Of a stretch of DNA of 64,000 nt, positions 1 through 64,000 are shown piece by piece. The notes beneath the pieces are model-generated. The model had not been told where the DNA came from, ran no database searches, and saw nothing but the letters and a program-made list of their open reading frames with translations. The stretch lies in the sequence record NC_008515.1. One strand, written 5' to 3'. The position numbers were made by a program, and so were the translations under genes. The DNA comes from Escherichia phage RB32. How positions within the stretch are numbered: the stretch's first letter is position 1; the number at the start of each line of letters is the position of its first letter.

Positions 1-2178
1 TTAGGCCGCAAGGGCCTTCATAGTTTTAGCGATTTGGGAAACTTCATCATCACTTAAAGAGTTGCGATAACCGATGAAGTCGGAAACAATACGGAATTTC
101 TTGGTAAACTCAGCAACCATTTTATCACTGTTTTTTGAAGCATTATTTGATAATACATCAAAAAGATTAGTTACTGTCCAGATGTCATGACCAATGGTAT
201 CTTTTCCACCATTAAAATATACACCCTGTAATGAACTAACCATATTAGCGAGTCGTGTATATTCTTCAGAAACTTCATCTACACTGAAGTACTTCATCAT
301 AAAATCTAGCTCAGGATACTTGATAATTTTATCAATATATCGTTTAGCTGAACTTGAATAACCTACATACTTATCATAATCTACATCATCAAAAGCATCT
401 ACATATAAATCACGTAAAGCTTCAAAAATACATTGGCACTGACCGAGTTCTTTTACCTTTTTCTGTAAAAGCGGACGAATAACATAAAATTCATTAATGC
501 CAATAAGATTAGCCATACGAATCAAAATATTCATAGATGGATGACAAAGAGATGTAGTACCATCCATAGAGAAAATATCAGAACGATGCATATACGCTAC
601 ATAACCAGTAATTTCATCTGCTTCTGACGTGAGCGTAAATAATTCCTCTTTTTCCCAGCGCCCGTCTTTAATTTCAAACTTAAATGCTGTAGCAGCTTTA
701 GGACGAGGAGCTTTACTTTTAACTACCTTTGGAATATAGCTTTTAACTAAAGCTTCAATTTCTGACAAATAATGAATGTTAACTTCATCACTTTCAAACA
801 TCGCCATAATGTCAGGAAGCAAATCAATCTGCGATTCTACTTCTGGATTAATAAACAGAAGGCGTTCGTTGTGATGAATATTTAAAGTGTTATTAAATTC
901 ACTATCATCTAACGCATGTGCTAATCCACGGACAATATTAACACGATTTTTAATATTATCAATAACGATATTAATTTTTGTTGTATTAATACCAAACAGA
1001 CGATAACTTGATGCAATGGCTGAAGTTTCATGACTTTGCTTAATGCGTTTCAGTCGAGGGTCAAGATTTACTTCATACACAACTCCTGCATTGCATAACT
1101 TACTGTCAGGTTCAAACATGCTTTGCATCTTTTTATATGACAGATTTTTAGTCGTGAATTTGACTGAATTACTAATCATATAATCTCGAGCAGAATACCC
1201 CATCTTCATCAATTCACGGTATGTGTGACGAGGAGATGTAGATTCTTTAAATCGTTTTACATCTTCATTAAATGCTTTCTCACTAAGCTCTTTAACTCGT
1301 TCAATAATATTTTTACGAGTACGATCATCCAGTGAAAGAGCTTCACGAGATGGAGCAATATCAAGTGAACCCATTGGAAACTTAATGTAATTCACTTCAT
1401 TGCGAATGCTTAGCCAGTTACGGTCTCTAATAACACCATCGATAGGATAAACAATACCACCATAGATAGCATATAATCCACCACGATCAGGCCAGTATCT
1501 TTCTGGATTTACGCCGTAATAATCATCAAAATCCGGAAAATAATCAATTTCGCGGTCAAGACCATTAATGATAGCCAAATCTTTGAATGGTCGCATGATA
1601 TAAGAAACTTCATAAGCAAAGTTTCTAAAGTCTTTTTCTTCAACTGGAACTACGATTTCAATACCAGTTTTATCATCTGGACCCATTTCTTTTACGAATG
1701 TAGGTTTAATCTGTGGTCCATCACCATCCATGTAAGCTACATAACCACGAATTTCACCTTTATGATACGAAGTAATACTAAACGTATCAGTATAACTAAA
1801 CGGAGATTTAGAACCTAAACCAAATCCGCCAATGAAATCGTTAGATTCAGCCTTAGATGAACTGAAGTATGAATTATACAGACCAGGAGAATTATCATCA
1901 CCCTGAATATCAAAATCACTCATACCCGGACCAAAATCTCGACAAACAAATCGCGGATCTAAACGTCCAGGAACTTGTATAATAAATTTTTCAGGATTTC
2001 CATTAAGTGCATGAGCATCAATCATGTTAGTAATCAATTCACGGACTACTGCGCGAATCTTGTTTGTATACAAATCAGATGACAGAATTTTAAATACTTT
2101 AGGAGATGCTGTGATGCTAAATGCTTTTGATTTAGAACCATTACCAAGAATTGTTTCTTTTTCAGTGGTGATAATCAT
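1..2178 (-). CDS. rIIA: rIIA protein (rapid-lysis / exclusion locus)
   Basis: 725-aa ORF starting [14 protein letters not shown]; length and N-terminus match T4 RIIA as recalled; stop codon at window positions 1-3; gene 39 lies upstream as in the T4 map. Confidence 0.9.
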
Positions 2179-2188
2179 AATTTCCTCA

Positions 2189-2392
2189 TTAATTCATATT
2201 ACGCTTAATAACTTCAGCAACTTCTAGTAGTTCATCTTTAGTTGCGGTGTCAGATTGAATTTTATCTCTAATATCTTTAAAGCGGTTTTTAAATTCTTCG
2301 GCTTCTCCCATATCGAAAAAGCGTTGAATGATTCTATATTCTCGATGAACTGCTTTATCAAAAAGTTCTAAATTTACTTTATATGATTTCAT
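2189..2392 (-). CDS. small hypothetical protein (rIIA.1 position)
   Basis: 67-aa ORF between rIIA and gene 39; early-type promoter immediately upstream. Confidence 0.65.
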
Positions 2393-2417
2393 TTCAATAT
2401 CCTCATTTGCCCAATTA

Positions 2418-2447
2418 ATTATACCACATCCTTGTGGTAAAGTAAAC
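2418..2447 (-). promoter_or_regulatory. sigma70-type early promoter (-35 GTTTAC, 18-bp spacer, -10 TATAAT) reading toward rIIA.1
   Basis: minus strand reads GTTTACtttaccacaaggatgtggTATAAT upstream of the 2392 start codon. Confidence 0.5.
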
Positions 2448-4267
2448 TACTGGCTCATCCATTCTTTACGAAGGTCAGCGTTATCTCCCATGAGCATTTC
2501 AAAAAGCTCTTTCCAGTTCTCAGGAAGTTTAACAACATCATATACTGGATTTTGAATCATCTCACGATATTCAGATTTTTCCAAAGAGCCAAGTCCTTTA
2601 ATATAACGGATGCTATGTTTAGGTAGAGCATCTTTGGCACTCTCATATTCAGCGACTGTATAAAACCATTCTTGTTTTTTGCCGACCTGAGCGATGATTA
2701 CAGGAGTTTTGACAAAACGAATTCGTCCTTGCTCAAACAATTCTGGCCAATTACTAAAAAATCCGAGCAGAGAAGGATAAATGCTTCCTAGACCATCATG
2801 GTCAGCATCAGTCATAATAGCAATATTATGATAATTCAAGTTTTCAGCTTTTTCACCAAGAACTAATCCAGTGATTGCGCAAATATCAAATAGTTCTTTG
2901 TTTTTAAGCATATCAGCATATGACATACCCCAACTGTTGAGAACTTTACCACGTAATGGATAACCACCATGAAGTTCTTTATCACGAACATCAATAAGAT
3001 ATCCGATAGCCGAATCACCCTCAGTCAAGAACAATGTAGTATCAGCATCTTTACCACAAAGATTCGCTTTAATATGTTTATGAACCTTAGCTTTAGAAGC
3101 CTTTTTAGCTGCTTTAGTTTCTGCTGCTTTTTCTGCCGCCAATTTACGAGCCAAAGCAGCTTCAATAATCGGCATTAAAATTGCTTCATTATTTAGAATA
3201 GCACGTGAAATCTTTTTAGCATCAAGTTGAATATGACTACGAATTTCGCCAAATGGAGAAGTCAAACGCTCTTTAGTTTGAGAATCAAATCGCATGTTTT
3301 TCATATCACGAACAAACATAACGATAGTCAAACATTCTTTGACACGTGCTTTAGTTACATCAATTTTGAACTTACGTTTGATTTGTGGAATAAGGTCTTC
3401 ACAAATATCATCCATAACACAGTCAATGTGATGGCCACCATTCTTAGTGTGAATGTTATTCACGTAAGTTAATTGACGAAATCCATCCGGTGAACGACCA
3501 ACCGCAATAGAACAATTTTCTTGCTCTTGAACAATAGCATGTTCATCATACTGCCGTGCATATTTCTTAAAATTACCCTGAACCTTTTTACCATTAAAGG
3601 TAAATTGAATATCAGGATAAACAACAGCAAGTGTCTGGAGACGATCTAATGTAATGTCAAGATAAACTTGGGACAACTCATTAGTTTCAAATGACATAAA
3701 ATCAGGAATGAAAGTAACACGAGTTCCTTTCCATTTTCCAGGAATATCTTCCCATGATTTATTTTCCATGCCATTTGAACAACGAACTACAATATTATTT
3801 TGACCATCACCAGTTTCACCGACAAACATCACAGAAAAAATGTTTGTCAAACTAGAACCAACACCGTTCATACCGCCGGTGACGCGTTCTTTATCATCAC
3901 CGAAGTTACCACCTGCTTTTGGAATAGTCCATGCAGCAACAGGACCAGGAATTTCTTCACCGGTAGGTGTTTTAACCATCGCCTGTGGAATACCGCGACC
4001 GTTATCTTCAACTGTTACTTGATTGTTTTTAATAGTAACATTAATTTTATTTGCGAATTTAAACTTAGTACGAATACCTTCATCTACTGAGTTATCGATA
4101 ATTTCATCAATAAGCTTAACAAGACCAGGTACATACTGAACACTTTCCCATTTACCAAACAGAAAGCGCTCATGCATTTCATTAGCTGAAGAGCCAATGT
4201 ACATGCCGCTACGCTTTTTGATATGTTCAATATCGCTCAGAATTTTAATTTCATTCTTAATCATCAC
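2447..4267 (-). CDS. 39: DNA topoisomerase II large (ATPase) subunit, unsplit gp39+gp60 form
   Basis: 606-aa ORF; N-terminus MMIKNEIKILSDIEHIKKRSGMYIGS (GyrB-like ATPase), C-terminal ~150 aa correspond to T4 gp60; continuous frame, no bypass gap. Confidence 0.9.
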   Translation of the reverse strand: MMIKNEIKILSDIEHIKKRSGMYIGSSANEMHERFLFGKWESVQYVPGLVKLIDEIIDNSVDEGIRTKFKFANKINVTIKNNQVTVEDNGRGIPQAMVKTPTGEEIPGPVAAWTIPKAGGNFGDDKERVTGGMNGVGSSLTNIFSVMFVGETGDGQNNIVVRCSNGMENKSWEDIPGKWKGTRVTFIPDFMSFETNELSQVYLDITLDRLQTLAVVYPDIQFTFNGKKVQGNFKKYARQYDEHAIVQEQENCSIAVGRSPDGFRQLTYVNNIHTKNGGHHIDCVMDDICEDLIPQIKRKFKIDVTKARVKECLTIVMFVRDMKNMRFDSQTKERLTSPFGEIRSHIQLDAKKISRAILNNEAILMPIIEAALARKLAAEKAAETKAAKKASKAKVHKHIKANLCGKDADTTLFLTEGDSAIGYLIDVRDKELHGGYPLRGKVLNSWGMSYADMLKNKELFDICAITGLVLGEKAENLNYHNIAIMTDADHDGLGSIYPSLLGFFSNWPELFEQGRIRFVKTPVIIAQVGKKQEWFYTVAEYESAKDALPKHSIRYIKGLGSLEKSEYREMIQNPVYDVVKLPENWKELFEMLMGDNADLRKEWMSQ

Positions 4268-4291
4268 TTATCCTCGTTTGGTTTCGGGAAT

Positions 4292-4319
4292 ATTATACTC
4301 CAATAATCATAAAGCTAAA
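4292..4319 (-). promoter_or_regulatory. putative MotA-dependent middle promoter for gene 39
   Basis: minus strand TTTAGCTTTA (MotA-box-like) + 12 bp + TATAAT, 25 bp upstream of gene 39 start. Confidence 0.4.
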
Positions 4320-4331
4320 GGCCCGAAGGCC
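4320..4331 (-). terminator. GC stem with UUCG tetraloop (GGCC-UUCG-GGCC on the transcript) just after the upstream gene stop
   Basis: plus strand ggcccgaaggcc directly 3' of the stop of ORF 4334..4603; same hairpin type recurs at many gene junctions. Confidence 0.45.
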
Positions 4332-4333
4332 TT

Positions 4334-4603
4334 TTATTTAAAACGAATAGTCGAATCCTTGAAGAATAGTCCAGAACATACTGTTCCTTCTACTTTCTGC
4401 CCAGTAGGTCCAATAGCACGAAATCCAGTATGCTGGAAATCATTTTCAGAGCAACCGAACCAATTATATCCAGTGATTTCAATATTAGTAAAACCGCTTG
4501 AAGACAAAACTTTGGTTGCATTATCAGCATCAGTACATCCTATTAAAGACACTGCTAATACTAATGCTGCAATAGAACGATTAACATATTTCATAATTTT
4601 CAC
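4334..4603 (-). CDS. putative lipoprotein (signal peptide with lipobox-like LIGC)
   Basis: 89-aa ORF, N-terminus MKIMKYVNRSIAALVLAVSLIGC. Confidence 0.6.
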   Translation of the reverse strand: MKIMKYVNRSIAALVLAVSLIGCTDADNATKVLSSSGFTNIEITGYNWFGCSENDFQHTGFRAIGPTGQKVEGTVCSGLFFKDSTIRFK

Positions 4604-4971
4604 TTAAATTTAATGGCTTGAAGAAGACTAATAACTCTCAAGCGACTTCTTTCATCTTTAACTGTAAAGGAAAGAGGGTCACCAGATTTCATAGTGATAG
4701 TGCATCCAAAATCAAAATCTTCTGTAACTTCTTCGAATAGGTCAAATTCTTCATCATAAATTAGAACATTACTCTGAAAACTGTGAAGAATTTTTCCATC
4801 ATTTCCAGATGCTGTACTAATCATTGTAACATTATTACCTTTCATATCTTCAACGATAAATTCGCTTGTAGATATTACATTACTAATAGAACCATTCCTA
4901 TAAATAGCAGAAAATAGATATTTCTTTTCTTCACCTTCGCGAATGCGATATTTCTTACCGATTTTAAACAT
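4600..4971 (-). CDS. hypothetical protein
   Basis: ORF track 4600..4977; first ATG is the third codon (MFKIGKKYRI...), 4-nt overlap with downstream gene. Confidence 0.55.
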   Translation of the reverse strand: MFKIGKKYRIREGEEKKYLFSAIYRNGSISNVISTSEFIVEDMKGNNVTMISTASGNDGKILHSFQSNVLIYDEEFDLFEEVTEDFDFGCTITMKSGDPLSFTVKDERSRLRVISLLQAIKFK

Positions 4972-4973
4972 AA

Positions 4974-5150
4974 TCACCCTTTAAGTAAGTCGTAAAATCC
5001 ACCATTCACATGCTTAGGAGCGGAAACTAACCGAATAGCAATCCGATGACAATCAGGACATACATCAGTATCTCTTTCAGAAATTTTCTTGATTTTTTCG
5101 TATTCTTTTGCACAGTCTTTGGATTGACATTTATAATCATAAAGAGGCAT
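4974..5150 (-). CDS. small zinc-ribbon protein (CxxC...CPxC), below the ORF-track size cutoff
   Basis: 58-codon ORF read by hand: MPLYDYKCQSKDCAKEYEKIKKISERDTDVCPDCHRIAIRLVSAPKHVNGGFYDLLKG; fills an otherwise empty 175-bp gap. Confidence 0.4.
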   Translation of the reverse strand: MPLYDYKCQSKDCAKEYEKIKKISERDTDVCPDCHRIAIRLVSAPKHVNGGFYDLLKG

Positions 5151-5152
5151 AA

Positions 5153-5566
5153 TTATTCCTTAAAGTGAGCTTTCAACATCTGATACAAGGACCATGCTTG
5201 TTCATTATTTTCAATAGTAACTTTCATTACCGGGAATTCAGATGGTTCAGTTACTGGTGCAGGGTCTTCCTGCTCTTCAGCAGCCTGATATGGATTTTCC
5301 ACTTCATTAAAGAACTCGGCTTCGTTGCTAGAAAGCCAGATAAAGTTTTCGTCAATGACTGTACCTCGTGATGAATATCCAACTATGCCAGTAGATGTCA
5401 CAATTTTAGTAGGACGCCCGTAATAGTCAACATCTAAAATTTTAAAAGGTTCCATACCTAAACGCCGCGCATAGATTCCGTTATCAGTATGGTCTTTAAT
5501 AAAATTTTCTTGAGCTTGTTTATTTTTGAATTGATACCATTTATTAACTTCAAATTTAATAGCCAT
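5153..5566 (-). CDS. goF: hypothetical protein at the goF (comC-alpha) position
   Basis: ORF track 5153..5584; likely start [13 protein letters not shown] at 5566 in a TAATG overlap with the cef stop; naming by position and size only. Confidence 0.45.
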
Positions 5567-5781
5567 TAATAAATTTCCTTCCAATAAGTTGTGCCATTTT
5601 CAGTAATTTCACGAAATACACCATAAATTGGTTGTTTATCACCGACTTTCTCATACACATAAACAGAAGTCAAGTGAGTAAACTTGCTAGTATGTTCCTT
5701 TTGAACTACTACCAAATTTGGATCAAATAATACATCTTCAAATTCATCATTAGTGCAATTCTGAACAATTTTACGTTTCAT
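5566..5781 (-). CDS. cef: small protein at the cef position (71 aa)
   Basis: 71-aa ORF, same length as T4 Cef and in the expected map position; sequence identity not verified. Confidence 0.5.
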
Positions 5782-5952
5782 TACAATTTCCTCATTAATT
5801 GAACATTGGAGCGATGCGTTTCAGAAGAGTAGCAGCACCTTTGGCGAATTTTCCATTTTATTCTCCAAGTTGTTTTCTGTATCAGTAGTTGATATTGATA
5901 TAGTACCATAATCAACTACTGATGTATATAGTTTTATGAAAAATTTTAAACT
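5782..5952 (-). promoter_or_regulatory. early-promoter-like region with conserved leader and an 11-codon mini-ORF (possible remnant of a lost gene start)
   Basis: minus strand tggTACTATatcaatatcaact...ttggagaataaaATG, as upstream of imm.1 and the 326-aa ATPase gene, but the ATG opens only MENSPKVLLLF before a stop. Confidence 0.35.
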
Positions 5953-6450
5953 TTATGCACAGCGAGCTTTGCTATAGTGTTTAATCCAACTTTCAGGAAT
6001 GACTTTGTATGTTCCTAAAAATACCGCATTGTACAGCTTAACACCATCTTCTACCCATTGATCGGTAATGTATGCACACATAGCGCGAGTACGATGTTTT
6101 TGAACAACCCCTTCCTCATCTTCGGTAAATTCGAATTCATAAGGAGCAATGAACTTAATAGCCTGACCGAGTTTCCACTTAAAGTCTACACCTACGTGCG
6201 AAGTATCAATCGTTTCAATTCCTTTAGCAGGAACAGCTTTCAAAAACGCAGATTCAAGAAATTTCGCACGAACATAGCCAAACTGAGGTTTAGACTTTCC
6301 ATCTTTAGGAATGATACGCACTTTTACTTCAGAATCTTCATCTTTAACACCATGCTTAAGCTGAATGCTTACAATTTCGACCAATTTTCCTGCTGCTTTA
6401 GAACGGGATTTATCAGATACACGAGCAATTTCACCAATATTAATAATCAT
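5953..6450 (-). CDS. motB: MotB-like protein (modifier of transcription B position)
   Basis: 165-aa ORF at the position of T4 motB (162 aa); C-terminal region shared with the next ORF. Confidence 0.55.
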   Translation of the reverse strand: MIINIGEIARVSDKSRSKAAGKLVEIVSIQLKHGVKDEDSEVKVRIIPKDGKSKPQFGYVRAKFLESAFLKAVPAKGIETIDTSHVGVDFKWKLGQAIKFIAPYEFEFTEDEEGVVQKHRTRAMCAYITDQWVEDGVKLYNAVFLGTYKVIPESWIKHYSKARCA

Positions 6451-6494
6451 AGTTATCTCTCACTTGTTAAAAAGATTTTATACTCCACAGGACC

Positions 6495-6524
6495 ATTATA
6501 CTCTGGTCCCAAGAGTTTGTAAAC
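6495..6524 (-). promoter_or_regulatory. early promoter (-35 TTTACA, -10 TATAAT)
   Basis: minus strand TTTACAaactcttgggaccagagTATAAT upstream of 6450 start. Confidence 0.45.
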
Positions 6525-6526
6525 TA

Positions 6527-7066
6527 TTAATTCAAAATAGCTACCACTGCACTACGAGGTACTACGCTAAAATCACCTGCATGAACAACGTTCAGAAGTT
6601 CAACGCCATCTTCAATCCATTGGTCTGTTACCCAGCCACAGACCGAAATAAATGGAGTCTTGATAGCTACCGCACGAGTCAGAAGGTCAGTAGGATCAAC
6701 TTCTTGGAAGAGGATAATCTCTGCTTCAAAGACTATAGTTTTAATTACTTCATCATTATCTAAGCGGTGTACTCGAATCGCATAAGCTTTATTCTTATTA
6801 TACCAGTTACTTTTTGAAAAGCTTTTAACCACAAACTCGCCTTCACCAAAAACATTAGTCAATGCTTTATAACCCAAATTTAGTTCAGTAGTTTTAATTT
6901 CAGTTTCAACCAGTTTGTAGGTTTTGCCGATTTCAATAGCGGTAGTCATAGTAGGTTCCTTAATTTCCAGTGGTTTAACAGGGCATACATAAGTGCTTAC
7001 AACATCAAAATCAATCAGTTTAGCTACCGGATTTGGTATGTATTCAGGATTATAATTAAATTTCAT
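6527..7066 (-). CDS. MotB paralogue
   Basis: 179-aa ORF; C-terminus CGWVTDQWIEDGVELLNVVHAGDFSVVP resembles CAYITDQWVEDGVKLYNAVFLGTYKVIP of ORF 5953..6450. Confidence 0.55.
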   Translation of the reverse strand: MKFNYNPEYIPNPVAKLIDFDVVSTYVCPVKPLEIKEPTMTTAIEIGKTYKLVETEIKTTELNLGYKALTNVFGEGEFVVKSFSKSNWYNKNKAYAIRVHRLDNDEVIKTIVFEAEIILFQEVDPTDLLTRAVAIKTPFISVCGWVTDQWIEDGVELLNVVHAGDFSVVPRSAVVAILN

Positions 7067-7068
7067 AA

Positions 7069-7608
7069 TTATCTCATTTCAATAAAATCTACGAGTTCGG
7101 CATAGGATTTACGGAACATTACTTGATGCCCACCAATGATAACTTGGTCATCTGGTACTTCGTATACAGCAAGATAAAATCCTTTCGAAGATAATTCTTC
7201 CCGCTCTTCTCGCGTGAACCATCTCATCATATCATACTCACTAGCGAAAGCAAAATGATAAAGAGCTATAAACCATCCTGGAATATGATATTCTACTCCA
7301 ACATAATCTTTCTTGAACTTAGTATTAATTACTATATTAGCGTTTTTAACTAATAGTTTATCTTCGTGTGGTAAAGGAATTCTTTTATTATTATCGCTAT
7401 GATGCATAAAATTAGGTCTGTCATAACCTACGTGTAATAGCCACTCTTCACTCCATGAATCTATTATACTCCTGTACGGCGTTATTTGAACACAAAGATT
7501 TCGACGTATTGTTATAGCATCTTCATAATCAAGAATACTAAACGATGATTCAACACGATAAATTTTCATTTTATTATCCTCAGTAGCTATGGTGTTATAA
7601 TACCACAA
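7069..7608 (-). CDS. hypothetical protein
   Basis: 179-aa ORF, 3-nt spacing to downstream gene, early promoter upstream. Confidence 0.55.
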   Translation of the reverse strand: MWYYNTIATEDNKMKIYRVESSFSILDYEDAITIRRNLCVQITPYRSIIDSWSEEWLLHVGYDRPNFMHHSDNNKRIPLPHEDKLLVKNANIVINTKFKKDYVGVEYHIPGWFIALYHFAFASEYDMMRWFTREEREELSSKGFYLAVYEVPDDQVIIGGHQVMFRKSYAELVDFIEMR

Positions 7609-7626
7609 CTAACCGAGGAAGTAAAT
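7597..7626 (-). promoter_or_regulatory. early promoter (-35 ATTTAC, -10 TATTAT)
   Basis: minus strand ATTTACttcctcggttagttgtggTATTAT. Confidence 0.4.
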
Positions 7627-7632
7627 AACTTT

Positions 7633-8316
7633 TTATCGTTTTGTTGGAAGAGACAGAGGATCGCAATCTTCCTCTGACGGAGCATCTTCAAGACCCATAG
7701 CGTATCGCAAAGCATACTTCATCATCAGGATGTCTTTCGCACAGTCATGAATAGAATTATGCGCAACGAATCCATCTAAAGTTCCCTTTGGAAGGGGACA
7801 CGTTGTCATATCACGAACAAGCAGAAGTGCTTCAATTCTGGTACGAATATCACGCTGATTCCAGAATTTACATGGTTCTAACTTAAATGTATCAAGCTCA
7901 TTCTCGGAAACGCCGTTAAGACGTTGAATATCGCGAATGAGATCGACTAAAATTGGAAAATCAAACGACATTCCACGGCACCAGCCTTGAGATTTCCAAG
8001 GATCGATATTATGTGCATTGATGTAATCATTAAATTTTGCAATACCATCAATGGTGCTTACATCTTCATCTGATGGTGCAATATTTTTTCGAGCTTCAGG
8101 AGATTGATTCTTCCACCATTCGATAGTGCTTTTAGTAAAAAGACGATGTCCTTTTTGGCTTTTTAAATCAAACTTGATTTTAATGCCGCGTGAAACTAAT
8201 TCATCAAATGTTTCAACTACTTCTGGATTAGGGTCAAAGGCAATAACAGCCAAATCAATAACAGCTGCCTTTTCACCGCTTCCCATTGTTTCAAAATCTA
8301 TAATAAAATCAAACAT
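7633..8316 (-). CDS. dexA: exonuclease A (DEDD-type 3'-5' exonuclease)
   Basis: 227-aa ORF MFDFIIDFETMGSGEKAAVIDLAVIAF; matches T4 DexA length and DnaQ-like Exo I motif. Confidence 0.85.
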   Translation of the reverse strand: MFDFIIDFETMGSGEKAAVIDLAVIAFDPNPEVVETFDELVSRGIKIKFDLKSQKGHRLFTKSTIEWWKNQSPEARKNIAPSDEDVSTIDGIAKFNDYINAHNIDPWKSQGWCRGMSFDFPILVDLIRDIQRLNGVSENELDTFKLEPCKFWNQRDIRTRIEALLLVRDMTTCPLPKGTLDGFVAHNSIHDCAKDILMMKYALRYAMGLEDAPSEEDCDPLSLPTKR

Positions 8317-8558
8317 TAAATTTTCCTCGCTAAATCGCGAATTTGGCCTACAGTATAGTCTTGAATATAAACTTTATTAATAGGTTCATCAATAAATTTT
8401 GCCATAGATTCAATATCTTTTTGCATCTCTTCAAGACTGTATATTATCTTTAAAGCTTTTTCGCGAATAGTAATATTTTCAGGACCAGAATTTTTCTCAA
8501 TGACAGCTTTAACATTTGTCATAAGAGATTTAAACTGACACCAACTTAATTCAATCAT
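8316..8558 (-). CDS. hypothetical protein (dexA.1 position)
   Basis: ORF track 8316..8591; internal Met at 8558 limits the overlap with the upstream ORF to 8 nt. Confidence 0.5.
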   Translation of the reverse strand: MIELSWCQFKSLMTNVKAVIEKNSGPENITIREKALKIIYSLEEMQKDIESMAKFIDEPINKVYIQDYTVGQIRDLARKI

Positions 8559-8811
8559 TAATAACCGCCTTATAAAGATGGCTAATTTCACCTAAAATGT
8601 AATCACTGATTGTAACAGTTTTTACTTCACCACAAAAGAATTCTAACGCAATCAAATCTCGTTCAATTTCTTCCAATTGAAGCATTAACTTGCCTGATTC
8701 AGTTTTCACATTTTTGCGATTTTTGCTATAAGCTATTTCATAAATTTCGCTTACTTTATCTTGAAGAAGATAAAACTGATCTTTAGTTATTTCCACGAAT
8801 AGCTTCCTCAA
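8551..8811 (-). CDS. hypothetical protein (dexA.2 position)
   Basis: 86-aa ORF between dda and dexA. Confidence 0.5.
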   Translation of the reverse strand: MRKLFVEITKDQFYLLQDKVSEIYEIAYSKNRKNVKTESGKLMLQLEEIERDLIALEFFCGEVKTVTISDYILGEISHLYKAVIND

Positions 8812-8817
8812 ATTTAA

Positions 8818-10137
8818 TCATACATAAAACACATCATAACGACCACGGGTAACACCAACATAAAGAAGCTGCTGTGCTAGTTCAGCATCTGCATAATGAA
8901 TACAAGGTGTATAAATGAAAGCACGATCTACAGACATGCCCTGAGCTTTATGGAATGTTGACGCAGGAAGTGCTTTCACTTTACTGAACTGTGATTTAGC
9001 ATCCCAAAAATCACTCCACGGAGCTTTTCCGCCTTTGTTCCAATTTTTATAAGTTTCTGCCGTTTTACCTAAAAATAAATTAAACTTATATAGCTCTTCA
9101 TCAGATGAAATTATTTTAATCTTTTCACGATAATATTCATCATCGCCGTAAGTTTCTACTGTTAAATCCCAATGACGAATTAAGTATTCTCCAGAAACAC
9201 CACGAGCTTTAACAAAGGTTGATGTATACTCTGCTTCTATAATACGAACTAATTGTCCGTTATTAAAAATAATTTCTGACACAGGCTTTCCATCAATTTT
9301 ATATGTTTTAATTAATGGTTCCTGCATTACAATAATTTCACCGACAATAAAATCTTTATCAGTTTCAAAAATCTTTTTACGAATAATGCTATTTAACTTG
9401 TCAACAGATTTATTCGTAAATGCCATTACGCGATTTTCAAACAAATCATCTAGTGATTTGACGATTGAAAAATAATTTACCATAAAATCGCGTAAAGCGG
9501 TATCACCAGTAAATCCACGTACTCCATGCCCGTCAACAACTTTATCATAAATCCACTTACCATTACGAACATCAGTAGCTACATCAATAATAGGAGCATT
9601 ACTGCGTTTAACTTCAGTAAGTTCACACTGATAAAAATCTTTGTGTGTAAAGAATGGACTGATATAAGCAGTGTTTTCTCCTGGGTCAACAGGTCTGATT
9701 TGCTTATTATCACCTATTCCAATTATGGTACACCATGGCGGGATAGTTGAAAGCAGAATTTTAAATAGCTTTCTATCATACATTGACACTTCGTCGCAGA
9801 TTAATACCCTGCATTTAGCTAAATCTGGTACTTCCTTCTGTTCAAAAAGAACATTTTCTTCATATGTTACCGGGTTAATTTTAAGAATGCTGTGAATAGT
9901 ACTCTCTTCTTTCCCCGACAGTTTTGAAAGAATCTTTTTAGCTGCATGTGTAGGAGCTGCCAAAATGATACCAGTTTCGCCTGTTGATATTAAAGCTTCA
10001 ATGATGAACTTAGTAAGAGTAGTCTTACCAGTACCAGCAGGTCCATTAATAGTTACATGATGTTTCTTTTCTTTAATAGCCCTCATAACGATGTTAAAGG
10101 CATTTTTCTGGCCTTCTGTCAAATCATCAAATGTCAT
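8818..10137 (-). CDS. dda: Dda DNA helicase (SF1)
   Basis: 439-aa ORF, Walker A GPAGTGKTT; length equals T4 Dda. Confidence 0.9.
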   Translation of the reverse strand: MTFDDLTEGQKNAFNIVMRAIKEKKHHVTINGPAGTGKTTLTKFIIEALISTGETGIILAAPTHAAKKILSKLSGKEESTIHSILKINPVTYEENVLFEQKEVPDLAKCRVLICDEVSMYDRKLFKILLSTIPPWCTIIGIGDNKQIRPVDPGENTAYISPFFTHKDFYQCELTEVKRSNAPIIDVATDVRNGKWIYDKVVDGHGVRGFTGDTALRDFMVNYFSIVKSLDDLFENRVMAFTNKSVDKLNSIIRKKIFETDKDFIVGEIIVMQEPLIKTYKIDGKPVSEIIFNNGQLVRIIEAEYTSTFVKARGVSGEYLIRHWDLTVETYGDDEYYREKIKIISSDEELYKFNLFLGKTAETYKNWNKGGKAPWSDFWDAKSQFSKVKALPASTFHKAQGMSVDRAFIYTPCIHYADAELAQQLLYVGVTRGRYDVFYV

Positions 10138-10445
10138 CGTAAATTCCCTGCAATTGGTATACTAACAATACGCCCAGTATCTAAAATTCGCTGATATAAT
10201 CTTTGTGTGTCTACGTCAGGCTTAACATGTTTAACTTCTATTTTATTAAACCAAAACTTGCGTGGAGTCTCAACTAATCTTGGAATTCCCTTACCTAAAG
10301 CTAGTTGATACTGCTCTTTAAGAGTGGTAAATACTTTATCAGCAATCTTCCATTCAAAAAATACAGCAGGACGATGTTCATCAAGCGGAACTGGCGCCGT
10401 AAATCCGTCTTTGTCTCGGTAAACTATCGCATATACATAAACCAT
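10134..10445 (-). CDS. hypothetical protein (dda.1 position)
   Basis: 103-aa ORF, ATGA overlap with dda. Confidence 0.55.
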   Translation of the reverse strand: MVYVYAIVYRDKDGFTAPVPLDEHRPAVFFEWKIADKVFTTLKEQYQLALGKGIPRLVETPRKFWFNKIEVKHVKPDVDTQRLYQRILDTGRIVSIPIAGNLR

Positions 10446-10446
10446 A

Positions 10447-11193
10447 TTATCCTCGGATAAGTTTAAAAATTGAACAATCTAGCGGGTATCCTCTTTTTAA
10501 TTTGAGTTTATCAATAAATGACAAGTTTTGAAACCGCTCTACACCTTGAATAATTTTATCACACATATCATATTGCATTTCTGCTTCTGACAACTTTTTC
10601 ACAATTTTCCAATCCGAGCCTTTAAGAAGAACGTTCAGTTTAACAACTTCAGCGCCTTCTGCTATGCGAGAACCATCAATACGAGCTTTAAGTGCTATAA
10701 TCGTTAGCTTAACGTCAGAAGTTTGTTTTGATTTAGAAAGCTGAGAAATGTGTTCAATTCGGTTTTCACGTTTTTTCTGTATAGCTTTAATTTGATTATA
10801 AGTCTTTTTGATTTTAGCCCATTTCTTTTCATCTAAATTTAGTTTATGAACTTTTTTCGCAGATGAACGACCAATTCGCAAAGCAAACAAATCACGTTTT
10901 TCAATTAACTCCTCTAAAGTATAATCAGAACGAAATGTATTATACTTTTTCTTTACTGCAATAACATTCCCTTTAATGTATCCAACGTTATTATCAAAAC
11001 GTTCTAATGATAATTTCTCTCCTTCAATACGATTATCAAAAGGTTCTCCCGAGTAAGCACAAACTTTTTGGTCTAAAATGTTCTTAATGTAATTGAAGTC
11101 TAAGTTAAAATCTTTAGAACGTCTTTTTGCAGATGCCTGAGTATGCTCTAAACGACGTTTAATTTTACGAATTTGATTATTAGACAGCTTCAT
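10447..11193 (-). CDS. srd: basic protein at the srd position
   Basis: 248-aa Lys/Arg-rich ORF between dda.1 and modA; assignment by map position and size only. Confidence 0.45.
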   Translation of the reverse strand: MKLSNNQIRKIKRRLEHTQASAKRRSKDFNLDFNYIKNILDQKVCAYSGEPFDNRIEGEKLSLERFDNNVGYIKGNVIAVKKKYNTFRSDYTLEELIEKRDLFALRIGRSSAKKVHKLNLDEKKWAKIKKTYNQIKAIQKKRENRIEHISQLSKSKQTSDVKLTIIALKARIDGSRIAEGAEVVKLNVLLKGSDWKIVKKLSEAEMQYDMCDKIIQGVERFQNLSFIDKLKLKRGYPLDCSIFKLIRG

Positions 11194-11231
11194 ATTTTTC
11201 TCACATCTTACGGACGATTTAATACTTTATT

Positions 11232-11261
11232 ACTATAACATTTTTACCTTAACTTGTAAAC
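11232..11261 (-). promoter_or_regulatory. early promoter (-35 GTTTACA, 17-bp spacer, -10 TATAGT)
   Basis: minus strand GTTTACAagttaaggtaaaaatgtTATAGT upstream of 11193 start. Confidence 0.45.
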
Positions 11262-11318
11262 AACTTTATGTAAAAATGCTTTAAAAATTTCATGGTATAA
11301 TGAATCTAAGTCCTTCCA

Positions 11319-11921
11319 TTATAGATTAAATCCTTCAAAATCAAGAGTATAGATAGTGTATGTTGAATACTTTTTGTACTCATATCTATCTGCAATTCTA
11401 AATACACTTCCAGCTGGTATCATTACTTCTTGTTCATCTGAAACTAATTCCATATTACGATAGCGATGACTATCCGGAAACTTAAAGTTTGGATTGTATT
11501 CTTTACAGCGTAGAGCTTTTATAGCATACTCCTGGAAATTGAATACCATAGGAGCTTTGAATTCAAAAATAACTTGTGTGTTATACTCTAAACCAGAAGC
11601 AAAATGTAGAGCTATATTTTTATCATATGAAGCTGATACGACTTTATCAAATGTAATAATATCAATTCCTTGATTTAATACTTGCTTAGTCTCGACTGGA
11701 ACACCTCTCCAAAGAGGTTTATCGTTTGGAACCAAACGAGATTTGATTATTTCATTTAACCAAGTATGGTCATCTGGTTTGTTGGTAATACAATGAATTA
11801 AAAGTTCAATTTCAGATAAATTAAACCCTTCAGAAAGTAATTCTTCACGAATAGAAGCACGCACCGATGCATCCATTGATTTTATTTTAAAATCTTTTAG
11901 TTGCATTACTGAGTATTTCAT
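11319..11921 (-). CDS. modA: ADP-ribosyltransferase ModA
   Basis: 200-aa ORF, same length and position as T4 ModA; sequence-related to the adjacent 207-aa ORF. Confidence 0.7.
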   Translation of the reverse strand: MKYSVMQLKDFKIKSMDASVRASIREELLSEGFNLSEIELLIHCITNKPDDHTWLNEIIKSRLVPNDKPLWRGVPVETKQVLNQGIDIITFDKVVSASYDKNIALHFASGLEYNTQVIFEFKAPMVFNFQEYAIKALRCKEYNPNFKFPDSHRYRNMELVSDEQEVMIPAGSVFRIADRYEYKKYSTYTIYTLDFEGFNL

Positions 11922-12541
11922 TCAACTACCTCAATATCATAAACTTTAAATGTTCCAAATGAATCGTGTAATTTTTCTTTTGAAATAGAAGTTATTCTAT
12001 ACTTTCCAATTGGAATCATCCATTCTTGTTCACGCACAATCATCATTAAGTTATCAGTACGTTCTGAATCTAATCCATCAGTATCTTCATACGTGTACTT
12101 AAACTCAGTATTAGGAGAAGAAAGTATAATATCGCTGATATGGTCAGAATAATTAAAAGCTTTATCAGTTTTTAAGCGAAATATTATTTCAGTGAAATAC
12201 TCAACATAAGAAAAACCACATGCTGTGTGCAAACTAGTAGTAAATGAATCTACCCTGTTCGTTGAAAACACTTCTCCAACTTGTAAATCTTTAATGAGTT
12301 CTTTTGTCGATTTTGATATACCACGATATAACTGATATGGTGATTTAGTTAAATGCTTTTTAATGATTTTATTCAACTGCCTATGAAGAGCTTCATTCTT
12401 TTTGGCTTCCATACATTGCCAAAGAATTGACTGTTCAAAGTCAGTAAATTTTTCACAGACCTTTTTATACATATCATATTGAAAATCAACGCTTTCAGCT
12501 TTTATAGATAACTGTTCAACATCTGCAAGATTAATAATCAT
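11918..12541 (-). CDS. modB: ADP-ribosyltransferase ModB
   Basis: 207-aa ORF immediately upstream of modA with ATGA overlap; length equals T4 ModB. Confidence 0.7.
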   Translation of the reverse strand: MIINLADVEQLSIKAESVDFQYDMYKKVCEKFTDFEQSILWQCMEAKKNEALHRQLNKIIKKHLTKSPYQLYRGISKSTKELIKDLQVGEVFSTNRVDSFTTSLHTACGFSYVEYFTEIIFRLKTDKAFNYSDHISDIILSSPNTEFKYTYEDTDGLDSERTDNLMMIVREQEWMIPIGKYRITSISKEKLHDSFGTFKVYDIEVVE

Positions 12542-12567
12542 GATAGCCTCCGTATACTTCAGAAGCT

Positions 12568-12597
12568 ATCATATCATTGTTAGAAAGGAAAGTAAAC
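12568..12597 (-). promoter_or_regulatory. early promoter (-35 GTTTAC, -10 TATGAT)
   Basis: minus strand GTTTACtttcctttctaacaatgaTATGAT upstream of modB. Confidence 0.45.
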
Positions 12598-12608
12598 AAC
12601 TTTTTGAA

Positions 12609-12791
12609 TTATTTTGCCCAGGGAGCCCAAGGCGGAGGGTCAAGATGGTATGAAGCTAGTTCTTCTAGAAGAGCATCTGGGGCTTCAATTCCATAATTCT
12701 GTAATACTATACGGTACTCTTTCTTATAATCACTAGAATCATTCTGGTTATTCGTAGAATGATTATCTTCTAACATCTCAAATAAATCCAT
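12609..12791 (-). CDS. hypothetical acidic small protein
   Basis: 60-aa ORF. Confidence 0.5.
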   Translation of the reverse strand: MDLFEMLEDNHSTNNQNDSSDYKKEYRIVLQNYGIEAPDALLEELASYHLDPPPWAPWAK

Positions 12792-12799
12792 ATTAATTC

Positions 12800-13270
12800 C
12801 TAGCGATAAAAACCAAAATGACGATTAGCTTCAGCAATCTTTCTTTCTTCTTCGGACATTCTCCAGCGTAGTCCAACATCAAAATGAGCCCAGACCATCT
12901 TAACAAATGCATTTATATCTTTAATATCTTCAATAATGAATGTTTTACTTTTAAAAGGCTGACTCGCTAATTTAACTTTATCATCTTCAAACAGGTCAAA
13001 AAGACCATATTCGTGAGCTCTTTTATAGCCTTTAATAGTTAAAGCTTCAGAAGAAGAAAATGGTGAATCTGTATTCTGCAAAATATCTTCAGTATGCTTT
13101 ATAATTAGAATAATATTTTCTGGATATTTTCTTTCTTTTATATCTTTAATTAAAATATCCGGATTTTCTGCTAAAGGAATAATTAACGAGCAATTTTTAT
13201 CAAGTGTATTTACTGATTTACCTTCTTTAGACATAAATCCTATTGAATACAGTTTTGCTACTTCAATCAT
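12800..13270 (-). CDS. hypothetical protein (possibly mrh-region)
   Basis: 156-aa ORF. Confidence 0.55.
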
Positions 13271-13415
13271 GTGATTTCCTCTTGCCTACTAATGGACCAT
13301 CAGGAATTTTGTTTTCCTGGATATACTTCTCATTTTCTTCCATCATTTTACTACCGATTTTAAGAAGCAAATCCAACGCTTCATTTGCTTTAACCTTAGC
13401 TTCTTCTAATGTCAT
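13263..13415 (-). CDS. small hypothetical protein, below ORF-track cutoff
   Basis: 50-codon ORF read by hand ([50 protein letters not shown]); overlaps next start; weak RBS. Confidence 0.3.
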
Positions 13416-13423
13416 ATCTTTGT

Positions 13424-13627
13424 TCACGATTTATCCCCATAGATGTCTCTCATCAATTTAAGCGCTGAGCGTTCTAGTTTCTTTTCTTTCTCAGCACTAA
13501 TCATTGATTTCATCCATTCTTCTGATTCGTTCTGCATTTCTTTATTTGCTTGTTCAACCCAACCATCGTCAATGTACATTGAGTTTGGTCTATTGAACCA
13601 TTCAAACATTTTCTTCAGAACTTTCAT
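13424..13627 (-). CDS. hypothetical small protein
   Basis: 67-aa ORF; its first 21 codons lie inside copy 1 of the 91-bp tandem repeat. Confidence 0.5.
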
Positions 13628-13745
13628 TTGTTTTACCTAAAACAACAGTAGGAGCATCGTCAATGTACATTGAGTTTGGTCTATTGAACCATTCAAACAT
13701 TTTCTTCAGAACTTTCATTTGTTTTACCTAAAACAACAGTAGGAG
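13564..13745. repeat. perfect tandem duplication, 2 x 91 bp
   Basis: 13564..13654 is identical to 13655..13745 (catcgtcaatgtacattgagtttggtctattgaacc...aacagtaggag). Confidence 0.85.
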
Positions 13746-14190
13746 CATCATCAAATTCATGAATTTTTAGCAAATTTGGATGTAAACTATTCCATACAGA
13801 AGAAATAAAGTATGATAACGCATCTTCACTCGCAATTATAAATTTGTTTCCTTTGTCTATTTTCCAGTTATATACTGAATCGTACGAATAAAAAGATAAG
13901 GGTTTATCATTATATTGTTCTGCGCTAACATTAATGTATTCGGATTTAGTAAATGCTTCAATTGCTCTAAATGGAATATTTGGTACAGTTTCAATAATAC
14001 CAATCTTTTTAAGTTTTATTTCAGCATCTTCTGGAACTGGCATTGAAACGAAATTTTCTACGAGATACATTGGGTCACAATAACCCTTATCAATCATTAC
14101 GGCTACAGTAATTGGAACATCTTTAGCAAACGACATGCTATTACTGCTAATATACATTTCAAACAAAATCGCTTCCATAATTTTCCTCAA
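13693..14190 (-). CDS. hypothetical protein
   Basis: 165-aa ORF; last 53 nt lie inside copy 2 of the 91-bp tandem repeat. Confidence 0.55.
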
Positions 14191-14531
14191 TCACAAGATG
14201 TAGATGAACAACTAGAATCACAAGAACTTCCGCATGAATCGCCCGTCCATACATGAACAGGAACATTAGTATCATATGAATCAGAACTAGACTGTGTATT
14301 CTGTGTGTTAGATGATGTAGTAGGTGTTGACCAGCGCCAAGGATTTTTATAATATTCTTGGGCTTCTTCATAAGTCATAGTAACTGCTTCTACTGTTCCA
14401 TCTCCCATATAAACATACTCAACTACAGTTAAAGGAAGGTAGTCATTTGAAATAGGAACTACACCTTCCCCAGGAGTCGTAGAGAAAAAATCCGTAAAGA
14501 AACTTTTAAACCAATTAAAGATAAACATCAC
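14187..14531 (-). CDS. hypothetical protein with Ser/Cys-rich low-complexity C-terminus
   Basis: 114-aa ORF ending ...[17 protein letters not shown]. Confidence 0.5.
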
Positions 14532-14740
14532 AAAAATCCTCTTTGAAATTCGACTCTTTGAAATCCACCCCAGTCAGTATATCGCATTTCAGCATTGAAC
14601 TCGACTGAACCATCTGCATGCATCATGAATGAATGCGTGACGACATCACAATCCCAGCTTTTCATACCCCATTTATCAGCGATAGCTTTATCAAGAACCT
14701 TCTGGAGGTCTTCATTTGGTTTAATCCAACGATTTAACAT
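14528..14740 (-). CDS. hypothetical protein
   Basis: 70-aa ORF with early promoter upstream. Confidence 0.55.
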   Translation of the reverse strand: MLNRWIKPNEDLQKVLDKAIADKWGMKSWDCDVVTHSFMMHADGSVEFNAEMRYTDWGGFQRVEFQRGFL

Positions 14741-14766
14741 AGTGTTCTCCTCTATAAGATATTTTT

Positions 14767-14796
14767 ATTATACCACACTCATTTTGACATGTAAAC
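14767..14796 (-). promoter_or_regulatory. early promoter (-35 GTTTACA, -10 TATAAT)
   Basis: minus strand GTTTACAtgtcaaaatgagtgtggTATAAT. Confidence 0.45.
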
Positions 14797-14810
14797 CATA
14801 AAATGAAAAA

Positions 14811-14830
14811 AGGAATCCCGGAGGATTCCT
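14811..14830 (-). terminator. hairpin after the soc stop (AGGAAUCC-UCCG-GGAUUCCU)
   Basis: plus strand aggaatcccggaggattcct followed by T-run on the transcript. Confidence 0.45.
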
Positions 14831-14838
14831 TAAATTAT

Positions 14839-15096
14839 TTAACCACCGACACCAGGTGTCGGTGTAACAGTCCAAAGACCTTCATTAGCAGTGATCCATC
14901 CAGTACGCTGATTTTCTTCATATACTGTAGAATATGCTGCTTTTTCAGAAGGGAATGTCTGATAATGAGCACCAGAAATTTTGTGAACATCAGAATAAAG
15001 AGGGAAAGCTACAGAAATTTCTTTACCCTGAATTGTACCACCATCAACTGCTTGGTCAAATGTTTTGATATTAACATAACCGCGAGTACTAGCCAT
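14839..15096 (-). CDS. soc: small outer capsid protein Soc
   Basis: MASTRGYVNIKTF...VAFPLYSDVHKISGAHYQTFPSEKAAYSTVYEENQRT, near-identical to T4 Soc as recalled; 85 aa. Confidence 0.9.
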   Translation of the reverse strand: MASTRGYVNIKTFDQAVDGGTIQGKEISVAFPLYSDVHKISGAHYQTFPSEKAAYSTVYEENQRTGWITANEGLWTVTPTPGVGG

Positions 15097-15164
15097 GTAA
15101 TTCTCCTTTTATTTAAATTACATGATTATTTATAATAAATTCTCGCGGCTTTTAAGACGAACTG

Positions 15165-15683
15165 TTAATAACCTCGGTCTTGACGAGCAAAGTTTTCAGC
15201 ATTTTTCAGATAATAAAGTTTAAAGATTTCTTCTGCTGTAAGACCAAGACCTTGGAACATGTTCAGAACGAAATGGAGAATATCAATCATTTCAAATTTA
15301 ATTTCCAATTGGTCTTGTGGAGACAAATCAGTAATCAGAGTTTCACGGCGTTCACCATGCTGCGACTTCCAAGGCTTCCATACAGCAGATGCATCTTTTT
15401 CACCATTGCTCATACCACCAAGAGAAGTCAGAAGTTCGCGGAATTCATCATCAATATAATCTTTCTGATTGCGTAGCCAATCAACAACTTCACCTGCAGT
15501 AGCCAAGTCATCAGGATGACGATTATATTCAGGTTTATCTTTAGCTAAACGAACCTGCAAAGATTTCTGCATATCAAGCATAACCTGCAGCGGGTCTTTT
15601 TCATCACCGAGAATATCCCAATATTCATTTTGAGCTTTATCAGCGCCTTCAATCAGTTGTGAACATTCGTTAAAGTAAGCCAT
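15165..15683 (-). CDS. 56: dCTPase/dUTPase (dCTP pyrophosphatase, MazG-like)
   Basis: ORF track 15165..15776; conserved gp56 sequence begins at the internal Met (MAYFNECSQLIEGADKAQNEYWDILG) at 15683, giving 172 aa. Confidence 0.85.
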   Translation of the reverse strand: MAYFNECSQLIEGADKAQNEYWDILGDEKDPLQVMLDMQKSLQVRLAKDKPEYNRHPDDLATAGEVVDWLRNQKDYIDDEFRELLTSLGGMSNGEKDASAVWKPWKSQHGERRETLITDLSPQDQLEIKFEMIDILHFVLNMFQGLGLTAEEIFKLYYLKNAENFARQDRGY

Positions 15684-15754
15684 TATTTTTCCTTTCAATT
15701 CATGGGTTAGTAGATTAATTATACAATAAATATATAAAGCAATAAGGAGGACAT

Positions 15755-15955
15755 ATGGTACAAAAATTAATGGCACTTGTTAATGCCATCAAAGGTAATA
15801 AAAAGCGTATAGCTTTTACTATTTCTGTTATGGTAGGAATTTTACTCTGGAACTTTATTTTATCACCAATTGCAATTGCGCATGGTGTTAATATTCCAGT
15901 AGTTACTCTTGATACATTTGTAGATTTAGCATTTGCTTTAGTTGGGTTAATTTAA
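15755..15955 (+). CDS. small hydrophobic membrane protein on the opposite strand
   Basis: 66-aa ORF preceded by AAGGAGG 5 nt before ATG; two predicted TM segments; stop overlaps the gp61 stop. Confidence 0.5.
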   Translation: MVQKLMALVNAIKGNKKRIAFTISVMVGILLWNFILSPIAIAHGVNIPVVTLDTFVDLAFALVGLI

Positions 15956-16980
15956 ATCTTAGCATATTTAGATAACCGCATTTTAGCCATTAACCCCTGG
16001 GCAATATTATTTTTCATATATTCCATAATTTGTTCAGGGGTTGCACCTTCCTTTCTAATCATATCATTAACATCTTTTGATTTCCAGGGAGATTTATCCC
16101 AAAACATAACCCTTTCTCCTGCATCAACTAATTTAGTCATCCGTTTAATAGTGTCAGGGTGACGAGGTTCATTATCTAAGACCCACACTCGTCTATCTTT
16201 AAATGGAACAATTTCTAGGTCTAATTGACCACCCGTAATAGCTATACCATTTTCAATGAAAAGGGAATCGATAGGTCCTTCTAGAACATATACATCGCCA
16301 TCTTTAACTCGTTCGACTCCATAGATTTTTGTTGCCTCAGGATAAGCTTTGATGGTGATATATTTTTGAGGAGCATCTTTCTTTAATGCACGCCCTTGAA
16401 ACGACTCGGCTTTTCCGTTAGCATTATAAATTGGAATAACAAGACGAGGCTCAGGTATTTCCTTTTTATATGTTCCCGGTGCTATGCTATTAACTAATTT
16501 AGGCCATTCGGTTGTAAACCAAAGATATTTCCATTTATCCTTTGGAATACAACGAGCTTTTACATATTTTATAATTGCATGGTCTTCCGCCAGTTTATCT
16601 AATCTAACGCATGACGGAAGAGATTTAATTATTTTCTTCTCAGGTTGTTTAGGAAGTTCTTTAGGTTTTTCTACTGGACGACTTTTACCTTTTTCTTTTC
16701 TTATTTCAAAGATATACTCACGATATAAATCAGGTTCAAACTCCTTTAAATATATTCCGATTGGTGCATGATAGTTACAGTTATAGCAATGAATATTTCC
16801 TTCATTATTATCACCATAATACCATCCACGAGCTTTATTCTGGTCGGTTTTTGAATCTCCACAAACAGGGCATCTAAACCGTAATTTAAAAGTTGAACTA
16901 TTATTTACTTGTGTGAATTTAGGTAAATGAGCTAATGCACGATACGCAAATTCATTATCAATCCAAGGTATTGATGACAT
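15952..16980 (-). CDS. 61: DNA primase
   Basis: 342-aa ORF, N-terminal zinc ribbon CPVCGDS...CYNCNYH; length equals T4 gp61. Confidence 0.9.
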   Translation of the reverse strand: MSSIPWIDNEFAYRALAHLPKFTQVNNSSTFKLRFRCPVCGDSKTDQNKARGWYYGDNNEGNIHCYNCNYHAPIGIYLKEFEPDLYREYIFEIRKEKGKSRPVEKPKELPKQPEKKIIKSLPSCVRLDKLAEDHAIIKYVKARCIPKDKWKYLWFTTEWPKLVNSIAPGTYKKEIPEPRLVIPIYNANGKAESFQGRALKKDAPQKYITIKAYPEATKIYGVERVKDGDVYVLEGPIDSLFIENGIAITGGQLDLEIVPFKDRRVWVLDNEPRHPDTIKRMTKLVDAGERVMFWDKSPWKSKDVNDMIRKEGATPEQIMEYMKNNIAQGLMAKMRLSKYAKI

Positions 16981-16982
16981 TT

Positions 16983-17147
16983 TTACTCTTCTTTTTCTTT
17001 AGATTCCTCTTTTTTCTTTTTAGGAATCTGTTCAGGACCTTTATTTACTACAGCGCCTGATGTTGTTCCAGTAGAGATATTTTCAGGACTACCACCTGAA
17101 TCTCCAGCGACCATATCTTCTTTGATAAATTCTTTATATGTTTTCAT
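16983..17147 (-). CDS. small Lys/Glu-rich protein with capsid-targeting-like N-terminus, below ORF-track cutoff
   Basis: 54-codon ORF read by hand: MKTYKEFIKEDMVAGDSGGSPENISTGTTSGAVVNKGPEQIPKKKKEESKEKEE; GAGG 7 nt upstream; 2 nt before gp61 ATG. Confidence 0.4.
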   Translation of the reverse strand: MKTYKEFIKEDMVAGDSGGSPENISTGTTSGAVVNKGPEQIPKKKKEESKEKEE

Positions 17148-17192
17148 ATTAACCTCTATTCATAAAAGCATTAAAAATTTGGTCATCAATAG
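17145..17192. repeat. 48-bp direct repeat, copy A (3' end of the 118-aa gene plus RBS/ATG of the next gene)
   Basis: catattaacctctattcataaaagcattaaaaatttggtcatcaatag; copy B at 17503..17550 differs at one position. Confidence 0.8.
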
Positions 17193-17505
17193 ATGGCGCA
17201 GTAATATTTTCTGCATCATTTAGCAAATCATTAATTTCATCAGATAGCATAACACATGTACCTTTATTTCCTGTAATTGTTACTGCGCAATTACGAACGT
17301 TTTCTTTATTAAATTTTAGGTTAATATTTTCGTAATGAAAATCCTTTAATGCTGAATATATTTTTAAAATAAAATTGTCTTTTACTACAATAAACCCAAC
17401 CTCACTATTAAAACGTGGTTCATGGAAACTGTAATAAACCTTTTCATCTATAAAATCGTATGAAATTTTTTCCATTTTTAAATATGAAAATTCAGAACTA
17501 TACAT
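17149..17505 (-). CDS. hypothetical protein; C-terminal 14 aa shared with the upstream gene
   Basis: 118-aa ORF ending SIDDQIFNAFMNRG; flanked by the two 48-bp repeat copies. Confidence 0.55.
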   Translation of the reverse strand: MYSSEFSYLKMEKISYDFIDEKVYYSFHEPRFNSEVGFIVVKDNFILKIYSALKDFHYENINLKFNKENVRNCAVTITGNKGTCVMLSDEINDLLNDAENITAPSIDDQIFNAFMNRG

Positions 17506-17550
17506 ATTAACCTTTATTCATAAAAGCATTAAAAATTTGGTCATCAATAG
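17503..17550. repeat. 48-bp direct repeat, copy B
   Basis: catattaacctttattcataaaagcattaaaaatttggtcatcaatag. Confidence 0.8.
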
Positions 17551-18127
17551 AAACATTTACTTTAGACTGTTTTTCTGATGGTAATTCATATCCACATATT
17601 ACAATTTTGTGATCAATATCAAAATACACAGAAGCAATATGATTAATGATGTTTTCAGTAAAGTCTAAATCAACATCAATATCTTTTTGACCACAGCCCA
17701 AAGGATAAATAATGCGAGTAATTCGATTATCTTTAACAAATATTCCACCGACATACTCTGTGCTGCGTTTAAAGTCTACACGCCGACGAAATGAAAAATA
17801 TTCAGGCTCTCTATGAGCTCGGCTCATAGGACACAACGAGTAACTAGAATAAGAGATGTCAAATCCTACGCCTTCGATATGAGCCAAAGTGTCATGATTA
17901 AACCAATTATAATCGTACGCCAAATCCATTAGATTATAATATGTAAAAGGCACCGGATTAACATCATTAGTCACAAGCATGTAATTAGCAACTGCTATAA
18001 TTTCATTGTTTTTAACGAATACAAACCGTGATTGATGCGAATGACCTGGACCCGCGTTTTCACGATTAATGATATAACACTGAGACTTTTTATATTTGTA
18101 AGAATCATACTTATACATTTGAAACAT
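17507..18127 (-). CDS. hypothetical protein (61.2-like position)
   Basis: 206-aa ORF ending VSIDDQIFNAFMNKG. Confidence 0.55.
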   Translation of the reverse strand: MFQMYKYDSYKYKKSQCYIINRENAGPGHSHQSRFVFVKNNEIIAVANYMLVTNDVNPVPFTYYNLMDLAYDYNWFNHDTLAHIEGVGFDISYSSYSLCPMSRAHREPEYFSFRRRVDFKRSTEYVGGIFVKDNRITRIIYPLGCGQKDIDVDLDFTENIINHIASVYFDIDHKIVICGYELPSEKQSKVNVSIDDQIFNAFMNKG

Positions 18128-18420
18128 TATTCACCTACCACTTCAGCAATGATATTTTTGTTATTAAAGTTTTTATCGCAATACAGAACATAATTATACT
18201 GCATTACACCACCAGACTTAAGCTGTTTTTGCACTTCAGCTTTCATTTCAGGACGATCACGCTTAACGATATTCATAATATCTGCTTCAATTTGAGTTTC
18301 AACCTCAGTCTGATCCGCAGTCATAGACCATTCGCACAAATCTTTATCATAACCTGCCATAGCAGGCTGAGCAGCACAAGAAGCTAAAGCAAAAATTGTG
18401 GCAAAGATAAATTTTTTCAT
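18127..18420 (-). CDS. sp: Spackle periplasmic protein (superinfection exclusion)
   Basis: ORF track 18127..18468; signal peptide begins at internal Met MKKFIFATIFALASCAAQPAMA, giving 97 aa as in T4 Sp. Confidence 0.8.
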   Translation of the reverse strand: MKKFIFATIFALASCAAQPAMAGYDKDLCEWSMTADQTEVETQIEADIMNIVKRDRPEMKAEVQKQLKSGGVMQYNYVLYCDKNFNNKNIIAEVVGE

Positions 18421-18481
18421 GATTAATCTCCTCAGTAGTTTATGTTTATATAGTATCTCAATTTCCAATAAAAGTAAACAG

Positions 18482-18742
18482 TTATTTTAAAACTTTTGCG
18501 TAATCACATGTTACAAACTGTTTCTCTAGCTTAACGATCTTACGAAAATACCTTTTACACTGACGAATCTGTCGCTTCGTAGGACGTACAGCAAACTTAA
18601 TAAATTCCACTCGACCAAATGGAGGACTTTCTTCTGCTGGAATATCTAACACCAATTCCCACGTATCTGCAATAAGTGCTTTGAATTGCGTATTTTTCCT
18701 GACGTTATACGGAGTAGTAGGTTTAAATAAAACAATATGCAT
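18482..18742 (-). CDS. hypothetical protein (61.4 position)
   Basis: ORF track 18482..18784; internal Met at 18742 avoids overlap with dmd. Confidence 0.5.
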   Translation of the reverse strand: MHIVLFKPTTPYNVRKNTQFKALIADTWELVLDIPAEESPPFGRVEFIKFAVRPTKRQIRQCKRYFRKIVKLEKQFVTCDYAKVLK

Positions 18743-18743
18743 A

Positions 18744-18926
18744 TTATCCTCGGCAATCCACTTCGCACACTTTCTTGTCATCAATGAAAGCTTTAACTAA
18801 TGCTTTATTAACTTCAGCATACTGAGTAGTAGCCCATTGAACGTCATCTTTCATCATTGTGGTTTCTTTAGTAAACATGCTTTCATTCTTAAACCACCCC
18901 ATAAAAACTACCTTTACCAATTCCAT
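18744..18926 (-). CDS. dmd: Dmd antitoxin (inhibitor of host RnlA/LsoA mRNA endoribonucleases)
   Basis: 60-aa ORF MELVKVVFMGWFKNESMFTKE...DDKKVCEVDCRG matches T4 Dmd (gene 61.5) as recalled. Confidence 0.85.
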   Translation of the reverse strand: MELVKVVFMGWFKNESMFTKETTMMKDDVQWATTQYAEVNKALVKAFIDDKKVCEVDCRG

Positions 18927-18984
18927 AACAATCTCCTCATTTAACCAACAAGACTACTATACCATAGTCTCGTCAGCTTGTAAA

Positions 18985-20412
18985 CTAAAATTTTAATTCA
19001 TTTGCCAAAGCATCTAACTGAGCTCGAGTCGATTCGTTTCTTTGATAGCGATTCTGTTCAGCCTGAATCTGCTGTGAACCTGCTACCTCACTCACTTCAC
19101 TTGGAGTAGAATCTTGTTCAATTTCTACCCATTTCTGATTTCCTTTTTGAACACCCATCAAAAACTTATTCCATTTGTTCTTATCACCATATCGTGATTT
19201 GATTTGCTTAATAAGTTGTTGTTCAGCAGCTGCTAACTCCTCGGTTTCAATGACCGCAAGCATAAAATCAGCTGTTGCTGGAAGACCGGCAGATTCTGCG
19301 ATATCGCTCATGTTAACATCAGAAGAATCCCAAGCTTGTTTACCAACCTGTGCTGCAGTCCAAAGAACAGTTTCGGTTTCAACAGCCAGAGCACGCAATT
19401 CCTCTGCAATAGCTTTAACAGTTGTGTAACTATTTTCTGAATAAACCCGGATGCGACAAGATTTACAAATACCTAGATAGTCGACAATAATGATTGTTGG
19501 AACAAAATTCTTCTTGAGCTTCAATTCGTTTAAAAGTGATCGAAATGTATTAGCGTCTGCTCCACCAGTAGGATACTGTTTAACGATTAAACGACCGAGA
19601 GTAGATTTCTCACGCCATTTTTCCATTTTTCCTTTATACTCAGCGTAAGAAATATGCCCATCATCAATGTCATCAAGAGAAACATCAAGCATATTAGCAT
19701 CAATACGCTTAGCGCAGACTTCTTCTGCCATTTCCATGGAAATGTAAAGAACATTATGTCCGAGCTGTAAATAATCTGCCGCCAATGAACACAGACCTAA
19801 TGATTTACCAACGTTAACGCCAGCCATTAAAACGTTCAGTGTTCCAGTTTCAGCTCCGCCTTTCGTAATTTTGTTTAGAATTCTGAGTTTAAATGGAACC
19901 TTACGAGCTTTATTCATATAAGATAGCCAACGTGCTTCGTAGTCATCCATCCAATCATGACCAACGTAACTATCAAATGAAATTGATAATGCCTGGCGCA
20001 TGATGTCAGGAATAGCACCTACATCTGGCATTTTCTTATTTCGTTTTTCCGGAGGAAGTTCAGCATTAGTTTGAATTTCGATTATTTTAGACGTAGCATT
20101 AAACATCGCCCTTTGCTGAACATATTTTTCTGTTTCTTTTACTAACCAGCTGTGGTCTTCCGGAGAATCAGCCAGTTTTGAAATAAGTGTTTTTACACCA
20201 GAATATTCTGTTTCAGTAAATGAACTATTTTCTAATGCAACATTTAACGCATTAATAGATGGAACGCTATGATACTCATTGACATGAGATTTAATTAATT
20301 TGAATGTATTTTTAGCTGGACCACTTTCAAAATATTCTGAATCCATATATGGCCAAACTTTTGAAAAATAAGCTTGATCAAATATGAGATGAGAAAGAAT
20401 AATTTCTACCAC
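18985..20412 (-). CDS. 41: replicative DNA helicase (DnaB-like)
   Basis: 475-aa ORF with Walker A GVNVGKS; length equals T4 gp41. Confidence 0.9.
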   Translation of the reverse strand: MVEIILSHLIFDQAYFSKVWPYMDSEYFESGPAKNTFKLIKSHVNEYHSVPSINALNVALENSSFTETEYSGVKTLISKLADSPEDHSWLVKETEKYVQQRAMFNATSKIIEIQTNAELPPEKRNKKMPDVGAIPDIMRQALSISFDSYVGHDWMDDYEARWLSYMNKARKVPFKLRILNKITKGGAETGTLNVLMAGVNVGKSLGLCSLAADYLQLGHNVLYISMEMAEEVCAKRIDANMLDVSLDDIDDGHISYAEYKGKMEKWREKSTLGRLIVKQYPTGGADANTFRSLLNELKLKKNFVPTIIIVDYLGICKSCRIRVYSENSYTTVKAIAEELRALAVETETVLWTAAQVGKQAWDSSDVNMSDIAESAGLPATADFMLAVIETEELAAAEQQLIKQIKSRYGDKNKWNKFLMGVQKGNQKWVEIEQDSTPSEVSEVAGSQQIQAEQNRYQRNESTRAQLDALANELKF

Positions 20413-20421
20413 ACTTACTCC

Positions 20422-20766
20422 TTAAAAGAATTTAAATTTTTTCTTTGACCTTTTATTAAATGCATCTTGTAGTTGCATTGTAATACATTTTTCTACATGA
20501 GGAGCTAACTCAGCTTTTCTTTCTTGGTCAAGAACAGCAAAGTCCATTACAACCTTTCCATCAACCCAATCTAATTTTGTCACATACACAATGTGTGTAG
20601 AACCATCTTCTAGTTTAATGACAATCTCCTGGATAACATTTTCCATGGCAGATTTAATTATCTTAAGAGACTCATTAAAAAGACGCTCTTTTCTTTCTTC
20701 TTCCCCCTCCGAAGAGGGGGATTCATCGATAATTTCTAGATCTAAATCTAAATCATCTTTATTCAT
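20422..20766 (-). CDS. 40: acidic protein at the gene 40 position (head vertex assembly chaperone in T4)
   Basis: ORF track 20422..20784; internal Met at 20766 reduces overlap with uvsX; position between uvsX and 41. Confidence 0.55.
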   Translation of the reverse strand: MNKDDLDLDLEIIDESPSSEGEEERKERLFNESLKIIKSAMENVIQEIVIKLEDGSTHIVYVTKLDWVDGKVVMDFAVLDQERKAELAPHVEKCITMQLQDAFNKRSKKKFKFF

Positions 20767-21940
20767 TAAATTCTTCCATATCACTTAACTGCTCGAGGTC
20801 AGTTTCTAAATCAGCTGCTGATTTACTTTTACTTTCTGGAGATTTAAATTTTTCAACCTTTGAGTTAATCAATTCATCAACTTCAGCTTCAACAATTTCA
20901 TTACTATCAATAGCACCTAACTGATAAGCGCGTTTAATAGCATCTCGGAATGGTTGATGCTTAAATAAAGGACCCCAGAATGTAGTGCAGTTGGTATCTT
21001 TTGCACGCCAAGATTTTTCTTCGCGAATCATCTCGCCGGTTTCTTCGTCAAGAAATTCACGAGCATACCAGCCATTTTTAGGTTTTACTACAAATCCTAA
21101 TTCTAGAGCCATATCTAACAATCCAGAATAAGGATCGATACCACCGTCAAATTTAACATCAATAAAGAATTTACTTTTTTCTTTAACGGTACGAGATTTT
21201 TCTACATTTAGAACAAATTGATACCCTTGAAGATCAGAACCATCTTTAATCTGACGTTTACCGATAATGAATACAGTATCAGCCGAATACATTACGCCTG
21301 TACCACCTGTCATCACGGTTTTACTAAACATTTCAATTGTTTCAATTGTATGGTTAACCGCAACGCATGGAATATTTTTAATGCTAAAATAAGGAGTAAC
21401 AATACGGAATAATGACTTCAGTGATTTAGCACGAGTCATATCTGCCACAGATTTTTCATTCAAGGCATCTTCCGTTTCTTTCTTAGAAGCCATATTACCG
21501 ATTGAGTCGATGAATACAATAACCTTTTCACCACGCTCAATAGCTTCAAGCTGGTTCACCATATCAATTTTCAGTTGTTCAACTGACTGAATTGGCGTAT
21601 GAATTACACGTTCCGGGTCAACTCCCATGGATCGCAAATAAGCTGGAGTAATACCAAATTCGCTATCATAGAATAGACAAACCGCGTCAGGATATTTGTT
21701 CAAATATGCCGCAACCATAGTCAAAGACATATTTGATTTAAAGTGTTTAGAAGGCCCTGCAAAAATAGTTAAACCAGATTGCATACCGCCATCAATCGCA
21801 CCAGAAATAGCAATATTAAGCATTGGGATTTTTGTACGGATTACATCCTTTTCATTAAAGAATTTAGATGTAGTCAGTTCAGCAGTCATTTTAGAAGTGG
21901 AAGCTTTAATCAAACGGGATTTTAAATCTGCAATAGACAT
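20759..21940 (-). CDS. uvsX: UvsX recombinase (RecA-like)
   Basis: 393-aa ORF MSIADLKSRLIKASTSK..., Walker A GPSKHFKS. Confidence 0.9.
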   Translation of the reverse strand: MSIADLKSRLIKASTSKMTAELTTSKFFNEKDVIRTKIPMLNIAISGAIDGGMQSGLTIFAGPSKHFKSNMSLTMVAAYLNKYPDAVCLFYDSEFGITPAYLRSMGVDPERVIHTPIQSVEQLKIDMVNQLEAIERGEKVIVFIDSIGNMASKKETEDALNEKSVADMTRAKSLKSLFRIVTPYFSIKNIPCVAVNHTIETIEMFSKTVMTGGTGVMYSADTVFIIGKRQIKDGSDLQGYQFVLNVEKSRTVKEKSKFFIDVKFDGGIDPYSGLLDMALELGFVVKPKNGWYAREFLDEETGEMIREEKSWRAKDTNCTTFWGPLFKHQPFRDAIKRAYQLGAIDSNEIVEAEVDELINSKVEKFKSPESKSKSAADLETDLEQLSDMEEFNE

Positions 21941-22018
21941 TCATTTTTTTCCATAGGCATCATTATATTTTCCTCACTGGTTAAAGATAGAGTAATTATA
22001 ACACAATAAATTTAGGCA

Positions 22019-22867
22019 TTAATCAACTACTATTGGATGAATAGCATTAAACTTATGAAATGCTTCTGATTTTTCTTTACGCGAAACACACATGCGAAGA
22101 ACCTTTAATGGCTCGTCTTCTTCACCCAACGATTTTCGTTTTTCAATATTCGATGTTTTCCAACGAGCTTGCTCTGGAAACTCTCTATTGATTTGCTCAA
22201 GCGCTCTATTATGTTTAGAATTACTACGAATTGAACTGCACCCGCCAGGAGCTTGTGCTTTTCCAGATACAACTAGATATTTGAACAAGGCCAAATGCGG
22301 ATAACCTTGATTAATTAAATTGAGAAATGCATACATATCTTCACATAAATCAATTTTTCCATACCCAATTTGTTCTGTCGTAAGTTTTCCGAGGTCATAC
22401 CATGTATTCGTGAATCCATATGAGTTTTCACGATAATTACCCCAAGATGAAGTAATTTTAAAAATTGGTAGACGAGCATGACCGTGATAATACCCGCAAT
22501 CCATGGCATCTTCAACATATTGAATCAATTCATAGAACTGTTCACGGGTTAATTGATTGACTTTATCTACACAGCGACGATCATCTCTTTTTCGCATTGA
22601 ACTCATACGAATAGTAGTATCATCGTCAATCATCCAGATTCGTTGACCTGCATACATATCAGTAATTGCTTTACGAGTACCGGCAATTCCATTAACATCA
22701 TCAGGAATAGTTACAATTTTAGCTTTAGACCCATAGGCATCATAATAAGCTTTTTCTTCATGTTCACGCACTACAATATGGGGTTCATAATCAGTCGGAA
22801 ACATATCAAGGGCAGAAACTGCCCCTACACGTTGATAGCTCGGAATTACGAATTGAATCATTTCCAC
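22019..22867 (-). CDS. DNA glycosyltransferase candidate (DxD-type), occupying the slot of T4 beta-glucosyltransferase
   Basis: 282-aa ORF with QRIWMIDDDTTIR (DxD-like); located between uvsX and 42; shorter than T4 beta-gt (351 aa). Confidence 0.5.
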   Translation of the reverse strand: MEMIQFVIPSYQRVGAVSALDMFPTDYEPHIVVREHEEKAYYDAYGSKAKIVTIPDDVNGIAGTRKAITDMYAGQRIWMIDDDTTIRMSSMRKRDDRRCVDKVNQLTREQFYELIQYVEDAMDCGYYHGHARLPIFKITSSWGNYRENSYGFTNTWYDLGKLTTEQIGYGKIDLCEDMYAFLNLINQGYPHLALFKYLVVSGKAQAPGGCSSIRSNSKHNRALEQINREFPEQARWKTSNIEKRKSLGEEDEPLKVLRMCVSRKEKSEAFHKFNAIHPIVVD

Positions 22868-23598
22868 TCACCGTTATAATCTTTTTTCACAATATGAGTT
22901 TCGCCAGTATTCCACCAATGATCAACCAAGTAAAAATGACGAGAATATACATGAAGACTTCCAACATTCCATATAATAGAACCTGCTTTATACTGACGAG
23001 TTGAATCGCCTGCATTCAAATCAGATACTAATTTATCTAATACGTATTTTTGCCATGCATAATCATTACGGAATCCGAAGACCACGTCATTTGAGCGCAT
23101 GTTAACAACCGCATTGATTTTCTTGTCACGAATCAGATACTGTACGGTATTCGTACACATGAAATCTGACATGCCATCTTTATTGTAGTCAAACTGCATA
23201 GATGGACGAGTATAAATCATGATACCACGTCGAGAATCAGGATTTTGACCAAGTTCAGCTAAACACATGTCATATTGAGCATAGTTATCTTCTGACCAGA
23301 TAGCCCAACCATAATTCGAGTTAATTTCACCTTTAGAAGATGCTACCTGCTGCCAAATCTTCGGTGTTTCACCTGGAATATCTTTAACAAACAGACTTTG
23401 AGACTTATACCATTCAAGTTCACGCTGAATGTATTCATCATTAAGAGCGCCAAAAATAAACGGTTCATCTGCTACAAATGATGCGCCAATAATTTCAATA
23501 GTTTTAACACCAGTTTTATCAATTACGAAATCTTTTTCCTTTAATGCAATTCCCAAATGAAGACGGATTTCTTCAACTGTCAAAGAGTCATTAATCAT
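22858..23598 (-). CDS. 42: dCMP hydroxymethylase
   Basis: 246-aa ORF, thymidylate-synthase-like; length and position as T4 gp42. Confidence 0.9.
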   Translation of the reverse strand: MINDSLTVEEIRLHLGIALKEKDFVIDKTGVKTIEIIGASFVADEPFIFGALNDEYIQRELEWYKSQSLFVKDIPGETPKIWQQVASSKGEINSNYGWAIWSEDNYAQYDMCLAELGQNPDSRRGIMIYTRPSMQFDYNKDGMSDFMCTNTVQYLIRDKKINAVVNMRSNDVVFGFRNDYAWQKYVLDKLVSDLNAGDSTRQYKAGSIIWNVGSLHVYSRHFYLVDHWWNTGETHIVKKDYNGEWK

Positions 23599-23605
23599 TT
23601 AAACC

Positions 23606-23755
23606 TCAATTGATACATTCATATTTAAATTGTAACAGTAATAAACCCCACCCTATGATAAGAGTTGGAATCATAGCAGGAACTGTTACGCTATAGTATA
23701 TACTTATTATAACCATCAAGATTAAAAGCAATGCTGTTATAATTTTGCTTTTCAT
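23606..23755 (-). CDS. small hydrophobic peptide, below ORF-track cutoff
   Basis: 49-codon ORF read by hand (MKSKIITALLLILMVIISIYYSVTVPAMIPTLIIGWGLLLLQFKYECIN); ATGA overlap with imm stop. Confidence 0.35.
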   Translation of the reverse strand: MKSKIITALLLILMVIISIYYSVTVPAMIPTLIIGWGLLLLQFKYECIN

Positions 23756-24003
23756 TCCTTCTCTCTGATGATAATTACCTGATTTGGCTGCGCAGACTTT
23801 TTAGTTTCACCTGCAATTGACCAAATAAATGTAATAAACCAACCAATAATTGACCAGTTAAACAGTAAAGATGTGAAAAAGATTCCTACTGTCGATTTTG
23901 ACCCACGCATCAAGGCGATAAACCATGGAAGCATGTATATAATAATAGCCAACACGCCTGAAACTAAAACCATAAAAATTGAACCTGCTACTAAAGTTTC
24001 CAT
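23752..24003 (-). CDS. imm: immunity protein Imm (superinfection exclusion, inner membrane)
   Basis: 83-aa hydrophobic ORF, same length and position as T4 Imm. Confidence 0.8.
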   Translation of the reverse strand: METLVAGSIFMVLVSGVLAIIIYMLPWFIALMRGSKSTVGIFFTSLLFNWSIIGWFITFIWSIAGETKKSAQPNQVIIIREKE

Positions 24004-24010
24004 GTTTTCC

Positions 24011-24403
24011 TCACTTAGTCAAATTTTTTACACATGAATTATAAGAATTCACTACATACTCCATCGGAGCATTTTTACCTGTACGCCATTGGTAATTATT
24101 AGCCCAATTTGCCCAAAGTTCTGCGCAGTAGTTTTCAATTTTTTCTTCGCGTGTAATTACATCCGAATTACGATATGCTTGAGCAGATTCATCTGGACGA
24201 ATAGCTTCGTCAAAATTCGCCTGCATTTGTTCTACTGTTTGCTTTGAAGCTTCTTTATAACACTTGACATTAGGATTATAAAATTTGCTTGAACAGTTTA
24301 CAATTTTTCCTGCATCAGACTGATTTACTACCGGTCCTTGAGCTACACAACCAGTAAGACCTAATGCAATAACCAAAATAGCGATTTTCATTTCATTCTC
24401 CAA
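24011..24403 (-). CDS. putative lipoprotein (imm.1 position)
   Basis: 130-aa ORF, signal peptide with LTGC lipobox. Confidence 0.6.
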   Translation of the reverse strand: MENEMKIAILVIALGLTGCVAQGPVVNQSDAGKIVNCSSKFYNPNVKCYKEASKQTVEQMQANFDEAIRPDESAQAYRNSDVITREEKIENYCAELWANWANNYQWRTGKNAPMEYVVNSYNSCVKNLTK

Positions 24404-24425
24404 ATCCGTATTAGTTGATAGTTGT

Positions 24426-24455
24426 ATAGTACCATGGAAGAACAGTCTTGTAAAC
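24426..24455 (-). promoter_or_regulatory. early promoter (-35 TTTACA, 17-bp spacer, -10 TACTAT) with conserved leader
   Basis: minus strand GTTTACAagactgttcttccatggTACTATacaactatcaact...ggagaatgaaATG. Confidence 0.45.
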
Positions 24456-24542
24456 AGTTTTGTGAAAAATTTTTAGGGAATCCAAAGGGTCCAGAATCAT
24501 CTGTTTTTCATAAGTATAGATTTATATTACTTGTATGAAAAA

Positions 24543-24558
24543 GGGACCTGGAGGTCCC
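24543..24558 (-). terminator. palindromic hairpin after gene 43 stop
   Basis: gggacctggaggtccc immediately 3' of the gp43 stop on the transcript. Confidence 0.45.
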
Positions 24559-24571
24559 TAGATTTATTCTA

Positions 24572-27268
24572 TCAGCCAAACAGGAAGTCTAACGAAGCTT
24601 TTTCTTCATAGTCCATGCCAGCCGATTCACACATACCCGCAAGCGGTTTAACAAACGATTTTTGGAACAAAGTTGAGTGGTCAATCCAAGATAGTACGTC
24701 AGAACGAATTTCTTTTGGAAGTTCTGTACCCGATGGCCAAGCAATGCACTTGTCACCAAATGGATTTCCTTCACGTAATGGAAGAACCATTACTTTATTT
24801 CCATCCAAAATTGGAGCTACACCCAGACCACTAACAGCTCGACGATAAGTTAGCACACCGCGAATATGGAACGGGCATTTAAATCCTGGCCAACCTTTAT
24901 CATCATATTTCGCTATATCGTTCGCAGTTTTTACTTCAGCAATAACTTTATAGTCGAGTTGACGATATTCTTTCTCGAAGTTCTTGTAATATTCTTGGAC
25001 AGACTCTTCGCCTTCCTGAAGAATACGACGAATACTTTCTTCGAGAGCTTCTTGCACTGCTTTTGGTGTTGAACTCTGCTGAGTTTCCATACCCATAATT
25101 TTTAGATGCGGTTCAGCAAATCGTTTATCTTCCATATCATAAACGTTCAGAGCATAACGCTTTTTCGCTTTCCAAAATCCACCAACGCCCTTTGAACCAA
25201 GTGGAGGACAAGAAATAGCTTCACGGTCCATATGCATCAGATGCTCGCGGTTATTCATATAATCGCATAACTCACGATATGCAACATCAATCATAGGTTC
25301 CATCTTTTTCTTACCGAACTGATTCATAAATTCAACCAAATCGTTCTGCTCTTTGAATCGGTCAAGACCAACTTTTTCAATAACTTTATCTACACAAACA
25401 TATACCGAATCAGTATCACCTGCTGCGATGAAATCTTCATCATTAGTTCCGCATACTTTATTCAGATATTCATTAATTTTACGAGCAATCCACTGAATAC
25501 CGACTTGGCCAAAAATTGTGATAGCAGTAGCATTTCGCAAATCATAGTAACGGAAATGAATATTACCAAGAGCACCATAAAGACTGTTAATAAGAATTTT
25601 ACGGTTCAGCTGATTTGTATTAGCAAGTGTAGCAGCTTTTTCACATTCCTCAATCAGACTATTGAGAACAGATTCAGTATAATTCGACAGTTCATTTAAG
25701 AAATCATCATTGAACTTAACATATCGTTCAACTTCTGGTTTAGTTGAACAGGACCCTGCGCCTTTCATAATAATCTTTTTAATAGCTTCGGCATTCATTT
25801 CTTCAGCGAACATTTTCTTTTTCCAGTCTTTACGCTGGAAAAATACTTTAGCGATTTCCTTTGGAATGATACCTTCTTGATGCTTATCATACATCCATCC
25901 ATTCGGAGAACAAGAATATTCATCACTCGGTTTAGGAGCTGTTCCTGCGATATATTCATGAATTGGATGAACTTTAAACTGCCCACGAATAGTCTCAGGA
26001 CTAATGTTAACCTGACGAATAATGCTCGGATACAGAGACGTCAAGTCAAAACTCATAATATATCGACGAGCAATTGGTTTAGGTTCAAATACAAATGCAC
26101 CCGGAAAACTTTGTTTAACGTGTGAACCTTGTTGAGGAATAACCTTATGTTCACCTTTCAATGAGTTAAAAATAATAGCATCCCAAGTTTTAATAGGACT
26201 CATTACACCGGAAAAAGGCATTTTAGCGTAATAAGACATACTTAAAACTAGATCAATAAACCCACGAATTTTATCAATTGCTTGAACTGATTCTACGTCA
26301 ATGATGTTATAACTAATGTATCGTTGATGATTAGTCTCACGAAGTTTATTAATAGGACCGTCGTATGGTAATTTACCCTTTTTGGTTTCATGTTGAGCAA
26401 CTGATTCCAAAGAGAATGACGGCAAATTAGTAAAAGCGAATTTCTTGTACAAATCTAAATAATCAAGAATAGATACGCCATCAATAGAATAAATTTCTTT
26501 GCTACCGTACATATTTTGAATTAGTTTAGATTTTACTCGACCGATTGGAGAGAAGCGTTTCATACTACGTTCACCGAGAACCATTTTAACGCGATTCATG
26601 ATATACGGAACGTCAAATCCCTCAATATTCCAACCAGTAAAAATAGCAGGTCGTTTCTGTTCCCAGAGATTGATATATTCCATGAGCATATCACGCTCAT
26701 TATCGAATGGCATATAAATTACTCGGTCAAGAATTTCTTGAGGAACTTCATCACCACCTTCGCAGTCGAGCTTAGCAGCTAACTTTGCATCCCATTTTGA
26801 TACTGAACCGTACATTGAATTCAACAAATCAAAGACGTAAAAACGATCGTCAATTGAATCATAATGAGTGATAGCATCAATTTCATATTCTGCTTTCATT
26901 GGGTCAGGAAATTTATCACCAGTAACCTCAATGTCGCAGTTAGCTACACGAACAAATTTTCGGTCATAAACAATTTCTGAACCATATGTATCACTGATGT
27001 AAGCGAGTTTAAAATCGTTCATACCGAGAGCTTCGAGACCGATGTCTTCCATTCGCTTCATCCAGTCTCGCGCATCTTTCATTGATGGAAATTTTTGAGG
27101 AGCGCAATTTTTACCATAAATGTCTTTGTATTTTGACTCTTCCTTACAATGTCTAAACATAGTTGGAAGATATTCTACTTCGCGAGTACGTTCCTTTCCA
27201 TTTTCATCAATATAACGTTCAACAATATTATTTCCGACTGTTTCGATAGAGATATAAAATTCTTTCAT
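24572..27268 (-). CDS. 43: DNA polymerase (family B)
   Basis: 898-aa ORF, exo motif FDIE, polymerase motif GDTDS; length equals T4 gp43. Confidence 0.95.
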   Translation of the reverse strand: MKEFYISIETVGNNIVERYIDENGKERTREVEYLPTMFRHCKEESKYKDIYGKNCAPQKFPSMKDARDWMKRMEDIGLEALGMNDFKLAYISDTYGSEIVYDRKFVRVANCDIEVTGDKFPDPMKAEYEIDAITHYDSIDDRFYVFDLLNSMYGSVSKWDAKLAAKLDCEGGDEVPQEILDRVIYMPFDNERDMLMEYINLWEQKRPAIFTGWNIEGFDVPYIMNRVKMVLGERSMKRFSPIGRVKSKLIQNMYGSKEIYSIDGVSILDYLDLYKKFAFTNLPSFSLESVAQHETKKGKLPYDGPINKLRETNHQRYISYNIIDVESVQAIDKIRGFIDLVLSMSYYAKMPFSGVMSPIKTWDAIIFNSLKGEHKVIPQQGSHVKQSFPGAFVFEPKPIARRYIMSFDLTSLYPSIIRQVNISPETIRGQFKVHPIHEYIAGTAPKPSDEYSCSPNGWMYDKHQEGIIPKEIAKVFFQRKDWKKKMFAEEMNAEAIKKIIMKGAGSCSTKPEVERYVKFNDDFLNELSNYTESVLNSLIEECEKAATLANTNQLNRKILINSLYGALGNIHFRYYDLRNATAITIFGQVGIQWIARKINEYLNKVCGTNDEDFIAAGDTDSVYVCVDKVIEKVGLDRFKEQNDLVEFMNQFGKKKMEPMIDVAYRELCDYMNNREHLMHMDREAISCPPLGSKGVGGFWKAKKRYALNVYDMEDKRFAEPHLKIMGMETQQSSTPKAVQEALEESIRRILQEGEESVQEYYKNFEKEYRQLDYKVIAEVKTANDIAKYDDKGWPGFKCPFHIRGVLTYRRAVSGLGVAPILDGNKVMVLPLREGNPFGDKCIAWPSGTELPKEIRSDVLSWIDHSTLFQKSFVKPLAGMCESAGMDYEEKASLDFLFG

Positions 27269-27328
27269 AGATATTCCTTAGTTTATAGCCCGAGTTATTA
27301 GGCTCTTGATATATTATACTCCAAATAA

Positions 27329-27342
27329 GGGGCCGAAGCCCC
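27329..27342 (-). terminator. GC hairpin with UUCG loop between regA-distal ORF and gene 43
   Basis: ggggccgaagcccc. Confidence 0.4.
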
Positions 27343-27346
27343 TTGC

Positions 27347-27568
27347 TTAAATTAATACCAGTTGTCGGTGAAAAATTGTCAATCCATCTGCATTAATTGA
27401 CTTAACGACTGCTGTAAAATGTTTTTGTTCTGGATGAACTAGTTTTTGAAATTCTACTTGAAATTTTAGTTGGAGGTTTTCTGGTAAATCAAAAAGTGTT
27501 TCTGTCGCAGAAAGATTATATTTTTCTTTAAGAGACGTCATGTATTCTTGTGGAGTTATAGCAGTCAT
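27347..27568 (-). CDS. hypothetical small protein between regA and gene 43
   Basis: ORF track 27347..27610; likely start at internal Met 27568 (MTAITPQEYMTSLKEKYN...), 2 nt after regA stop. Confidence 0.4.
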   Translation of the reverse strand: MTAITPQEYMTSLKEKYNLSATETLFDLPENLQLKFQVEFQKLVHPEQKHFTAVVKSINADGLTIFHRQLVLI

Positions 27569-27569
27569 A

Positions 27570-27938
27570 TTAATTACCAATCGTATATTTAGGAACGAGT
27601 TTCCATTCATGTTTTTGTTTAAAAGAAATAACTCGGAAGTTATTAGTTAAATCTTTCATAAAAGTTCTTTGACCAGGAACGATTTCAATCAGTCCCCAAT
27701 CTTCTAACAGCCATGCAATCGAATCACGACGAACTTCATCTTCTTCTGTCATTTCAACTTGGCGACCATCCATACGAAGCATTTCTTTAAAATGAACGAT
27801 ATAGTATAGTCCTTTTTTCTGAAGAATATGACAGGACTGATACAGAACTTTATCTTTATTATTAGCAATTCCCATACGAGTCAAAGTTTCTTTTACTTTC
27901 AGAAAATCTTCAGGTTTTTTAAGAGTAATTTCAATCAT
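27570..27938 (-). CDS. regA: translational repressor RegA
   Basis: 122-aa ORF MIEITLKKPEDFLKVKETLTRMGIANN...; length equals T4 RegA. Confidence 0.9.
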   Translation of the reverse strand: MIEITLKKPEDFLKVKETLTRMGIANNKDKVLYQSCHILQKKGLYYIVHFKEMLRMDGRQVEMTEEDEVRRDSIAWLLEDWGLIEIVPGQRTFMKDLTNNFRVISFKQKHEWKLVPKYTIGN

Positions 27939-27939
27939 T

Positions 27940-28503
27940 TTACCATTCCAATGCTAGTTTTTTGAGTTGTTTCTGTTCTTTTACGTTCTTAGTCACTTCT
28001 TTCAAAAAATCATCCGTGACTAAACCTTTTAGTTCTTTTAATACTAAAGGAAGTTTTCCATTTTTAGTAAGAATTGATTTATAGTTAATTGCATCATTTG
28101 TATTAACTTGATACCGCTTAGCAAGTAACTTAATAATCAATACTTCGGTAGAATCTTCAACCAGTTTTGCCCATTTACCATATCTTTTACCCCGAGGAAC
28201 AGCAGCCATCAGATAATTAAAATGGGCTTCATCACTTAAACCTGATCCAATTAAATTCATAGCATATACAGCTGGCATGCATTCAGGAAATTGTGATAAT
28301 GCATTCTCAACCATGTATTTTGAATAATCTTTTTGAGCAATAGAGCATTTAGTTTTATTATTAATAGCTCCAATTATTTCAAAAAATTCATTTTCAGCTT
28401 TTTCTTTAAAAGAATCAGCAGCGGATTGGACAGCTGTCCAATCTTTTGAATACCAAGCAACTTGATGCTCGTTTAATTGAATATCATCTTCAAATAAGCT
28501 CAT
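27940..28503 (-). CDS. 62: clamp loader small subunit
   Basis: ORF track 27940..28524; start at internal Met gives 187 aa as in T4 gp62; position between regA and 44. Confidence 0.8.
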
Positions 28504-28504
28504 A

Positions 28505-29464
28505 TCACTTCCACTGCATTTCACATGCCAATTGAATGAAAAGATATGCTAAATGCAATTCAGTATTAGCTGCAATACCATGATACTGGTTATTTTCACC
28601 AACAATTTCATACATACGAATAATACTTTGCGGAGTTACGCGTGTATAGATTTCTTCGGCAAGTTTACCTACGAACCACGAATAATCAGCTGCATATTTT
28701 GGTGCTAAAGCTCTGAGCTGTTTAACATCTTTATTTTTGAGAGACTCAAGAACATCATCAATAGCACCACGATCGTTAGTAACCAGTGATAAAATACCAG
28801 CATCCAAAACACCTTTAGATGAATAACTATCGAGCTCGCCAATAGTTTTACGAAAATCAGGAAAATTCTTTTTAACCAAAGCTGCTACAACTTTCATATC
28901 AGCTATAGCAATTCCTTCACGCTTGCAGATTTCAGTCAATCGACGAATCATCTGCTTCATCATTTCAATTTTATCTTCATCGGTCGGTTGACCGAATGTA
29001 ATAACTCGGGAGCGTGACTGAAGCGGTTTAATAATACCATCAATATTGTTAGCAGTAATAATAATACTACAGTTTGAGCTATAAGCTTCCATAAAGGAAC
29101 GAAGATGTCGCTGAGACTCTGCTAACCCTGAGCGGTCAAATTCATCAATAACGATTACTTTTTGACGACCATCAAATGAAGCGGCGCTGGCAAAATTAGT
29201 CAAAGGACCACGAACGAAATCAATTTTACAATCTGATCCATTCACAAACATCATATCAGCATTTACATCATGACACAATGCTTTTGCTACAGTTGTTTTA
29301 CCTGTTCCTGGAGAAGGAGAATGAAGAATAATATGTGGAATCTTACCTTTACTTGTAATAGATTTAAAGGTTTCTTTATCAAAGGCGGGAAGAATACATT
29401 CATCGATAGTAGATGGACGATATTTCTGTTCAAGAATGTGTTCTTTTTCATTTACGGTAATCAT
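28505..29464 (-). CDS. 44: clamp loader large subunit (AAA+)
   Basis: ORF track 28505..29479; Walker [11 protein letters not shown]; start at internal Met gives 319 aa as in T4 gp44. Confidence 0.9.
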
Positions 29465-29498
29465 AATTTCCTCATTCAAGTTTTAGTGTAAATTATAA

Positions 29499-29512
29499 AG
29501 GGCCGAAGCCCT
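29499..29512 (-). terminator. GC hairpin with UUCG loop between genes 45 and 44
   Basis: agggccgaagccct. Confidence 0.4.
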
Positions 29513-29515
29513 TTA

Positions 29516-30202
29516 TTAAAAATCGTGGGTAGAATCAGCTTCAAGAGCTACCACATAATTCGCGTGTTCACCTTCAAATTTAGCAGCACCTTGTTTACCT
29601 TTTGCCCAGAGCAGAAGTTTATAATTTCCTGGTTGCATTTTCATATTTGCCATATTGATAATGAAATTAAATGTATTTTCACCATCATAATCACCAAGAG
29701 TCAAAGAATATTTAACACGGGTCAGAGCAGAATCTTCTACTTTATTAAAACCGTTAATTACGATTTTACCTTCTTTTACCGTGATAGCAATTGTATCAAT
29801 TTGCAGACCACGAGATACACGCAACAGTTGTTGAAGGTCTTCAGCTTTAATTTCAGTAACAACAGATGCTACCGGGAATGGAATTGGTTTATTAGGAGCA
29901 ACTACTGTACTCGGATCGGCTGCTGGCCAAAAAATTGTTGAGCGAGCATCAGCAATTTTAATATTACCATCTTCTGACTGGGAAATTTCTGCATCATCAT
30001 TAACTAGAGACAGAATACCGAGAAAACCGTTCAAATCGTAAATTGCTACATCAAAATCAATAACGTCAGAAATATTTGCTTCCGCATAAGTTGTACCATT
30101 AACTGCGCGAGTCATAATAAATTGACCGGATTTAAGCATAATACCAGAGTTAATAGTAGCGAAATTTTTAAGCAGAGCAGTAGTATCTTTAGACAGTTTC
30201 AT
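29516..30202 (-). CDS. 45: sliding clamp
   Basis: 228-aa ORF; length and position as T4 gp45. Confidence 0.9.
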   Translation of the reverse strand: MKLSKDTTALLKNFATINSGIMLKSGQFIMTRAVNGTTYAEANISDVIDFDVAIYDLNGFLGILSLVNDDAEISQSEDGNIKIADARSTIFWPAADPSTVVAPNKPIPFPVASVVTEIKAEDLQQLLRVSRGLQIDTIAITVKEGKIVINGFNKVEDSALTRVKYSLTLGDYDGENTFNFIINMANMKMQPGNYKLLLWAKGKQGAAKFEGEHANYVVALEADSTHDF

Positions 30203-30257
30203 GTAATTTCCTTCAATTCAAATGAGATTTAATTTTATAACTAATTTAATAAAGCAA

Positions 30258-30647
30258 TTAACGATTAAAATCAGCCGCAATTGTTTCGGCAACAATTTGA
30301 GCAGCAACAATCAGACGTTCATCTGCATTGCCGCAATAATCATCTTCAAGGCGTTCATGACCATGTGCCATAAGAACCTTAGCACCGGCGTTTAGGGATT
30401 CTGTAGTATGTTTGCGCATTAGTTCAATCCATTTATTACTTACTTCACGATCGATAGCTTCATAATACGCATGACGAGCAGGTGCAGATTTAATTTTGTT
30501 CTGAATAACTTCCATTGCGTTATCAGAAAGAGACAAAACCCATGCGCGACGAATTTTATTTTGGTTTTGTGGATTTGATTCAGAACGCACGTGTTTTGGC
30601 TGAATATCTTTTACATCAACAGTATAATTCACAGTAATTTTAGTCAT
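30258..30647 (-). CDS. rpbA: RNA polymerase-binding protein RpbA
   Basis: 129-aa ORF at the 45.1 position; length equals T4 RpbA. Confidence 0.75.
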
Positions 30648-30656
30648 AATACACCT

Positions 30657-30848
30657 TTAGTCATAATAATCAGTAACAGTCCAAGCTTCATTTCTATTGG
30701 ACATTATTTTTGTATATTCTGCTTTAAATGCATTCCTAAGCATAGATTCAGTAACTATATGCTCTTCATTAGAAAAATTATTTCTCAGAATATATCGTTT
30801 TATTTCAGGAATAGTTAATAGATGCTGTCCAGTTGAATATTCTGCCAC
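30657..30848 (-). CDS. hypothetical protein (45.2 position)
   Basis: 63-aa ORF. Confidence 0.55.
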   Translation of the reverse strand: MAEYSTGQHLLTIPEIKRYILRNNFSNEEHIVTESMLRNAFKAEYTKIMSNRNEAWTVTDYYD

Positions 30849-30858
30849 AGTTCCTCCG

Positions 30859-30866
30859 TATAAATA
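30859..30866 (+). promoter_or_regulatory. T4-type late promoter box TATAAATA (gp55-dependent), plus strand
   Basis: exact TATAAATA 34 nt upstream of the HNH gene ATG. Confidence 0.5.
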
Positions 30867-30899
30867 TGTTTATCACTCGCTGTATCAAAAGGATATGTT

Positions 30900-31616
30900 A
30901 TGAATTATAAACTAATTTATGAAAAGTTAATCTCTAATGCTAAATCTCGAAAACTTGATTGCTATACTGAATCTCATCACATTATACCACGCTGTTTAAA
31001 TGGCAGCGATGATGCTTCAAACTTAGTAGATTTAACACCAGAAGAGCACTATGTAGCTCATCAACTTTTAGTAAAAATTTATCCTTCTGAACCAAAATTA
31101 GTCTATGCTGCTAACATGATGACAGTTTCTACGAAATACGCTAAACGCAACAATAAAACTTTCGGTTGGATTCGTCGTAAACTCTGGGAATTAGAAAAGA
31201 ATAAAGAATTCTCCCAGGAGACACGAAAGAAAATGTCTGATGCAGTAGCTAATAAAGCAAGACTAACTTGTCCTCATTGCGGTAAGTCTGGATTAAGCGG
31301 GAATATGAATCGTTGGCATTTTGATAACTGCCCAAATCACCCTAATCCTAAAGTTAGACCACCAATGTCTAAAGAACACAGAAATAATATCTCAAACGGG
31401 CTTAAAGCAATCGTTCTTGAAGAAACATCCTGCGAATTCTGCGGAATGATAGGCAAGAAATGCGTTATCGCAGCGCATAGAAATTTCTGCAAGAAAAATC
31501 CAAATGGACGCAAGAAAACTGAAAAGACTGGTACTTGCGTCCATTGCGGTAAAGTTACCACTTTCGGAAATTTATCAAGGTGGCATAATGATAACTGTAA
31601 ATATAAACCTAGCTAA
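30900..31616 (+). CDS. HNH homing endonuclease (free-standing, mob-like) with three C-terminal zinc-finger-like repeats
   Basis: 238-aa ORF; HNH motif ESHHIIPRCLNGSDDASNLVDLTPEEHYVAHQ; repeats CPHCGK...RWHFDNC, CEFCGM...HRNFC, CVHCGK...RWHNDNC; AGGA RBS. Confidence 0.8.
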   Translation: MNYKLIYEKLISNAKSRKLDCYTESHHIIPRCLNGSDDASNLVDLTPEEHYVAHQLLVKIYPSEPKLVYAANMMTVSTKYAKRNNKTFGWIRRKLWELEKNKEFSQETRKKMSDAVANKARLTCPHCGKSGLSGNMNRWHFDNCPNHPNPKVRPPMSKEHRNNISNGLKAIVLEETSCEFCGMIGKKCVIAAHRNFCKKNPNGRKKTEKTGTCVHCGKVTTFGNLSRWHNDNCKYKPS

Positions 31617-33297
31617 TCTTAGCTAAACTAAATCTACCAACTTTTTCCATCTGAATATGCTGACCATATTCTTGTGGGTCATGGTCTTTATGCGAAATTA
31701 TGAAGAAGTTGGTATCCTTCAAACCATCTAAAATTTTAGCTACATTTTTAATGCCTTCAGCATCAAATGCACCATCATACACTTCATCAAGAAATAAACA
31801 ACTTATTTTAACACCTGAAACTTTTTCAGCAATATCACGCCAAGTAAATAAAAGAGCAATATCAATTCGCGCTTTTTCACCTTGACTAAATGAAGCATAA
31901 CTAAAATCTTCACGACCACGGGATTTAATTGTCTCATTAAATTCTTCATCTAATGTAAACACATAATCTGCTTCCATTATTTTAAGATAATGGTTAATCT
32001 GCTTATTAAATAATGGAATGTACTTTTTAATAATAGCACCTTTAATACCAGAATCTTTGAGCATATCAGTCAAAATTCCTCGGTGGTATTTTTCCATTAC
32101 TAAATTAGTTTTTGTCTTAACAATTTTATCAAGTTCTTCTTGAAGCAGTGCTATTTCATCAGCATGGTCAATAAATTCAGAAGATGCTTTTTCTATAGCC
32201 GCTTTAACTTTTTTAGCTTTATCTACCGTCGTGATTAGAGATTGCTTTTTATTGCGAATATCATTTGCCAACGTCTGCTGGGTTTTAATATTATCTCGGT
32301 ATTCATCAACAAGAACTTTTAAATTATCACGATGTGTTGAAAGCTGTTCAAATGAATGTGTGCATTCAGAAACTTTATCTTTAATTTTAGAAACAACTTT
32401 ATCACCGGAACTTAATTGTGACAAACAGGTTGGACATAATCCACCTTCGTGATACATATTAATGACTTTATTATACGAGTCAATTTTTGATTTAATTAAA
32501 ACTGCTTCTTGACCGATTTTATTAAATGCATCAGTAGGGTCTTCATCCAAAACAATATTAACTAATCTTTCATTAGCTTCTTCTATTTCCGATTTTAGCG
32601 TTCTAGCTTCTTTTGCCAAATCATCATACATATTTTGCAGACGAGTAAGGTTGTCACCCGTTAATTTTTTCTGGCGTTCAACGTTATCATTATATATTTT
32701 AATTTGTTGGATAATACTATCTTTTTTAACATCAAGCACTTGGTTTTGTGAATTTAATTCACGTATTAGTGCTTTATTAAGCTTATCCATTTCAGCTAAT
32801 GTTCCTACCTCAAGCAGGTCTTCCACAAGCTTTCTTCGCGCAGGGGTCGACAAACCCATGAAAGGGGTATACCCTGCTGTACCAAGGACAACAATCTGCT
32901 TGAAACTGGCATATGACATTCCGATAAGCTGTTCAAATTCTGCTTGGAAATCTTTACTGCTGGCAGATTCATTAAGACGTGTACCGTTAATGGTGATTTC
33001 AAAAACGTTCGGTTTTTGTCCTCTTTTGATATAGTACTTTTTCTCATCATATTCCATCCACAGTTCAACTAAAAGTTCTTTCTTATTTGTGCTGTTTATT
33101 AATTGACCTTTCTTTACATCACGAAATGGCTTACCAAAAAGCCCAAATGTGATGGCTTCTAACATAGTAGACTTACCACCGCCATTTCGTCCAGTAATAA
33201 GAGTTTTTTGAACCTTATCTAATTGAATGTCAATAGGATTTCCACCTACTGACATTATATTTTGATACCTAACTCGGTTTAGTTTAAAATTCTTCAC
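31609..33297 (-). CDS. 46: recombination endonuclease subunit (Rad50/SbcC-like)
   Basis: 562-aa ORF, Walker A GRNGGGKST, central coiled coil with CPTC zinc hook. Confidence 0.9.
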   Translation of the reverse strand: MKNFKLNRVRYQNIMSVGGNPIDIQLDKVQKTLITGRNGGGKSTMLEAITFGLFGKPFRDVKKGQLINSTNKKELLVELWMEYDEKKYYIKRGQKPNVFEITINGTRLNESASSKDFQAEFEQLIGMSYASFKQIVVLGTAGYTPFMGLSTPARRKLVEDLLEVGTLAEMDKLNKALIRELNSQNQVLDVKKDSIIQQIKIYNDNVERQKKLTGDNLTRLQNMYDDLAKEARTLKSEIEEANERLVNIVLDEDPTDAFNKIGQEAVLIKSKIDSYNKVINMYHEGGLCPTCLSQLSSGDKVVSKIKDKVSECTHSFEQLSTHRDNLKVLVDEYRDNIKTQQTLANDIRNKKQSLITTVDKAKKVKAAIEKASSEFIDHADEIALLQEELDKIVKTKTNLVMEKYHRGILTDMLKDSGIKGAIIKKYIPLFNKQINHYLKIMEADYVFTLDEEFNETIKSRGREDFSYASFSQGEKARIDIALLFTWRDIAEKVSGVKISCLFLDEVYDGAFDAEGIKNVAKILDGLKDTNFFIISHKDHDPQEYGQHIQMEKVGRFSLAKIS

Positions 33298-33557
33298 AAA
33301 AGATTCCTTTTAATGTATCTTTTAGACCATTCTATCATATCATCATAATCTAAAAAGTATTCATCAAATTCAGCCATGCAAACAACACCTTGTGCTGTTT
33401 TTGATGTAATATAAATTATTCCAACATATCTAGAATCTTCTTCGGTATAATCAATGTTTGCTATGAATTCATCATTAATGTCAAATGTCGAAAACTTCAC
33501 AGTATGCATCCTTAATACAAGATACGGCCATATCTCGCAATGATTTAGGTGTGTCAT
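33294..33557 (-). CDS. hypothetical protein (46.1 position)
   Basis: 87-aa ORF; overlaps the next ORF, true start uncertain. Confidence 0.5.
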   Translation of the reverse strand: MTHLNHCEIWPYLVLRMHTVKFSTFDINDEFIANIDYTEEDSRYVGIIYITSKTAQGVVCMAEFDEYFLDYDDMIEWSKRYIKRNLL

Positions 33558-33744
33558 TATCTAAAATGTTGAAGTTAAAAGATACAGCCCAGTCAGTGCA
33601 GACCGTGACCTTTTTAATACAATTATCTTCAACCTCTAGCGGTTCAAACCAATATTCAATAATTTCTTTATGACCAATATCATCTTTTACTTCGCATTCA
33701 AAATGCTGACTCATCATAACATTTTTAAATTCATCAAAAGTCAT
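33481..33744 (-). CDS. hypothetical protein (46.2 position)
   Basis: 87-aa ORF. Confidence 0.5.
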   Translation of the reverse strand: MTFDEFKNVMMSQHFECEVKDDIGHKEIIEYWFEPLEVEDNCIKKVTVCTDWAVSFNFNILDNDTPKSLRDMAVSCIKDAYCEVFDI

Positions 33745-34760
33745 TGTGTTGCCTCTACATATAGCTGATTTGCATATTGAATAAGTGCTTCACGGTCAGA
33801 ATCAGTGATGTCTGGAATTGCATTAATGTATTCTTCCATCAACGTCTGAAGAGATTGAACTTCAACTTCTTCACTGTCATCTGACTCGACAGAGTTATCA
33901 ATTTTTGACACAACTCGTAATGAATGCACAACTTTTTCTAGTTCAGATTCGAACTTCGTTAGATTTTTGTCTACCTCAATTACTATAACACGTACTGATA
34001 GATTTGTAAAATCTTTATAGTCAATTTTTCCTTTAAATGGATAATGAATTCTACGATGCCAGGTAGTATTGTTTGGAATAAATTCCATTCGTTCTGTTTC
34101 TGTATCAAACATCCAGAACCCGCGAGGGTCATTCTCGTCACCTGCAGTTAGTGTCCATGGTGTCCCAATATATCTGACGTTTGCAGCCTCAGAAATAGTA
34201 TGGAAGTGACCAGACCACACTTCTTTATAAGTCTTAAGGAAATCAGGTTCAAGACCGTGAGATTTCATTCCTTTATAAAAATAAAATCCATTCAGTTCCC
34301 AGTGACCGACGCAAAAAGAAGCAGATGAAGTTTTGATGTGCTCAAGAATTTCACCAGTATTTTCTTCACACATCCAAGGAATTAAATCAATTAAACATCC
34401 GTCAAAATCTACTGTAGTAGGCTTATCATATACTTTAACATTAGGATATTTAGCCAAAAGCTCAGTAGAGGCATTTGGAGTTAAAGTATTTTTAAAGTGC
34501 ATATCATGGTTTCCTACAACAGTATGTAGGGTAATACCAGCATCATCAAGCATTTGAACTATTTCACGAGCGAACTCCATAGTTTTATGCGTGATTGCTT
34601 TTCGCACATCAAAAATATCGCCATATTGAATCCAGGTAGTAATTCCATTTTTCTTAGAATATTCTATGGCTTGTTTAATTCCATCCAACTGAATGGATTG
34701 AACCCACTCATCATCGGCTTTAACGCCTAAATGCCAATCACCTAAATTTAAAATTTTCAT
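33741..34760 (-). CDS. 47: recombination endonuclease subunit (Mre11/SbcD-like phosphoesterase)
   Basis: 339-aa ORF MKILNLGDWHLG..., calcineurin-like motifs; length equals T4 gp47. Confidence 0.9.
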   Translation of the reverse strand: MKILNLGDWHLGVKADDEWVQSIQLDGIKQAIEYSKKNGITTWIQYGDIFDVRKAITHKTMEFAREIVQMLDDAGITLHTVVGNHDMHFKNTLTPNASTELLAKYPNVKVYDKPTTVDFDGCLIDLIPWMCEENTGEILEHIKTSSASFCVGHWELNGFYFYKGMKSHGLEPDFLKTYKEVWSGHFHTISEAANVRYIGTPWTLTAGDENDPRGFWMFDTETERMEFIPNNTTWHRRIHYPFKGKIDYKDFTNLSVRVIVIEVDKNLTKFESELEKVVHSLRVVSKIDNSVESDDSEEVEVQSLQTLMEEYINAIPDITDSDREALIQYANQLYVEATQ

Positions 34761-34897
34761 ATATCAAGAACCGTCATTGAAATGCAAAATAAAATTATTG
34801 AAATAAATCCATCTGGAGTGCTAAAGAACCCAATCCAACATGCTCTAGTGAATAGATAAAATGCAAGAAAAAGTATCACATATCCAAGAAATATCAT
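34757..34897 (-). CDS. possible small membrane peptide (47.1 position), below ORF-track cutoff
   Basis: 46-codon hydrophobic ORF read by hand; its ATG overlaps the -10 of the putative middle promoter, so translation would need read-through transcripts. Confidence 0.25.
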   Translation of the reverse strand: MIFLGYVILFLAFYLFTRACWIGFFSTPDGFISIILFCISMTVLDI

Positions 34898-34923
34898 TAT
34901 ATCAAACTCCGTATAAAGCTAAA
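34896..34923 (-). promoter_or_regulatory. putative MotA-dependent middle promoter
   Basis: minus strand TTTAGCTTTA + 12 bp + TATAAT, same architecture as upstream of gene 39. Confidence 0.4.
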
Positions 34924-34935
34924 GGGCCGAAGCCC
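34924..34935 (-). terminator. GC hairpin with UUCG loop after a-gt stop
   Basis: gggccgaagccc directly after the stop codon. Confidence 0.45.
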
Positions 34936-34936
34936 T

Positions 34937-36139
34937 TTATTTTGTAATAATGTCAAATTGCTCTTTAAAGCAGAAGCTTGAATCTTGATGCTGATACAAA
35001 AATTCATATGCTTTTTCTCGCTCACGGTCATAAAGAGCTCGGTCAGATGACAGTTCTTTAATACGCTCGAATGTTGATTCCATGTCATTTTCATCAAACC
35101 AAATGATACCGCTATCATGCGAGGTCAAAGGAGTATTATCAACACGGAATTTCAAATTATCACCCGTTGATTTCCAGAAAACAGGAATTGTACCGCAAGC
35201 ACCAAGCTCGAGATGAGTATATTCTAAAGAACGTTGTAGATATTTTTTGTCCAACTTACTCAACTGATAACCAAATCCGGATTTACTCATGCGTTCAAGC
35301 ATTTCGCTATTTACATAACGGTCAAGAATTTGCGTTGGCAAATTAGGAGCAATTTTAATTTGGTCTACTTGATGAAGACGATAATACTCGTATGGAATTC
35401 CTTTTTCTTTAATAGGAATGAACGCTGGAGAACGTTCCAGACCTTCCATAATAGTACTTAGTCCTGCAGGTTTAAGATGTTTTTCATGAAAATCAAACAT
35501 CTGATAAAAACCTTTCCATGTAGTCGTACGACCAATCCAACGGTTGATATTCATGTTAATTTCAGAAACATCTTTCCAGTAGGTTGATCTAACCTTCGCA
35601 ATATCCATAGGAGGCTGAAAGTTATATACTGTCGGCGCTTCTTCAATATCATCAAACAAAGAAACTGTTTCAGGATACCATTCTTTCATCAGAACTTTAT
35701 TAAAATCGCCATTATCAGAATGACTAAAAATAACATCAGCTCGACGAACAGTTTCTTCTAATCCCAAATTTCGACGCAAAGAAAGAGAAGAATGGTCATG
35801 TTGATAAACTACAACACGAACCGAAGGTTTAATGTTATCAATAATTTTTTTATAGTTATTAATTGTGTCTTCTTCAACTGAAGTAGCAGGAACTGAATTG
35901 ATAATTAGAATATCACAATCATTTACCAGCTTAAGCGTTTTATCGTATTCTTTTGCCAATAAAACCGGAATTGAAAATGATTTATAATCATGCGCACAGT
36001 TACGAGTAAATGATTTATCTTTAGCATAAACCAAAGTTACTTCATGACCATTTTTAATAAACCAATCACGCTGCTCAAGAGAAAATTTAGTTACACCGCA
36101 ACCTTCAAGACCTCGAGCCATAAAAATACATACTTTCAT
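34937..36139 (-). CDS. a-gt: DNA alpha-glucosyltransferase
   Basis: 400-aa ORF; same length as T4 alpha-gt and in the expected position upstream of gene 47. Confidence 0.85.
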   Translation of the reverse strand: MKVCIFMARGLEGCGVTKFSLEQRDWFIKNGHEVTLVYAKDKSFTRNCAHDYKSFSIPVLLAKEYDKTLKLVNDCDILIINSVPATSVEEDTINNYKKIIDNIKPSVRVVVYQHDHSSLSLRRNLGLEETVRRADVIFSHSDNGDFNKVLMKEWYPETVSLFDDIEEAPTVYNFQPPMDIAKVRSTYWKDVSEINMNINRWIGRTTTWKGFYQMFDFHEKHLKPAGLSTIMEGLERSPAFIPIKEKGIPYEYYRLHQVDQIKIAPNLPTQILDRYVNSEMLERMSKSGFGYQLSKLDKKYLQRSLEYTHLELGACGTIPVFWKSTGDNLKFRVDNTPLTSHDSGIIWFDENDMESTFERIKELSSDRALYDREREKAYEFLYQHQDSSFCFKEQFDIITK

Positions 36140-36192
36140 TTAATATCCTCATTGTTTTGGTTTATTTTACCAAAAATTTATAAAGCAATATA

Positions 36193-36206
36193 GGAGCCGA
36201 AGCTCC
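36193..36206 (-). terminator. GC hairpin with UUCG loop
   Basis: ggagccgaagctcc. Confidence 0.4.
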
Positions 36207-36379
36207 TATCCGCATAATACGCCATACAAAGGCTCGTTAGAGCTTCTAAATTTTATACGCTTATATGTTATAGTTCCTTCTGCTTTAGCTTTATCATGAG
36301 ACTCTTTAAAGCGTCTCATCATTTCTACTTTAGAGGAACGAATTTTATTATAATCTATTTCAGAAGTCTGGGTGTTCAT
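36206..36379 (-). CDS. small hypothetical protein, below ORF-track cutoff
   Basis: 58-codon ORF read by hand (MNTQTSEIDYNKIRSSKVEMMRRFKESHDKAKAEGTITYKRIKFRSSNEPLYGVLCG). Confidence 0.3.
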   Translation of the reverse strand: MNTQTSEIDYNKIRSSKVEMMRRFKESHDKAKAEGTITYKRIKFRSSNEPLYGVLCG

Positions 36380-36382
36380 CTT

Positions 36383-36589
36383 TCACAGTTGCCACCATTT
36401 TTTGACTTGATAAGAATCAACCCACACTTTCATATTAGGGTCTGCTCTTACAATAGGAGGATTAACTTCTTTAATTGAACTATCATGGTATTCTTTTTCA
36501 GAAATTTTCACACAAAGATGACCATTCAAAGATTCAGTAAATCCTGCATTAATTTTAAGACGCTTGAATTTTACGTGTGTAAGCATCAA
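36383..36589 (-). CDS. hypothetical protein
   Basis: 68-aa ORF. Confidence 0.5.
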   Translation of the reverse strand: MMLTHVKFKRLKINAGFTESLNGHLCVKISEKEYHDSSIKEVNPPIVRADPNMKVWVDSYQVKKWWQL

Positions 36590-36872
36590 TCATATCCTCA
36601 ATCTGCGATCTAGTAGTCTTCCAAAGAATACTGATGAGTTCATCGTTATATGGCTGTTTTAGAATATCCCGACTTTTCTTGATAGCATATTCGTATTGAG
36701 CAAAATTATTATTTTCAGCTGCAATCTGAGCGTGCTTATAAAGACGATTCAGTTCGCGTTTGTTTTTAGACAATAACTTATTTGCTTTTCTTTCTGCTTC
36801 AAGACGGTTCTTTTCTTCAATAGAAGAAATAAGCTTTTCCACTTCATCATTAATTTCGGGTTTATCAGTCAT
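36555..36872 (-). CDS. hypothetical protein
   Basis: 105-aa ORF. Confidence 0.5.
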   Translation of the reverse strand: MTDKPEINDEVEKLISSIEEKNRLEAERKANKLLSKNKRELNRLYKHAQIAAENNNFAQYEYAIKKSRDILKQPYNDELISILWKTTRSQIEDMIDAYTRKIQAS

Positions 36873-36873
36873 A

Positions 36874-37092
36874 TTATTTCTCTAATATAAAATAAAAATC
36901 ATCATCTGTTAAATGATACCGATAGTTTAATTCTACACCATTAGATTTAAAAGCGGTATCATACGGATTTTCTGGATCAATATCAATGTCAAGAGCTAAA
37001 ACTTCCCTGAGATACATTTTAAGTAAATAGGGAATAGCTTCAACTTCAGGTATTTCTTCCAAGAATCCGGAGAGGTTAATCGTTAGCCTCAT
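36874..37092 (-). CDS. hypothetical protein
   Basis: 72-aa ORF. Confidence 0.5.
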
Positions 37093-37633
37093 ATAAAAAA
37101 TCCAAACTAGGAGAATCGTCTACAACACTTTTCTTTTCAGCCCCCGGTGTTCTATAGGTTGATTCTTCGTAATGCGTCATTTTATCGTAGATGTCTTGAA
37201 TAAAAGTTTCATCTACTAACGCAACCATATCGTCGTCACGGCTGTCATAGACATTGTGAACGAAGTAACTATATTTCTTTGCAACTTCCTTACGTTCTTT
37301 TTTAATACGTTGGACGAATGCATTAAAACAAGCTTGAGTTATATACGCATGTGGGTTTTTATATTTCGTTTCATCAAAATTATGAAGCCCCTTAATAGAA
37401 GCTTCTATACCATCTGCAATCATTTCTTGTTTCCAAGACTGGGTGTATCCTGAAAAGTTGAAACGTTTAGATAAGCCTTCTGCAATAAGCATAATGGCTA
37501 ATCCGATAGTATCATTCTGACGAACTACTTTATTTGGGTCTTTATTATTTGCTAATTCTGTTTTCCAATCAATAATAGCTTGTAAAAGCTCTTTATTGTT
37601 TACGTAATTATATTTAGGCTTAGTTTCTGACAT
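37076..37633 (-). CDS. 55: late-transcription sigma factor gp55
   Basis: [24 protein letters not shown]...; 185 aa from the MSETK start, as T4 gp55. Confidence 0.9.
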
Positions 37634-37715
37634 TTTCACCTCTTAGCTCAATTCATAGATCTATTATATCATAATATTTGAAGATCTATCTTAAAGCACA
37701 GAGGATGAATCAATT

Positions 37716-37937
37716 TCAAGCATTCATCAGCTTAGCTGCTCCAAGAGCTGCATCTAGTGAATCAAATTGGTCAACATATTCAATCAATTCGCCGTAATTA
37801 GCATATAACCACCATTGGCTAAATTCATACTCAAGGATGAATCCATTTCCTTCAATTTGAGTTAAACCAATGCCATTTGTATTTACTTCATATCCGGCAA
37901 GACGCAAATCGTTAATAAGAGCTTCGTTCATATTCAT
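37716..37937 (-). CDS. hypothetical protein
   Basis: 73-aa ORF. Confidence 0.5.
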   Translation of the reverse strand: MNMNEALINDLRLAGYEVNTNGIGLTQIEGNGFILEYEFSQWWLYANYGELIEYVDQFDSLDAALGAAKLMNA

Positions 37938-38260
37938 ACCTTAGCAATTTTCAGGTCTGTAAATTTTTTCTTGCGTTGATTTTTCATGCGACGAATAGTC
38001 TTATCGGAAATTTCATGCTTTTGATAAGCTTTAGATTCTACACCAAAAGCTTTAACATCAAATTCTGACAAGATATATTGAACCAGCAATTCACGGACAG
38101 TATTGCGTCCAATCTTCTGATCATTTTGTTTCATCGTCTGATGAAGCTCTTTTTCCCATTTATCCAAAATTTGAGGAGTTACAATATCGCCTTTTTCTAG
38201 CAAAGAAACTACTTTATCATATGCGTAAGAATTAATGACGTTTTTAATTTGAATAGTCAC
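37934..38260 (-). CDS. hypothetical protein (probable GTG start)
   Basis: 108-aa ORF; GAGGA RBS 7 nt upstream of GTG. Confidence 0.5.
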   Translation of the reverse strand: MTIQIKNVINSYAYDKVVSLLEKGDIVTPQILDKWEKELHQTMKQNDQKIGRNTVRELLVQYILSEFDVKAFGVESKAYQKHEISDKTIRRMKNQRKKKFTDLKIAKV

Positions 38261-38301
38261 ACATTATCCTCAATTACGTTAAAAATTTTATTATCCAAAA
38301 A

Positions 38302-38313
38302 GGGCCGAAGCCC
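38302..38313 (-). terminator. intrinsic terminator (GGGC-UUCG-GCCC followed by U5)
   Basis: gggccgaagccc directly after stop codon, followed by TTTTTGG on the transcript. Confidence 0.5.
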
Positions 38314-38514
38314 TTAGCTAAACTTTTTGGCACCCTTCCAGCCTTCATACATCATTGCGGCTGATATTAATATTGCTCCTGAGCAACTTGAATATTTGTG
38401 ATTCCAAAACCAGTTTAGAAAAACTTCATCATCAATACCTTGGGCTATCATATTTTCAAAGAACTGACGACGAGCTTCGGCAATTCGCTGCGATAATTTA
38501 GATTCAGGATTCAT
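38314..38514 (-). CDS. hypothetical protein
   Basis: 66-aa ORF. Confidence 0.5.
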   Translation of the reverse strand: MNPESKLSQRIAEARRQFFENMIAQGIDDEVFLNWFWNHKYSSCSGAILISAAMMYEGWKGAKKFS

Positions 38515-38646
38515 TTAAATTTCCCAATTGCCATTTTCATCAATAAATTTAATCCAGTCATTTACTGACCACTTGGTCGTATCGCCTTTTGGAGTAACAT
38601 TTAAAGTGTATAGCCCTTGCTTAAAAAGCATTCGTTTGATATTCAT
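38515..38646 (-). CDS. small hypothetical protein
   Basis: ORF track 38515..38730; internal Met at 38646 (MNIKRMLFKQGLYTLNV...) removes overlap with upstream ORF. Confidence 0.4.
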   Translation of the reverse strand: MNIKRMLFKQGLYTLNVTPKGDTTKWSVNDWIKFIDENGNWEI

Positions 38647-38653
38647 AATTTCC

Positions 38654-38947
38654 TCAGCTATAACGATAACACTCGTTTGATTTACGTTTAGCAACTCGTT
38701 GAGAAGTATTATAATCAAAATCATCGTCAATGTAAACTGATTTTTTCAACTTTCTTACTTCACCGCGTAATTGACGATTTAGCTCATCTTTAACTTCTGA
38801 ATCAATGCCTTTCATTCTACGCCATTTATCTGAGCGAAAAATGTTTTCAACCATATCTTTATGACTTACACCATCAGGAGCTTTACGCTTTCCGAAATAG
38901 TCATAATCACGCACTTTTAAGTCTTTACGACGATACGTTTTACCCAT
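38654..38947 (-). CDS. hypothetical basic protein
   Basis: ORF track 38654..38992; internal Met at 38947. Confidence 0.45.
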   Translation of the reverse strand: MGKTYRRKDLKVRDYDYFGKRKAPDGVSHKDMVENIFRSDKWRRMKGIDSEVKDELNRQLRGEVRKLKKSVYIDDDFDYNTSQRVAKRKSNECYRYS

Positions 38948-39122
38948 GGAGTTTAATTTCCTTAGCAACTGAACTAAATACAGCACGGTCACAAATCATG
39001 TGTTTATGTAACTTAAGTATAAGATAATAAACATCATAACCATTTACGTAAGTAACGCGAACAGCATTACCATTAATAAGATAATACTGTCCCTTTTTAA
39101 TTTCTTTATCAATCATAACCAT
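38940..39122 (-). CDS. hypothetical protein
   Basis: 60-aa ORF with early promoter upstream. Confidence 0.5.
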   Translation of the reverse strand: MVMIDKEIKKGQYYLINGNAVRVTYVNGYDVYYLILKLHKHMICDRAVFSSVAKEIKLHG

Positions 39123-39152
39123 ATCAATTCCTCAAAGGCAATTCATGTGTTA

Positions 39153-39182
39153 ATAATACCGCAGTTTGAGCTCGTTGTAAAC
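39153..39182 (-). promoter_or_regulatory. early promoter (-35 GTTTACA, -10 TATTAT)
   Basis: minus strand GTTTACAacgagctcaaactgcggTATTAT. Confidence 0.45.
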
Positions 39183-39263
39183 AACTTTGCGAAAATTATT
39201 TTAGGGAATGATAAGAAAGGAACGATAGCTTAGAATGGTAATATACAGAATGTGAGAAAGAAA

Positions 39264-39277
39264 GGCCCAGAGGGCCC
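39264..39277 (-). terminator. hairpin after nrdH stop
   Basis: ggcccagagggccc. Confidence 0.4.
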
Positions 39278-39280
39278 GTC

Positions 39281-39589
39281 TTAATCTTCTATGATATCTC
39301 TATCATATCCAAGTGAAATGAGAGTTTCTTTGAAGTGTTTAATGTTCTTTTGTCTAGAATCATTAATGAAAATGACTGGATAACGAATGTTAAGAGATGT
39401 GAATCCAGCGCGTTTAGCAAGAGATACAATCAGTGGACGATCATACTCAATCTTACCGTTATTTGTAAGAACTTTATAGAAAGTAAAAGGAGCATTAAGC
39501 TCCTTTAGAAGTTTTGTAACTGATTGACATCCAGGACAACGACCTACTTCATCTGGAATTCCATAGACTTCAATCTTATTTTGTTTCAC
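39281..39589 (-). CDS. nrdH: glutaredoxin-like protein NrdH
   Basis: 102-aa ORF with CPGC redox motif. Confidence 0.8.
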   Translation of the reverse strand: MKQNKIEVYGIPDEVGRCPGCQSVTKLLKELNAPFTFYKVLTNNGKIEYDRPLIVSLAKRAGFTSLNIRYPVIFINDSRQKNIKHFKETLISLGYDRDIIED

Positions 39590-39591
39590 AA

Positions 39592-39804
39592 CTATTCCTT
39601 ACTAAGAGCAGCATTCAGCTTGTTAGTAATTTTATCCAGACGCTCATTAAACTCACTAGAAGATAAGCCCTTTTCTGGAGAAATCAAACTAATCACGAAA
39701 AATATAGCAATAAAAGGAATAAGGAAAATAGCTCCAACTGCCATAAACAGAAAGAATGTTACAGTTGTAAGAAAATCAGCTAAACCTTTACGAAATTTAT
39801 ACAT
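39592..39804 (-). CDS. small membrane protein
   Basis: 70-aa ORF with two hydrophobic segments. Confidence 0.5.
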   Translation of the reverse strand: MYKFRKGLADFLTTVTFFLFMAVGAIFLIPFIAIFFVISLISPEKGLSSSEFNERLDKITNKLNAALSKE

Positions 39805-39919
39805 ATTTTACCCTTAATTAATTAACCAAGCATTGATAAGCACTAAACTATATTGGGAATAAAATTCTGGACCAAAATGAAAAATCATATCATTTATAGT
39901 ATCCATAATGTAATTCAAT

Positions 39920-40390
39920 TTAATCATGTTTCCACACCCCATCGGTATTTGACCAAAGCCGCTGATTATCTGATCCTCGCCACAGCTTTTTGGTCGGAAG
40001 ATTTTTCTCATACTTCCCATCAATAATAACATCAACATATTTAAGCATTTCTAGTTGTTTAATATCTTCAAACTTATATCCTGTCCACAACCAAATGCTT
40101 TTATTGGGATAAAGATTTTTTACTGTTTGAACAATGCAATGAATAACATCTCGGTTATCAGGATAGAGAGGGTCACCTCCAGTTATAGTCAATCCTTCTA
40201 TATAATCATTATTCAAACATTCAATTAATTGCTCTAGTGTTTCACCAGTGAATGGAATACCATTTCTAGCATTCCATGTTGATTTATTATAACACCCTTC
40301 ACATTTATGCAAACAACCTGTAACGAAAAGAACGGTCCTGCAGCCAGGACCATTAATAAAATCGCAAGGATAAAATCTATCATAATTCAT
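39920..40390 (-). CDS. nrdG: anaerobic ribonucleotide reductase activating enzyme (radical SAM)
   Basis: 156-aa ORF with CLHKCEGC (CxxxCxxC). Confidence 0.9.
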   Translation of the reverse strand: MNYDRFYPCDFINGPGCRTVLFVTGCLHKCEGCYNKSTWNARNGIPFTGETLEQLIECLNNDYIEGLTITGGDPLYPDNRDVIHCIVQTVKNLYPNKSIWLWTGYKFEDIKQLEMLKYVDVIIDGKYEKNLPTKKLWRGSDNQRLWSNTDGVWKHD

Positions 40391-42204
40391 TGGTGTTTAA
40401 CCCTATGCATGATTTCTTTATTTTTGCCGAGATTAAATCCGCGTTCGTTCGGATTTCCCAAATAACCACACGTTCTTCTTATTGTGTTCATCTTTTTAGG
40501 ATCAGTTTCTCCACAAATAGAACAAACAAATCCGTTTTCAGTAGGAGTCATTTCATGGGTACTTCCGCATGTAAAACACTTATCTACTGGCATATTAACA
40601 CCAAAATAATCTAAATGTTGTGCAGCATAATCCCATACAGCCTCAAGACCTTTTAGGTTATTTTTCATATCAGGAAGTTCAACATAAGAAATGTGACCAC
40701 CTGTCGCAATGAAATGATATGGCGCTTCACGAGAAATCTTTTCAAACGGAGTAACATTTTCTTCTACTGAAACGTGGAAACTGTTAGTGTACCAGCCTTT
40801 ATCGGTAACATCTTTTACGCTTCCATATTTTTCTGTATCAAGTTTACAGAAGCGATAACAAAGGTTTTCAGCAGGAGTCGAATACAAACTAAAAGCAAAC
40901 CCAGTTCTTTCAGTCCACTGTTTAAGATGAGCATTCATTTTAGTTAAAATTTCTCGTCCAATATCACGACCGACAAGAATATTCAATTCGTGAATACCAA
41001 TGTATCCTAGGGACACTGAACTTCTACCGTTTTTAAATAACTCAATTATGTCGTCATCAGGTTTAAGACGAACCCCGAATGCACCTTCTTGGTAAAGAAT
41101 AGGAGCAACAGTAGCTTTAACTCCTTTTAAGGAACTAATTCTACACATCAAAGCTTCAAAACACAAATCCATACGTTCATTGAATAATTCAACAAATTTC
41201 TGTTCGTTAAATTGTGTTCCAATATAAGAATCTAATGCAATGCGAGGAAGATTCAGTGTTACAACACCAAGATTATTACGTCCATCAAGAATTTCATTAC
41301 CAGTCGAATCTTTCCATACGCTCAAGAAACTACGGCAACCCATTGGAGAAACAGGAATAGATGAACCGGTGATAGCTTTATTATTCTTAACTGAAATAAT
41401 ATCAGGATACATCCTTTTGCTTGCACACTCTAGAGCAAGCTGCTTAATATCATAGTTCGGATCGTCTTTATAAAGATTAACGCCTTCTTCAACGAACATA
41501 ACAAGTTTAGGAAAAATAGGAGTTATCCCATCACGACCAAGACCTTTAATACGATTTTTCAAAATTGCTTTCTGAATCATTCGTTCAGTCCAGTCAGTTC
41601 CCGTACCAAATGTAATTGTTACAAAAGGAGTCTGTCCGTTTGAACTAAAGAGAGTATTTACTTCATATTCATAAGCTTGGAATGCATCGTATACGTCTTT
41701 TTCTGTTTTAGATTGGGCATAATTCAGTGCATCGGCGATTTGCCATTTTTCTGCGTCCTCGATATGTTTTGCATAGGTGCGTTTAACATAAGGAGAAAGT
41801 ACTTTATCTACATTCGCAAAAGTCGTTCCGCCGTATTGGTGAGAAGCAACCTGTGCGGTAATTTGTGCCATAATTGCAGTAGCAACGCCAATTGATTTAG
41901 GAGTTTCAATCTGCGCATTACCAAGCTTAAATCCGTTCTCAAGCATTCCTTTTAAATCTACTAAACAACAATTAGTAAATGGAAGAGCAGGGGAATAATC
42001 AATATCATGAAAATGAATAATTCCGCTTTCATGCGCTTTCATAATAAAAGACGGGACCTTATTTTTGGCAATGTGTTTAGACACAATACCAGCCATAAGG
42101 TCCCGTTGAGTTGGAAAAACACGAGAATCTTTATTAGCATTCTCGTTTAAAAGGTCTTTATTAGTTTTATGAATCAATCCTTCAATTTCTTTTTCAATTG
42201 TCAT
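40387..42204 (-). CDS. nrdD: anaerobic ribonucleoside-triphosphate reductase (intronless)
   Basis: 605-aa continuous ORF; C-terminal zinc site CFTCGS...CSICG and glycyl-radical motif RRTCGYLG. Confidence 0.9.
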   Translation of the reverse strand: MTIEKEIEGLIHKTNKDLLNENANKDSRVFPTQRDLMAGIVSKHIAKNKVPSFIMKAHESGIIHFHDIDYSPALPFTNCCLVDLKGMLENGFKLGNAQIETPKSIGVATAIMAQITAQVASHQYGGTTFANVDKVLSPYVKRTYAKHIEDAEKWQIADALNYAQSKTEKDVYDAFQAYEYEVNTLFSSNGQTPFVTITFGTGTDWTERMIQKAILKNRIKGLGRDGITPIFPKLVMFVEEGVNLYKDDPNYDIKQLALECASKRMYPDIISVKNNKAITGSSIPVSPMGCRSFLSVWKDSTGNEILDGRNNLGVVTLNLPRIALDSYIGTQFNEQKFVELFNERMDLCFEALMCRISSLKGVKATVAPILYQEGAFGVRLKPDDDIIELFKNGRSSVSLGYIGIHELNILVGRDIGREILTKMNAHLKQWTERTGFAFSLYSTPAENLCYRFCKLDTEKYGSVKDVTDKGWYTNSFHVSVEENVTPFEKISREAPYHFIATGGHISYVELPDMKNNLKGLEAVWDYAAQHLDYFGVNMPVDKCFTCGSTHEMTPTENGFVCSICGETDPKKMNTIRRTCGYLGNPNERGFNLGKNKEIMHRVKHQ

Positions 42205-42674
42205 TTTAAACTCTTTCTAAGCTGCTTCTTAAATGAAGCTATTAATTGTGTTTTGGTGTCAGATTCATTATATTCAAATCCTCTTTGAAGCATCTCGGCC
42301 ATCATTTCCTCTTTTCCTAAACGAGAAAATTCCTTTGATTTATCTCCAACAAAGTTAGGGTGAATATTATTTTGGGTGTAATCGGATTTTAAATAAGTAA
42401 GTAAATTTTCTAACCATTCAAGATAATCAACACCTTGTCCCTTTAAGCCAGAACGATTAAATTTATGCTTCATTTGACCTTCTGCGGCATTGCATAGATT
42501 ACAAAGCAATCCACGTACCTTTCCTGCTTTTGGTCCATTTAATTCATGGTCATGATCAAGATGATTAGCTTGAACATCAGGATTTAGTTCTCGTTGGCAA
42601 ATTAAGCATTTACCGTTTTGTGCATTATAAAATTTCTGTTTTTCTTCTTTGTATAATTTGCCAGTCAATAACAT
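42201..42674 (-). CDS. 49: endonuclease VII (Holliday junction resolvase)
   Basis: 157-aa ORF MLLTGKLYKEEKQKFY...CLICQ...CNLCN matches T4 gp49 as recalled. Confidence 0.9.
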   Translation of the reverse strand: MLLTGKLYKEEKQKFYNAQNGKCLICQRELNPDVQANHLDHDHELNGPKAGKVRGLLCNLCNAAEGQMKHKFNRSGLKGQGVDYLEWLENLLTYLKSDYTQNNIHPNFVGDKSKEFSRLGKEEMMAEMLQRGFEYNESDTKTQLIASFKKQLRKSLK

Positions 42675-42716
42675 AATAAAACCCTTACCTTAAATAGATA
42701 AGGGTATTTATTATTT

Positions 42717-42893
42717 TTAAGTATTGTAAAACATTCGATGCAATCGTTTATACTGTCGAATCATCTTTTTAGTAGGACGAGAATAGGTTCCTACGCAAGT
42801 GGTCATATGAGGGTCCGTAGAATGTCCTTTAATAAAAAGTTTCCAAACCTTACCGCCATTTAACTTTTCAGTATAAACCAATTCGGTTTTCAT
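42717..42893 (-). CDS. small protein whose C-terminal 15 aa duplicate the Pin C-terminus, below ORF-track cutoff
   Basis: 58-codon ORF read by hand (MKTELVYTEKLNGGKVWKLFIKGHSTDPHMTTCVGTYSRPTKKMIRQYKRLHRMFYNT); AGGA RBS. Confidence 0.4.
   Translation of the reverse strand: MKTELVYTEKLNGGKVWKLFIKGHSTDPHMTTCVGTYSRPTKKMIRQYKRLHRMFYNT
42719..42764. repeat. diverged copy of the pin 3' end (R1)
   Basis: 46 bp, 5 mismatches versus 42932..42977. Confidence 0.7.
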
Positions 42894-42904
42894 TAAAATG
42901 TCCT

Positions 42905-42927
42905 GTCAGAAAAAGAATTTTGAGTTT
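42905..42927. repeat. 23-bp exact direct repeat (R2) of pin-internal sequence at 42981..43003
   Basis: gtcagaaaaagaattttgagttt present twice. Confidence 0.8.
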
Positions 42928-42929
42928 TT

Positions 42930-43415
42930 TCAAGTATTATAAAACATTTGATGCAATCGCTTATATTGCCGAATCATTTGGTCAGAAAAAGAATTTTGAG
43001 TTTCAAGCCATTCAATATATTCTGCCGCAGCTTGCATCAGGTTACCTTCATAGCCATCGTTATTTTCTTGCGCAGCTAATTTAGCTAATGCGTATGAAAT
43101 ACGTTCACCTTGAAAAGAGGCTTCAGGCTTCTGAACAACTTGATTAGTTCGCTCTACAACTTCTTCAATTTCGCCATTTTCAACGGATTCAGTATTCCAC
43201 AAGCACCAATACGTAATTGGCTTATCATAGATATTAATAATCTTTCCACCAGAAAGTTCAATTTCAATAATTCCAGTATCAGGCTCTATATCATCTTCAC
43301 ATTCTTTTGTAAGTTCACGAACTTTAAAGACAGTACCTGCACTAAGTTCCGGCCAGTAATTACACAGCCCTGTATCAGCACGATTAATTCTAAACCACTT
43401 ATCTACTGTAATCAT
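42930..43415 (-). CDS. pin: protease inhibitor Pin (position and size)
   Basis: ORF track 42930..43433 (TTG-initiated); first ATG gives MITVDKWFRIN..., 161 aa as T4 Pin. Confidence 0.6.
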   Translation of the reverse strand: MITVDKWFRINRADTGLCNYWPELSAGTVFKVRELTKECEDDIEPDTGIIEIELSGGKIINIYDKPITYWCLWNTESVENGEIEEVVERTNQVVQKPEASFQGERISYALAKLAAQENNDGYEGNLMQAAAEYIEWLETQNSFSDQMIRQYKRLHQMFYNT

Positions 43416-43537
43416 GTCCCATCTCCATATCAATTAAGTCATTTATCGTTGGTTCATTATATACTGTTTCTTCATCAGTGTAAACCGGTTCTTCCGGCTC
43501 TGGCTCTACAGTTTCCCATCTAGCCGCCCACCAGGGT

Positions 43538-43708
43538 TTAACCCCGAAGCTTATTAAGTTCTTCATAATCAATCCAGGATTCTAGTCCTGATGGCAAATC
43601 AGATTCAATTTCCCAAAGAAGTTCTTCAATTTTCTGAAGACGATCTAATTCTTCAGCTGGAATAGTAACCATTGATGGAGTTCTTGATACACTAATATCG
43701 TAAATCAT
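43538..43708 (-). CDS. small acidic hypothetical protein, below ORF-track cutoff
   Basis: 56-codon ORF read by hand (MIYDISVSRTPSMVTIPAEELDRLQKIEELLWEIESDLPSGLESWIDYEELNKLRG). Confidence 0.3.
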   Translation of the reverse strand: MIYDISVSRTPSMVTIPAEELDRLQKIEELLWEIESDLPSGLESWIDYEELNKLRG

Positions 43709-43710
43709 AT

Positions 43711-43926
43711 TTACCCCAGTTTAACCATGCAATCGCCGTATTTCCACTTAGAAATAGACTTTTCGCCATTAGAATAATAAACTTCGAGTTTAGCACGGTT
43801 ATTTTTAATTTGAATAATCTTTGCTGTCATCAAAGTTCCATACCCATAGTAAACTGCAACTTCATCACCTACATATACCGCGCTTCCGCGGTAATCATGG
43901 ATATAATCAGTTCCTTCGAGCATCAT
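43711..43926 (-). CDS. hypothetical protein
   Basis: 71-aa ORF. Confidence 0.5.
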   Translation of the reverse strand: MMLEGTDYIHDYRGSAVYVGDEVAVYYGYGTLMTAKIIQIKNNRAKLEVYYSNGEKSISKWKYGDCMVKLG

Positions 43927-44186
43927 TTAAAGTATTCCCGCAATTGGTCAAATCCACCAATATAACTTCCATCAGGAGCAAATACCTGAGGCATTGTCAA
44001 GCCGATTTGAGTATCACGACCTAGTTTCGTCAGAAGCTCAGCAATTTTCTCATCATCAAAAACACCTTTTTCCGGCATAATGTTGATAAATTCAAACGGC
44101 TGTTTCTTCACGGTCAAAAGACGTTTTGCATTATCACAATACACGCATTTATGAATGTTGCTATCATAACCATATACTTTAAACAT
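43923..44186 (-). CDS. nrdC: thioredoxin/glutaredoxin NrdC
   Basis: 87-aa ORF with CVYC redox motif; length equals T4 NrdC. Confidence 0.85.
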   Translation of the reverse strand: MFKVYGYDSNIHKCVYCDNAKRLLTVKKQPFEFINIMPEKGVFDDEKIAELLTKLGRDTQIGLTMPQVFAPDGSYIGGFDQLREYFK

Positions 44187-44187
44187 A

Positions 44188-44430
44188 TTATTCCTTAATT
44201 CCTAGTACTTGTTTAAAAGTCTCGTCGTAATCAAGACTTTGGCCCGTTTGTTCTTTATATTTGTATATAATATCACTTACTTCTGATAGCATATTTTTAT
44301 ATGAACGAGTTAAAGCAGATTTAAGCACGCTGTATCTATCAGGAAATTTACCATGTTCATTATAATAAGCTATTGTTAATTCACGGACTGCCTTTTCAGC
44401 AGTCTCCATATATTCTTTACGCTTGGTCAT
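44188..44430 (-). CDS. hypothetical protein (nrdC.1 position)
   Basis: ORF track 44188..44571; probable start at internal Met [13 protein letters not shown]. Confidence 0.45.
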
Positions 44431-44731
44431 TTTCTTCTCGGTCAAATCGGTGTTTACAATGACGACATTTATAACGAAGATTACTAGTCTGCCAATGGAC
44501 CAATTGCACCTGTTCAGTTCCACATTCAGGGCAATTAGGAACGTTTTTAGAAGCCCTTTCGCGACGTTCAACCATGACCATTACAGAATCCCAATTAACA
44601 GGAGGGCTATAATCATCACAACCATGAATCTTTCCACGCATTTCCAGATCGTCTTCTTCACCAGCCATAATAATTTTAATTAGACTAGAATTACTTGAAG
44701 CTGCAATGTCTTCTAATAGACGCTTTTTCAT
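44417..44731 (-). CDS. zinc-ribbon protein
   Basis: 104-aa ORF with CPECG...CRHCKH. Confidence 0.5.
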
Positions 44732-45654
44732 TTCAATACCTCAATAGCATTGCGTAAACCATTTGCTTTGGCGGTTAAAGCCTTAAGAACTTTAGTATGC
44801 TCTTCAATTTGTTTTTCAACTTCAATCAAACGAGCATTGAGATATTCGCGTTCTTCTTTCATAGTATCATTCCCATGATTGGATTTTGGTGTAGGTTTAA
44901 ATTCACTAGGGTCCTTTAATTTAATAACAAATTTAGTTTCAAACAGCGAAAGACCATAATTCGTATTATCATCAAAGGATTTGACTACATCCATATCAGA
45001 TAATAACACGCGTAAATTATAAGCCAAAGAACTAATAGTTTCATTGTGTTTATTAGCTTCGCGTGGTTTCATATACGGAAGATTTTTATATATCTCGTGC
45101 GGAGCACAAATGATAATTGACAATTCAAATTGCCCATTCTGGGACGATGGAGTGAATTTAGCCGTAACCCAGTCTTTTACATTCACATTAATAGTACGGT
45201 TATCACCATGACAAAACAGTCTACGAGAATGCTTAAAAAGCATATTCACGTTATTATTGAATTCGTGTGAAAATTCACTAGCAAATTTTTCTTTACTATC
45301 TTTAGAAAACCATTCTTCTAAATAAGTTCTTTTCACGTCGTTAATAATATTAAATGTAACAACACTAGCATTTGATACATTAGTCTCAATGTAGCTTGGA
45401 TACATAAATTTTTTAACATTATTAACAGCTATCACAGAAGATAGTAATCGGGAACGTTTGAACCACTCGAGCAAAGAACCAAGAGAATGTGAATACGCAT
45501 TTTGTGTATCTTTACAAATATGGTTTTCCCATCCAATATAGTCTAAAAAATCACGAAGAATATTATTGATTACTGCTCTGTGCCCGATCTGATAATTACG
45601 GTGTTTAGTAATAAGACTGTCAAAATAATCAATATAATGTTTACGAGTTTTCAT
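44728..45654 (-). CDS. uncharacterised protein with C-terminal coiled coil (tandem family member 1)
   Basis: 308-aa ORF, starts MKTRKHY, ends ...[31 protein letters not shown]. Confidence 0.6.
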   Translation of the reverse strand: MKTRKHYIDYFDSLITKHRNYQIGHRAVINNILRDFLDYIGWENHICKDTQNAYSHSLGSLLEWFKRSRLLSSVIAVNNVKKFMYPSYIETNVSNASVVTFNIINDVKRTYLEEWFSKDSKEKFASEFSHEFNNNVNMLFKHSRRLFCHGDNRTINVNVKDWVTAKFTPSSQNGQFELSIIICAPHEIYKNLPYMKPREANKHNETISSLAYNLRVLLSDMDVVKSFDDNTNYGLSLFETKFVIKLKDPSEFKPTPKSNHGNDTMKEEREYLNARLIEVEKQIEEHTKVLKALTAKANGLRNAIEVLK

Positions 45655-45706
45655 ATTCTTCTCACTTGGTTAATGGTTTATACTCCGAGCCATCCTTGGC
45701 TTTAAA

Positions 45707-46708
45707 TTACTTAATTAACTGTAAAGCTTGTTCAAGACGATCAAGACGATTAACGGATTCTTCCCAAATCTTTTTAGCCTGCTCATATTCTTTCTGCGCT
45801 TTATTAGAAATTTCTAGAACTTCTTTATAAGCTTTTTCTAGTGCAATAACTTCTGGACGAATTTCTATCGGTTCAGGTGAATCATCAAGACATTCCATTA
45901 GTTCCTCAAGGGTAGTTTCTTCTTTAGGAGTATTCACAATTTCATCACATTTTTGTTGGTAAATTTCTTTATCAGTAGGTGAATAAGCACATTTCACTTC
46001 ACGAAGGCTAATTATAATTTTATATCCTTCCCAACCACACATATTTTTGAAAGGATATGTATGAATACTTTTTACAGTTTCCATACAGCCCAAAACCGCC
46101 TCTAATTGATAAGTTATAGTGCTAGCAATTGAGAAAAATTTATTAATGCTCTTTTGGTTAGCTTCTGGTGTAAAAAATCCATAATTCACAAAAATAGATA
46201 CTTTATTTTTATCAAGTTCATATTCTTTTATGATAATCATATCAGAAGCCAAAGGATGAATTTGACGATAATCGCCATAACATAATTTAGAAGCTGATTT
46301 TAGAATTTGTCCTTTGAAAAGTCTGAAATTACTAATCCAACGACGAGTAAAAATATTCTCAGGGTCTTCTTTATTATTGAGATGATAAGAATTAACATCA
46401 CCGAACCAATTATATCCTACTACATCTTTAGTTCGTTTAATTTCTTTCCCAAAATTACCAAGAATATCCCGATTAACCAAATATGAAAGAAGACGAGACT
46501 CTTTAAAGGTTTTCTTGATAACATCTTTATCTACACGGCTAGAAATTTTACGAACTTCATGAATAAATTTGCCGGAAGAAACAATACCTGCATCAACACT
46601 ATTGAGCCATTGATTGATAATAGAAAGAACGCTATTTTGGCCAAACATCGGTATAGCTTTATCATCAATAACGCTATTGAATGATTTGATATATTCGTTA
46701 CGAGTCAT
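45707..46708 (-). CDS. uncharacterised protein with C-terminal coiled coil (tandem family member 2)
   Basis: ORF track 45707..46759 runs through the early promoter; start at MTRNEYIKSF (GAGGAG RBS) gives 333 aa. Confidence 0.6.
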   Translation of the reverse strand: MTRNEYIKSFNSVIDDKAIPMFGQNSVLSIINQWLNSVDAGIVSSGKFIHEVRKISSRVDKDVIKKTFKESRLLSYLVNRDILGNFGKEIKRTKDVVGYNWFGDVNSYHLNNKEDPENIFTRRWISNFRLFKGQILKSASKLCYGDYRQIHPLASDMIIIKEYELDKNKVSIFVNYGFFTPEANQKSINKFFSIASTITYQLEAVLGCMETVKSIHTYPFKNMCGWEGYKIIISLREVKCAYSPTDKEIYQQKCDEIVNTPKEETTLEELMECLDDSPEPIEIRPEVIALEKAYKEVLEISNKAQKEYEQAKKIWEESVNRLDRLEQALQLIK

Positions 46709-46736
46709 ATTAATCTCCTCAGTAGAAAGTAAGAAC

Positions 46737-46766
46737 ATTATACCACATCCTTGTGGCAAAGTAAAC
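46737..46766 (-). promoter_or_regulatory. early promoter (-35 GTTTAC, 18-bp spacer, -10 TATAAT)
   Basis: minus strand GTTTACtttgccacaaggatgtggTATAAT, near-identical to the promoter at 2418..2447. Confidence 0.5.
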
Positions 46767-47788
46767 TAGTTCAGTGCATTTAGTGCATTGTTCAGTTTAG
46801 AACGTTGCTTTGTCAGATTTTGAACCCTTGACTGAGCTTGTTCTAACGCCTTTTCAGCTTCTAGCACTTCATTGGTAGCTTTAACGAGTTCATCATCTAC
46901 TGCCTTAAGAGACTTCTCAATCGCGTCAGCGTGCCATTTTTCTACAGGTTTAAAATTTGAATTTTCAGTAGGAAGAAAACTCACTTTATTAAGTTTACAT
47001 GCATCTATATTGCTTGAGCTATACATCCAAAATTTAGGATCGTTTGATAAGTAATTGGATAAATTTAAGTTATCTTGCACTTCCTGCTTTTTCTCTTGCG
47101 GGACTTCGTCCTTTCTCAAAAAATCGTATTTAAATGAAACGATCATATCAAGTTCATATGTTGTTGTATGTTCCCAATTTCGCTCAAAACGAGGTAAAAT
47201 CTTAGATTGAACAGCAGCAACAACATCCATATACTTAAATGCTTCTGTCAGCTGTGATTTAAGACATTCACAAATTGAAAGAGAATTTTTAGTATTAGGC
47301 TTAAAGCTAATTCGTGCAGTTCTATTATTTTCTTTTAACGGTCTTACTTCCATCTGAAGAGTATAACCATCAAATTTCAGATTCTTTAAGTTAATATCAG
47401 AGCCTTTTAATCGACTAGCAGTAGACAAAATTTGCTTTAATTGTCTACGGAACAGAGCAATAAATCTCCATTCAATACGATAATGATTTGGATTGAAAAA
47501 TCCAGATGATAAATCGACCTTACTTTGACCAACGCCTTGAACAATCAAAGGATTTTTATAATCAATAGTTTTACAGAAATCGGTGAGCTGTTCACGAGCA
47601 GTCATTTGTGTAATATACCCTGCTTTACTAAAATTACGCACCCATTCACTGCTATTCGTATACTTAAAGTGATGAATAACACGATTAACTTTATCAGGGT
47701 CTAAATTATTTTGGCACAAAAATGTCATAACATCACGAGTATAACTGGCATTACGAACCATATCTTCAATTTGAGAACGAGTTTTCAT
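46766..47788 (-). CDS. uncharacterised protein with C-terminal coiled coil (tandem family member 3)
   Basis: 340-aa ORF, starts MKTRSQI, ends ...AEKALEQAQSRVQNLTKQRSKLNNALNALN. Confidence 0.6.
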   Translation of the reverse strand: MKTRSQIEDMVRNASYTRDVMTFLCQNNLDPDKVNRVIHHFKYTNSSEWVRNFSKAGYITQMTAREQLTDFCKTIDYKNPLIVQGVGQSKVDLSSGFFNPNHYRIEWRFIALFRRQLKQILSTASRLKGSDINLKNLKFDGYTLQMEVRPLKENNRTARISFKPNTKNSLSICECLKSQLTEAFKYMDVVAAVQSKILPRFERNWEHTTTYELDMIVSFKYDFLRKDEVPQEKKQEVQDNLNLSNYLSNDPKFWMYSSSNIDACKLNKVSFLPTENSNFKPVEKWHADAIEKSLKAVDDELVKATNEVLEAEKALEQAQSRVQNLTKQRSKLNNALNALN

Positions 47789-47796
47789 AGTGTTCC

Positions 47797-48708
47797 TTAA
47801 GATTTAAGTAAATCAACAATTTTAATTAACTTTTCACGCTCAGATTTAGCTTTACTACTCAGTCCAGATAGTCTGAAAATTTCATCATCATATTGTTGAA
47901 TAGAAATATTCAGCTCTTCAATTTGCTTATTAAAATAATCAATTTGCTCAGAATGTTTTTCGTTACTACGAACTGGTACAGGGTTTGTAGGCAATTTAGT
48001 TAAACTGGATTCATCCGGGCGATAAATTAAAATGCAATTTGAACCAATCGGGCATTTAGCACCAGATGAATATTCTAATGTTCCAGATTCTTTTAAAACT
48101 TCAAAAGCTAAACAGAGATGATGCCCCATATTGACATAATCTGTAGAGTGAGCTCTGATATAATAATCATCGCCGCGAATACTAAATTTAAAGCATTTAA
48201 GGTCTTCTGTATTATTGGTCTTAAAAATCATTTGTTTATCTAGACCTTTAGCTAATCGAGCGCCTAATGCTAATAATCGTCGTTGATTTTCCCACAAATC
48301 TGCGATCATTTGACCAAATGATAATTTCGGCATTAGTCGACCATAAAGGTCATATCCTTTATTATAATTGCGAAGGATTTCACTCGCATTAATACGAGAC
48401 AATGCTCCAATTTTATTAAGGGCTTTCATGATGCGATTAGATAAACTCATTCCAGACCCGTTTGTTCGCTGTAAATGTTTTTCTAATCCAAATCCAATAT
48501 CAACTTTAAATTTATCTAAAATTTCAGCATGAACATCTCTGTCAATAACATTCAAATCCAAAGTTGGGTTAAATCTATGAAAAAATTTATCTGGCTCTCC
48601 ACGACGAAATACAGTCCATTCATTCATCATTTTTTTATTAACTAAAGATTTAATTACTGCATTGACATTATTAATTACGACTGACATATTTTCCTCACTC
48701 AATTTCAA
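47797..48708 (-). CDS. uncharacterised protein with C-terminal coiled coil (tandem family member 4)
   Basis: 303-aa ORF ending ...QIEELNISIQQYDDEIFRLSGLSSKAKSEREKLIKIVDLLKS. Confidence 0.6.
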   Translation of the reverse strand: MKLSEENMSVVINNVNAVIKSLVNKKMMNEWTVFRRGEPDKFFHRFNPTLDLNVIDRDVHAEILDKFKVDIGFGLEKHLQRTNGSGMSLSNRIMKALNKIGALSRINASEILRNYNKGYDLYGRLMPKLSFGQMIADLWENQRRLLALGARLAKGLDKQMIFKTNNTEDLKCFKFSIRGDDYYIRAHSTDYVNMGHHLCLAFEVLKESGTLEYSSGAKCPIGSNCILIYRPDESSLTKLPTNPVPVRSNEKHSEQIDYFNKQIEELNISIQQYDDEIFRLSGLSSKAKSEREKLIKIVDLLKS

Positions 48709-49102
48709 TTTTACTAAATATACAGAATAAGATGGAACAGACTATATAAGCACCACACACAGATTGAACTAATACCATTCCAAAGAACCAAACAATATTA
48801 TCAAACAATGTCTGTTTTACGTCGAAAGGACGTAAACTTACAGTAATATTATCACCTTTTTCTATTGAAGAATACATCTCTGGGGAAATATATTCACTAA
48901 ATCTATAACCGTCTTTGAGTTCATATACAGCAATAAACGATAAACTAGACCCCTTTCCTTGAGTTCCTGTAAGGGTATTAACTACAGTAACATCATAATC
49001 TTTATAATGCATATAATCATTAATTGCGTAATAACCATATGCAATTACTATACATAAACAACATATCAATAAATTCAATCTTTTAATTATCAACTGTTTC
49101 AT
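48695..49102 (-). CDS. membrane protein (N- and C-terminal TM segments)
   Basis: 135-aa ORF, hydrophobic stretches LLICCLCIVIAYGYYAI and VWFFGMVLVQSVCGAYIVCSILFCIF. Confidence 0.55.
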   Translation of the reverse strand: MKQLIIKRLNLLICCLCIVIAYGYYAINDYMHYKDYDVTVVNTLTGTQGKGSSLSFIAVYELKDGYRFSEYISPEMYSSIEKGDNITVSLRPFDVKQTLFDNIVWFFGMVLVQSVCGAYIVCSILFCIFSKIEIE

Positions 49103-49157
49103 AATAATCTCAATTAAAAGGGCTTAGAACCATTATACCATCCTTGGTATAAAGCGG

Positions 49158-49685
49158 TTATGCGAGTACCGTCTTTAACCGTTCTTCAAACTTCCGAAGA
49201 GTATTCTGGCGTTCAGCTCTTTGCTTTTTGTAAGTTTCAATACGCTCTGAAATGAGAGTGTATCGTTCATTTACTGATTCTTTCATAAAATCAGGAATTT
49301 CACGAGAAGCTTTAATCTCATCAAATTTATCAATAACAACTTGCTCTTCAGCAATTAAGTTATCATACATTAAAATATCTTTCTTGATGAACTCAATATC
49401 TTCTTGAGTTACACGAGATAATTTAGATGCTTTATCCTTTTTGTACTGTTCATTAGTATCACGAGACCAGTGTAATGTACGATTTTTATTCGTATTCTTG
49501 TAAATTTCTACAATACCAATCTCATCGATAATAACGATCCAATTCCAACGGGATTTGTAAATTTGTCCTCCATCAACCGTGATTTCACCTCCAATTGAGA
49601 TGTCATTAAAGAACTTGCTTTGTGCTTCAGATTTAAATTTACCATCGTTGTAATTTACCAGGTTGAAAATATCTTTAGCGTTCAT
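49158..49685 (-). CDS. hypothetical protein
   Basis: 175-aa ORF, first gene after early promoter 49714..49743. Confidence 0.55.
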   Translation of the reverse strand: MNAKDIFNLVNYNDGKFKSEAQSKFFNDISIGGEITVDGGQIYKSRWNWIVIIDEIGIVEIYKNTNKNRTLHWSRDTNEQYKKDKASKLSRVTQEDIEFIKKDILMYDNLIAEEQVVIDKFDEIKASREIPDFMKESVNERYTLISERIETYKKQRAERQNTLRKFEERLKTVLA

Positions 49686-49713
49686 TTTGTGTTCCTCCGT
49701 AGTTGATAGTTGT

Positions 49714-49743
49714 ATAGTACCACAGAGGAACAGTCTTGTAAAC
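49714..49743 (-). promoter_or_regulatory. early promoter (-35 TTTACA, -10 TACTAT) with conserved leader
   Basis: minus strand GTTTACAagactgttcctctgtggTACTATacaactatcaact. Confidence 0.45.
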
Positions 49744-49745
49744 CA

Positions 49746-50048
49746 CTAAAAGAAACTTCTTTTACAATTTTTTCCACTGAACCATGCGCTCACTGCTTTC
49801 TTAGTCTCAGGAGCAGTGTTATCCATAAACCATTCAAAGGCAGCCTTTTTATGATTCTGGAGGGCTTCTCGGGCTTTAATCTGCTCACGGTCTATTAACA
49901 CTAACATATGAGCCTTTCTTGTCACCAAGGGCTTCTTATGATTTTTTGAATACTCCCAATCATTTGTCCATCGCATCGTTGTTGCGAATTGAAGTACAGC
50001 TTCTTTAATTTTAGTTTCGTAAATTTCACGAGCCTTTGAGTATAACAT
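49746..50048 (-). CDS. hypothetical protein
   Basis: ORF track 49746..50060; GGAGG 5 nt upstream favours the Met at 50048 (MLYSKAREIY...). Confidence 0.5.
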   Translation of the reverse strand: MLYSKAREIYETKIKEAVLQFATTMRWTNDWEYSKNHKKPLVTRKAHMLVLIDREQIKAREALQNHKKAAFEWFMDNTAPETKKAVSAWFSGKNCKRSFF

Positions 50049-50130
50049 CATTACCTCCATTTACCAGTTTAATTCTAGTCATCTTTTTGATGGCAGTCCA
50101 TATAATCTATTTCTGAACTGCCTTTTTGTC

Positions 50131-50850
50131 TTAGGATTCTTCTAAATGTCTTTTCTGAAAAGTTGATACCATACTACGATACGGTTCATTTGGATATCCG
50201 TGTTTTATAGCTTCCTTTGTAAATTTTCTCCATCCATATTTAGTTTCTTTCCAAAGCTCGAATAATTCATCTTCATACTGCCATATAGTTAAATGAGAAC
50301 GCTTTGCAGCTTTAATTCCATTAATATGCTTTTCTTTTACTGCAGGATTGTTTAGTTTCTTTTTAATAATATTACTAACTTTTCTAACAAAAACTGGGTC
50401 CTTATATCGTTGCGAAGTTTTTATTGAAGTGTTTAATTTAGCTTCCGGCGTGGATGTGACCTCTTTCATCTTTTTCTTCATATGCTGTATATGATTAGGA
50501 TTTTTCCATAAATTTATAGAATGCTTTTTGCATTTTATCCTAGTTTCATCTGCAACCTTTCCTCCTTCACCCCCGTATGACAGGTTAACACAGTTTTTTC
50601 CATATTTCAATTTACCTGCCATGATATATAATATTTCAGCTTGTACCATTTTATCATAATTATCAAAAACTTCTAAAACCGTTTTTGATAATATGTGGTC
50701 ATTTGACACTTTTACACGTTCTATATAATTTCCACTACCAACATACGAATCATTGATGTTATTAGTTATATGTCGACCATAATAGTATTTCTTAATACCT
50801 GTCTTTAAATTTAATATTTCAGTTTTATAGATAGTAAAATATTTTTTCAT
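50131..50850 (-). CDS. GIY-YIG family homing endonuclease (Seg-like)
   Basis: 239-aa ORF; N-terminal FTIYKTEILNLKTGIKKYYYGRH...YVGSG resembles the GIY-(x10-15)-YIG module; basic C-terminal half. Confidence 0.55.
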   Translation of the reverse strand: MKKYFTIYKTEILNLKTGIKKYYYGRHITNNINDSYVGSGNYIERVKVSNDHILSKTVLEVFDNYDKMVQAEILYIMAGKLKYGKNCVNLSYGGEGGKVADETRIKCKKHSINLWKNPNHIQHMKKKMKEVTSTPEAKLNTSIKTSQRYKDPVFVRKVSNIIKKKLNNPAVKEKHINGIKAAKRSHLTIWQYEDELFELWKETKYGWRKFTKEAIKHGYPNEPYRSMVSTFQKRHLEES

Positions 50851-51827
50851 TTTAATAATACCGTTTCAGCGATTTCTTCCCAACCGTTTTTGTCGGTCAT
50901 AATAAAGTCAGCAAGATAAAGAGCAGTACGCAGTGAAACATTGCGTAAACGATTAACATTGACTTTCATCCATGATAATGCTTTATAAGTTTCTTCATCA
51001 GAAAGACCGCGCTTTTGCATCATGTCGGTTGAAAGAATAACATCTTCAACCCTGACCATAATTTCTTCATTAGTGTGAACACCCAAATCCAAATAAACCG
51101 AGCGGGACACTAATGCTTGTAAATGTGGAGCAAGTTTAGTACCACGGTCTAATTCGCGGTCAATGTCAACGTTTGTGATAAAAACAATCGTTCCTTTAAA
51201 TTCAAACTCACGCTCAATGCCTTTTTCTTCTAAGTAAGAAGATGCAGTGCTCCAGCAGACTTTACGGGTCTCTCCAGTGTCCAGAGCAGCTTTCAGAAGA
51301 TTAAGAATGTCCATATCAGAGAAAACATCCACATCATCAATCAAAAGGACAGAATTCTCTTCACGATTATTCCAAAGCTGCTCATAAAGACCAATACCAG
51401 AGATTTTACCATTAATGCTTTTATATTCAATGTATCCAATATCATTTGCTTTATTTAAAGCTTTATCTAAAGAATATGTTTTACCTATACCTGCCGCACC
51501 AGAGATAATTAATGAACGAATGTTTCCGTTAATAATACCATTCGTCATCATTCCCATAACATTAAATCTTTTATTAATGCGGGTTTTCATATCTTCATAT
51601 GATTCTTTAACTTCTTCAACTTTTACACCATCATATGAAATGTCTGATTTGTAAACCCAAACACCGCGACGCTTACCGTCAATTTCAACAAAAACTTTAC
51701 CATCTCCTTGTGCATCTACCGGAGCATTATCTGGGAACCATTCACCTAAGAGCTCAAAAGTTCCAGAGATTTCTTTACCAAAGTAGATACCCTTATTGAT
51801 AGTTACAGTTTTCATTTTATTCTCCAA
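50847..51827 (-). CDS. P-loop ATPase (AAA-like)
   Basis: 326-aa ORF; Walker A GAAGIGKT, Walker B LLIDDVD; ATGA overlap with the GIY-YIG gene. Confidence 0.65.
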   Translation of the reverse strand: MENKMKTVTINKGIYFGKEISGTFELLGEWFPDNAPVDAQGDGKVFVEIDGKRRGVWVYKSDISYDGVKVEEVKESYEDMKTRINKRFNVMGMMTNGIINGNIRSLIISGAAGIGKTYSLDKALNKANDIGYIEYKSINGKISGIGLYEQLWNNREENSVLLIDDVDVFSDMDILNLLKAALDTGETRKVCWSTASSYLEEKGIEREFEFKGTIVFITNVDIDRELDRGTKLAPHLQALVSRSVYLDLGVHTNEEIMVRVEDVILSTDMMQKRGLSDEETYKALSWMKVNVNRLRNVSLRTALYLADFIMTDKNGWEEIAETVLLK

Positions 51828-51849
51828 ATCCGTATCAGTTGATAGTTGT

Positions 51850-51879
51850 ATAGTACCATAAAGCTTTATGCTTGTAAAC
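51850..51879 (-). promoter_or_regulatory. early promoter (-35 TTTACA, -10 TACTAT) with conserved leader
   Basis: minus strand GTTTACAagcataaagctttatggTACTATacaactatcaactgatacggatttggagaataaaATG. Confidence 0.45.
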
Positions 51880-51909
51880 CGTTTTGTGAAAAATTTTTGA
51901 AATAAAAAA

Positions 51910-51927
51910 GGGAGCCCGAAGGCTCCC
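51910..51927 (-). terminator. intrinsic terminator (GGGAGCC-UUCG-GGCUCCC followed by U-run)
   Basis: gggagcccgaaggctccc after the stop of the 337-aa gene; T-run follows on transcript. Confidence 0.5.
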
Positions 51928-51929
51928 TA

Positions 51930-52943
51930 TCATTTATAATAACTTCGGTGGTTTTCAAGATAGACCTTCTCAAGGAAGTCATCCCAGAAACCCATGTCTA
52001 CTTTTTGCTGCATACCGTTCTTAGAAGCTTCAGTAGATGCTGCTTCTACTTGATCGACCACATCTTCCAAAAACTCTTGAACTGTTTTAAATGGATGTTT
52101 ACCCAACTTCACGTCGAGAATAAATGGAGCATCTTGGAGTGGATAAACCAAGTCACCAGTTTTGTAAATTTCCAATAGTTGAAGTCCACCACGACAAGCA
52201 TGACTCAGAGCTTTCCAGTCAATGCCTTCATTGGCTTCGGCCTTACGAGCGCGTTCACCATATTCAGCATCTAATTTGTTCAGTGACTGCTTAAGCTCAA
52301 TAAGAGAAAGAGTTGTCTGATATTTACGACCCAACACAGTGTAGAACGTTTGTGGGCCTGTTTTCTCATGATTATGGAACACCCATTCACAGAATTCGTT
52401 TTCTGGAAGACGATGCTTAATATCTTCAACTTTAGTACGACGCTGCTTAATGGAACCGTCTTCTTGGTAATCAACCCATTGCTCAGGGATTTGATTAACT
52501 ACTTTCAATACATCGCGTAATGCAGCCAAACGAGAACCCTTGACGCCATATTTAGAAGCTTGCTTACGGACATATCCTAAATAGGATTTCATGTTAGTCG
52601 TATAAAAACGAGAACGGTTGTCTTGAATAAACTTCCACACATCAGGCAAATCAGATTTAACCACTAATTCAGGTGGAGTGTGAAGCATATCCAATGCTAC
52701 AGTTTCACCATCTGCTGCTAATTTAAAGAAATATTTAAGACTATATAGTTCATGGTCAATATCATCTTTAGTGTTTTTAGATGATGTGTTGTTGGTATTT
52801 TTACTCATATGCTCTTTAACATTTCCGATAAGAATATCGCGAGCAGGAGGAACAAAAATTTCTTTAAAATCTACATCAGATTCTGGGGTAGAAGTTCCAT
52901 AAAGATGACTACCAAAATAGCTTTTCATTACTGTTTTCATCAT
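51930..52943 (-). CDS. nucleotidyltransferase-fold protein (minimal NTase signature GS-x3-G-x5-SDVD)
   Basis: 337-aa ORF; N-terminus MMKTVMKSYFGSHLYGTSTPESDVDF fits the Pol-beta-superfamily NTase motif. Confidence 0.55.
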   Translation of the reverse strand: MMKTVMKSYFGSHLYGTSTPESDVDFKEIFVPPARDILIGNVKEHMSKNTNNTSSKNTKDDIDHELYSLKYFFKLAADGETVALDMLHTPPELVVKSDLPDVWKFIQDNRSRFYTTNMKSYLGYVRKQASKYGVKGSRLAALRDVLKVVNQIPEQWVDYQEDGSIKQRRTKVEDIKHRLPENEFCEWVFHNHEKTGPQTFYTVLGRKYQTTLSLIELKQSLNKLDAEYGERARKAEANEGIDWKALSHACRGGLQLLEIYKTGDLVYPLQDAPFILDVKLGKHPFKTVQEFLEDVVDQVEAASTEASKNGMQQKVDMGFWDDFLEKVYLENHRSYYK

Positions 52944-53401
52944 TCAGCCTTATATTCAATAACAGGACATACTTTAGCTTTACGAGCTTTTAAAAATTCA
53001 ACGATAATCGATTTCTTGGGTTGAATAGGAGGTAAACCTTTATACGCCCTATCAATATTTTCTACGTGTAAAGCATAATCCTTTTTCCATTTATAATCTT
53101 TATATTTTTCACGCAAATGTACAGGAATAACAAATGAACCAATAATAAGTAAAACAACCAAAAGCGCAAGTATAAATGCTGATGGAAGCAAAGTCCATAA
53201 ACTACCAAAAATAAGCCAACGCTGTAGGCTTTCTGCACAAATAATTGTTAGCCCTACGAGTATAGCACATCCAAAAATAGAAACGAAAAATGTAGGAATG
53301 GCAATAGACCAAAAATATGCGCATAGTGTCTTAGGTCGTTGCCATTCATCGTTAAACATTTTGAATAATTTATAGTGCCAAGAGTTTTCATTAATAATCA
53401 T
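52940..53401 (-). CDS. membrane protein (three predicted TM helices)
   Basis: 153-aa ORF; ATGA overlap with the NTase gene. Confidence 0.55.
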   Translation of the reverse strand: MIINENSWHYKLFKMFNDEWQRPKTLCAYFWSIAIPTFFVSIFGCAILVGLTIICAESLQRWLIFGSLWTLLPSAFILALLVVLLIIGSFVIPVHLREKYKDYKWKKDYALHVENIDRAYKGLPPIQPKKSIIVEFLKARKAKVCPVIEYKAE

Positions 53402-53403
53402 AA

Positions 53404-53925
53404 TTATCCTTTCATTGAAGGCGTAACGGTTGTTAAATACTTAATCATAGCTTCAGCTTCTGATTTTGATAATGAAATTTCTCCATTGTTTTGACGAATA
53501 GAAATAAAATCCGGATGACGGTCACCACCAGCTTTTAAAACACACATATAAGTATCAGTTTCATCTTCAATATTTGAAATGATTGAAGCAGTTCCACATG
53601 AATGCGGTTTTTGATAAATCAATACAGCTTTTCTTCCGCCATTTGACTGTTCATAGGCTTTTAATACATCAAACAAATCAGTTCTTTTATCAATAGCTAA
53701 AATGTTATTTTCATCTTCAATGTTAAATCCTTCGGATACTTCATAAAGCGTTACCCATAAATCACCGATGTCAATAACAGCATTTACTTTTCCACGGCTT
53801 TCAAGAATATGACAAATTTTCTTGATTTCGTCATAGCTCATTTTAATAATATCATCTCCTTGACTAAGAAAGATGTCATTTTTAAATTCAACGCGAATTA
53901 AACCGCTTCCACTTGAAATAAACAT
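53404..53925 (-). CDS. hypothetical protein, paralogue of the next ORF
   Basis: 173-aa ORF ending ...GEISLSKSEAEAMIKYLTTVTPSMKG. Confidence 0.55.
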   Translation of the reverse strand: MFISSGSGLIRVEFKNDIFLSQGDDIIKMSYDEIKKICHILESRGKVNAVIDIGDLWVTLYEVSEGFNIEDENNILAIDKRTDLFDVLKAYEQSNGGRKAVLIYQKPHSCGTASIISNIEDETDTYMCVLKAGGDRHPDFISIRQNNGEISLSKSEAEAMIKYLTTVTPSMKG

Positions 53926-53931
53926 ATTTCC

Positions 53932-54465
53932 TCACTTTGAAATCATAGTTGGAATGACAGAATCAAGATAAGTCTTTAGTGCAATAGCTTCGTCTTTGTT
54001 TAATGTAATGATATGTGATCGAAAATCGTCAATTTGACGAATAGATACTACATCTCCCTCTTCATAGCATTTTGAAACATTTAAAATAGTTTCATCATTC
54101 TGATTACAGGAGTTAGTAATAATAGCATTACAATTTTTGAGCCATTTTAAACTATGTTTTCTTTCATTAGAATAATAAAAATATTTAATCTTAGCTATAA
54201 AACTATCCCAATGGATAACTGATAAACACATTGACTCACTTTTAATATTAAATCCTGGGCATGAAGAATAAAAATGAATTTTGTGCTCATCATTGATGCT
54301 TACTATTTTATCAGTATAAGGATATTCAATTTGGGTTAAATGAATGATTTCACTAGGCGTAAAATATAGCATATCGTCTTCTTGCGTCAAACGATACATG
54401 TTATTTACTTTTTCTATAGCCAATTCACCAAAAAGCGGACTAACTTCTAATACTAATCGTTTCAT
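53932..54465 (-). CDS. hypothetical protein, paralogue of the previous ORF
   Basis: ORF track 53932..54489 (GTG); ATG start MKRLVLEV; ends ...IITLNKDEAIALKTYLDSVIPTMISK. Confidence 0.5.
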   Translation of the reverse strand: MKRLVLEVSPLFGELAIEKVNNMYRLTQEDDMLYFTPSEIIHLTQIEYPYTDKIVSINDEHKIHFYSSCPGFNIKSESMCLSVIHWDSFIAKIKYFYYSNERKHSLKWLKNCNAIITNSCNQNDETILNVSKCYEEGDVVSIRQIDDFRSHIITLNKDEAIALKTYLDSVIPTMISK

Positions 54466-54624
54466 ATTGATTCTCTTCGACTCACTCACAATTACATACT
54501 CCTTTGAATAATATCAATAATGTTGTTCACCAGATTATAAGTAAACATTGGGTAATTATATTGAATCATTACATACACAACAAACAAAACTTTCATTCTC
54601 TTCTCCTTGACAGTTGACAAGATT

Positions 54625-54654
54625 ACTATACCATAACCTTGCCAACTTGTAAAC
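54625..54654 (-). promoter_or_regulatory. early promoter (-35 GTTTACA, -10 TATAGT)
   Basis: minus strand GTTTACAagttggcaaggttatggTATAGT. Confidence 0.45.
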
Positions 54655-54656
54655 CG

Positions 54657-54830
54657 TTAAATGTTGTTTTCAATAAAATTTTGAAGCTTTGTGTGAGCAT
54701 CAACCATGATTTTCATTTCTTCTTTGGCGAAAGCTGTACCTCTTTCCCGAGCAGAATACTCATAGTCAGAAACTGCATTAGCATATTCTTCAATTAGCTT
54801 CATTAAAAACATCTGCTTTTCAGTTTTCAT
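54657..54830 (-). CDS. small hypothetical protein, below ORF-track cutoff
   Basis: 57-codon ORF read by hand (MKTEKQMFLMKLIEEYANAVSDYEYSAREGTAFAKEEMKIMVDAHTKLQNFIENNI). Confidence 0.3.
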   Translation of the reverse strand: MKTEKQMFLMKLIEEYANAVSDYEYSARERGTAFAKEEMKIMVDAHTKLQNFIENNI

Positions 54831-55014
54831 TATTCCACCTAATCATTTCAAGATATTGAACTAACTTAGCTTTAGATTTATCCAAATCCCTTTTAGCTGA
54901 TTCTATACCATCGTATGAATATCCTTCACAATGCTCAACTGCTAATTGGTATGAATCTATTTCAATATCATGCGCTAATTTAATGATTTTTTCAAACTGT
55001 TCGCGTGTTAGCAT
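54820..55014 (-). CDS. small helical protein
   Basis: 64-aa ORF MLTREQFEKIIKLAHDIEID... Confidence 0.5.
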   Translation of the reverse strand: MLTREQFEKIIKLAHDIEIDSYQLAVEHCEGYSYDGIESAKRDLDKSKAKLVQYLEMIRWNNEN

Positions 55015-55016
55015 AA

Positions 55017-55220
55017 TTAAACTCTCGTATTATGATCGATAATTTCATCAAGAAACATATCTAACGCTTCTAAAGCATTATCAACTTTAGCTTCAAGTTC
55101 ATCAATGCCTTTATTTGCAATGCCTGACGAAAACCAAGCAAAGTCACTAAGTTCCTCGTCTGCTTTACGAATTAAAGCTACCAATTCCTTAATTTTATCC
55201 GCTTGTTCGATACTAATCAT
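55017..55220 (-). CDS. small helical protein
   Basis: ORF track 55017..55256; internal Met [24 protein letters not shown]. Confidence 0.45.
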   Translation of the reverse strand: MISIEQADKIKELVALIRKADEELSDFAWFSSGIANKGIDELEAKVDNALEALDMFLDEIIDHNTRV

Positions 55221-55408
55221 TATTCCACCACATATGAAAGAGAGAATATTGCACACGCCATGTGAGTTGCAACTTCATCACACATATTATAACGTTTCTT
55301 AAGAAGTTCTACAAGTTCTTCACTAGTAACTTCATCCATGTCGACGAAAAAATCACCATTAATGATGACGTAGATATTTCCTTCTTGATTAAGTGCTTCA
55401 ATTTTCAT
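55220..55408 (-). CDS. small acidic protein
   Basis: ORF track 55220..55453 runs through the promoter; start at [10 protein letters not shown] with GAGGAG RBS. Confidence 0.5.
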
Positions 55409-55436
55409 GATGTTCTCCTCTTTATCCGATGGTTGT

Positions 55437-55466
55437 ATAGTATCACAGCTCAAATGGAAAGTAAAC
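55437..55466 (-). promoter_or_regulatory. early promoter (-35 GTTTAC, -10 TACTAT)
   Basis: minus strand GTTTACtttccatttgagctgtgaTACTAT. Confidence 0.45.
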
Positions 55467-55481
55467 CGTTTAAATGAAAAA

Positions 55482-55499
55482 AGTCTCCCGAAGGAGACT
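55482..55499 (-). terminator. intrinsic terminator hairpin after the rI.-1 stop
   Basis: agtctcccgaaggagact followed by T-run on transcript. Confidence 0.45.
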
Positions 55500-55503
55500 A
55501 ACG

Positions 55504-55890
55504 TTATTCGAGGGAAAGAAGATATTTACTCTGGTAAAACATTCCAGTAATATCATCTATCGTGCTTTGAATGGCTGGAGGCATTTCTTTGTAAATGCTG
55601 TTAGATTGGTCTAGTATGCGATCAATCATTTTAATTGTGTCGGTAGGAAGTTTACTGGCATCTGGAATTGAAGGTGTGTATTTTCTACCAGAATACCCCA
55701 AATATTGCTCACCAAATTTATCAATCAAATCTGGCAACTCGGAGAAAATAAAATCGTATGCTTTGTGTCTAGCATAATTTTTAGTTTCAAAATGTGCAGA
55801 ATGAAAATAAGCTTGTGCAGCCATTAATAAACCTAAGTATTCATCTGCCTTTGAAGGTTTTCCACTTTGTGAAAAGTCGCTGAATTTCAT
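55504..55890 (-). CDS. hypothetical protein (rI.-1 position)
   Basis: 128-aa ORF immediately downstream of rI with ATGA overlap. Confidence 0.55.
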
Positions 55891-56180
55891 TCAGTCTCCA
55901 ATTTAATGTTCATAATTCTAGCGTATGATTGTGCCATCTCCGCGCCTCGCTCTATACATTCAAAATCAGAAGAGCACGGGTCATTTTTATAGGTCGTTCT
56001 CATAAAACTATAGAATTGTTCAGACGATTCTACGCTTTTATTTTCAAAAAGTGTATAAACGTGCCTAATACCAGATTCCATAAATTTATCAAAATGAGGA
56101 TCGACATTCGCTTCAATCGATGGAGATAAAACAAATGACAATCCTAGCATGGCAAAAAGTGCCGTTGCTTTTAAGGCCAT
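55887..56180 (-). CDS. rI: lysis-inhibition regulator RI (signal-anchor periplasmic protein)
   Basis: 97-aa ORF MALKATALFAMLGLSFVLSPSIEANVDPHFDKF... matches T4 RI as recalled. Confidence 0.85.
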   Translation of the reverse strand: MALKATALFAMLGLSFVLSPSIEANVDPHFDKFMESGIRHVYTLFENKSVESSEQFYSFMRTTYKNDPCSSDFECIERGAEMAQSYARIMNIKLETE

Positions 56181-56192
56181 AAAGGCCTCCTA

Positions 56193-56405
56193 TCATTTTT
56201 GTCCTGTATTTACTTTATGCCGGTGCACGGCCTTAACTTTATCAAGGTATTTTTCAAAATTTCGCAATCTAGTATAGTCTGCCGGAGATTGGTTGAGCGA
56301 TACTTCTCGACGCAAAGCTGAAATGATATTTCCAACTTCCCTACGAATTTCATCTAATTGAAGCACAGTAAGATTGCGAAGTTGCTTTTCAGTTAATTGT
56401 AGCAT
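56193..56405 (-). CDS. hypothetical protein (rI.1 position)
   Basis: 70-aa ORF. Confidence 0.5.
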
Positions 56406-56447
56406 ATATACCCCTTTAGTTAGATAAACCTATTTATAACTTTTGCA

Positions 56448-57029
56448 CTAACCGAGTTTTTTAGTTAATTCATTCCAATGTTTTCTACACAAAGAAACAT
56501 AAATTTCATCACCAATACAGATTTGATTACCTTCTTTAACGGGTGTTCCATCTTCCATTAATCGAGCTGTCATAATAGCTTTTTTACCACAATGACAAAC
56601 TGCCTTTAGTTCAATAAGTTTATCTGCAATCGCCAAAAGTTCTTTAGAACCTTCAAACAATTTTCCAGCGAAATCAGTCCTTAATCCATAAGCCATAACA
56701 GGAACATTATATGTATCAACAATTCGGCTCAATTGATGCACCTGTTCAGTTTTTAAAAACTGGGCTTCATCTACAAATACGCAATGAATATCTTTTTGTG
56801 CTTCAGCCCATTTATAGAACTCGAAAATATCCATATCATCTGTAATAATATTCGCTTCCTGCTTAATTCCAATGCGAGAAACGACTTCACAGACAGAATC
56901 ACGAGTATCAATAGCAGGCTTAAGAACTAATACACTCATTCCACGTTCTTTATAATTGTGTGCAGCAGTCAAAAGAGAAGCAGATTTTCCAGCATTCATT
57001 GCTGCATAAGTAAAAATTAAACTCGCCAT
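56448..57029 (-). CDS. tk: thymidine kinase
   Basis: 193-aa ORF, P-loop NAGKSASLL, zinc site CHCGKKA; length equals T4 Tk. Confidence 0.9.
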   Translation of the reverse strand: MASLIFTYAAMNAGKSASLLTAAHNYKERGMSVLVLKPAIDTRDSVCEVVSRIGIKQEANIITDDMDIFEFYKWAEAQKDIHCVFVDEAQFLKTEQVHQLSRIVDTYNVPVMAYGLRTDFAGKLFEGSKELLAIADKLIELKAVCHCGKKAIMTARLMEDGTPVKEGNQICIGDEIYVSLCRKHWNELTKKLG

Positions 57030-57030
57030 C

Positions 57031-57219
57031 TTAGTCCTTAGTTAAATTTTCTAAATATGTTTCTAAATCATTTTCAGCTTTATCGATAGATTTTACTAAT
57101 TCATAATATGTTTCGGCATCTCCATAATCAGAAGATAATTCAAAAGACAAATCCTTTTCTAAACTAATAATTTCACCAACTAAAAATAATATTTCGTTCT
57201 TTTGTTCGCGAGTAATCAT
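57031..57219 (-). CDS. small acidic helical protein (tk.1 position)
   Basis: 62-aa ORF MITREQKNEILFLVGEIISLEKDL... Confidence 0.5.
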   Translation of the reverse strand: MITREQKNEILFLVGEIISLEKDLSFELSSDYGDAETYYELVKSIDKAENDLETYLENLTKD

Positions 57220-57401
57220 AAGGAATTTATATAATTAATAAGTTCTTGTTCTTTATTATCGAATTCTTTAGAAAGTTCTTCGTACTCGTTTGCACTAAAA
57301 GGACCGCATTCATTACAAACTTTTTCCAATTCACTATTTTTATCCATAACTTCATGGATAAGAGAAAAGAGTTTGTCTTTTTGTTCTTTGCTTAGGCTCA
57401 T
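57216..57401 (-). CDS. small acidic helical protein (tk.2 position), paralogue of tk.1-like ORF
   Basis: 61-aa ORF MSLSKEQKDKLFSLIHEVMDKNSEL... Confidence 0.5.
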   Translation of the reverse strand: MSLSKEQKDKLFSLIHEVMDKNSELEKVCNECGPFSANEYEELSKEFDNKEQELINYINSL

Positions 57402-57571
57402 ATATTAATTTCCAGAAGTTTTAAAATAATTCGCTTTTGCTTAAATATTTCCATAGTTAAATGATCAGTATCTTTTTGACCAATTCCAATAGCAAAACCT
57501 TTATTAGCAACGAGTTCAATTAAATTATCAAGTTCACGTGACACTTCATATTGTAACTCAGAACTATTCAT
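57398..57571 (-). CDS. small hypothetical protein (tk.3 position), below ORF-track cutoff
   Basis: 57-codon ORF read by hand (MNSSELQYEVSRELDNLIELVANKGFAIGIGQKDTDHLTMEIFKQKRIILKLLEINI); ATGA-coupled at both ends. Confidence 0.4.
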   Translation of the reverse strand: MNSSELQYEVSRELDNLIELVANKGFAIGIGQKDTDHLTMEIFKQKRIILKLLEINI

Positions 57572-57795
57572 TTCGGTTTACCTTCTTTAACGAAATCTGG
57601 ATAAGGATAAAATCCCGAATAAAATCCTTCACCTTTATGATTGATGCATCCTTTATTAGAACAATAGCACCAATAATCGAAATCACAAGCCATTTCATCA
57701 TTACATAAAGCAAAAACAACCGGCCATTTACACTTTTCACAATGGGCATTTTTAAGAATACTAGTTTGGCTCATAACCATGTAACCTTTAAGCAA
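57568..57795 (-). CDS. cysteine-rich small protein (probable zinc-binding)
   Basis: 75-aa ORF with CEKCKW...CNDEMACDFDYWCYCSNKGCINH. Confidence 0.5.
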   Translation of the reverse strand: MLKGYMVMSQTSILKNAHCEKCKWPVVFALCNDEMACDFDYWCYCSNKGCINHKGEGFYSGFYPYPDFVKEGKPK

Positions 57796-57998
57796 TATTC
57801 TTCTACATGTTGTTTACGACCTTTCTTATCAATAAAGGTATATTCAACGAATGTTCCAATGTAGTCTTTATCTACATCATGTGGACTATTAATTGGACAT
57901 TTAGTACGACAAATGCGTTCCCATTGACGAATAATTACTGTCTTATTCTTTGGGTCATATGGATGTGGATAATGTATATTCATAATAATGGTTCCCAA
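57771..57998 (-). CDS. hypothetical protein
   Basis: 75-aa ORF. Confidence 0.45.
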   Translation of the reverse strand: MGTIIMNIHYPHPYDPKNKTVIIRQWERICRTKCPINSPHDVDKDYIGTFVEYTFIDKKGRKQHVEEYCLKVTWL

Positions 57999-58447
57999 TC
58001 AACAATCACAATTTCTAATTTAGAGGAATATGTATCTAAAATCCCCTCAATAATATCCCAGTTCCCTTTACCTATGCCTGCACCAATCCTAGGCATATAG
58101 ATTGTAGGTTTAGTCAGTTTATTTTCACCAAACTCATTTAATTCTAACATACAATTCATTAAAGCGGAATACTCAAAATTTGGCCCTGGTTGAAATTGAG
58201 TATAAAGATTAAAGCAATACGCTTTATGAGTCCTAAAGTATTTTTCATAGACTGAGTAAGAACCGAGTTTAGTTACATCACCACATTCAGTCTGTAATTT
58301 ATCAGCTTCCAAAATTTTAGGGAAAGCTTTGGTTAATTGACCCGCTACACCTGAACCCATAGTATGAAAACAATTGCATCCATGCGCAATATTTTTACCT
58401 TCAGCGAAAAGGGCGACAATATCGCCCTTGATATATTTTACAATCAT
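57980..58447 (-). CDS. macro-domain-like protein (ADP-ribose binding/processing fold)
   Basis: 155-aa ORF; N-terminus IVKYIKGDIVALFAEGKNIAHGCNCFHTMGSGVAGQL resembles macrodomain GD[IV]...N.AN....GGGV pattern. Confidence 0.5.
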   Translation of the reverse strand: MIVKYIKGDIVALFAEGKNIAHGCNCFHTMGSGVAGQLTKAFPKILEADKLQTECGDVTKLGSYSVYEKYFRTHKAYCFNLYTQFQPGPNFEYSALMNCMLELNEFGENKLTKPTIYMPRIGAGIGKGNWDIIEGILDTYSSKLEIVIVDWEPLL

Positions 58448-58791
58448 CTAGTACTCAATCCTCGATTATAAGAATCTACCAAACGGTCAACCATTGAATG
58501 ACAAGCGGCTTTATCTTTCTCCTCCGCAACTGAACATTCTAAGGTATTCCACTTTTTAGCATATCGTTTTAATAATGTATCGTTTTTGTATCTGCTTGAT
58601 TTATCTCTTTCTCCGTCTTTATATGCATATATTAATTTCTGTGCAAATTCAGCTTGGCATGCTTTATTTTTCCCACAATAATCTGCCGCAGTGCGGTTTA
58701 CATATTCTCTAATTTCAGTATATGATGTATCTGCTGACGCAGAAGCAGAAAATGAAATTAATCCTATACATAAAACCAAAATTTTAGTCAT
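58444..58791 (-). CDS. secreted/periplasmic protein (cleavable signal peptide)
   Basis: 115-aa ORF, N-terminus MTKILVLCIGLISFSASASA. Confidence 0.55.
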   Translation of the reverse strand: MTKILVLCIGLISFSASASADTSYTEIREYVNRTAADYCGKNKACQAEFAQKLIYAYKDGERDKSSRYKNDTLLKRYAKKWNTLECSVAEEKDKAACHSMVDRLVDSYNRGLSTR

Positions 58792-59329
58792 TTACTATTT
58801 CCAAAAGTTTATTATTTTTAAGGTAATTAGCCTTTTCTAGGACTTCAGAAGCATATTTAGAACCTGCTTTAACATTCCATCCCGAATTATAAGAGGATAT
58901 TGCTTTTCTTATATCGCCCTTATGTATATTTAACCAATAAGAAAGTTCAATGTACGCCCAGGAAGCTGAATTGGATCGTTTATTCAACATTCTTTTTATT
59001 TCAGCATCGGTCATATTATAACCAAGTTCCTTAACTCTTGCTCGCATAGTAGGCAAATAATTTTGGAACATTCCGTAGGCATGATGCTTTGGTTTAGATT
59101 TTAAATTAACTCCGCCAGAGCTTTCTTGCCATAAAATAGCAGCCATTATATGACCTAATCCGCTCTTGTGGATATTTTTATGTGTTTTATATTTTCCATC
59201 CTTAGAAAATTGTTCCCCGAATTGATACGCGTAACGCATGTTATCGAGTTGGACATTACTGAAAGTATGCTCGGAGCTATGTGCCATCATTGAAATGGCC
59301 AATAGACCAGCGAGTAGTGCTTTTCTCAT
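58784..59329 (-). CDS. secreted lytic-transglycosylase-domain protein
   Basis: 181-aa ORF with signal peptide MRKALLAGLLAISMMAHS and SLT-like motifs ILWQESSG, AYGMFQ, SYNSG. Confidence 0.6.
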   Translation of the reverse strand: MRKALLAGLLAISMMAHSSEHTFSNVQLDNMRYAYQFGEQFSKDGKYKTHKNIHKSGLGHIMAAILWQESSGGVNLKSKPKHHAYGMFQNYLPTMRARVKELGYNMTDAEIKRMLNKRSNSASWAYIELSYWLNIHKGDIRKAISSYNSGWNVKAGSKYASEVLEKANYLKNNKLLEIVND

Positions 59330-59336
59330 GCTTACC

Positions 59337-59798
59337 TCATTGAGTTTTAATTACTGCTTTAGAAGCCTTTCCTGGTAAACGACGACTATTGATAATTGCC
59401 ATCCTGCACTGAAGTGACGGGTCTTTGAACTTCGCATTAGGTTTACAAACTGTAAATCCAAGCCAAAGATTTCCATCTGTGATTTCTAAACGTCCAGGAC
59501 GATATTCAACCCCATCAATAAAATCCTCGTCAATGTCAGGACGCGGAGGCATACTCAGGAATTCATTAACTTCTAAAACATGGTCTTTTATTTTATGGAA
59601 TAATTCAAAAACGTATGTCTCATCAATCTCCCGTTGAATTGCGCGATCAAGAAGATGCTGAGAATATTTTAGATGAAACGATGAGACCCCTGCTGCTTTT
59701 GATGCCTCACGAATCTCATTGTTAATTTGACGAAACTCCGACTCAAAGTGACGACGAAGCTTATTTCGACGGATAAAAACTTCTGTATTGATAGTCAT
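59337..59798 (-). CDS. regB: endoribonuclease RegB
   Basis: 153-aa ORF; length and position (between tk/vs region and the IP/e region) as T4 RegB. Confidence 0.75.
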   Translation of the reverse strand: MTINTEVFIRRNKLRRHFESEFRQINNEIREASKAAGVSSFHLKYSQHLLDRAIQREIDETYVFELFHKIKDHVLEVNEFLSMPPRPDIDEDFIDGVEYRPGRLEITDGNLWLGFTVCKPNAKFKDPSLQCRMAIINSRRLPGKASKAVIKTQ

Positions 59799-59825
59799 GT
59801 TATTCTCCTCTTAACTGATAGAAAA

Positions 59826-59855
59826 ATTATACCACAGTCAAGAGGAAAAGTAAAC
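59826..59855 (-). promoter_or_regulatory. early promoter (-35 GTTTAC, 18-bp spacer, -10 TATAAT)
   Basis: minus strand GTTTACttttcctcttgactgtggTATAAT upstream of regB. Confidence 0.5.
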
Positions 59856-59857
59856 AA

Positions 59858-60136
59858 TTATTCTTTAAATCTAATCAATTTATTCATAGACTTTGAAACT
59901 TCTGCACGAACCTCATGTAGATTTTTGAGCTGTTCAAGACGCTGCGTATAGTAAGCAATTTCATCTTCTTCGAGACAGTCCTGTGAATCTTCTTTAAGAT
60001 AACGTGTATAGTCCTGAAAAGCGTTACGAACTACTTCCTGGAAATCATCAAGACTTTGAATTTTCTTAGTAGCAGCAGATACATGACGAGGGGCAGTATA
60101 ATACTCATAACCAAACCCTGCGCTTAATTGAGCCAT
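59858..60136 (-). CDS. hypothetical protein
   Basis: ORF track 59858..60178; internal Met [13 protein letters not shown] gives TAATG-type coupling. Confidence 0.45.
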
Positions 60137-60402
60137 TAGTATTTTTCCTCTGGTTGGAACACTGCACGACAAGCCCACATACTGGCTTCTTTGAGTTTCG
60201 TTTTAGCAATAGTTAACTGATCGAGGCTTTCGGCGTAATTCTTCACGAGTTCATCATCTTCACAATTATCTAGTGCTTCCCAGAATTCATCATACAAAGC
60301 ATCAAAGATAAGTCCTAAACGAACTTCAGCATCTTTGATAGCATTCACTTTACTGATTTTATCGTCAGTATGTGGCTTATAACCTTTAATGTCTTCAATC
60401 AT
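60136..60402 (-). CDS. hypothetical protein
   Basis: ORF track 60136..60438; internal Met at 60402. Confidence 0.45.
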
Positions 60403-60616
60403 ATTTGACTTCCTCACCAGTACATAAATCGTATTCAACTAAACGAATAGGTTCATGAATGCCATATCCCTGAACAGAAATTTCTGTCGTAGGATAAATT
60501 CCGTCAATATCACCCATATTCCACGCTTCATTAAATTGCTGTTCGCCTGAATTACTAAACCACTCGGCGAAAGCATTTAGAACATCTTTAGAACCTTCAA
60601 TAATTATCTTTGCCAT
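60395..60616 (-). CDS. hypothetical protein
   Basis: 73-aa ORF. Confidence 0.5.
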   Translation of the reverse strand: MAKIIIEGSKDVLNAFAEWFSNSGEQQFNEAWNMGDIDGIYPTTEISVQGYGIHEPIRLVEYDLCTGEEVKYD

Positions 60617-60978
60617 TACAAACTCTCGGTGAAGGTACGAGCGATAACGTCGCGCTGCTGTTCCGGAGTCAGAGAGTTAAAGCGAACTGCATAACCGGAT
60701 ACACGGATGGTCAGCTGCGGATATTTTTCCGGATGCTTAACTGCATCTTCCAGAGTTTCACGACGCAGAACGTTAACGTTCAGGTGTTGACCACCTTCAA
60801 TTTTAACTGTAGGCTGTGGCTCAATTTCAATTTCACGGGCATGCAAACCATAGAAAATTTCTGGGTCTACAAAAGAGTCCTCTTTAAAGGTTTTAGAAAC
60901 GATAATTCGTGCTTGAATACCATCTTCAAAATAAATAGTACCTTTATGTGTGCCTTCAAGAATTTGATATGCTTTCAT
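60616..60978 (-). CDS. autonomous glycyl-radical cofactor (GrcA/YfiD-like)
   Basis: 120-aa ORF; C-terminal ...[56 protein letters not shown] carries the RVSGY glycyl-radical motif; 3' half is GC-rich with host-like codons. Confidence 0.8.
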
Positions 60979-60985
60979 ATAAACC

Positions 60986-61315
60986 TCAATTAGAAAATAA
61001 ATTTATCCAAGATTGTTCTTTAATTAAAAATGGCTCAGAATCATATGCCATTAAACTTTGCGTAATTAATCCTTTAAAAGGTCCATCAATAAATTCCATG
61101 GTAAAATATGGAATTTTATTCATTAGCCGTGCATTAGGAGCCGTGCACAAAACTCTGCATCCTTTGAATACACCTTTTTGTAATTTGTATTGCTTGGGAT
61201 AAAATTCGCTCAAAATGTTATTATTTGCTAAAATTTCAAAATGATTCACCAATTTATTTTTAATAGTTTTTGGCGAAAAATAAAGATATTCGAAAAGCTG
61301 AGTGTCTGTCATCAT
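60986..61315 (-). CDS. hypothetical protein (possibly C-terminal part of a frameshifted gene)
   Basis: ORF track 60986..61366; internal Met [10 protein letters not shown]; overlaps upstream ORF in another frame. Confidence 0.4.
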
Positions 61316-61851
61316 TGCATTCCGATTACGAAAAACTGTGGACGAGTAATACCACCAATACAACATTTAATATTACAGCAGCAGTGTACAGTGTCAATAT
61401 GGACACTATAAATCTTATCCATATCAGGAGATTTGACGGGCTCATCAATTATATACAAAATTCGCGAAAGCGATAAACCTCTGAACTTGCTTCCTTTATT
61501 ACCAATAAAACTGCGCACAGAATCAGTAAATAAACGAAAACGTATATCATCATTAGAATAACGCGAAAATTCCTTTTTAATGTTATTTGCAGAAATTTTA
61601 GCGTAAGCTGAAGTATTAGAAAGAACAATAACTGTTCCGCCATCATACAACCAATTAGCAGCAAAGTTAGTCACAGCAATTGATTTACCGGATTGACGTC
61701 CACCATCTAGTCGAAGTGTGCAATACTGTTTAAGTAAGTCTTCAAATGGTGGAATATAATCGTTTTTACAAATTTCTTCTACTCTAGCATCAGAATGGTG
61801 TGTAAAAGCATTCATCAGGGATAGATAAGGACCAGTTAAAAATGTTCTCAT
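61312..61851 (-). CDS. P-loop NTPase-like protein (possibly truncated/frameshifted)
   Basis: ORF track 61312..61899; start MRTFLTGPYLSL; Walker A-like GGRQSGKS, Walker B-like ILYIIDEP; odd Cys-rich C-terminal tail. Confidence 0.4.
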   Translation of the reverse strand: MRTFLTGPYLSLMNAFTHHSDARVEEICKNDYIPPFEDLLKQYCTLRLDGGRQSGKSIAVTNFAANWLYDGGTVIVLSNTSAYAKISANNIKKEFSRYSNDDIRFRLFTDSVRSFIGNKGSKFRGLSLSRILYIIDEPVKSPDMDKIYSVHIDTVHCCCNIKCCIGGITRPQFFVIGMQ

Positions 61852-62004
61852 TTTATTCTCTCTAGGTTTGGGCCATTCCATGGCGCATGAATTGTCCATT
61901 TCTGTATTTACCCATTACCGCACTTGGGCTCGACCTTATTACAGGTTGGCGGGAATCCCTCACAGAATCATGAGGTCCAGCTTGTTCCCATATTTCTTAT
62001 TTGC

Positions 62005-62478
62005 TTATTTGAATGATTTAACGTACTGAATAGAACCTTTACTATTCACGAAAGCGATTTTACCATTTTTATTATACATTGTAGCAGTACGTTGATAGCC
62101 ATAAGTTTGTTTACCAGATTGATAACCAACTAATGCGAAATTATCTTCACCCATTTTATTCTGTTTAGCGCGAATACGTTCATGACCATGTGCCATAAGA
62201 ACCTTAGCATCACCGGTTGCAATGGATCGACGAGTTTTTTCATCTTCAACTGTATTAACAAAGTCGTCAAATGAATCAAATTTAGCATGAGATTTATTAT
62301 ACAGTTTTCCATCTACTGCATAATTATATCCCTGTACATCCATCTCAACTTCTGTACCATCATCCAGTACAGCAGTGATTTTCTGTCCTTTTTTAAATTT
62401 CAAAAGATCAGTAAAAGATTCAGCAATAATTTGAGAATTAATAGCTGCTTCAGTAATAAATTCTTGATATGTTTTCAT
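62005..62478 (-). CDS. internal protein with capsid-targeting sequence (IP-locus protein)
   Basis: 157-aa ORF starting MKTYQEFITEA, the conserved T4 internal-protein CTS; located just upstream of e as the IP locus. Confidence 0.7.
   Translation of the reverse strand: MKTYQEFITEAAINSQIIAESFTDLLKFKKGQKITAVLDDGTEVEMDVQGYNYAVDGKLYNKSHAKFDSFDDFVNTVEDEKTRRSIATGDAKVLMAHGHERIRAKQNKMGEDNFALVGYQSGKQTYGYQRTATMYNKNGKIAFVNSKGSIQYVKSFK
62177..62209. repeat. 33-bp exact repeat shared with rpbA (30352..30384)
   Basis: cgttcatgaccatgtgccataagaaccttagca occurs in both genes, encoding [11 protein letters not shown] in each. Confidence 0.85.
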
Positions 62479-62538
62479 GTGTATCCTTTAAATGTAAATA
62501 TTTTAATTAATAATTTATCTCTTCAAGTAACTGTGAAT

Positions 62539-62568
62539 ATACTATCACAATTCTAGAAGAAAGTAAAC
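62539..62568 (-). promoter_or_regulatory. early promoter (-35 GTTTAC, -10 TAGTAT)
   Basis: minus strand GTTTACtttcttctagaattgtgaTAGTAT upstream of the IP gene. Confidence 0.4.
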
Positions 62569-62572
62569 AACT

Positions 62573-63545
<973 letters not shown>

Positions 63546-63611
63546 TTTAATTTCCTACAATCACTCACAAACTCTTTCATTGATTCATTTTCAATATAAG
63601 ACATGTAGCTA

Positions 63612-63908
63612 TTATATTCTTTTAATTGTATTTTGTAATCTTTTTTTTTTTCTTTGCCAATTTATTTTAAAATTATCATAATGAAAATATAACATGGTAC
63701 CAAAGAATGAAAATAATGAAATAATTTTAGTATAGTGAAGTTCACTCCAAACTTCTATTATATTTACTGTGCCGTCGATGTTTAAAATAAGACAGTCAAT
63801 TAACAATCCAAAAAGACTACCCGCAAGAGCTGCAGCCAACGCCACAGCAAAAATTAAAAATGACTCAGGAAGCGAATATTTGACTTTATTTAGTTTTGGC
63901 TTTTGCAT
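63612..63908 (-). CDS. membrane protein
   Basis: 98-aa ORF with hydrophobic segments FLIFAVALAAALAGSLFGLLI and IISLFSFFGTMLYF. Confidence 0.5.
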   Translation of the reverse strand: MQKPKLNKVKYSLPESFLIFAVALAAALAGSLFGLLIDCLILNIDGTVNIIEVWSELHYTKIISLFSFFGTMLYFHYDNFKINWQRKKKRLQNTIKRI

Positions 63909-64000
63909 CGTGATTCCTTAACAAATTTCATAATTTCATCAAATTCATACGCAGCAAGTTTAAGCTGGTGTTCCTTTTTAATCTTTTTACACTGTGCTTT
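63892..64000 (-). CDS. C-terminal fragment of a gene continuing beyond the window end
   Basis: open frame from the window edge to a stop at 63892 (...KAQCKKIKKEHQLKLAAYEFDEIMKFVKESRCKSQN). Confidence 0.3.

Follow-up and report, generated by a model that had tools for sequence, protein, structure and literature searches.

In the list of ORFs for the 64,000-nt stretch of phage DNA analysed here (the window), a minus-strand ORF of 606 codons runs from a GTG at 4267 to a stop codon at 2447-2449, with 0 internal stops in 2447..4267. In DNA of about 36% G+C, a frame of 606 codons excludes a chance origin, and a chance ORF is also ruled out by the 605 codons of the probable gene together with the near-identity of its product to a protein of known structure. 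The initial annotation had described a single 606-aa ORF covering both the gp39 and the gp60 parts of the T4 enzyme. The uninterrupted frame was borne out, but the length was not, because the ATG at 4264-4262 is the more likely start and would give 605 aa. This start is preferred on the basis of the Shine-Dalgarno spacing, the N-termini of homologues and the annotation of phage RB33: the GAGGA at 4275-4271 lies 6 nt from the ATG but only 3 nt from the GTG, and protein alignments showed that the N-terminus MIKNEIK is common to gp39 of T4, T2 and T6. We therefore rejected the GTG as the start.

The RB33 record KM607001.1 is 100% identical to the window over 2100-4700 (the same positions in both) and over window 8000-32000 (record 8119-32119). 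It is classified in the species Tequatrovirus RB32, apart from the species of T4, with E. coli B as its host. The record labels 2447..4264 as RB33_003 (gene 39, ‘DNA topoisomerase II large subunit DNA-dependent ATPase’) and places rIIA.1 at 2189..2392 and 39.1 at 4334..4594. Gene 39 is separated from rIIA.1 by 54 nt and from 39.1 by 69 nt, which leaves no space for a further gene. Plus-strand ORFs inside gene 39 are short (at most 96 aa) and without support, so that a functional gene on that strand was rejected, and a scan of 2150-4700 for promoters and terminators gave a site count not above that of shuffled sequence. An extra ORF (4600..4971) between 39.1 and 39.2 has no counterpart in T4. 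We also observed that KM607001.1 contains, at 7287-7405, a perfect 119-bp tandem duplication that is not in the window, and that the minus-strand ORF 7069..7608, intact in the window (179 aa), is annotated as two shorter genes in that record. The features of the gene 39 locus are listed in Table 1.

Table 1. Features of the gene 39 locus (window coordinates).
Feature	Position	Strand	Basis and remarks
Gene 39, complete unsplit large GyrB-like subunit, type IIA topoisomerase	2447..4264	-	605 aa plus stop (2447-2449); ORF, annotation, T6 gp39 match, Pfam
In-frame GTG, probably not the start	4265..4267	-	3 nt from GAGGA
Shine-Dalgarno-like GAGGA, 6 nt upstream of ATG 4264	4271..4275	-	Sequence read directly; putative function
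GHKL ATPase core, aa 48-150	3815..4123	-	Pfam HATPase_c; motifs EIIDNSVDE, DNGRGIP, GGMNGVGSS
Transducer domain, aa 251-385	3110..3514	-	Pfam DNA_gyraseB; FDSQTKE loop, aa 326-332
TOPRIM core	2792..3045	-	LTEGDSA (E415), PLRGK, IMTDADHDG (D486, D488, D490, G491); TOP2B alignment
TOPRIM-associated C-terminal domain, aa 520-605	2450..2707	-	Pfam TOPRIM_C; with aa 492-519, equals the post-gap part of T4 gene 60
64-nt stretch swapped out by the mobA/bypass cassette in T4-type phages (gene nt 1419-1482, A473 third base to S494)	2783..2846	-	Intact; predicted MobA target; T4 alignments, T2 identity
Point matching the 50-nt coding gap of T4	2791..2792	-	Between G491 (GGT, 2794-2792) and L492 (CTA, 2791-2789); frame continuous

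The Pfam searches recovered HATPase_c (38.3 bits, cut-off 26.4, E 2e-9), DNA_gyraseB (51.1 bits, cut-off 27, E 1.5e-13) and TOPRIM_C (30.6 bits, cut-off 29, E 4e-7) in the gene 39 product. The Pfam Toprim core model gave no match at E <= 0.001; the TOPRIM motifs of the product align with LTEGDSA, PLRGK and IMTDQDQDG of human TOP2B. In the same way, its N-box and glycine-rich motifs align with DEILVNAAD, NGKGIP and GGRNGYGAK of TOP2B, which also has the same FDSQTKE motif (the QTK loop). Together, the Pfam domains and the TOP2B-aligned motifs indicate that the product is the GyrB-like half of a type IIA topoisomerase. The GHKL ATP fold, the QTK transducer, and the TOPRIM glutamate and DxDxD motif of a B-type subunit were all found, as was the partner gp52, which lies outside the window (RB33_258, ‘DNA topoisomerase II medium subunit, 52’; KM607001.1 160529..161857). 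The GHKL-transducer-TOPRIM order and the conserved catalytic motifs are shared with GyrB/ParE of bacteria and with the N-terminal half of Topo II of eukaryotes (E = 1e-59 for human TOP2B, 3e-36 for E. coli GyrB), but the phage protein is shorter, and the phage enzyme has been reported to be without C-terminal DNA-wrapping domains (PMC11461880).

Among the closest proteins is gp39 of T6 (structure in PDB 8ylu and related entries), which aligns over 1-605 to 1-605 with 1385 bits and two differences, D173T and Q526H. From this match of 603 of 605 residues, we infer that the gene 39 product has ATP-dependent strand-passage activity; structures and relaxation assays of the T6 and T4 topoisomerases have been published (PMC11461880). 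On its single 605-aa chain, the product has a GHKL ATPase, a transducer containing the QTK loop and a TOPRIM domain for metal binding. Judging from the near-identity to T6, this chain would pair with the GyrA-like gp52 to form a two-plus-two tetramer, and the tetramer would use ATP to drive one DNA duplex through a temporary break made in a second, as the T6 enzyme does. The topoisomerase II of T2 and T6 has two subunits, and that of T4 is the sole three-subunit one (PMC11461880).

In T2 (AP018813.1), gene 39 occupies the identical coordinates 2447..4264, and the difference from the window was noted as synonymous drift only (96.5% nt identity, 64 nt differences), with one amino acid changed (F70L). 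The genes of T2 and T6 resemble that of the window in being a single 605-aa ORF, in their genome position after rIIA and rIIA.1, in domain order and in motifs. The T2-type arrangement proposed in the initial annotation is therefore confirmed. The ‘parental’ Topo2L genomes of Manning and Atkins (for example, RB14, ‘60plus39’) belong to the same class: their Tequatrovirus gene 39 is uninterrupted yet 96-99% identical to that of cassette carriers, and we noted no substantial difference from the gene analysed here (bioRxiv 10.1101/2022.08.31.505936).

We then compared the product with T4, in which the same enzyme is encoded by genes 39 and 60. In the T4 reference, gene 60 lies at 2458..2990 (joined across a 50-nt gap, 2803..2852), followed by 60.1 and mobA remnants, and gene 39 lies at 3778..5328. 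Residues 1-473 of the window product align with residues 1-473 of T4 gp39, which continues past this point with its own 43-aa tail (FEEKEDG...LRKNL). Residues 477-491 (NYHNIAIMTDADHDG) align with residues 32-46 of T4 gp60 (NYANVAIMTDADHDG), which is the cassette-borne copy, and residues 492-605 are 100% identical to gp60 47-160. The product also matches the two portions of the gp39-gp60 fusion of T4 in PDB 8yo3. Thus, aa 1-473 and 492-605 are co-linear with the T4 proteins and 99-100% identical to them, and the downstream intergenic DNA is also identical. What T4 has in addition is a cassette of about 1.1 kb made up of the 43-aa gp39 tail, the mobA ORF (an HNH endonuclease), a 31-aa gp60 head, the 50-nt gap and a diverged version of the stretch that the cassette replaces. 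The T4 39-to-60 region is longer by 1053 bp, with 1012 bp standing in place of 9 bp (E474-N475-L476), plus the 50-nt gap.

The T4 reference gp39 itself departs from the other sequences that we aligned. It has LIR at aa 326-328 and D355, whereas the window, T2, HY01, T6 and a resequenced T4 (MT984581.1) have FDS and A355; human TOP2B also has FDS at the position of T4 gp39 326-328. The T4 reference DNA contains a compensated -1/+1 pair within 9 nt, and the variant therefore looks like an error of the old reference, carried over into the PDB 8yo3 construct.

At the DNA level, homology with T4 stops after GGTGAAAAAGC (codon A473, window 2848-2846) and restarts at AATTAT (N477). The T4 junction reads GAT CAC GAT GGA TAG CCTTCGGGC...ATTATTGGA TTA GGT TCT ATT, with the gap stretch in full being GAT GGA TAG CCTTCGGGCTATCTATAGAAATACCTCATAATTAAGAGATTATT GGA TTA GGT TCT. 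The window reads GAC CAT GAT GGT / CTA GGA AGC ATT, with the split point at 2792/2791. We mapped the gap region on the pairwise T4 alignment; a multi-sequence alignment had set the 50-nt gap against the replaced region, which was a misalignment. At the bypass site, GAT GGT CTA GGA (2797-2786) is in frame, with no gap, stop or frameshift. The frame is thus continuous where T4 bypasses, in alignments with both T4 and T2, as had been expected from the initial reading, and there is no untranslated gap. The junction glycine codon is GGT followed by CTA, whereas the 50-nt gap of T4 has matched GGA take-off and landing codons, a UAG stop and a stem-loop, which the window gene does not have. The T4 gap comes directly after the Asp-Gly that closes the DxDxD motif of TOPRIM, so that the target of the homing endonuclease is among the best-conserved parts of the gene. 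T4-type polymorphisms reach 9 nt beyond the landing codon.

We also searched for individual parts of the cassette. An intact MobA (from phage HY01) gave no tblastn match in window 1-8000, and neither did the T4 gp39 tail and gp60 head, for which only chance matches (E > 0.4) turned up, none of them at the locus. A blastn-short search with the T4 50-nt gap returned only chance matches of 9-14 nt. One of these, a 10-nt match of GCCTTCGGGC at 4330-4321, proved to be nothing more than a hairpin, upstream of gene 39, that has a UUCG loop. Thus, no part of a T4-type cassette was found by these searches, whether mobA or a remnant of it, the gp39 tail, the gp60 head or the gap, and we rejected the idea of hidden mobA or bypass sequence at the locus. 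With the short intergenic gaps on both sides, these results uphold the earlier statement that the locus has no endonuclease gene, no gene 60 and no 50-nt bypass. Far from this locus, the window does contain a free-standing HNH endonuclease ORF (30900..31616), which lies on the opposite strand in the interval from 45.2 to 46. The N-terminal part of its product shares 37% identity with MobA, and this paralogue accounts for the sole tblastn match of HY01 MobA (30900-31247).

The cassette boundaries that we obtained, gene nt 1419 on one side and 9 nt beyond G491 on the other, coincide with those that Manning and Atkins give for the clade 1 MobA element, in which the left end lies at Topo2L nt 1399-1419, the right end lies 9 nt past G491 and 64 nt are replaced (bioRxiv 10.1101/2022.08.31.505936). 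Over gene nt 1400-1547 (148 nt), the window and T2 are 100% identical. According to that preprint, which reports this second-hand, MobA nicks T2 inside the replaced region, about 20 nt upstream of the position at which the gap is inserted. Given that the target region is identical to that of T2, the gene would be sensitive to MobA, and the phage is predicted to be a cleavable recipient in a mixed infection with a MobA carrier.

To see how common each allele is, we used as a query the unsplit junction (161 nt, window 2740-2900), which spans both cassette boundaries, and counted records that matched it at >=80% coverage in one place. The unsplit junction was present in 453 records of the phage collection, and T4-type records match only about one third of the query. 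The T4 cassette (T4 2790-3920) matched 43 records, with coverage of at least 80% in 41; carriers include T4 stocks, RB55, RB59, HY01, HY03, vB_EcoM_112 and several Salmonella phages. Unsplit gene 39 is thus the rule (about nine in ten records) and the T4 split is the exception. In the preprint's account, ‘parental’ unsplit genomes that are 96-99% identical occur in every clade (bioRxiv 10.1101/2022.08.31.505936). The initial annotation had put the gene forward as a natural uninvaded reference allele. This holds insofar as the target region equals that of T2, but the allele is not special, given 453 unsplit records against 41-43 with the cassette, and T2, T6 and RB14 are already published references.

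Taken together, these results make it almost certain that window 2447..4264 is an intact, ancestral-type gene 39 that lacks the mobA cassette. Either the homing-endonuclease cassette of about 1.1 kb never reached this gene or it is no longer there; in T4 and a minority of relatives, the cassette divides the gene into 39 and 60 and brings the 50-nt translational gap with it. An artefact of assembly or annotation, in which a split gene or a short insert has been collapsed into a single ORF, has a negligible chance of being correct. The 119-bp duplication by which KM607001.1 differs elsewhere does indicate that assemblies are not flawless. However, the window equals KM607001.1 across the locus, the uninterrupted junction recurs in 453 separate records, including T2 and T6, and assemblers do not collapse a unique insert of 1.05 kb. 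Moreover, the T2 and T6 enzymes have two subunits, and the T6 structure was obtained with expressed gp39 (PMC11461880). It is also quite improbable, if less so, that the gene is a secondary revertant whose ancestor carried the cassette and lost it by precise deletion or by recombination with an uninvaded relative. T-even phages recombine freely, the 5' flank is among those uninvaded alleles that are nearest to T4 (97.5%), and ‘hit and run’ remnants have been reported in other clades (bioRxiv 10.1101/2022.08.31.505936). Against this, the gene is 100% T2-type both in the 64 nt that the cassette replaces and in the 9 nt that follow the landing codon, it shows none of the synonymous changes of T4 (GGA TTA GGT TCT, ACA GAC GCA GAT CAC), and no remnant of the T4 gp39 tail or gp60 head was detected. 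A clean recombinational replacement would look the same as a gene that had never been invaded, so the idea adds nothing to the reading of an intact, cassette-free gene 39.

If absence of the cassette marked a T2 lineage distinct from T4 at gene 39, the window would fall with T2, and the arrangement, the coordinates and the 100% T2-like target region agree with this, as does the placement of RB33 in the species Tequatrovirus RB32 rather than in that of T4. To examine this, we computed flank identities on the 5' 1419 nt of gene 39 that all the phages share. The gene in the window (RB33) was 97.0% identical to the T4 reference, 96.6% to HY01 and 95.8% to T2, and the T4 reference was 96.2% identical to HY01 and 95.7% to T2. 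Against the resequenced T4, the RB33 gene scored 97.5%, the best uninvaded alleles were those of VEc74 (97.8%) and RB18 (97.7%), and the carriers EC128 and BF15, which are outside the T4 species, scored 97.4% and 97.3%. With 97.0-97.5% identity to T4 against 95.8% to T2, the RB33 flank thus lies nearer to T4, and the carriers outside the T4 species (HY01, EC128, BF15 and pSe_SNUABM_01) are, at 96.2-97.4%, no closer to T4 than the cassette-free phages are. On the sequences compared, then, cassette presence does not track the phylogeny of its host gene. This independence from gene 39 flank identity fits a mobile element and the repeated insertions that have been reported: the preprint of Manning and Atkins describes the MobA cassette as mobile, with many independent insertions in several species (bioRxiv 10.1101/2022.08.31.505936). 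A T2-lineage marker is thus an unlikely interpretation, and we rejected cassette absence as a lineage marker on the flank identities. The proposal in the initial annotation that the phage lies outside the T4 lineage proper at this locus is weak and overstated, since the lack of a mobile cassette does not establish it.

The unsplit gene 39 is already known. It is an annotated gene, and its unsplit form has been described for T2, T6 and the ‘parental’ genomes, so that the discovery value is small and the window offers one of hundreds of natural cassette-free controls. Because its 5' part is 97.5% identical to T4, near the best uninvaded match (97.8%), it could be a closer ‘before’ sequence than T2 (95.7-95.8%). 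We suggest, tentatively and as a minority possibility, that it belongs with those uninvaded alleles that come nearest to the recipient of the T4 cassette. If this speculation is true, the gene would have a small advantage over T2 as the natural ‘before’ state from which to reconstruct the invasion, and it would be usable for testing MobA homing and the protection of the carrier against re-cutting by the 50-nt gap. In any case, the comparison confirms that the T4 cassette extends from base 3 of codon 473 to 9 nt beyond the landing codon, and it places the cassette directly beside DxDxD, the metal-binding motif of TOPRIM. It also illustrates that the presence or absence of the cassette is unfit for assigning these phages to lineages.

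We compared the gp39 sequences, the topoisomerase large subunits, at aa 326-328 (window 3281..3289; T4 counterpart, NC_000866.4 4345-4353). The T4 reference gp39 has LIR immediately ahead of the conserved QTK loop, whereas FDS is common at this position to RB33, T2, HY01, T6, a resequenced T4 (MT984581.1) and human TOP2B. Because the T4 reference DNA contains a compensated -1/+1 pair (CGATTGATTCGTCAA vs CGATTTGATTCTCAA), LIR looks, from the sequences compared, like an old sequencing error. The T4 construct in PDB entry 8yo3 includes LIR, together with D355 rather than A355.

The other features considered here are collected in the following table.

Features in the window, in order of position
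Feature	Window position	Strand	Remarks
Hairpin with UUCG loop (GGCCTTCGGGCC), then TTTAGCTTTATG and TATAAT	4310..4333	(-)	upstream of gene 39
RB33_005, 123-aa ORF	4600..4971	(-)	between 39.1 and 39.2
RB33_010, 179-aa ORF	6527..7066	(-)	downstream of motB
ORF, 179 aa	7069..7608	(-)	intact
Free-standing HNH endonuclease ORF, 238 aa	30900..31616	(+)	strand opposite to neighbours

The hairpin element may represent a terminator with a middle promoter behind it; a pattern scanner called neither a terminator nor a promoter at 4310..4333. The hairpin and the stem-loop in the gap of T4 gene 60 (GCCTTCGGGC) have 10 nt in common, a likeness that we judged to be due to chance. RB33_005 gave zero matches to Pfam. 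It is absent from T4, in which the spacing between 39.1 and 39.2 is only ~106 bp, and T2 has a shorter ORF at the same position; the interval looks like a variable slot for small genes. As there is a Pfam hit to the motB family at the C-terminus of RB33_010 (aa 141-174; E 3e-8), this ORF may be a partial motB paralogue.

The RB33 record (KM607001.1) carries a 119-bp perfect tandem duplication (GATATTCTACTCC...CGCTATGATGC) at 7287-7405, which is missing from the window, and the coordinates of the two sequences are offset by 119 downstream of it. Two shorter genes, RB33_011 and RB33_012, are annotated in KM607001.1 where the window has the single ORF at 7069..7608. Either the duplication is an artefact of the assembly of KM607001.1, or stocks of the phage differ here.

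The HNH endonuclease ORF is flanked by genes 45.2 and 46, has an 8-nt overlap with the 3' end of the latter, and is annotated in RB33 as a 'putative site-specific intron-like DNA endonuclease'. Its Pfam HNH match scores under the curated cut-off. The N-terminal 109 aa share 37% identity (E 1.7e-16) with the intact MobA homing endonuclease of phage HY01, and therefore RB33 has a MobA paralogue elsewhere in its genome, although it is without mobA itself.

Follow-up and report, generated by a model that had tools for sequence, protein, structure and literature searches.

The 11-codon reading frame between motB and cef is probably the deletion scar of an 89-codon gene behind a T4-type early-promoter cassette

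The gap between motB and cef in the 64,000 nucleotides of Escherichia phage RB32 DNA analysed here (NC_008515.1; the window) holds a promoter-like leader followed by a reading frame of only 11 codons. We conclude, with a probability of about 85%, that this stub is the deletion scar of an 89-codon gene and that it stands behind a T4-type early-promoter cassette of the promoter-early stem-loop (PeSL) kind. Gene names are those of Enterobacteria phage RB33 (KM607001.1), to which the window is 100% identical with the same coordinates. Every gene here, motB, cef and goF, is on the minus strand, as is the intervening gap. Read on that strand, the gap leads from the motB stop through an A/T-rich block, TATACA, a spacer ending in TGG, TACTAT, ATCAACTACTGATACAG, GGAG and an ATG with 10 further codons to a TGA, and then to cef. 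An earlier note had described a 171-bp gap with a leader, an ATG and the peptide MENSPKVLLLF before a stop, and all of this was confirmed on the minus-strand sequence. The distance of 80 nt to cef that it gave has to be corrected: counted to the cef ATG, it is 75 nt from the ATG of the stub and 39 nt from its stop. In T4 the gap measures 170 bp (NC_000866 6483-6652) and is unannotated. The features, in minus-strand order, are as follows.

5953-6450, minus strand: motB, the upstream gene, stop TAA at 5955-5953 (Pfam PF17613, 2.8e-99)
5782-5952, minus strand: motB-cef gap, 171 bp
5929-5952, minus strand: A/T-rich UP-like stretch AAGTTTAAAATTTTTCATAAAACT, straight after the motB stop, aligning with the AAAAATTTTTCACAAAAC block of other early promoters (nhmmer match)
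5923-5928, minus strand: -35-like hexamer TATACA, the -35/-10 assignment following the annotated T4 motA promoter (Z48569)
5906-5922, minus strand: promoter spacer TCAGTAGTTGATTATGG, 17 nt, its last 3 nt being the TGn of an extended -10 (5908-5906)
5900-5905, minus strand: -10 hexamer TACTAT, identical to the -10 of the annotated T4 motA early promoter
5893, minus strand: predicted transcription start, A, 7 nt after the -10, placed by geometry and by analogy with the annotated motA promoter
5881-5923, minus strand: perfect 13-bp inverted repeat, left arm ATCAGTAGTTGAT (5923-5911), right arm ATCAACTACTGAT (5893-5881)
5856-5866, minus strand: Shine-Dalgarno GGAG (5866-5863) and A-rich spacer, GGAGAATAAAA, an 11/11 match to the RegB consensus
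5821-5856, minus strand: stub reading frame MENSPKVLLLF, ATG at 5856-5854, 10 more codons, TGA at 5823-5821
5849-5852, minus strand: deletion junction AAAA, common to the repeats ATGGAAAA and ATGTAAAA, with 208 bp missing relative to intact alleles
5795-5848, minus strand: 3' remnant of the PHROG 3720 gene, former codons F-A-K-G-A-A-T-L-L-K-R-I-A-P-M-F-N-stop, untranslated in that frame
5790-5793, minus strand: Shine-Dalgarno GAGG of cef itself, 8 nt ahead of the cef ATG
5566-5781, minus strand: cef, now directly downstream of the promoter (Pfam PF24050, 6e-35)
5153-5566, minus strand: goF, after cef

An 89-codon gene is annotated between motB and cef in the Shigella phage SH7, and the gene is also intact at this place in T2, Sf25, GiZh, RB18 and wV7. 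Its product matches PHROG 3720 (E 2.6e-46). In an alignment of RB33, SH7 and T4, the three sequences are identical up to ATGGAAAA, the next 208 bp are found in SH7 only, and the last ~54 nt of the SH7 gene are present in all three. The same internal 208 bp are missing from RB33, T4, T6 and RB14. As 208 is not a multiple of 3, the frame was shifted and a stop now follows after 11 codons. The deletion put the last 18 codons directly behind codon 2, in a wrong frame; codons 1 and 2 of the stub are those of the ancestral gene, and the remainder is a +1, out-of-frame reading of the gene's 3' end. The old C-terminal codons (KFAKGAATLLKRIA…) survive out of frame before cef. SH7 encodes MENLIII...VKFAKGAATLLKRIAPLFN, and the RB33 remnant spells FAKGAATLLKRIAPMFN-stop in a frame that has no start codon. 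One of two readings in the earlier note was the scar of a deleted gene whose promoter and start codon had been left behind, to be checked by looking for a full-length gene in related phages. The 89-codon gene at the exact position in relatives, together with the absence of the same 208 bp from RB33, T4 and T6, bears that reading out.

The missing segment is flanked by a direct repeat, ATG(G/T)AAAA, with 7 of 8 positions matching, and one copy is left in the short form. In all of the seven intact alleles compared, ATGGAAAA, at the gene start, and ATGTAAAA are spaced exactly 208 bp apart. Since the repeat spacing equals the deletion length and one copy is left, the end points coincide with the 7-of-8 direct repeat. 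A single repeat copy at the junction is the signature of slippage or illegitimate recombination, which was presumably the cause of the deletion. The opposite polarity would have the short form as ancestral and the 89-codon gene as the product of a 208-bp insertion in the T2/RB3 lineage, and it would be in keeping with the roughly equal frequency of the two forms and with the indels that are common in this region. It is, however, extremely improbable, because homologues in Klebsiella Jiaodavirus align over both sides of the junction (41% identity, residues 3-89), because the conserved C-terminal motif is still encoded in RB33, in a frame of the remnant that lacks a start codon, and because the 208 bp are flanked by a direct repeat of which the short form has one copy. 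Homologues were found in ~140 Klebsiella T4-like phages. They align at ~41% identity over residues 3-89, a span that takes in the part left in RB33, and the C-terminal motif KFAK..L(L/V)KRI is conserved in them. As these homologues cover the whole protein, on both sides of the junction, the long form is ancestral and the short form is derived.

We surveyed GenBank phage records for both alleles. The whole gap was present in 491 records and the deleted segment in 261; an evenly spread sample of 55 records contained 29 intact and 26 deleted alleles (~47% deleted). Intact alleles are found in T2, RB3, RB5, RB6, RB10, RB18, RB68, PP01, wV7 and SH7, and deleted alleles in T4, T6, RB14, RB33 and many recent isolates. 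Scans of IMG/VR with the hairpin and loop sequences added 7 loci only, one of them unrelated. According to the earlier note, finding the same short gap and no gene in related genomes would count against a scar; about half of ~490 genomes carry the intact gene. The 208-bp loss has thus reached about half of the sequenced relatives, either as one deletion spread by recombination or through recurrent deletion at the same repeats.

A different lesion was found in three metagenome contigs (L028:183-441, L029:1-292 and L030:2-308), which lack 11 bp, ATTGCTGAATG, after codon 33 and thereby gain an in-frame TAA; in place of the one gene, gene callers report two ORFs, of 33 and 58 aa. This second lesion is independent of the first, and the 89-codon gene has therefore been lost repeatedly, by at least two independent inactivations, which further supports its dispensability. 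The lost 89-aa protein had no match in Pfam, in PADLOC or among PDB sequences, and a Klebsiella homologue gave a marginal cyclase match only in PADLOC (E 0.007). A single-sequence AlphaFold model of the lost protein, of moderate confidence (pLDDT 72.5), has the order beta-beta-beta-alpha-beta-beta-alpha. Compared with PDB folds, the model gave no significant match (best E 0.13), and its only BFVD matches were members of its own family and uncharacterised proteins. The PHROG 3720 gene, kept by T2 and about half of the relatives, is one that T4 lacks, and its loss is a clean natural case of deletion between 8-nt repeats in a hyperplastic region.

Several other differences were noted in the neighbourhood. 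RB33_005, a 125-codon ORF at 4600-4977 (minus strand) between 39.2 and 39.1, is absent from that place in T4 and SH7, and we class it as another ORFan presence/absence polymorphism of the same hyperplastic region. The annotated 39.1 of T4 apparently starts later than the RB33 and SH7 homologues. The large subunit of topoisomerase II is encoded in the window by a single uninterrupted ORF of 606 codons (2447-4267, minus strand); its T4 counterpart is split into 39 and 60, with 60.1 and mobA between them. On the other side of the gap, RB33_010 (6527-7066, minus strand) has a C-terminus (…VTDQWIEDGVELLNVV…) that resembles that of MotB (…ITDQWVEDGVKLYNAV…), and it appears to be a paralogue of MotB; TTTACA-17-TATAAT, a sigma-70-like promoter, lies between RB33_010 and motB, at 6523-6495.

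The second reading in the earlier note was a short upstream ORF regulating cef and goF. A stub maintained for this role, as a regulatory uORF or leader peptide controlling cef and goF by coupling, attenuation or protection from Rho, would agree with the consensus Shine-Dalgarno sequence and 6-nt spacing of its ATG, with the occurrence of a short ORF in all 14 deleted alleles compared, and with the genetic link of goF to Rho-dependent effects (PMC2988021). These 14 alleles, however, do not conserve what such a role would be expected to need. They share one and the same junction, and the changes that followed it are a 1-nt deletion, insertions of 2 and of 3 nt, and numerous substitutions. ORF length, peptide, frame and the distance from stop to cef all vary among them. 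The stub has 11 codons in eight alleles, 12 in one, 8 in two and 4 in three, and encodes 8 different peptides; its stop lies 39, 50 or 59 nt from the cef ATG. The Shine-Dalgarno sequence GGAG is kept in 12 alleles and is destroyed, reading GAAG, in the other two, T6 and G3F8. Between 5893 and 5760 the leader RNA is no more stably folded than shuffled sequences are (z +0.41) and leaves the cef Shine-Dalgarno sequence not stably paired, and it has no Rfam match. Moreover, cef has a Shine-Dalgarno sequence of its own, about half of the relatives have a full gene in place of the stub, and the remnant changes at the same pace as the neighbouring cef coding sequence, much faster than the promoter does. 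Because the stub is decaying, with 4, 8, 11 or 12 codons and GGAG lost in 2 of 14 alleles, a conserved regulatory uORF is very unlikely, and we do not uphold the earlier proposal. As an ATG and a short ORF are present in all 14 alleles and GGAG in 12, translating something at the stub may still bring a mild benefit.

Other reading frames across the scar were considered and rejected as genes. A 44-codon ORF on the minus strand (5781-5915) and a 29-codon ORF on the plus strand (5799-5888) both lack a Shine-Dalgarno sequence, and the frame of each is broken by indels in the relatives. In Lutter (L012:196-309, plus strand) and G3F8 (L016:193-300, minus strand), CDSs for a 'hypothetical protein' have been called over the scar. 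The two are on different strands, their frames are not conserved, and both are almost surely artefacts of annotation. CDSs called over the scar in some GenBank and RefSeq records are thus almost certainly spurious, and a short ORF that follows a strong phage ribosome-binding site can be a remnant and not a regulatory uORF.

The part of the gap upstream of the scar is a member of a dispersed family. The 15-mer TTGGAGAATAAAATG at 5868-5854, which the earlier note had called a conserved -10/leader sequence, comprises the Shine-Dalgarno sequence, the spacer and the start codon. Its description as a leader stands, in that ~90-nt copies of the module precede real genes; the -10 label does not, the -10 being at 5905-5900. 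With up to 3 mismatches the 15-mer occurs 14 times in the window against 8.1 +/- 3.0 expected, a count that is weak evidence on its own. An exact copy at 51813-51827 and a copy with 1 mismatch at 24389-24403 both precede real ORFs, and both sit within ~90-nt copies of the promoter module of the gap (blastn; nhmmer E 1e-11 to 1e-14). The conserved leader is real, far beyond chance. Over its first ~105 nt the gap is homologous to these two copies, to the T4 motA early promoter, for which a -35 GTTTACA and a -10 TACTAT are annotated in Z48569, and to the region upstream of e.8 in RB3 and RB69; paralogues of the cassette are thus dispersed at 51.9 kb and 24.5 kb in the window, upstream of e.8 and upstream of motA. 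An HMM built from the other copies found 13 early promoters in the window and ranked that of the gap fourth (E 3.5e-11).

As judged by the features of T4 early promoters, the gap has the UP-like stretch, the TGn, a -10 of the form TAnnAT and the 17-nt spacing, and at -35 it has ATATAC and not GTTTAC. The latter is found in 11 of the other 12 T4-type early promoters of the window, and the twelfth, near 7632, has ATTTAC. A generic scan for sigma-70 promoters and terminators called nothing in the gap, the promoter scoring 8/12, under the cutoff. Homology to the T4 early promoters was the only route by which it was recognised. The atypical -35 and the silent sigma-70 scan suggest that the promoter may be weak. 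A MotA-dependent middle promoter was considered and rejected: none is listed at T4 positions 5349 to 10058, and the sequence shows no MotA box.

The closest paralogue of the gap cassette is that upstream of e.8 (RB3, L006:301-420). The two are identical from the right arm of the inverted repeat, ATCAACTACTGAT, to ATGGA, and differ in the bases between the -10 and the arm. Stubs of the T6 type (T6, RB14, HP3.1 and G3F8 were compared) start ATGGATAATT, exactly as e.8 does, and the Klebsiella homologue of the lost gene lies just after a tRNA cluster, which is the neighbourhood of e.8 in T4. These observations are compatible with cassette exchange or gene conversion between the gap and e.8 loci. 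The e.8 gene itself was rejected as a paralogue of the lost gene, since the two loci share the promoter, the leader and the first ~10 nt only, and not the protein.

To compare constraint along the gap, we ran two queries of equal length (54 nt) against the phage collection. The promoter core and hairpin (5878-5931) were identical in 470 of 499 records (94%), and the 3' remnant (5795-5848) in 15 of 492 (3%), with 206 records at 90-95% identity. Across 16 aligned sequences, nucleotide diversity was 0-0.03 in the promoter and hairpin (0-0.01 in the core formed by the -35/left arm and the loop/-10), 0.066 in the remnant and ~0.06 in the cef coding sequence. The promoter core is equally conserved in intact and deleted genomes. 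Because the block is equally conserved in both classes and cef and goF lie immediately downstream, the promoter is best seen as in use, and most likely it still drives cef-goF. The word 'orphan', used for it in the earlier note, does not suit an element whose core is the same in 94% of ~500 genomes, those with the intact and those with the deleted gene alike, and which has cef-goF directly downstream.

Could the promoter instead be a dead relic, an orphan after all? Transcription of cef-goF would then come by read-through from the motB promoter only, and the sequence would be conserved as an RNA processing or stability hairpin or through homogenisation among paralogues. The atypical ATATAC (11 of the 12 others have GTTTAC and the twelfth ATTTAC) and the silence of the sigma-70 scan are in line with this. 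So is the lack of a step up in T4 read density from motB to cef: reads per nt were 32.6 for motB, 32.8 for cef and 41.2 for goF in RNA-seq counts (PMC6024815 supplement), which are gene-level and cannot resolve a promoter in the gap. Gene conversion is also conceivable, given that the paralogue most like it, upstream of e.8, has the same bases from the right hairpin arm to ATGGA. A relic nevertheless appears unlikely. The UP-like stretch, TGn and TACTAT are intact and invariant in 21 of 21 sequences; one additional metagenome contig, L028, has TAG for the TGG of the extended -10. An extended -10 promoter tolerates a weak -35 (PMC2988021), and in phages with the intact gene this is the sole promoter-like element directly before the 89 codons. 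Finally, the bases specific to this copy (ATATAC and the spacer) are conserved, and conversion from other copies would erase them.

With the promoter taken to be live, expression of the region might proceed as follows; we infer promoter activity, translation of the stub and RegB cleavage from the sequence features described. Host sigma-70 RNA polymerase would start at ~5893 and produce an early mRNA of the stub and cef-goF with a 112-nt leader. The stub would probably be translated, if incidentally, and RegB could cut GG^AG in its Shine-Dalgarno sequence, by which the message would be inactivated or processed. In intact alleles the stop of the upstream gene lies 13 nt before the cef ATG, a spacing that would permit translational coupling. 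Since the deletion the stop is 39 nt away, and cef would then depend on its own Shine-Dalgarno sequence. In T4, reads for motB, cef and goF are ~2-fold up in a motA amber infection (counts from the PMC6024815 supplement), which is early-gene behaviour. In the same data motB.2 and dexA fall ~2-fold (T4 NC_000866 5842-7141), and this suggests that the transcription class changes between motB.2 and motB.1/motB. The searchable literature, with the main T4 promoter compilation outside its reach, yielded no paper on the motB-cef scar or on promoter activity there, nor one mapping transcription starts, ribosomes or RegB cleavage at this site.

The 13-bp inverted repeat encloses the -10. The spacer of the gap promoter exactly complements the conserved initial transcribed sequence, and it is for this reason that a perfect inverted repeat surrounds the -10. 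The loop of 17 nt holds the TGn and the -10 and makes an inner stem of 5 bp. As RNA, the hairpin has about -20 kcal/mol (z -6.3; z -2.9 for a fold of the whole gap). The predicted start, the A at 5893 (T4 NC_000866 ~6594, complement), is the first base of the right arm, and the hairpin is therefore possible only in RNA reading through from motB. In such RNA it would form and act as an attenuator or a 3'-end stabiliser, as proposed for PeSL stem-loops. Read density in T4 does not fall from motB to cef, but gene-level counts are uninformative on this point. Among 21 hairpin sequences, 18 are identical; ERS-1 has a compensatory change from A-U to G-C, TB004 a U.G wobble in the sense RNA, and RB18 a mismatch at the second base pair from the open end of the stem. 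This gives modest support for structural constraint, and palindrome-templated correction could also be the source of the double change in ERS-1. The hairpin does not have the makings of an intrinsic terminator, as no U-tract follows it (the next bases are ACAGAAAACAAC) and the terminator scan of the gap was empty. A search of 5400-6300 against Rfam at a permissive threshold gave no match.

Inverted repeats of other designs were seen at other T4-type early promoters of the window. At three on the minus strand (-35 G at ~49743, 59855 and 62568) the spacer pairs with the 5' UTR, including the Shine-Dalgarno sequence of the next gene; promoter 49743 has the arms TGTTCCTCTGTGGT and ACTACGGAGGAACA (-27 kcal/mol, z -4.1), promoter 59855 has a z of -4.4, and at the promoter at ~12597 the hairpin comes after the -10. 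Where the Shine-Dalgarno sequence is part of the repeat, it would be masked in read-through RNA and free in locally started RNA, which is the logic of the classical T4 cases e, soc and 49 transferred to early promoters. For the gap, one may imagine, beyond a PeSL attenuator, a purpose-built switch by which read-through and locally started RNA are treated differently, the hairpin and a RegB cut giving a stable motB 3' end and a separately decaying cef-goF mRNA, or else a DNA operator for a phage protein. The near-invariance of the hairpin would suit either; we think a purpose-built element quite unlikely. If there were such a switch, the stub Shine-Dalgarno sequence and ATG would have been kept since RegB processing needs ribosome or S1 loading there.

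In several T4 genes, e, soc, 49 and that of I-TevI, the promoter lies inside a hairpin, and RNA started locally lacks the 5' arm that read-through RNA carries. The gap promoter is likewise inside a hairpin, but this one excludes the Shine-Dalgarno sequence, so translation initiation would not be masked. Compared with the T4 motA early promoter, the gap shares the UP block AAAATTTTTCA-AAAAC, the TGG-TACTAT and the initial transcribed sequence ATCAACTACTGATACAG; it differs in having ATATAC for the conserved GTTTAC at -35 and in its spacer, in whose place stands a complement to the initial transcribed sequence that gives the hairpin.

The strong RegB/S1 cleavage consensus is GG*AGRAYARAA (PMC3014915). 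On its sequence, GGAGAATAAAA is a candidate strong RegB site: as in the RegB/S1 sites of T4 early mRNAs, it fits all 11 positions and lies in the translation initiation region of an early gene, and it is weakly paired in minimum-free-energy folds and unpaired in the centroid fold. Unlike at those sites, the ORF behind it is a remnant, so that the predicted cleavage would mainly touch the cef-goF message.

PeSLs are promoter-early stem-loop cassettes of T4-like phages (Arbiol et al. 2010, PMC2839356; Comeau et al. 2014, PMC4122927). Their layout is an upstream stop in an A/T-rich stretch, a -35/N17/-10, a stem-loop at or over the -10, a Shine-Dalgarno sequence and an ATG (PMC2839356), with TTTACW...N17...TAYWAT as the consensus of the T4/PST type (PMC4122927). 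The gap is intergenic, begins at the motB stop in an A/T-rich stretch and has its -35 and -10 17 nt apart; TACTAT fits TAYWAT, and TATACA fits TTTACW in 5 of 6 positions. Its stem-loop is over the -10, among the two commonest published positions, and the cassette ends in a Shine-Dalgarno sequence and ATG. It is also repeated in the genome and lies in a hyperplastic region beside an ORFan that is present or absent in close relatives. Judged by these features, the cassette fits the PeSL layout with one -35 mismatch. It differs from PeSLs in that the stem is A/U-rich and has no G-run/C-run pattern, and in that promoter and terminator activity have been shown for the RB49 and phi1 elements only, whereas the gap element is known from sequence. 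Moreover, the gene was not lost through PeSL-PeSL recombination, as both end points of the deletion are inside the ORF, at the 8-nt repeat.

Spontaneous deletions between short direct repeats are familiar in T4 from the classical rII work. The scar resembles them in having its end points at a 7-of-8 direct repeat, a spacing equal to the deletion length and one copy kept; in contrast to the rII deletions it is no laboratory mutant, and it is a natural polymorphism in about half of the sequenced isolates. The motB-cef intergenic region of T4, RB33, T6 and RB14 is thereby accounted for as a pseudogene scar and a promoter cassette that is probably live. No new mechanism is involved; scar and cassette together are a new, well-documented instance of two known processes, direct-repeat deletion and the T4 early-promoter/PeSL arrangement.

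Follow-up and report, generated by a model that had tools for sequence, protein, structure and literature searches.

Chimeric genes that arise when a tandem duplication covers parts of two adjacent genes have been described mainly in Drosophila and bacteria. In bacteriophage T4, tandem amplifications of the dmd-tifA region carry 6-10 bp of microhomology at their boundaries and retain one copy of it between the repeats, and earlier T4 work reported microhomologies of 2-10 bp (bioRxiv 10.1101/2022.04.14.488369). Very short homologies are also used in T4 end joining, for which a minihomology of 3-4 nt is enough, whereas classical homologous recombination needs approximately 50-150 nt (PMC8262927). 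The genes mrh and srh lie within the dispensable Delta12 region, and their influence on late transcription is restricted to 42 °C or to rpoH mutants (PMC6070864). Both are non-essential early genes.

The locus described here lies across the junction of mrh and srh in the T4-like Escherichia phage RB32 (Tequatrovirus RB32; NC_008515.1), in a window of 64,000 nt, by which we mean the whole stretch of DNA that was analysed. Two copies of a 91-bp unit stand next to each other: they are the same at 91 of 91 bases, run head-to-tail and abut at 13654/13655 without a spacer (Table 1). TRF reported a single array at 13564-13754 with a period of 91, 2.1 copies and a score of 375, the sole long-period repeat across the 64 kb. 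These results bear out the first-pass annotation, which had reported a perfect 91-bp tandem duplication across a gene junction. A perfect repeat of 91 nt cannot have originated by chance within 64 kb. We consider it very probable that this is a genuine tandem duplication that arose in the RB32/RB33 lineage from 9-nt direct repeats, with a 38-codon mini-ORF as its neutral by-product.

Table 1. Positions of the repeat copies, direct repeats, genes and ribosome-binding sites at the mrh-srh junction of RB32 (numbered from the first letter of the window)
Feature	Position	Strand	Description
mrh, 161 aa, intact	13693..14178	-	Pfam T4_MRH E=5e-43; PHROG 'Mrh transcription modulator under heat shock' E=9e-62
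mrh-side ancestral direct repeat	13746..13754	-	gene strand TTGATGATG (Phe-Asp-Asp-Ala context); + strand CATCATCAA
Upstream (mrh-proximal) 91-bp copy	13655..13745	-	real mrh stop; for the chimeric ORF, start codon, Shine-Dalgarno and first 21 codons
Shine-Dalgarno AGGT of the chimeric ORF	13726..13729	-	7 nt upstream of ATG; identical to that of srh
Chimeric ORF, 38 codons + stop, Srh(1-21)::Mrh(145-161)	13602..13718	-	annotated RB32ORF024c / RB33_025 'hypothetical protein'
Direct repeat at the novel junction	13655..13663	-	gene strand TTGACGATG, then CTCC of the next unit; putative crossover inside exact GATG
Downstream (srh-proximal) 91-bp copy	13564..13654	-	Mrh-tail codons and stop that end the chimeric ORF; real srh start, Shine-Dalgarno and first 21 codons
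Shine-Dalgarno AGGT of srh	13635..13638	-	7 nt upstream of the srh ATG; duplicate of that of the chimeric ORF
srh-side direct repeat	13564..13572	-	gene strand TTGACGATG (Ile-Asp-Asp-Gly context)
srh, 67 aa, intact	13424..13627	-	PHROG 'decoy of host sigma32' E=6e-41

Each 91-nt unit includes the mrh stop with the 17 codons before it and, from srh, the Shine-Dalgarno sequence, the start codon (ATG) and codons 1-21; mrh, the 38-codon ORF and srh are all encoded on the minus strand. In single-copy relatives the two genes overlap by 26 nt in different frames, as the first-pass annotation had supposed for a single-copy arrangement. After the duplication, mrh terminates normally in the upstream copy and srh begins normally in the downstream copy. 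The upstream gene and its tail had been recognized correctly in that annotation, but the length of 165 aa given for it results from starting at a TTG farther upstream; in the annotation, mrh begins with the ATG at 14178 and has 161 aa.

A 9-nt direct repeat (gene strand TTGAYGATG) flanks the unit, and its two copies match at 8 of 9 positions in RB32. On that strand TTGATGATG (Mrh ...F-D-D-A...) precedes the unit and TTGACGATG (Srh ...I-D-D-G...) closes it, and in six relatives a perfect TTGATGATG stands at both ends. The identity at period 91 runs for 95 nt, which leaves 4 nt of exact homology beyond the unit (CATC on the plus strand, GATG on the gene strand); with one mismatch allowed, the homology beyond the unit is 8 of 9 nt. 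The novel junction reads ...AACAGTAGGAG / CATCGTCAATG..., with the slash marking the boundary, and lies within the stretch ...GTAGGAGCATCGTCAATG.... Among simulated arbitrary 91-bp duplications in the RB32 window, a sliding homology of at least 4 nt occurred at 2.3% of positions and a flanking 9-mer matching at 8 of 9 nt at 0.18%. A short direct repeat is thus present at both ends of the unit in the ancestral arrangement, and one copy of it is kept at the novel junction. This combination of a flanking repeat and a retained junction copy is, as far as the DNA itself can tell, the signature of T4 microhomology-mediated tandem duplication.

Between the two parents lies the third reading frame. 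It opens at the srh start of the upstream copy, crosses the junction and ends with the mrh tail that the downstream copy supplies, sharing its first 21 residues with Srh and its last 17 with Mrh: an open, in-frame fusion of a parental 5' part to a parental 3' part, with both parents intact. The 38-codon chimera that had been proposed from the ATG at 13718 was recovered in full, with its 21 + 17 residues and a stop at 13602-13604. With either neighbour, mrh or srh, it shares an overlap of 26 nt, so that both native overlap geometries are reproduced. Its initiation region is an exact copy of that of srh, and the AGGT falls in a hairpin loop; the hairpin (UUGUUUU/AAAACAA) is weak. The gene block has an early-promoter-like site on one side (14795-14767) and a terminator-like hairpin on the other (12573-12539). 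The chimeric ORF is probably translated, since it has the exact srh ribosome-binding site, would be carried on the same early polycistronic transcript and keeps the 26-nt overlaps. Any mrh-to-srh translational coupling would run through it.

We also considered the repeat as a functional element in its own right, such as iterons, a regulatory pair or a structured RNA, and rejected this reading: the unit is single copy in the other listed relatives, no promoter- or terminator-like site was found within the 91 bp, and the folding of both initiation regions was no better than that of shuffles (z-scores of +1.5 and +0.3).

A further hairpin, with a perfect and GC-rich 9-bp stem, is located at 14810-14831 between soc and mrh.2, just upstream of the strong early-promoter-like site at 14795-14767 (minus strand). 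It was flagged as terminator-like on both strands; a clear T-rich tail is present in the minus-strand reading only, the plus-strand tail being A-rich.

Comparison with related genomes, which the first-pass annotation had proposed for the single-copy state, gave a direct answer: phage PD112 matches RB32 at every base of approximately 210 nt across the site, apart from a gap of exactly 91 bp, and the other listed relatives are single copy. In a search with 1.8 kb, all 39 top-ranked records listed besides RB33 span about 91 bp less than the query. A 551-bp search gave the same picture in 55 full-length matches sampled evenly down the ranking (97.8-87.5% identity): all those listed besides RB33 were about 91 bp shorter. 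A 36-nt junction probe was covered to at least 80% in RB33 alone among 385 matching records. Nine other contigs with an identical Mrh (from NCBI, ENA and Logan) have srh directly overlapping mrh and one unit copy each, and an exact scan for the 22-nt junction in IMG/VR, JGI metagenome and GTDB genome contigs did not find it. On these searches, about 500 other Tequatrovirus records are single copy and the duplication occurs in one lineage only.

Around the site, RB32 shares 91-98% identity with the nearest loci that have a single copy. Within the dual-coding unit itself, these relatives show just 0-2 mismatches; because of this near-invariance, dating the event from the identity of the two copies was ruled out. 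The first-pass annotation had taken the perfect identity to imply either a very recent event or an assembly artefact, and copy identity is no proof of the former. The age of the event is bounded by its distribution instead: it is younger than the split from the single-copy relatives and older than the split of RB32 and RB33. Since the junction is in both phages and the relatives are single copy, the event falls within the RB32/RB33 lineage, before the two stocks parted.

The second part of that inference, an assembly artefact, can be set against the RB33 record. The region matches RB33 (KM607001.1) at 100%. Over 63,881 aligned bases, the RB32 window and RB33 differ by one substitution (at 9905) and by a 119-bp tandem duplication in RB33 alone; given these differences, the two are separate sequences. 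The exact 38-aa product is on record from RB32 (ABI94848.1 and YP_802966.1, 'hypothetical protein RB32ORF024c') and from RB33 (AIT74663.1, 'RB33_025'), and because this sequence is impossible without the novel junction, the junction itself is on record in both. The RB32 accession was cited as early as 2009, and the RB33 annotation was carried over from RB32. The RB33 sequence was assembled de novo with Velvet from PE250 MiSeq (Illumina) reads at 3,355x (PMC4293622). RB32 and RB33 may be one isolate, perhaps so given their near-identical sequences; they would then represent two sequencing determinations and probably a single biological event.

An assembly or finishing artefact would mean that two overlapping contig ends were joined untrimmed, doubling 91 bp of a genome that is truly single copy. 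The RB33 procedure offers some room for this: Velvet (k=51-63) was followed by 'gap filling by iterative mapping' in Geneious, which is able to create false tandem repeats, and the RB33 paper is compatible with RB32 having guided post-assembly editing (PMC4293622). The RB33 record also holds a second perfect tandem repeat, of 119 bp, which has no microhomology, splits a conserved gene and is absent in RB32, and the 91-bp junction is found in no other public collection. Such an artefact would be expected in one assembly alone, however, and the same junction product occurs both in RB32, deposited years before by another group, and in the de novo assembly of RB33. Moreover, 91 does not equal k-1 for any k used, the breakpoints fall within an 8/9 direct repeat of the kind expected in so few arbitrary joins (0.18%), and PE250 reads at this depth are able to cover the full 182 bp. 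The shared chimeric product and the position of the breakpoints effectively exclude the artefact that the first-pass annotation had raised, and we regard it as extremely improbable. Judged from these records, the 91-bp duplication is genuine.

The 119-bp feature of RB33 is an observation of its own. The perfect tandem copies are at 7287-7405 and 7406-7524 of KM607001.1, and the RB32 window has a single copy at 7287-7405. The junction has no microhomology, and the added length causes a frameshift (3x39+2). The conserved 166-aa gene RB32ORF011c (ABI94835.1) is thereby split into RB33_011 and RB33_012; it is the homologue of T4p013, a 19.7-kDa protein of the motB-dexA region, and is intact in the RB32 window at 7069-7569, with RB32 as the only source of an exact match to that protein. 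The duplication explains essentially all of the published 99.93% similarity between RB32 and RB33, and it could be either a stock-specific mutation or an artefact of the RB33 assembly. At position 9905, the sole substitution in 63.9 kb, RB32 has T and RB33 has G, and residue 78 of the Dda helicase is accordingly E in the former and A in the latter; a Dda with E78 is known from RB32 records only (ABI94839.1).

The sequence arrangement suggests a simple path to the present locus. Recombination or template switching would have taken place between two copies of TTGAYGATG 91 bp apart, with breakpoints in mrh (3' end, left) and in srh (5' end, right). The resulting tandem copy would have restored a complete mrh, ending at the stop of the upstream copy, and a complete srh, beginning at the start of the downstream copy. 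Left between the restored genes would be the srh start region fused to the mrh tail, with a product of 38 aa.

Which molecular route was taken is a narrower question. Replication slippage, in which the nascent strand switches template between the 9-nt repeats, stands against UvsX-dependent minihomology recombination or an unequal exchange between genome copies. A distance of 91 bp and a short imperfect repeat suit slippage as well as they suit recombination, and sequence alone cannot separate the routes. Experimental minihomology events in T4 have, however, been ascribed to recombination and break repair (PMC8262927), and slippage is to us a possible but rather doubtful route. The duplication between short direct repeats, by whichever of these routes, is the reading that we carry forward.

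We then considered whether selection has kept the repeat. Srh(1-21) joined to the Mrh tail might be a functional micro-protein, for example one that modulates the interplay of Srh, Mrh and sigma-32, or the mini-cistron might tune the translation of Srh. The mini-ORF is an in-frame fusion behind a ribosome-binding site identical to that of srh, and the 26-nt overlap geometry is kept on both sides. The repeat also persists as the consensus in both stocks even though 91 bp is within the range of T4 homologous recombination (a minimum of approximately 50-150 nt; PMC8262927), an observation that leans weakly against neutrality. The distribution argues the other way, with one lineage only among about 500 sequenced relatives, and so does the peptide. 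In single-sequence AlphaFold2 predictions, Srh has a short helix at residues 3-11, then a loop, and at 21-63 a long helix predicted with confidence, while the chimera, with a mean pLDDT of 61, has a short helix alone and is mostly disordered; in these models the breakpoint strips the entire long helix from the chimera. No family match was found for the chimeric peptide past the Srh N-terminus in Pfam or PHROG. The reading frame across the junction is likewise no sign of selection, because the direct repeat encodes Asp-Asp in mrh and srh alike, with one codon phase for the two, and the fusion is in frame automatically.

On this evidence, retention of the duplication by selection, through either a functional peptide or an effect on Srh translation, appears improbable. 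The stronger proposal, that the 38-codon ORF is a newborn, translated chimeric micro-protein kept by selection in RB32/RB33, acting either through Srh/Mrh modulation of sigma-32 or as an overlapping-cistron relay that sets Srh translation, is in our view very improbable. If it were true, the locus would offer a natural snapshot of a gene being born in a T4-like phage, through microhomology-mediated duplication over the junction of two overlapping genes. The chimeric peptide is most likely a neutral by-product that is tolerated in a dispensable region; we infer neutrality from the features above.

Several observations concern the genes around the repeat. Srh showed no significant sequence similarity to sigma-32 or to any solved structure (best E=1.4), so the label 'decoy of sigma32' rests on the older literature alone. 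The gene modA.3 (12800-13270, minus strand, 156 aa) and mrh (13693-14178, minus strand, 161 aa) both match Pfam T4_MRH, with E=2e-37 and E=5e-43. Judged by these matches, the two are paralogues, two genes apart, from an older whole-gene duplication in the same neighbourhood. In public records, modA.x genes (homologues of modA.2-modA.4) carry the label 'molybdenum ABC transporter periplasmic molybdenum-binding protein', and several E. coli, Salmonella and Shigella entries name Srh 'S-ribosylhomocysteinase'; both labels are name-driven annotation errors. Elsewhere in the window, a 44-bp dispersed repeat, 93% identical between its two copies, lies in two intergenic regions at 24412-24455 and 49700-49743 (gene strand GTTTACAAGACTGTTC...TGGTACTATAC). 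It looks less like a mobile element than like the conserved early-promoter sequence of T4.

In a literature search on RB32 and duplication we found no paper that describes the origin of the repeat or of the chimeric ORF, which has presumably been in GenBank as a hypothetical protein since the RB32 deposit. RB32ORF024c / RB33_025 would be better annotated as a duplication-derived chimera than as an independent 'hypothetical protein'. The locus is of value as a natural example of short-homology tandem duplication, a process so far documented in T4 mainly under laboratory selection. It also illustrates how a duplication over the junction of two overlapping genes can come at no cost to either gene and yet create a new, ready-to-translate hybrid frame. 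In practical terms, the 91-bp repeat is a handy PCR marker of the RB32/RB33 lineage and a gauge of direct-repeat stability at the lower limit of the homology that T4 recombination needs. It reveals no new kind of system.

Taken together, the features that can be read from sequence all agree with a T4-type microhomology-mediated tandem duplication, and the locus compares with the described systems as follows. Like the T4 amplifications of dmd-tifA, the Hp17 amplifications of genes 16-18 and the rII duplications, the RB32 repeat is head-to-tail, ends at a short direct repeat, keeps one copy of it at the junction and lies in a dispensable region. Unlike them, it is natural and, as far as known, unselected, has two copies and amplifies no whole gene; its unit is 91 bp, against hundreds to thousands of bp, and its homology is an exact 4 nt (8/9 with one mismatch), against a perfect 6-10 bp. 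As in chimeric genes formed by tandem duplication of adjacent genes, the 5' part of the downstream gene is joined to the 3' part of the upstream gene and both parents remain intact, but here the two parents share 26 nt, read in different frames, and the product is just 38 aa, known here from sequence. The microhomology-bounded T4 39-56 / Delta12 deletions (Mosig 1998; Wu 2021) occur in the same neighbourhood and have very short repeats as endpoints; in contrast to these, the RB32 duplication is the reciprocal outcome, in which the interval is gained and not lost.

Follow-up and report, generated by a model that had tools for sequence, protein, structure and literature searches.

The dam-less gene 56-61 interval of an RB33-type T-even phage is a common haplotype that retains a small conserved gene

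Introduction

In phage T4 the gene order at this locus is soc-segF-56-dam-61 (NC_000866), as a preliminary description of the DNA studied here correctly stated. That description reported that both segF and dam are missing, with 68 bp separating soc from 56 and 268 bp separating 56 from 61, and that the latter gap holds a single plus-strand reading frame for a small membrane protein. The locus raises two questions: what a 56-61 interval without dam represents among T4 relatives, and whether the small reading frame is a gene with a role there.

The sequence analysed, referred to throughout as the window, is a stretch of 64,000 nucleotides. A 2.2-kb stretch (2201 bp) around genes 56 and 61 is 100% identical to Enterobacteria phage RB33 (KM607001.1), and an 8.2-kb locus from that record is found exactly in the window, where the window coordinate equals the record coordinate minus 119. 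RB33 belongs to the species Tequatrovirus RB32. Its genome has already been published as a genome announcement (PMC4293622).

Layout of the locus

When coordinates are re-derived from the sequence, both reported gap lengths are matched exactly, the 56-61 gap extending from 15684 to 15951. The genes and gaps of the locus are:

14839-15096, minus strand: soc, small outer capsid protein, 85 aa (Pfam Soc PF16855, E 2.7e-44; annotated soc in RB33)
15097-15164: soc-56 gap of 68 bp, an empty segF insertion site with no segF-like ORF; T4 has segF there
15165-15683, minus strand: gene 56, dCTPase/dUTPase, 172 aa (Pfam dUTPase_2; RB33_030)
15755-15955, plus strand: gene for a 66-aa small hydrophobic protein (RB33_031; phrog_2024; examined by tblastn, dN/dS and AlphaFold)
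15952-16980, minus strand: gene 61, DNA primase, 342 aa (RB33_032; 98.5% identical to T4 gp61)

The 66-aa ORF is convergent with gene 61 and overlaps it by 4 nt. In T4, soc, 56, the 66-aa plus-strand ORF and 61 have the same order and orientation as in RB33. The 56-61 interval of RB33 appears to combine a single small gene with densely packed regulatory signals for both strands. The window very probably carries the empty-site form of two optional T4 insertions: segF, between soc and 56; and a dam module, which in T4 lies between the gene 56 promoter and the small plus-strand gene. What is left between 56 and 61 would be a compact unit conserved across the subfamily, made up of a 71-bp divergent promoter spacer, the small gene and a hairpin.

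Beyond gene 61, RB33_034 (118 aa; 17149-17505, minus strand) aligns with the Pfam family AdfA (E 8.8e-8; anti-DarT factor A) over the latter's C-terminal half, and shares a C-terminal SIDDQIFNAFMN(R/K)G with the adjacent full-length 61.2 (17507-18127, minus strand). It is a short tandem paralogue of 61.2 that is absent from T4. At the 61.2 position T2 has only a 118-aa gene and no full-length 61.2.

Absence of dam from the RB33 genome

The gap lengths, the ORFs and the comparison with T4 bear out the absence of dam from the 56-61 interval and of segF from the soc-56 gap. The preliminary description left room for a dam gene elsewhere in the genome, and none is found in RB33 by tblastn, motif scan, annotation or Pfam. 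A tblastn search with T4 Dam against record positions 120-163900, run at E values up to 100, gives a best E of only 0.99. The remaining 2.2 kb of RB33 contains just denB, one 109-aa ORF and rIIB, and likewise no dam. The RB33 record carries no methyltransferase annotation, and a Pfam scan of ten RB33 proteins that lack a named T4 counterpart gives no methyltransferase match. Scanning RB33 ORFs of at least 120 aa for the DPPY-type catalytic motif, [DNS]PP[YFW], places it, by comparison of coordinates with the annotation, only at the neck gene 13, at denA and in an unannotated ORF opposite pseT.

Distribution of the dam-less junction

The frequency of this arrangement was assessed with a 271-bp probe across the junction of 56 and the small ORF, a direct junction being defined as a single alignment covering at least 80% of the probe. 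The probe matches 501 phage records (Tequatrovirus), and 292 of them have the RB33-type direct junction. All 292 dam-less records have the same junction. A Dam of T4 type (identity of at least 90%) is encoded in 182 records. The RB33 arrangement is common to RB27, RB51, RB68, RB14, RB7 and many field isolates. In the RB32 group and other dam-less Tequatroviruses (among them RB27, RB68 and Ac3) the entire 2.2-kb soc-61 region is collinear with that of RB33 at 97-98% identity, and nothing of substance differs; the small ORF, a hypothetical protein in dam-less Tequatroviruses, corresponds in RB51 and RB14 to RB32ORF030w.

The dam-less state extends to other genera. In Mosigvirus ST0, and likewise in Gaprivervirus VR26 and RZ, genes 56 and 61 flank the small plus-strand ORF, dam is missing from the locus and the spacers measure 82-88 bp. 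More distant T4 relatives have dam homologues elsewhere on the map: that of a Klebsiella phage neighbours denB and ndd, and those of RB43 and a Krischvirus lie beside nrdC and 49. Since homologues sit at other map positions and many relatives have no dam at 56-61, dam is best described as an accessory, movable gene of the T4 family. Given the number of isolates without it, dam is evidently dispensable. A literature search found no direct statement on the distribution of dam among T4 relatives.

The segF site and the alleles of gene 56

The literature describes segF as the gene of a free-standing homing endonuclease, inserted between soc and 56, with gene 56 as the target (PMC2988022). In T4 the 675-bp segF lies between soc and 56 and overlaps gene 56; it is absent here, the 68-bp gap of RB33 containing no ORF for a GIY-YIG homing endonuclease of about 225 codons overlapping the end of 56. 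The absence of segF is that of an empty site. Other endonuclease genes occur nearby in relatives: a different homing endonuclease is found upstream of 56 in fPS-90, and in Gaprivervirus RZ a homing endonuclease gene lies between the small ORF and 61.

RB33 gp56 is only 74% identical to that of T4 and 71% identical to that of T2. The gp56 of a dam-carrying ZN18-like phage contig, in contrast, is 99.4% identical. One genus thus contains at least three very divergent gene 56 alleles, of RB33, T4 and T2 type (70-74% protein identity), and which allele a phage has is independent of whether it carries dam. The divergence of gp56, set against the 98.5% identity of gp61 between RB33 and T4, is consistent with a homing hotspot in which gene 56 is the target of the homing endonuclease.

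The dam module and its nuclease-like partner

The history of dam at this site can be approached through phages that retain it. In T2, ZN18-like and ESh24 phages, a gene of 186 aa (181 aa in T2) immediately precedes dam. This gene encodes a PD-(D/E)xK nuclease-like protein and is located as follows in three of the loci compared:

L011, 2341-2901, minus strand: nuclease-like gene directly upstream of dam
L024, 1876-2421, minus strand: nuclease-like gene directly upstream of dam
L023, 3440-4000, minus strand: nuclease-like gene directly upstream of dam

The partner gene is full length in 155 phage records, of about 182 dam-carrying Tequatrovirus records. Metagenomic T4-like contigs (L026-L029) carry homologues 55-63% identical to it, again immediately preceding a MethyltransfD12 gene and close to the primase gene and the convergent small ORF.

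The partner protein contains an invariant FD...EIK motif, and five of seven family members have sub-threshold matches to the Pfam DpnII endonuclease, the best at E 8.3e-5. Its predicted model has a pTM of 0.79, and a fold search of the PDB returns only generic PD-(D/E)xK nucleases, at TM scores of 0.3-0.46; a PDB sequence search with the 186-aa protein finds no match. The arrangement resembles a DpnII-type GATC restriction-modification system in that a T2-type dam (MethyltransfD12) is preceded by a D...ExK protein of PD-(D/E)xK fold. It departs from that system in that the partner is about 100 residues shorter than the DpnII profile, which it matches below the Pfam cut-off. The conserved linkage of the two genes suggests that dam and its partner form a nuclease-methylase module. 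A literature search found no direct statement on a DpnII-like partner of T2 dam.

In T4 a 780-bp dam with its own promoter separates the 56 promoter from the small ORF, along with a remnant of the 186-aa gene; RB33 has neither. The remnant lies in the spacer between T4 dam and the small ORF, which encodes residues 159-186 (the last 28 codons) of the partner gene. Its presence there indicates that T4 is a deletion derivative of the two-gene module.

The T4 deletion raises the question of whether the dam-less state of RB33 is itself derived, the RB33 lineage having once carried the dam module and lost it by deletion. This history is possible, as a tentative alternative. T4 provides a precedent, in that its residue 159-186 remnant derives from a gene that is intact in T2 and ZN18-type phages; divergent metagenomic T4-like contigs have the nuclease-dam pair at the same locus; and the near-identity of RB33 gp56 to the allele of a dam-carrying phage shows that dam-carrying and dam-less states recombine freely. 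Against loss, tblastn and blastn detect no remnant of dam or its partner in the 71-bp RB33 spacer, the spacers of Mosigvirus and Gaprivervirus are equally compact at 82-88 bp without dam, and a single junction is shared by every one of the 292 dam-less records.

By eye, the T4 module is flanked by an ATTAATT repeat. Precise excision between these repeats was considered and rejected, as the RB33 junction is not the product of such recombination.

A further possibility concerns what the RB33-type genomes are in relation to the module. If the partner cuts unmethylated GATC, the pair could act as a selfish restriction-modification or marker-exclusion module in mixed infections, and the dam-less RB33 would be its target. 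That RB33-type genomes represent the unprotected allele of a T-even nuclease-methylase polymorphism in this sense is, at present, an unlikely reading.

DNA modification and GATC content

The preliminary description anticipated that the absence of dam would change the modification state of hydroxymethylated, glucosylated DNA. The RB33 annotation includes the gene 42 dCMP hydroxymethylase, an alpha-glucosyltransferase and a beta-glucosyl-HMC-alpha-glucosyltransferase, and with these genes the picture of hmC-glucosylated DNA is reasonable. At 22019-22861 (minus strand) the window carries an annotated beta-glucosyl-HMC-alpha-glucosyltransferase of T2/T6 type and not the T4 beta-glucosyltransferase. 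The glucosylation pattern of hmC in RB33 probably differs from that of T4, judging from this gene content.

GATC is the most depleted 4-base palindrome in RB33, with observed/expected ratios of 0.30-0.46, or about threefold depletion, and 203 sites in the three stretches analysed (about 164 kb). Lack of dam as the cause of this depletion is ruled out, as the homologous region gives equal ratios of 0.33 in dam-less RB33 and 0.32 in dam-carrying T4. It is reasonable to expect that RB33 virion DNA would be without phage-directed N6-methyladenine at its approximately 200 GATC sites. Because GATC is depleted about threefold, the lack of dam should affect only these roughly 200 sites. On glucosyl-hmC DNA, digestion with DpnI or MboI is an unreliable guide to methylation at such sites.

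Minus-strand signals in the interval

A MotA-dependent middle promoter lacks a -35 element; instead, a MotA box, TGCTT(T/C)A, precedes the sigma-70 -10 element by about 11-13 bp. On the minus strand, the 71-bp spacer between gene 56 and the small ORF reads TTGCTTTA, 11 nt, TATAAT and then the gene 56 leader. The minus-strand signals of the locus are:

15735-15742, minus strand: MotA-box-like TTGCTTTA, 11 nt upstream of the -10 element (from sequence)
15718-15723, minus strand: TATAAT, -10 element of a predicted MotA-dependent middle promoter for gene 56 (from sequence)
15767-15792, minus strand: terminator-like hairpin and T-run (consensus scan; 11 pairs, tail TTTTTGTACC)
15127-15134, minus strand: late-promoter box upstream of soc, in the soc-56 gap (exact TATAAATA match)

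A MotA-type middle promoter in the spacer would point at 56 and soc. Consistent with this assignment, the fPS-90 annotation shows a predicted middle promoter on identical sequence, and the homologous place upstream of 56 in T4 is that of P(M) 16.53, which has a mot box and a -10 element. The T4 annotation describes the P(M) 16.53 transcript as the primer for the origin oriA.

The hairpin at 15767-15792 is downstream of gene 61 and falls among the opening codons of the small ORF, and fPS-90 has a terminator annotated at this place. From this site within the 5' end of the small gene it would end minus-strand transcription of the primase gene (61). The late box upstream of soc also has its counterpart in T4, where record X01416 places a putative P(L) 15.32 just upstream of soc.

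Conservation and coding status of the 66-aa gene

The preliminary description was right that a plus-strand small ORF is present; its implied restriction to the dam-less interval does not hold, since T4 and T2 carry the ORF together with dam. The T4 ORF is identical to that of RB33 at 64 of 66 residues and lies in the 309-bp dam-61 gap, and the ORF likewise coexists with dam in ZN18-like and ESh24 phages. The T4 copy (NC_000866.4, 17738-17938, plus strand) is without RefSeq annotation. In other T4-like records the ORF is annotated as a hypothetical protein, as is RB33_031, which bears the note 'dam.1'.

The ORF is widespread: tblastn detects it in 691 phage records, of which 501 show at least 80% identity and 190 less than 60%. 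Its reading frame is kept open at 65-66 codons across three genera. By the Nei-Gojobori method, dN/dS ranges over 0.12-0.22 within Tequatrovirus, and over 0.13-0.46 when RB33 is compared with Mosigvirus or Gaprivervirus, the latter range to be read with synonymous sites saturated (dS > 1). Differences fall on codon positions in the order third, first, second, with 29, 11 and 39 at the first, second and third positions in the comparison with ST0. Residues W32, N33, P38, G44, P48 and G64 are invariant, even in the 30%-identical tandem paralogue of VR26. In VR26 two tandem phrog_2024 copies, about 30% identical, lie between 56 and 61 (L016, 2995-3192 and 3201-3401, both plus strand).

The protein matches phrog_2024 over its full length (E 1.7e-31, with residues 2-66 aligned to positions 1-65 of a 65-position profile). 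This family, which carries no functional annotation, also takes in the orthologues of the other two genera and the second, tandem copy in VR26. Pfam and NCBIfam return nothing meaningful for the 66-aa protein, and a scan of 1.84 billion representative proteins gives eight matches, two of them repeat-protein artefacts, with no relatives outside T4-like phages. As no distant relatives are found, there is no function to borrow for the protein. The small ORF is a real gene, its pattern of substitution showing purifying selection.

The conservation might instead reflect other elements that the ORF overlaps, namely the gene 61 terminator, promoters or oriA sequences, with no gene involved. The terminator-like hairpin does fall within its first codons, and the ORF is missing from the T4 RefSeq annotation and has no Pfam family. 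Such elements leave unaccounted for a frame that the three genera keep open despite a dS above 1, with changes mostly at third positions and a dN/dS of 0.13-0.46; the invariance of W32, N33, P38, G44 and P48 even in the VR26 paralogue; and the conservation of the Shine-Dalgarno sequence and ATG. We consider a non-coding origin of the conservation very unlikely.

Its position where T4 has dam could also suggest that the small membrane protein replaces dam, or that another RB33 enzyme supplies adenine methylation. Only the positional coincidence noted in the preliminary description speaks for this. The ORF occurs beside dam in T4, T2, ZN18 and ESh24, its product is a 66-aa hydrophobic peptide without a catalytic motif, and no methyltransferase motif or domain is found in the rest of RB33, making a substitution for Dam scarcely credible.

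Expression signals on the plus strand

The preliminary description also reported a consensus AAGGAGG ribosome-binding site and a near-consensus late-promoter-like box upstream of the ORF, and both are present:

15744-15750, plus strand: AAGGAGG, Shine-Dalgarno sequence of the small gene, separated from the ATG by 4 nt (from sequence)
15725-15732, plus strand: late-promoter-like box AATAAATA, 22 nt upstream of the ATG, matching the T4 late box TATAAATA at 7 of 8 positions

All small-ORF relatives compared, in three genera, have AAGGAGG or AAGGAG. In 11 of 11 loci from the three genera, the ATG is preceded at 16-22 nt by an NATAAATA box. Exact TATAAATA is not enriched in the AT-rich window, with 6 occurrences against 11 expected; for this reason the case for a late promoter rests on the conserved position of the box and not on the motif.

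Among the T4 late promoters listed, 32 of 50 match TATAAATA exactly and 9 of 50 have A at -13, the commonest variant (PMC2988020). Relative to these promoters, which depend on gp55, gp33 and gp45 and have their box at -13 to -6 ahead of a short AT-rich leader, the RB33 box has the recognised A-at--13 variant and a short leader with a Shine-Dalgarno sequence. The -13 position is G in T4's own copy of the box, C in Gaprivervirus and A in RB33. All early and middle transcripts of T4 run counterclockwise (PMC2988020). With the box, this rule indicates that a plus-strand small gene in the early region should be a late gene. The small gene is predicted to be transcribed late, and a AATAAATA late promoter with a strong Shine-Dalgarno sequence would drive it away from 56. 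For T4, the literature search turned up no direct statement on a transcript, or on a late promoter, in the dam-61 gap.

In the stretches of the window whose annotation was covered (11.8-64 kb), the small ORF is joined on the plus strand by just two annotated CDSs. One, at 30900-31616, is a putative intron-like homing endonuclease between 45.2 and 46; the other, at 39147-39233, is the 28-aa 55.7.

Late plus-strand transcription could act mainly as antisense against gene 61, lowering primase late in infection, with the peptide secondary. The convergence of the two genes and their 4-nt overlap would suit such a role, and a consensus scan of 15100-16100 gave no plus-strand terminator-like site downstream of the ORF. 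An antisense function, however, leaves the protein-level purifying selection unexplained, and RZ keeps the ORF although a homing endonuclease gene separates it from gene 61. A mainly antisense role is judged improbable.

Topology and possible function of the 66-aa protein

Hydropathy analysis of the 66-aa protein identifies three regions: a basic N-terminal segment, with K/R at positions 4, 13 and 16-18; one clear transmembrane span at approximately 19-42; and a second hydrophobic stretch at 45-66 that contains P48, D53 and D57. The AlphaFold model (pLDDT 79.8) has helices at 2-12, 16-42 (27 residues) and 52-63 (12 residues). The protein had been described as having two transmembrane segments. 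One is clear; the second span is not, its modelled helix being only 12 residues long and the stretch containing D53 and D57.

The model and hydropathy profile suggest a small inner-membrane protein with a cytoplasmic N-terminus and one long transmembrane helix. The short acidic-hydrophobic C-terminal helix (52-63) would lie outside or at the interface, and a hairpin, two-pass topology is a conceivable alternative.

One UniRef entry, a 63-aa member of phrog_2024, is labelled 'Holin'. Holins trigger lysis from the membrane, and their genes usually share a lysis cassette with that of the endolysin. The label has no visible support: RB33 has e (lysozyme) and t (holin) at a distance from the 56-61 interval in which this gene sits, and the 66-aa protein matches no holin Pfam family. 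A late accessory membrane function, for example in lysis timing or exclusion, is put forward with low confidence.

Discussion

The locus without dam and segF is real but ordinary, an already-known majority haplotype in a published genome. The significance implied for it in the preliminary description is not sustained: the dam-less interval is the majority state, the small ORF is found in dam-carrying phages as well, segF is a known optional gene and the genome was already annotated. RB33 falls in the majority of T4 relatives that lack segF and, as their gene content suggests, their own GATC adenine methylation. Absence of the two genes is a known kind of accessory-gene polymorphism and matters little for the window.

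Of wider use to phage biologists is that the T4 RefSeq record omits a small gene, predicted to be late, that is under purifying selection across three genera. Its product, as a late membrane protein of 66 aa, could have a real role in the late membrane programme.

The dam module bears on a different question. Were its partner to cut unmethylated GATC, T-even Dam, long without a clear role, would gain a function. That T-even dam is usually paired with a nuclease-fold gene lost from T4 suggests that T4 is a poor model for the purpose of Dam.
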